Source of the DNA: Saccostrea cucullata
Taxonomy: Eukaryota
Length of the DNA stretch: 64,000 bases
Direction: 5' to 3'
NCBI RefSeq assembly: GCF_032062105.1
Contig: NW_026929710.1
Span: 1 to 64,000, forward strand
Shown: positions 1-64,000 of the stretch, piece by piece
How the letters are laid out: each line of letters starts with the position of its first letter
How positions within the stretch are numbered: position 1 is the first letter of the stretch
The notes under the pieces: model-generated
The model's database searches: none
The model's input: only the letters and a program-made list of their open reading frames with translations
What the model was told of the DNA's origin: nothing
Translations under genes and position numbers: made by a program

Positions 1-26691: not shown

Positions 26692-29600
26692 ATGTCGGAA
26701 AGCGATTCAGACGAGGGGATCAAAAATTCCACCTGGGTCCCTTACAGAGACCGAGATGAGTGGAAAGACATCTCCCCAATCCCCCAGGACGACGGCCCCG
26801 GGCCCGTGGTGCAGATTGCGTACTCTGACGAATGTAAGTAAAGTGTTATTTTATCTGAAACATGGTCGCGGGTCGTCACCTGGGAATAGCGGCGTTTGTT
26901 GTGGTTGATGTACATGTATGGAATCCTCTTGGCTTACGTCCAGTGGCTAAGAATAGTTTAATAGGGATTGTTTTTGATTTACTTTAGACTTATCTAATGA
27001 AAAGTCAAATAAAAATTGAACATGATTTAATACTGGCTACTGCTGTAATATACCTTATTTATTTGCAGAAGGCAAAAAGGAAGGGGGAGGGGGGGGGGGG
27101 GCTATTGTTTCTACTCTACAAGCTAACCATTTCCATTTGTCAGTGTCCATAGCATATCCTTGGTTACTTTCCAAAGGGAAAATTGTGGACAATAAAAAAG
27201 CTTTTCAAATTAATATAAATATAATTTCAAGAAAAAAAAATCATCCTATTTTTACTATACTGGTGGTTTTATTCATGGCAGTTAGGTCAATGTACAGTGT
27301 TAATTTTAATTTGTTGTAGTTTATGAAACATGATTAAGTAATAAGTTGAATAGGAAAGGTTATAATCTTGATTTAGTAGCAATCCAAATCCCAATTATCA
27401 GCCAATACCTGGATACCTGACTTCATTTATTATGTATATTCTGGTAACGTATCTGTGATTAATTGAGGAGTACTCTGTGGTATTATTGGAAGGATGGTGA
27501 ACTTCTTCCTCTTGGTTTCAATTTCCATTTAGTTCAGTTCTCAGCTTATAATTGATTTAACATGTTAAATTGATCTTTAACAATGAAGTCATCAACTAAC
27601 ATGTTTTGAACCTTATGGTTAATTTTCCATAAGCTTGGTGAGATGAGAGTGTTTTTATTCTATGTGTTCTATATAAAAACAGTGGAGGCTTTATCAAAGT
27701 TAAACATACAGATCTGGTTGAACTTTCATCATTGCTTGTACAGTGTTCAAATTCTGCATTAGCTTAAATACTATGTAATATAAAATGCTATTTATTTTTT
27801 CCATGGGCGACTTTTTAGGTCACCTGAGTAAACTCAGGTGACCTATTGCTATCACTTTTCGTCCGTCGTCGTTCGTCGTCCGTCGTGCGTCGTGCGTTAA
27901 CATTTGAACATTTTCAGCTTCTTCTCTGAAACCACTGAACCAATTTCAACCAAATTTGACATATAGCATCTACGGGTGAAGGGGAACAAAAATTGTGAAT
28001 TTCATGGGCCCTGCCCCCCTGGGGCCTGGGGGGTGGGGCAAAAACCACTAAAATTAATGCAATCTTTAAAAATCTTCTTCTTTACTCCTGGACATCAAGC
28101 AGTTAAACTGTTTGCATGATTGTAATCAGCATTGAGTCCTCTACCAAAATTGTGAAATTCATGGCCCCGGGGTCAGGGGTTCTGTTGTTAGGGTGGGGCT
28201 AAATAAGTATATCGTGAAATTTCATGAATTCTTTGAAAATCTTCTTCTCTGCTCCTGGGTATTGAATTAACTAACTAAGTGCATAGTTATGATGAGCAAG
28301 AGTGCCTCTACCAAAATTGTGAATTTTATGGCCCCAGGGTCAGGGGTTCTGGTGTTAGGGTGGGGCTCTATAGATTATATAGTGAAAATACATGAATTCT
28401 TTGAAAATCTTCTTTTCTGCTCCTAGGTATCAAATAAACTAACTAAGTGCAAAGTTATGATGAGCAAGAGTGCCTCTACCAAAATTGTGAATTTTATGGC
28501 CCCAGGGTCAGGGGCTCTGGTGTAAGGGTGGGGCTCTATAGATTATATAGTGAAAATACATGAATTCTTTGAAAATCTTTTTCTCTGCTCCTGGGTATTA
28601 AATAAACTAACTAAGTGCATAGTTATGATGAGCAAGAGTGTCTCTACCAAAATTGTGAATTTTATGGCCCCAGGGTCAGGGGTTCTGGTGTGAGGGTGGG
28701 GCTCTATAGATTTTATAGTGAAAATACATGAATTCTTTGAAAATCTTCTTCTCTGCTCCTGGGTATTAAATAAACTAAATAAGTGCATAGCTATGATGAG
28801 CAAGAGTGCCTCTACCAAAATTGTGAATTTTATGGCCCCAGGGTCAGGGGTTCTGGTGTTAGGGGGGGGGGGGGGGGCTCTATAGATTATATAGTGAAAA
28901 TACATGAATTCTTTGAAAATATTCTTCTCTTCTCCTGGGTATTAAATAAACTAAATAAGTGCATAGTTATGATGAGCAAGAGTGCCTCTACCAAAAATTG
29001 TGAATTTTATGGCCCCAGGGTCAGGGGTTCTGGTGTTAGGGGGTGGGTTCTATAGATAATATAGTGAAAATACATGAATTCTTTGAAAATCTTTTTCTCT
29101 GCTCCTGGGTATTGAATTAACTAACTAAGTGCATAGCTATGATGAGCAAGAGTGCTTCTACCAAAATTGTGAATTCGATGTCCCCAGGGTCAGGGGTTCT
29201 GGTGTTAGGGTGGGGCTCTATAGATTATATAGTGAAAATACATGAATTCTTTGAAAATCTTCTTTTCTGTTCCTGGGTAATAAATAAACTAAATAAGTGC
29301 ATAGTTATGATGAGCAAGAGTGCCTCTACCAAAATTGTGAATTTTATGGCCCCATGGTCAGGGGTTCTGGTGTAAGGGGGGGGGGGGGGCTCTATAGATT
29401 ATATAGTGAAAATACATGAATTCTTTGAAAATCTTCTTCTCTGTTTTGGGGTATTAAATAACTAAATAAGTGCATAGTTATGATGAGCAAGAGTGCCTGA
29501 TTGTAATCAGCATTGAGTCCTCTACCAAAATTGTGAAATTCATGGCCCCGGGGTCAGGGGTTCTGTTGTTAGGGTGGGGCTAAATAAGTATATAGTGAAA

Positions 29601-32600
29601 TTTCATGAATTCTTTGAAAATCTTCTTCTCTGCTCCTGGGTATTGAATTAACTAACTAAGTGCATAGTTATGATGAGCAAGAGTGCCTCTACCAAAATTG
29701 TGAATTTTATGGCCCCAGGGTCAGGGGTTCTGGTGTTAGGGTGGGGCTCTGTTGATTATACAGTGAAAATACACTAAATCTTTGAAAGTTTTCTTCTCTG
29801 CTCCTAAGTATTAAGCAGATGAACTACCTATGTAGTTATGATGAGCAAGGGTCCTGATCTTCCAGAATTGTGAATTTCAAGGCCCCAGGGTCAGGGGTAC
29901 CATAAAGGAGGGGGGGGACTGTACTTATATACTGAAACTGGATGAATTGTTTGAAATCTGCTCTCTGGTATTTATCAAATATTTTTGAAAAGCAAGGGTG
30001 CCTTTTCAACAATTTTTGCAATGTGTGGATCTTGGCCTAAGGGTCAGGGGTTCATATGTGATTGGGGCATTACTGATCATGCTGAATATTACTGATTACT
30101 TGAAATGCATTTTTTGTTCCCCTACCCTGCCTATGGGTATTAAGTAAACAAACTAAGCAACTGCTAAGTGTGTTATGATGATCAATGGTGCCTATTTCAA
30201 AATTGTGAATGCCATAGCATCTGGATTAAAACATGAATCAAATTCAATCACTGGAAAGTTGTTGCATAATGCTCAGGTGACCTATAAGGCCCATGGGCCT
30301 CTTGTTGTGTATAGAGATGGGATTTGTGTAATGCAATCAATTCCAGATTTTTAAAGTCACAGTAATCAGCAGTCTCTGCAAACATTATTTTTTTCTGAAT
30401 GCACAAGATCAAACCAAACTTTGCAAGAGAAAAATCCTTACTAATGTAAGAAAGTGAAACACTTGAAAATGCAAAACCAAGAAGATCCTACGGTCCATGT
30501 AATTTCAATCACACTTGTTCATGTAGTTAACTTTGTGCAATATTTTTCATAAAACAAACGTTTTTAGGACTCCATATGGTTCAAGATAGTAAACTTAAAT
30601 TTGAACCTGGAGACATCAGTTGAAAAATTCCAGTTTGGTGTAAAAAATGATGTATCGGGCTCAGCACTGTACATGTGAGATCCAATGGTCAGGTGTTTTT
30701 TCTGGAAAACTGTTATTAACATTAAAATCCAATGTTTTCTTAGTAAGAAGGGAGCTTCAAGGGCATCAAAGTCACTTGGATTGTGGTAATGCAGTTAACA
30801 CTAAACAGAGTTTTTATTACTGATAACCATGTTAACTGTAAATAATTTCCTTTTTCAGTTCAAGATGTGTACGACTACTTCCGGGCCATCATTGCGAAGG
30901 AAGAAGTCAGTGATCGCGCACTGGAGTTGACGAAAGACGCAGCACGGCTGAATGCCGCTAATTATACTGTATGGTAAGTTAGACCATAGTAGCTACCACT
31001 CCAAGATTAAGTTTTCAATGCTGCTGACTAAATGGTAAATTTTGAATGCAGCCATAATGTAAAATATGATATGTTGTACTTGTAAGTGATGGAGATTTCC
31101 AGTTATACTGTCTGATCTGACATTGAAGAATGGTACTACTGTTTGGTAATGTTTAGTACAAAGTATGTTGTGTAGTTTTTGAATGCTGCTTATTCATACA
31201 ACATACTACTTGAAAAATACCACTTTTATGCTGCAAAAAAGAAATCTGAAAAAAGTTAATGCTGTCAAATACAGATATTCCCCACTAGTGATCGGTTCAT
31301 GATGATTGAAATCAAACATTTTCTTCTCCTTTACAAATGTTAAAAATGAAGTTTAAGAACTCTGTAGATATACTGGTATGTTGTAAACACAAGGGACTTA
31401 GGTTGTAGGACTGTTTTTCTTCAATTGGCAAGGGTTTTTTTTCTCTCGCAAGGGGAAATTTGTGATAAGAATGCAGGAATCTTGTATATTTATACACCTT
31501 TGATATTTTCTGTTTGTACGTCATTTAAAATGCCATTAGCATGTTAACTTAGTACACATGTCAGTATGGTATTCGGTGCCTAAAAATATTCGAAATACTT
31601 TTCCCCCTTACCATAAATATCACTGTTGGTGAAAAAAAGAATCAGTATGAAGGTAATAGATTTATATTACATGTATGTGACAACAGATCAGCAGACTTTT
31701 ATTGTACTTAACTCCTTTATGGAGAGGACTCCCATTTCCTGATGAAAGTCTTGAAATATTGCCAGGAACTGGAGAGAAAATTCAATACCTTTCTGAAAAT
31801 CAATTTTCTTCTTATGCTTCTCATAATTAAAGTGTCTTTGCTTGTGAAATTGCTCAAGTAAAGCTAAATCTCCCGTTTTTCTCCGTTAAATGATTTTTTG
31901 GGTGTATTGATGCTGTGTTGATGTAAGGTGCAATGTCCTTGTGACTCACTGTGAATTTACCAATAAATGGAAAGAAGAAATAAGTGGTCTTGCCAAAAAA
32001 GAGATTTAAAAATTTAATTTTTGAGCTGTTTACAATGTCAAAAGGTGACACGTTTTGGAATTAATGTGTGTGAAATCCTGGCACATGTCTGCAGTGTTTA
32101 TATTATTTTGTTAAAGGTCATTGTTTGATTTTGATTAAAAAAAAAAGCACCTCTATGTGAATAGCCAAGTTCTTTTTGTGTGTAGATTAAAGAAAAAACA
32201 TATTTCATGACGAGAAGAGATTAGCTTGGGTAGCTAGTAAGATATCAATGTATAAACTGAATCCTCAACCCAACCCTACATCTTTCAAGACTGGTTATAA
32301 GATTTTTTTTCTGAACTTTCAACTTCAGAAATCTGTTTATTTATTCATTCTTAGTTTCATACATTCTCTCAGTGACTTGCCTGTCTTGAAAAAATTCATA
32401 GACTATTGGACTTTTGGGAGAAGCACTGACTTTTACAGTTGACTGTTTACTTGAACATTTAAACCTGTATCATCTACAGAGGTACATAATTGATAATAGA
32501 TAAGAAAACCTTTCTAGTGGTCATAGGTATGGTGTTAGGGGCACTGACAGGTGAAGGCCAGGAGTTAATGGTAGTTGTTTTCTTCAAGGACACCTTATCT

Positions 32601-35600
32601 GTGCTTTGAAATAGCCCATGATTTTTGTTGAATTAAATGGTGAGCTAAATATTTATATTGTAAAAGAGCTTCCGTACACTGTCTTAGTGTTAGAATAATT
32701 TGTCAACTGCTAAAGTCAGCGCTCCTCGCAAAAGTCCATTAGTAATTTAAACGTACCATATCAGGGACATCACTTCAACACGACATTCATATTATTCCAG
32801 ATTTATTTGGATTTTTACCTGTACTTCTTTAGAATCCTATTCCTATATATATATAATATTGTATACTTGACATAAAAGGTCACAAAGGGGAGTCTTTGAA
32901 TCAGACTGTTATTATTTATCTAGCAGAGTCAGGACAATTAAAAAGTATGTCTCTCATGACCATGATTACATCCAAGTTGATATACACATTTTATATAATT
33001 TTTTGTAACATTGATTTTGATTACTGCACATACATATAAACAGTTGAAACTTGAGTTGTACATTTCATGTAATGTGTAATTTTGTCATGTTTTTATATTC
33101 CAAGGAAAACACATTGACAGTTTTGCTTTAACAAAGAAATTACTTTTCTAAAAGTGATGTACACATTGTTCATTGGAGGATACTGTATCTAAATTTACTT
33201 TAAAAAGTGGGCTTCATATTTTAGCGACTTTGGTACAGACGATATATACACTAATTCAAGAATTCCGCTAAGAAATCATGTATTTTATTAATCATGTTAA
33301 TATAATATTAACATGATTAAGAAAATATTTTGTGAAGTGTGTAGGGCTAATTTATGAATACCCCAACAATTTTATACGCAGTGATTGCAGTAAATATTGA
33401 AAACACCAATTTATGTACACACGTATAGTATAAAGTCATTATTTAGTGTTAAGAAATGATTAGAAACATTTAGAGCAACTGAATAGCTTAGTTTTGACAT
33501 GCAGTTTGAAATGCATCAAGGCAATCTATTTCAGTCCAAATACTTTTCAGACTATTTACAGAATTTTTTGATTGCTTACATCTTCAATATCTTCTACAGG
33601 CATTACAGGAGAATTCTCTTGAAAGAGCTGAAGAAAGACTTGAAAGAGGAATTAAAATACATCACAGATATGATTGTCTCCCACCCCAAAAACTACCAAG
33701 TCTGGTGAGTATCAACTATGAATTCTGGTTAAAGCTGCTCAGCTTTATTCCTTTAGGGGAAAAAATTACAGATGGATGGGAGGTTATGATATATTTTGCA
33801 GCCCTAATATGTAATAACCCTTTGGTAAGAGACAGATAAATCTCCTGGATTACAGTAAATTTTAGAAAACATTTCTCCTGGGTGAAAGAAAATAAACTTT
33901 TATCATATGTTGATGTTTATAATACAGTGAAATGTCTCATTGCTTTTGTTAGGCACCATCGTCGAGTGATTGTAGAATGGCTTCAGGACCCATCACAAGA
34001 ACTCGAGTTCACCGCCCAAATCCTGAAAAAGGATGCCAAGAATTACCATACCTGGCAACACAGGTGATTAATCGTGCCTTCTGATTGGTAGAATGTAGTT
34101 TTGACCCCTTGATCTCTATGCTAATGGTTTATGGTCCTCCTATGACCTTTAAATGTGAATAACCTATTTGACCTTTTTAACCTTTGACCTTACAGACAGT
34201 GGGTGTTACGTGAGTTTGCATTGTGGGACAGAGAGCTGGATTACGTGGACTCGCTCCTACAGGAGGATCTTAGAAACAACTCGGCCTGGAATCAACGATA
34301 CTTTGTCATCAACAACACGACCGGGTTTACTGAAGACGTGGTTAATAAGGAGGTCAGGTGAGCTTTCTAGGGAGGACTGTGTCAAGGTCACACTGACAAT
34401 AAAATAAATAGGACAGCCGCCAGCTTCTCTCTTAAAAACTGGACAGAATTCTACATCGTCCTTTGTCATGATTGTTGTATACATATAATTTTATTGGCAT
34501 GCCACTCAATTTAAAGAAAAGTACTTTGGAATATTTCCATAATTAGTGACAGGATAGAGGCATTCATGTATTGATCTGGATCCAAAATTGTGTATAAATT
34601 ACTGAAGCAGTTCTGCATATTTTTCCTGATGAAACAAAAGTTGCAACATATTCTCTGTTTTGTAGGTACACACAAGAGTTTATCAAGAAGGCCCCTAACA
34701 ATGAAAGTTCTTGGAACTATTTGAAAGGGTAAGACAGATGTCATTGAACATGTAAATATTTTGCTCAGCTATTGCTTTGTTACTTTAAAGCTTTAAATTC
34801 TGCTCAGTTTTATATCTATGTTATAAATAAACAGTGATTGGGAAGGGCTTGCGCCACGCGCCATAGTCGCATTGAAGTGAAAAATGGCGCATTAAATCAA
34901 TCAATCATGGCGCCTAGGTGCGCATTCAATTTTTAGCGATGTTATTTGGAAATATTTTGTGTACGACTTTCTTTCTTGTTTTACTTTCGTTTTAAATGCA
35001 GTCAATTTAAAACAACAAATCTTATTGGTTGAAACCTGTCAAAAAGTACTTCCGGTTAAACGAAGCACTTACATGAGGTACAATACTTCATTCATTTGTA
35101 TGGTAAGGCCGTTCCCTTTCCAAAACTGTCGTAATTTTAACACAAAATACGGGTCAGTTATATTCTAAGAAAGTTCCTTTAAATTTACTGCATTTCATAC
35201 GTTAAAAATCGGATTCGGTTAATTAAAAATGCGTTTTCTCTCGTATTTCATATTTGTTTGTCACTTTGTTATTTCTTAAAATGGCCCTTCAGATTATATT
35301 GATGGCCCATTCATTTTCGAAATGGCCCATCAAAAATGTTGACAGTTGTGCCATAGTCCCATTGACCATTTTGGCCTTCCCAATCACTGAATAAAAATGA
35401 AAGGGAGGATAGATCTTTGTACATTATATGAAAAAGTCCACTGTAAACTGAAAGTTTTCATTGTATTCCTTAAGGCTGTTGATGGAAGTTTAGAGATCTC
35501 CATACCTGATTATTTATCTGAGTTGTTTAATGTAGGGTTCTGATGGACTTTGAGCTGTATAAGTACCCCGGCCAACTGGAGTTCTGTCAGCAGCTCTGTG

Positions 35601-36278
35601 ATGACCGCTACAGATCTCCATACCTGATTATTTATCTGAGTTGTTTATTGTAGGGTACTGATGGACTTTGAGCTGATGACCGCTACAGATCTCCGTACCT
35701 GATTGCCTGTATGATTGACACATATGAAGAGATGCTGGAGCAGAACTGTGGAGAGCAGAGGGAGGTTCTGGAGAAAGCTGTGTCGGTATGTTAATCATCT
35801 ATTGGTGTATCAATGTAGTAATGTGTTTATGCTCTGCTGAAATGTAAGTGTGTGTATATCTGTGATGTATCTGTATCTACAATGTTTACCTTTTTACATT
35901 GACCGTTTCATTGTTGTCCTCTGAGTCTGTACATGATATTTTAAACCTTAGGGGTCATGTGCCACCCCTCCCCCCCCCCCATTCTCCCTAAATTTACAAG
36001 CTCACAATACTTTATAGCCCACAATTTTATCTCCACTTTGGGGAGAAATCTTCAACCCTTTTGCATGTTAATCTCAAAAAAGTAAACTTTGCTGTCCACA
36101 ATCTTTCAATTCTCTGTCAGACACAATTTTCTGAAGTGTTAAATTTTTCTCTTTCCAGCTGTGCCGGTCATTAGCGGAGGAGTACGACACTATTCGATCA
36201 CAATACTGGGACTACCTCTCCCGCGTGTTGTCCAATAAATACGGCAGTGAAGACGTCACCGCGCAAGAGGCGTCATGA
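26692..36278 (+). CDS. FNTA: Protein farnesyltransferase/geranylgeranyltransferase type-1 subunit alpha (8 exons; exon 7 disrupted as assembled)
   Basis: Exons 26692-26833, 30859-30973, 33600-33704, 33953-34063, 34196-34357, 34666-34728, 35536-35785 (anomalous) and 36159-36278, all GT-AG with matching phases. Diagnostic peptides: [98 protein letters not shown]. Confidence 0.95.
27812..30306 (+). mobile_element. Complete Helentron/HINE-type element with ~11 copies of a ~168-bp satellite, in FNTA intron 1
   Basis: 5' taggtcacctgag-taaa-ctcaggtgaccta hairpin, (CGT)-type microsatellite, monomers marked by ctctaccaaaattgtga, 3' subTIR ctcaggtgaccta and palindrome aggcccatgggcct. Confidence 0.9.
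34832..35389. mobile_element. MITE with CAGTG termini (hAT-like), in FNTA intron 6
   Basis: 15-bp TIR cagtgattgggaagg, flanked by a 6-bp direct repeat aataaa. Subterminal atggccc/atggcgc motifs. Confidence 0.8.
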
Positions 36279-36460
36279 TAATCCGAGTCATGACAGTGTT
36301 TTGTCATGACAACCAGAGACATTATAGCAAGGGAAAGATTAAAGAGTTTTTAGGATTAGTTTTATACAAATGTACATTGATGAACAAACACTTCTCCTCC
36401 CAGTCTGCTAATAGGAAAACTTCATCTCTGCCCCTCTGCTAGATTAATAATTGTTACTTC

Positions 36461-36810
36461 TAAGGTGATGACCATTTGATTCTGAGGGCTGTGGGTGCTG
36501 GCAGATTTGGAAATAAATAATCCATCCTCGAAATATTGAAAATGAGTAACCTGTCATCAACTTGACAAGAAAATAATGTGTCCCTGACCATTGCTATCCC
36601 CCCCCCCCTTCCCAAGTAGAGTTTTGGACTTGGATGTTTCTTTTTCTTTGCTTGACAAGCTTTTTTTTAGTGAAGTAGAAAAAAAATAATCTGTCCTTGA
36701 TCTTATTTGAAATAAATAATCTGTCCTTCATTGACATGAAGGTAAAAAATCTGACTCGGAAAAAAAAAATAGCCTAGCGCCCAACCCAGAATCAAATGGT
36801 CATCTCTTAA
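36461..36810. mobile_element. MITE (PIF/Harbinger-like) just downstream of the FNTA stop
   Basis: TIRs gatgaccatttgattctg / cagaatcaaatggtcatc with TAA flanks. Confidence 0.7.
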
Positions 36811-36839
36811 GATACAATTTATTTTATATACATATTTGT

Positions 36840-37522
36840 TGTATTTTTACGAAGAAGGGAGGGCATGTAGTTTCCGTTATTTCTTCACAACCGTTGCACA
36901 TACTGAAATGAAATTTGGTATAAGTTTATGTAAATATTAGGTCAAATACTGATAAACCGTTTTTGATTGAGTTATGCCCCTTGTACTTAGAAAAATTCCA
37001 CTTATTTGCAGTTTGTTCATTTTCTTTCAGAGGTTGCAATGAAATGAAATTTAGTATACAGATATATCAGATAAATATCTAGGTCAAGTTCTGTTGTGGG
37101 TACGATTGCGTCCTTTTTGTTAGAGTTATGCCCCTTGCACTTTGAAAAATTCCACTTATTTGCAGTTTCCGTTCATTTTCTTTGCAGAGGTTGCACATAT
37201 TGAAATGAAATTTAGCATACAGATATATCAGATAAATATCTAGGTCAAGTTTTGTTTTGGGTACGATCGCATCCTTTTTGTTAGAGTTATGCCCCTTGGA
37301 CTTAGAAAAATTTCACTTAATTGCGGTTTCCATTCATTTTCTTTGCAGAGGTTGCACATATTGAAATGAAATTTAGTATACAGATTTTTCAGCTGAATAT
37401 CTAAGCAAAAAAATGTTTTGGGTAGGATCGCACCATTTTAGACAGAGTTATGCCCTTTTGTACTTAGAAAAATTCCAATTTGGGGGGAGGGGGGCATAAG
37501 TGTTTTACAAACATCTCTTGTT
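36840..37522 (+). mobile_element. HINE-type element with ~4 copies of a ~158-bp repeat
   Basis: gagttatgccc at ~36969, 37124, 37285 and 37446. 3' end ggggcataagtgttttacaaacatctcttgtt. Confidence 0.75.
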
Positions 37523-38379
37523 ATTTTTGAATTAACTACAAGGTTAAAGATGAATGTTGGTGTGATGAGACCTATACTGTAGTCAGATTTAAATTGCTCA
37601 ATAGCAATAAATAATTTACCTGTAAGGAAATGAATATCATGATTAATAATTCTAATAATGTATGGGTAATGATGAAATTCTTTTCATAGATTTACAGAGT
37701 ATTAGGAATTATTGTAAATTGATTCAGGTTTCAGAAAAATCATAGTGCTTTAGAGGTGCTAAGTTTAATGTTACATGTGATGTAACTTTGTCTTCTCAAT
37801 AGATGCGTATTCTCCTACAAAGCTGTATGTGTAGAATTTTAGTATAAACATCTGTATCTTGCAATGTAAATGAACTTTCTATGTTGGAATGACCATGATG
37901 GAAAATGTGTAATTCAGTGATCAAATTAGCAAGATTAATGGTGATCATTTTATATATTAATTGTGTACATTTCAGAATTTACCAAGAAAGACTTCTATGC
38001 TAGGTGGTACATGTGCATAATAATTTTTTTTCAGAATTTTTGCTAAGGTATTTTAATTGTGATTTTATGCTCTATGTACATTCCACCCATCCAACTGCCC
38101 ATTAAAATAACTGTGTACAAATGTTCTACATTGTTTAATACCCCATGCAAGCTAATTTTGTACAGCATAATAGCACAATAAATAAAGCTCCTTGGAACCA
38201 TACAATATGTTGCTTGTCATTTGTTTTGAAATGTTATTGTTATTTATAAATTTATTTTAACGAAAGGCCTTAACCATGGAACCAGATTAGTGCCATAATC
38301 TTGAAGCCTAATTAGTGTCTTTATAATTATGGTGCCTAACAGATGTACTTGGTGTTTTGATACCTAACAATGGTGCGAT

Positions 38380-39650
38380 GGCCCTAACTCTTGGAGCTTA
38401 ATGACCTAACAGGTGCCCTATAAACTATGGAGCCTAATGTCCTAACTATGGAGCTTAATGTCATAGCAGGTGCCCTATAAACTATGGAGCCTAATGTCCT
38501 AACTATAGAGTTTAATGTCCTAGCAGGTGCCCTAACTACATGTGTATGGAGTCTAATGTCCTAACAGGTGCCCTATAAACTATGGAGCCTAAGGTGCCCT
38601 ATTCAGGCTAATGCCCTAACTATGCAGCCTAATGCCCTAACTATGTAGATTAATGTCCTAACTATGCAGCCTAATGCCCTAACAGGTGCCCTAACTATGG
38701 AGCCTAATGCCCTTACAGGTTCTCTAATCATGCTGCCTAATGTCCTTACAGGTGCCCTAATCATGGAGCCTAATGTCCTTACAGGTGCCCTAATCATGGA
38801 GCCTAATACCATTAAAGGTGCCCTAATCTTGGAGCCTAATGCCCTAACAGGTGCCCTAACTATGGAGCCTAATGCCCTAACAGGTGCCCTAACTATGGAG
38901 CTTAATGCCCTAACAGGTGCCCTAACTATGGAGATTAATGTCCTAACTATGCAGCCTAATGCCCTAACAGGTACCCTAACTATGGAGATTAATGTCCTAA
39001 CTATGCAGCCTAATGCCCTAACAGGTGCCCTAATCATGGAGCCTAATGTCTTAATAGGTGCCCTATCTATGGAGCCTAATGCCCTTACAGGTGCCCTAAT
39101 CATGTAGCCAAATGCCCTAACAGGAGTCCTAATCATGGAGCCTAAGGTCTAACAGGTGCCCTAAGTATGCAGCCTAATGCCCTAACAGGTGCCCTAACTA
39201 TGCAACCTAATGCCCTTACAGGTGCCCTAACTATTCAGCTTAATGCCCTAACTATGGAGCATGAATGATGCCCTAACAGGTGCCCTAATCATGGAGCCTA
39301 ATGCCCTAACTATTGAGCTTAATGCCCTAATAGGTGCTCTAACTATGGAGCCTAATGCCCTAACAGGTGCCCTAATCATGCAGCCTAATGCCCTAACAGG
39401 TGCCCTAATCATGGAGCCAAATGTCCTTACAGGTGCCCTAATCATGGAGCCTAATCTCCTTACAGGTGCCCTAACTATGCAGCCTAATGCCCTAACAGGT
39501 GTCCTAATCATGGAGCTTAAGGTCTTAACAGGTGCCCTATCTATGGAGCCTAATGCCCTTACAAGTGCCCTAATCATGCAGCCTAATGCCCTTACAGGTG
39601 CCCTAATCTTGGAGCCTAATACCCTAACATGTTCCCTTACTATGCAGCCT
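38380..39650. repeat. 33-bp minisatellite (with 21-bp variants) rich in CCCTAA
   Basis: Unit atggagcctaatgccctaacaggtgccctaact, roughly 40 copies, degenerating leftwards to ~38270. Confidence 0.95.
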
Positions 39651-51534: not shown

Positions 51535-53019
51535 ATGGCTGCTAGTGCCTCAAAAAAATACCCACTGGGCTCTCCTCAAGAACACATTGTAATGTGTGAA
51601 TCTCACGATTCACCCATTGATATGATATGTGAGGACTGTGTTGAAATTATTTGTTCTGAGTGTGCCAAAAAAGATCATAACAATCATAATTGGAAAACTC
51701 TAACCACGGCAGCAACCCAAAGGAGGAGGGGTCTATTTAAATTTCTGAAGAAGATCAAGGAAGAGGATCTGCCTGGGATTGATGAGAAGAAACAGAAGAT
51801 ATCAAAACAGATCAAAGAAAATAAAGAACTGTGTGACTCTGAGATTAAAAAGCTACAGAAACATTGTGAAGATATTATAAACAGGCTGACAGAAATCAAA
51901 GAACACCGTGAAAAAATACTACGAGACAATTTGGTTAAAAAGAATGATCAACTGAACCATGTGAATTTTGAGTTAGAGAAGAAAAAGAAAGGAATTGTTG
52001 ACACAGTGGAATTCATGGAGGAGAACAACAGCACCATGTCAGATTACAGTTTGATTGACAACCACAGAGAACTAAATAGAATGCTGTCTGAATTGGAGGT
52101 TCATTTGACAAACTGTGAATATTCAGCGAGGTTCATTAGAGGTGAAATCAATGAAGACGTACTTAAATCTTTGGTTGGAAAAACTTTTGATTTGGATGAT
52201 ATTGGCTTAACTCAAATAAACTCATTTCAATATGGAGATAAACCAATATCTGTTTTGAAGGCTTTCAGTGAAGACCAATGCTACATCAAAGAATATCAAC
52301 CTAAATATACTGAAAAAGTCAACACACAAGGTACAAAAGAACATAAATTTAGTATTTTCCCTAATGACATGTGTGTGACTGATAATGGCGGTGTTTATTT
52401 CTCTAACTATATTGACAAGTCCGTCAGCCGTCTCTCACCATCAGGATCTGTATCTACAGTCATCAGTACAGATCCACTGGTACCAGCAGGAATCTGTCAG
52501 TCAGTGGACGGTGGACTACTGGTCACCTTGACAGACAAGAAATCAGATCGTTACAAATTAGAGTCACACAGCAGGCGTCTGGTGAGACACATCACAGTGA
52601 CAGGTGATGTCATCCATGAGTATGAGTACCAGGAGGACGGTCACACCAGACTGTTTACATGGCCAATCAGAGTCAAACAGAACAGTAACAGTGATATCTG
52701 TGTTGTAAACTGGACAAGTACCACTACAGGTGAACTAGTGATTATGTCTCCCTCTGGTCATATGAAGTCTGTCTACCGTGGACAGAATCTGACAAAGGAC
52801 TTCTGTCCAACTGATGTAGTGTGCGACTCCCTTTGTAACATCCTTATTACTGACATGAACAATAAACAAATCCATCTGCTGAGTCCTGATGGGAAGTTCC
52901 TGAAGTTCTTACTGACAGACAATGAAGTGAGCTGTCCAATCAGATTATCAGTGTACAAGTCCACACTGTGGGTGGGATATAGGGAAGGACTTGTCAAAGT
53001 GTTTCAATATAGAATGTAA
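51535..53019 (+). CDS. RING-less TRIM-like protein (B-box, coiled coil, NHL beta-propeller), 494 aa
   Basis: Intact ORF with a single coding exon. B-box CESH..CEDC..CSEC..H..H, NHL motifs PAGICQS and PTDVVCDSLCNILITD. Close paralog of 12587-14077. Confidence 0.92.
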   Translation: MAASASKKYPLGSPQEHIVMCESHDSPIDMICEDCVEIICSECAKKDHNNHNWKTLTTAATQRRRGLFKFLKKIKEEDLPGIDEKKQKISKQIKENKELCDSEIKKLQKHCEDIINRLTEIKEHREKILRDNLVKKNDQLNHVNFELEKKKKGIVDTVEFMEENNSTMSDYSLIDNHRELNRMLSELEVHLTNCEYSARFIRGEINEDVLKSLVGKTFDLDDIGLTQINSFQYGDKPISVLKAFSEDQCYIKEYQPKYTEKVNTQGTKEHKFSIFPNDMCVTDNGGVYFSNYIDKSVSRLSPSGSVSTVISTDPLVPAGICQSVDGGLLVTLTDKKSDRYKLESHSRRLVRHITVTGDVIHEYEYQEDGHTRLFTWPIRVKQNSNSDICVVNWTSTTTGELVIMSPSGHMKSVYRGQNLTKDFCPTDVVCDSLCNILITDMNNKQIHLLSPDGKFLKFLLTDNEVSCPIRLSVYKSTLWVGYREGLVKVFQYRM

Positions 53020-53775
53020 ATATAAAATACCTTTAAATTACTTGAAATTAGAAGTTATTTGAAATCATGTCTTGAAAAAATCATCTAACTGTATAAAATT
53101 AAACAACACCTTTTCTTCTTTCTTTTGATATTAAATCAATGCTCATACCTGTATGAATATTCATTGCAATCACTTCCCATAATACACATTGTTAGATACT
53201 CGTGACATTACACAATGCTGGTCTTAAATTGTACAGGTTAAAATCAATACCTCACATCTTGAAAGAGGCCTTAAGAGGGTACATAAAACAGAAAATGAAT
53301 CATCTTTTTAATGGTTTAATTACAATTTACAAACAATCTTCATTAAAGTTTGAAAGTCTTGTAATTTTAAATTTTAAAATAAATGTACATCATTACATGT
53401 ACCATTTTTGGCAAATTCACAACATAGTACCGGTAAAATACTTGCAATTGGTTTCCATCATGATACAAAATCACCTTGTTCAATTCAAACACTATTGATC
53501 TGGGTGGTGGATATCTCCAAAAACATGGACATGATAAACACAGATAAAATTTTCATATGCATGATTACAAGCATTTCCCTGACCAGCCTTTCTATAAATC
53601 CACAGAAGACCCATGACATTGACATAATTAACAACCTAAAATGTCGCACATGAACGGGTCAGGTCTTCTTCTTATGATTTCTCATTCACTTCACCCCACA
53701 GAACGGGAATACTGTCCTGAACACATTGACTTTGTTGGTGTGTCTGTATGTTGTATGATTTTAACAGTCATTATT

Positions 53776-63823
<10,048 letters not shown>

Positions 63824-64000
63824 CTGAAATATGAAAATTGTGTCACATTGGAAGTACTGGTATATGTGTATTTGATTCTGTAAAAAGTAATTGAGAGGAT
63901 CCATCATGGACAAATCGGCTATAAATTTAATGACAAATTACTGCATTTATATATGAATCTAAATATGCATGTTTTGGACAGATTCGAAAAATACATGAAC

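What the first reader, a model, noticed from the sequence alone, without database searches (positions are those of the whole stretch)
35490..35785. FNTA exon 7 is split by a tandem duplication of its own acceptor, and neither copy reads through
Seen: the unit agatctccatacctgatt-atttatctgagttgttta(a/t)tgtag|GGT(T/A)CTGATGGACTTTGAGCTG is repeated. Acceptor 1 (35536) gives [31 protein letters not shown] and then runs into intron-derived sequence with an in-frame TAG at 35651. Acceptor 2 (35654) has a 43-nt deletion and stops at TGA 35700, although it carries the correct tail ([18 protein letters not shown]..). Established: FNTA is the shared alpha subunit of FTase and GGTase-I and is normally single-copy and essential. 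Possible explanations are a null haplotype, a collapsed repeat in the assembly, or rescue by cryptic splicing. Two weak-site options keep the frame: exon 6 joined to ctacag|ATCTCCG at ~35689, or a ~75-nt intron from CTCT|gtgatg to tttgag|CTGAT.
Basis: partly seen in the sequence, partly recalled or inferred. Interest (0 to 1): 0.7.

Follow-up and report, generated by a model that had tools for sequence, protein, structure and literature searches.

The report
Oyster FNTA mirage, live copy broken
In an oyster's only assembled copy of the FNTA gene, the splice acceptor and start of exon 7 sit in a tandem repeat that related oysters also carry, and the last copy, the one relatives use, lacks 43 bases, so this is likely one broken allele inside a known repeat type rather than a new splicing trick.

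Summary
In detail: acceptor 1 stops at TAG 35651, acceptor 2 at TGA 35700, and the assembly holds no second FNTA copy. The duplication is not the lesion, though. DNA of two related oysters carries the same 118-bp acceptor-plus-exon unit upstream of an intact last unit. RNA-type runs of relatives splice to one intact 175-nt exon. This is the known amphioxus 'mirage' repeat type. Copy 1 is a decayed decoy: its Q246 and C254 are the only 2 of 330 residues shared by 0 of 92 homologues. Copy 2 sits in the live position and lacks 43 nt, which removes most of a predicted helix (246-255) and shifts the frame. The proposed rescue splice sites are no stronger than background GT and AG sites. Best reading (0.55): a real heterozygous loss-of-function allele whose intact partner is not in the assembly. 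Rivals: an intact last unit dropped in assembly (0.30), or rescue by a new 75-nt intron (0.08). No reads close enough to be this animal's were found, so this stays open.

The parts
26692..26833 (+). FNTA exon 1 (from ATG)
30859..30973 (+). FNTA exon 2
33600..33704 (+). FNTA exon 3
33953..34063 (+). FNTA exon 4
34196..34357 (+). FNTA exon 5
34666..34728 (+). FNTA exon 6; its donor joins exon 7 in relatives' RNA
35494..35511 (+). Relic of an older upstream unit (exon-derived segment A, 18/18 identical to 35612-35629); holds a branch-point-like CTGAT 30 nt before acceptor 1. Relatives keep a longer relic here
   Evidence: (loose ends of X2 and X3)
35512..35629 (+). Unit 1 (118 nt): 24 nt of intron end with acceptor (exon starts 35536) plus 94 nt of exon 7; decayed decoy with L246Q and Y254C
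35630..35704 (+). Unit 2 (75 nt): acceptor (exon starts 35654) plus exon start, in the live position, lacking 43 nt between 35675 and 35676; frameshift stop TGA 35700
35705..35785 (+). Unique 3' part of exon 7 with its donor (TCG|gtatgt)
35598..35672 (+). Only canonical GT..AG 75-nt skip that restores length; weak sites, probably not a real intron; matches public model P0121
36159..36278 (+). FNTA exon 8, coding part to the stop

Best explanation
FNTA exon 7 sits at the end of an acceptor-spanning tandem repeat that related oysters also carry, and in this assembled sequence the last unit lacks 43 bases, which likely makes it a real loss-of-function allele carried beside an intact one that the assembly does not show. 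Shown: the repeat, the 43-nt gap, the stops, the units in relatives' DNA, the intact exon in relatives' RNA, and the decay of copy 1. Inferred: upstream units are normally bypassed because the exon is defined from its downstream donor. On this chromosome either acceptor gives a premature stop 132 or 83 nt before the last junction, a likely decay substrate, and any protein would lose two or more C-terminal helices. Also inferred: the gap arose by a microhomology deletion in the live unit, or by array contraction that put a gapped decoy in the live position, and the animal lives on its other allele.
For: All six relative runs laid (X1, X2, X3, X14, X16, X24) show the intact exon, as a 75-nt skip or as the clipped junction at 35628; none shows the 43-nt gap. 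Six of the 8 listed X3 pieces cross the exon-to-intron junction of the unit, 2 of them with 31 or more letters on both sides; one X2 contig runs 6 letters past it. Congener model P0123 reads into such a junction. Q246 and C254 are shared by 0 of 92 homologues. In a toy consensus the exact gap junction arose in 0 of 40 runs without a real deletion; the window form came back near-exact in 4 of 20 runs where it was a true haplotype and in 0 of 100 others. The other seven exons are intact, and three ORFs of 439-573 aa nearby are unbroken. The region is single in the assembly. Pacific oyster parents carry about 7.25 lethal alleles each (PMC5804265, passage).
Against: No run held more than 0.17 of the words, so neither the gap nor an intact second allele was seen in this animal's reads. 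Decoy units in X3 also carry indels (a 3-nt insertion, and a likely 8-nt loss read from a loose end), so a gapped unit looks like a decoy that should be followed by an intact unit. Base 35704 is T, as at decoy boundaries, where all six relative runs have C; this is a weak hint of a chimera, since the exon tail has other private bases too. A mirage was misassembled in the amphioxus draft (PMC3087553, legend). The toy test is MAFFT majority voting, not the real assembler, and 1 of its 100 other runs gave a partial likeness to the window form.
Confidence: 0.55

Rival explanations
1. The real chromosome is decoy, gapped decoy, intact last unit; the assembly or polishing dropped the intact 118-nt unit or merged two haplotypes with different unit counts. 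The gene is normal.
For: Relative X3 has several unit variants, some with indels, before an intact last unit. Mirage haplotypes differ in count (6 versus 3) and one was misassembled (PMC3087553). Only one haplotype is in the assembly here. Base 35704 is decoy-type. A null in a gene expected to be essential is rare a priori.
Against: The array spans only about 210 nt, which a long read crosses whole (that this is a long-read assembly is inferred from a contig of over 1 Mb). Toy consensus kept all three units in 20 of 20 homozygous runs and gave the near-exact window form in 0 of 40 mixed runs that held the gapped decoy plus an intact last unit.
Confidence: 0.3
2. The allele is real and rescued: the decoy is recruited as the first part of exon 7 and 35598-35672 is removed as a new 75-nt intron (protein with Q246 and S254), or exon 6 joins the acceptor at 35689 (26 residues shorter).
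For: Both options keep the frame. Public model P0121 is exactly the 75-nt form. Recruitment of a mirage unit is the intron-gain model of PMC3087553 Fig. 7 (legend). A CTGA-type branch motif lies 15-16 nt before each cryptic acceptor.
Against: The donor TCT|gtgatg matches the U1 consensus at 4 of 9 places against 6-8 for the seven real donors, and 68% of 592 GT sites in the gene score as high. The acceptor is GAG with 7 of 16 pyrimidines (72% of 497 AG sites as high), 19 nt behind a stronger one. The sister model P0124 has no GT-AG, GC-AG or AT-AC placement among 32, which points to intact transcripts aligned across a gap (inference, the annotation's evidence was not seen). The product would carry two residues absent from 92 homologues, or lose helix 246-255.
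Confidence: 0.08
3. The gap is a consensus or polishing error in a normal two-unit array, or a somatic contraction in part of the tissue.
For: Somatic instability is reported for the Adh3 mirage (PMC3087553, passage). Toy consensus often gave partial units when unit counts differed.
Against: The gap is clean, has microhomology, and its exact junction never arose in 40 toy runs without a real deletion.
Confidence: 0.07

Closest known systems
Amphioxus 'mirages' (Adh3, troponin C, globin BflGb6/BflGb9, PGBD5); PMC3087553 and PMC3902484, passages read
   Same: Tandem units made of an intron's 3' end and the next exon's 5' part, with spare AG acceptors; unit of 118 nt (theirs 10-160); regular splicing to the authentic copy in relatives; unit number varies.
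   Different: A bivalve gene expected to be essential; the array is shared across related species; in this sequence the authentic unit itself is broken, which those passages do not describe.
Human CBS c.844_845ins68; PMC7490669, passages read
   Same: Duplication of the intron end and exon start; the downstream acceptor is used and the upstream copy is spliced out.
   Different: There the downstream copy is good and bypasses a mutation upstream; here the downstream copy is the broken one and the upstream copy is decayed.
Human F7 IVS7 37-bp VNTR; PMC1557585, abstract read
   Same: Minisatellite across an exon-intron boundary with silent but functional pseudo-sites.
   Different: Donor side rather than acceptor side; the first unit is the live one.
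FNTA, shared alpha subunit of FTase and GGTase-I (Pfam PF01239; PDB 1jcq_A)
   Same: Five PPTA repeats in P0124; congener P0001 matches the 1jcq_A chain at E 3e-136.
   Different: The assembled sequence cannot encode residues 241-254 except from the decayed decoy.

Membership tests
Mirage repeat | Tandem unit spans an intron-exon boundary | tested here: met
   24 nt intron plus 94 nt exon per unit
Mirage repeat | Spare units keep splice signals | tested here: met
   Both units have TAG acceptors with a CTGAT motif at -30
Mirage repeat | Several diverged units | tested here: met
   Relic plus two units here; several variant units in X3; one decoy plus live unit in X2
Mirage repeat | Unit number varies between haplotypes of one species | not testable with these tools
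   No reads close enough to be this species were found; contigs of relatives give no copy number
Mirage repeat | mRNA uses the authentic unit | tested here: inconclusive
   Met in relatives X1, X14, X16, X24; not testable in this species; impossible in frame on the assembled sequence
FNTA | PPTA repeat array and full-length match to solved alpha subunits | tested here: met
   Five PF01239 stretches; PDB match of P0001
FNTA | Single copy in the genome | tested here: met
   One match in each
Heterozygous null allele | Gap present in about half of the animal's reads, intact allele in the rest | not testable with these tools
   Best share of words 0.17
Intron gain by mirage recruitment | Usable new donor and acceptor | tested here: not met
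   Sites score like background by simple consensus counts; no RNA test was possible

The most novel reading that the evidence does not exclude
The spare mirage unit has replaced the broken live exon: this lineage splices the decoy to the exon tail through a newborn 75-nt intron and lives on an FNTA with Q246 and S254, which would be intron gain by mirage recruitment caught in the act in an essential gene.
Probability: 0.08. Interest if true: 0.75.

Novelty: new member of a known kind. Interest (0 to 1): 0.27.

Why it matters
It adds a bivalve mirage shared across related species, and suggests a cost: an array of decayed spares next to an essential exon may generate null alleles by deletion or contraction, a concrete candidate for the oyster's high lethal load. 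It also flags public models P0121 and P0124 as probable chimeras of decoy and true tail across a doubtful 75-nt intron. If rescue were real, it would make the mirage model of intron gain directly testable.

Tried and rejected
A second FNTA copy, haplotig or retrocopy in the assembly: none in five searches; one search returned only a common repeat. Reads of this species: none above 0.17 share; 6 of the 24 listed runs were laid. Exon 7 loci of other oyster genera in metagenome contigs: 0 confirmed of 168 stretches and 0 pattern matches, so the age of the array beyond the close relatives is untested. Short Logan/ENA/JGI proteins with a decoy or rescue form: none among 7. A recent 75-nt insertion into a working copy 1: rejected, since copy 1 is decayed. 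Skipping exon 7: out of frame. A paper on C-terminal truncation of the alpha subunit abolishing activity is recalled only; searches did not find it. Two papers were not held. Earlier findings near this place or on FNTA: none.

Full report
Observation. FNTA has eight exons from 26692 to 36278. Before the unique tail of exon 7 lie an 18-nt relic (35494-35511), a 118-nt unit (35512-35629) and a 75-nt unit (35630-35704). The short unit equals the long one minus 43 nt, with three substitutions. Acceptor 35536 gives 271 aa, acceptor 35654 gives 248 aa, and skipping gives 237 aa, against 330 aa for a single 175-nt exon. The repeat is far above chance (36 nt exact against at most 12 in 100 shuffles). 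Five searches found no other FNTA copy, and a neighbouring RPB2 stretch is also single, so a second haplotype is not in the assembly here. The host is an oyster: the closest named hit is labelled with a genus beginning 'Sac' and the next oyster cluster is Magallana/Crassostrea.

The array is old. No run held more than 0.17 of the words, so the six runs laid are relatives. All six show an intact exon 7 and none shows the 43-nt gap. In DNA run X3, six of the 8 listed pieces cross the point where exon sequence returns to intron sequence, 2 of them with 31 or more letters on both sides (18 contigs were laid; 11 pieces were not shown). They differ from each other, and an intact last unit follows. 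In X2 one contig carries a degenerate relic and a unit and runs 6 letters past that junction; its end overlaps the start of the intact-unit contig by 30 letters in unit coordinates, which suggests they are adjacent (my arithmetic). A congener's public isoform P0123 reads through a decayed unit and shares LSEL with the junction's third frame. RNA-type runs X1, X14, X16 and X24 join exon 6 to one intact exon (X1 is RNA by its splice joints; X14 and X16 are labelled as guesses).

Copy 1 is a decoy. Among 92 homologues of 280-370 aa (all such among the proteins fetched, leaving out P0121 and P0124), only two of 330 positions are shared by none: Q246 and C254, both in copy 1. X1 differs from copy 1 at 7 of 64 bases but at 0 of 64 in exon 6 and 2 of 111 in the exon 7 tail; exon 8 is also diverged (14 of 255), so this contrast alone is modest. 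At 35530 copy 2 has the base of both DNA relatives, and at 35539 a base common in relatives. Both odd residues fall in the stretch that copy 2 lacks, which covers most of predicted helix 246-255 (AlphaFold model of P0001, mean pLDDT 91). So the duplication is tolerated, and the lesion is the gap in the live position.

Rescue is unlikely. The 75-nt skip has one canonical placement (35598-35672), which gives public model P0121. Its donor matches the U1 consensus at 4 of 9 places, against 6-8 for the seven real donors, and its acceptor is a pyrimidine-poor GAG; both score like background sites in the gene. These are simple counts, not a trained model. P0124 is identical to copy 1 joined to the tail and has no canonical placement among 32. 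P0121 and P0124 match the window's conceptual protein at 329 and 330 of 330 residues, so they are models of this same sequence and not independent. I infer that intact transcripts were aligned across a 75-nt gap; I did not see the annotation's evidence.

Real or artefact. A toy consensus (MAFFT majority of 24 reads at 8% error, 6 scenarios of 20 runs) never made the exact gap junction without a real deletion (0 of 40). It returned the window form near-exact only when that form was a true haplotype (4 of 20, against 0 of 100; one of the 100 was a partial likeness). With intact neighbouring exons and ORFs, this favours a real allele. Against it: decoys in X3 carry indels, base 35704 is decoy-type, and a mirage was misassembled in the amphioxus draft. 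I put the null allele at 0.55, a dropped unit at 0.30, rescue at 0.08 and consensus or somatic error at 0.07. That a truncated subunit is inactive is inferred: P0123, cut at a like place, keeps all five PPTA repeats, while the stops remove helices 282-300 and 302-320 and most or all of 261-276. The truncation experiments I recall were not found. That the subunit is shared by FTase and GGTase-I is in PMC13524398 (passages); essentiality rests on the title of the yeast RAM2 paper in its reference list and on recall.

Comparison. The class is the amphioxus mirage (PMC3087553 and PMC3902484, passages), a lead taken from earlier scan notes and then checked in those papers. CBS 844ins68 (PMC7490669, passages; PMC2630376, passages mostly from its references) and the F7 VNTR (PMC1557585, abstract) are human analogues. 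The load figure is from PMC5804265 (passages). I found no paper on this array: 'oyster' plus 'FNTA' gave one listing on mussel heat stress, the mirage search gave only the two amphioxus papers, and one search gave two human-genetics listings. Supplements were not read (only a legend of PMC3087553's Additional file 4), and subscription journals are largely not covered.

Verdict. A new member of a known repeat kind, with a probable null allele or an assembly slip at its live unit. Interest 0.27.

Noticed in passing
window 34832-35389: A 558-bp MITE-like element in intron 6 with perfect 15-bp terminal inverted repeats and a candidate 6-bp target duplication; high copy in the genome and absent at this site in X2 and X3.
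   Followed up: partly
window 35494-35511 and 35612-35629: The branch-point-like CTGAT 30 nt before each acceptor lies in exon-derived sequence, so the live acceptor may depend on former coding sequence of the preceding unit.
   Followed up: partly
window 12569-13888, 41188-42909, 51484-53019: Three long uninterrupted ORFs with a B-box zinc finger, one with NHL repeats; FNTA lies among them.
   Followed up: no
window about 55500-58400, minus strand: Exons of RNA polymerase II subunit RPB2 (Pfam domains 5 and 6).
   Followed up: no
window 28134-29898: A 168-bp satellite array of about ten units inside FNTA intron 1.
   Followed up: no
window about 23000-25400, minus strand: A GC-richer, pyrimidine-skewed stretch that looks by eye like a decayed retroelement; its 228-aa ORF had no Pfam match.
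   Followed up: no
window 38383-39650: A 21/33-bp minisatellite with open frames on both strands just downstream of FNTA.
   Followed up: no
P0122: A public oyster FNTA isoform skips exon 6 in frame (21 aa shorter).
   Followed up: no
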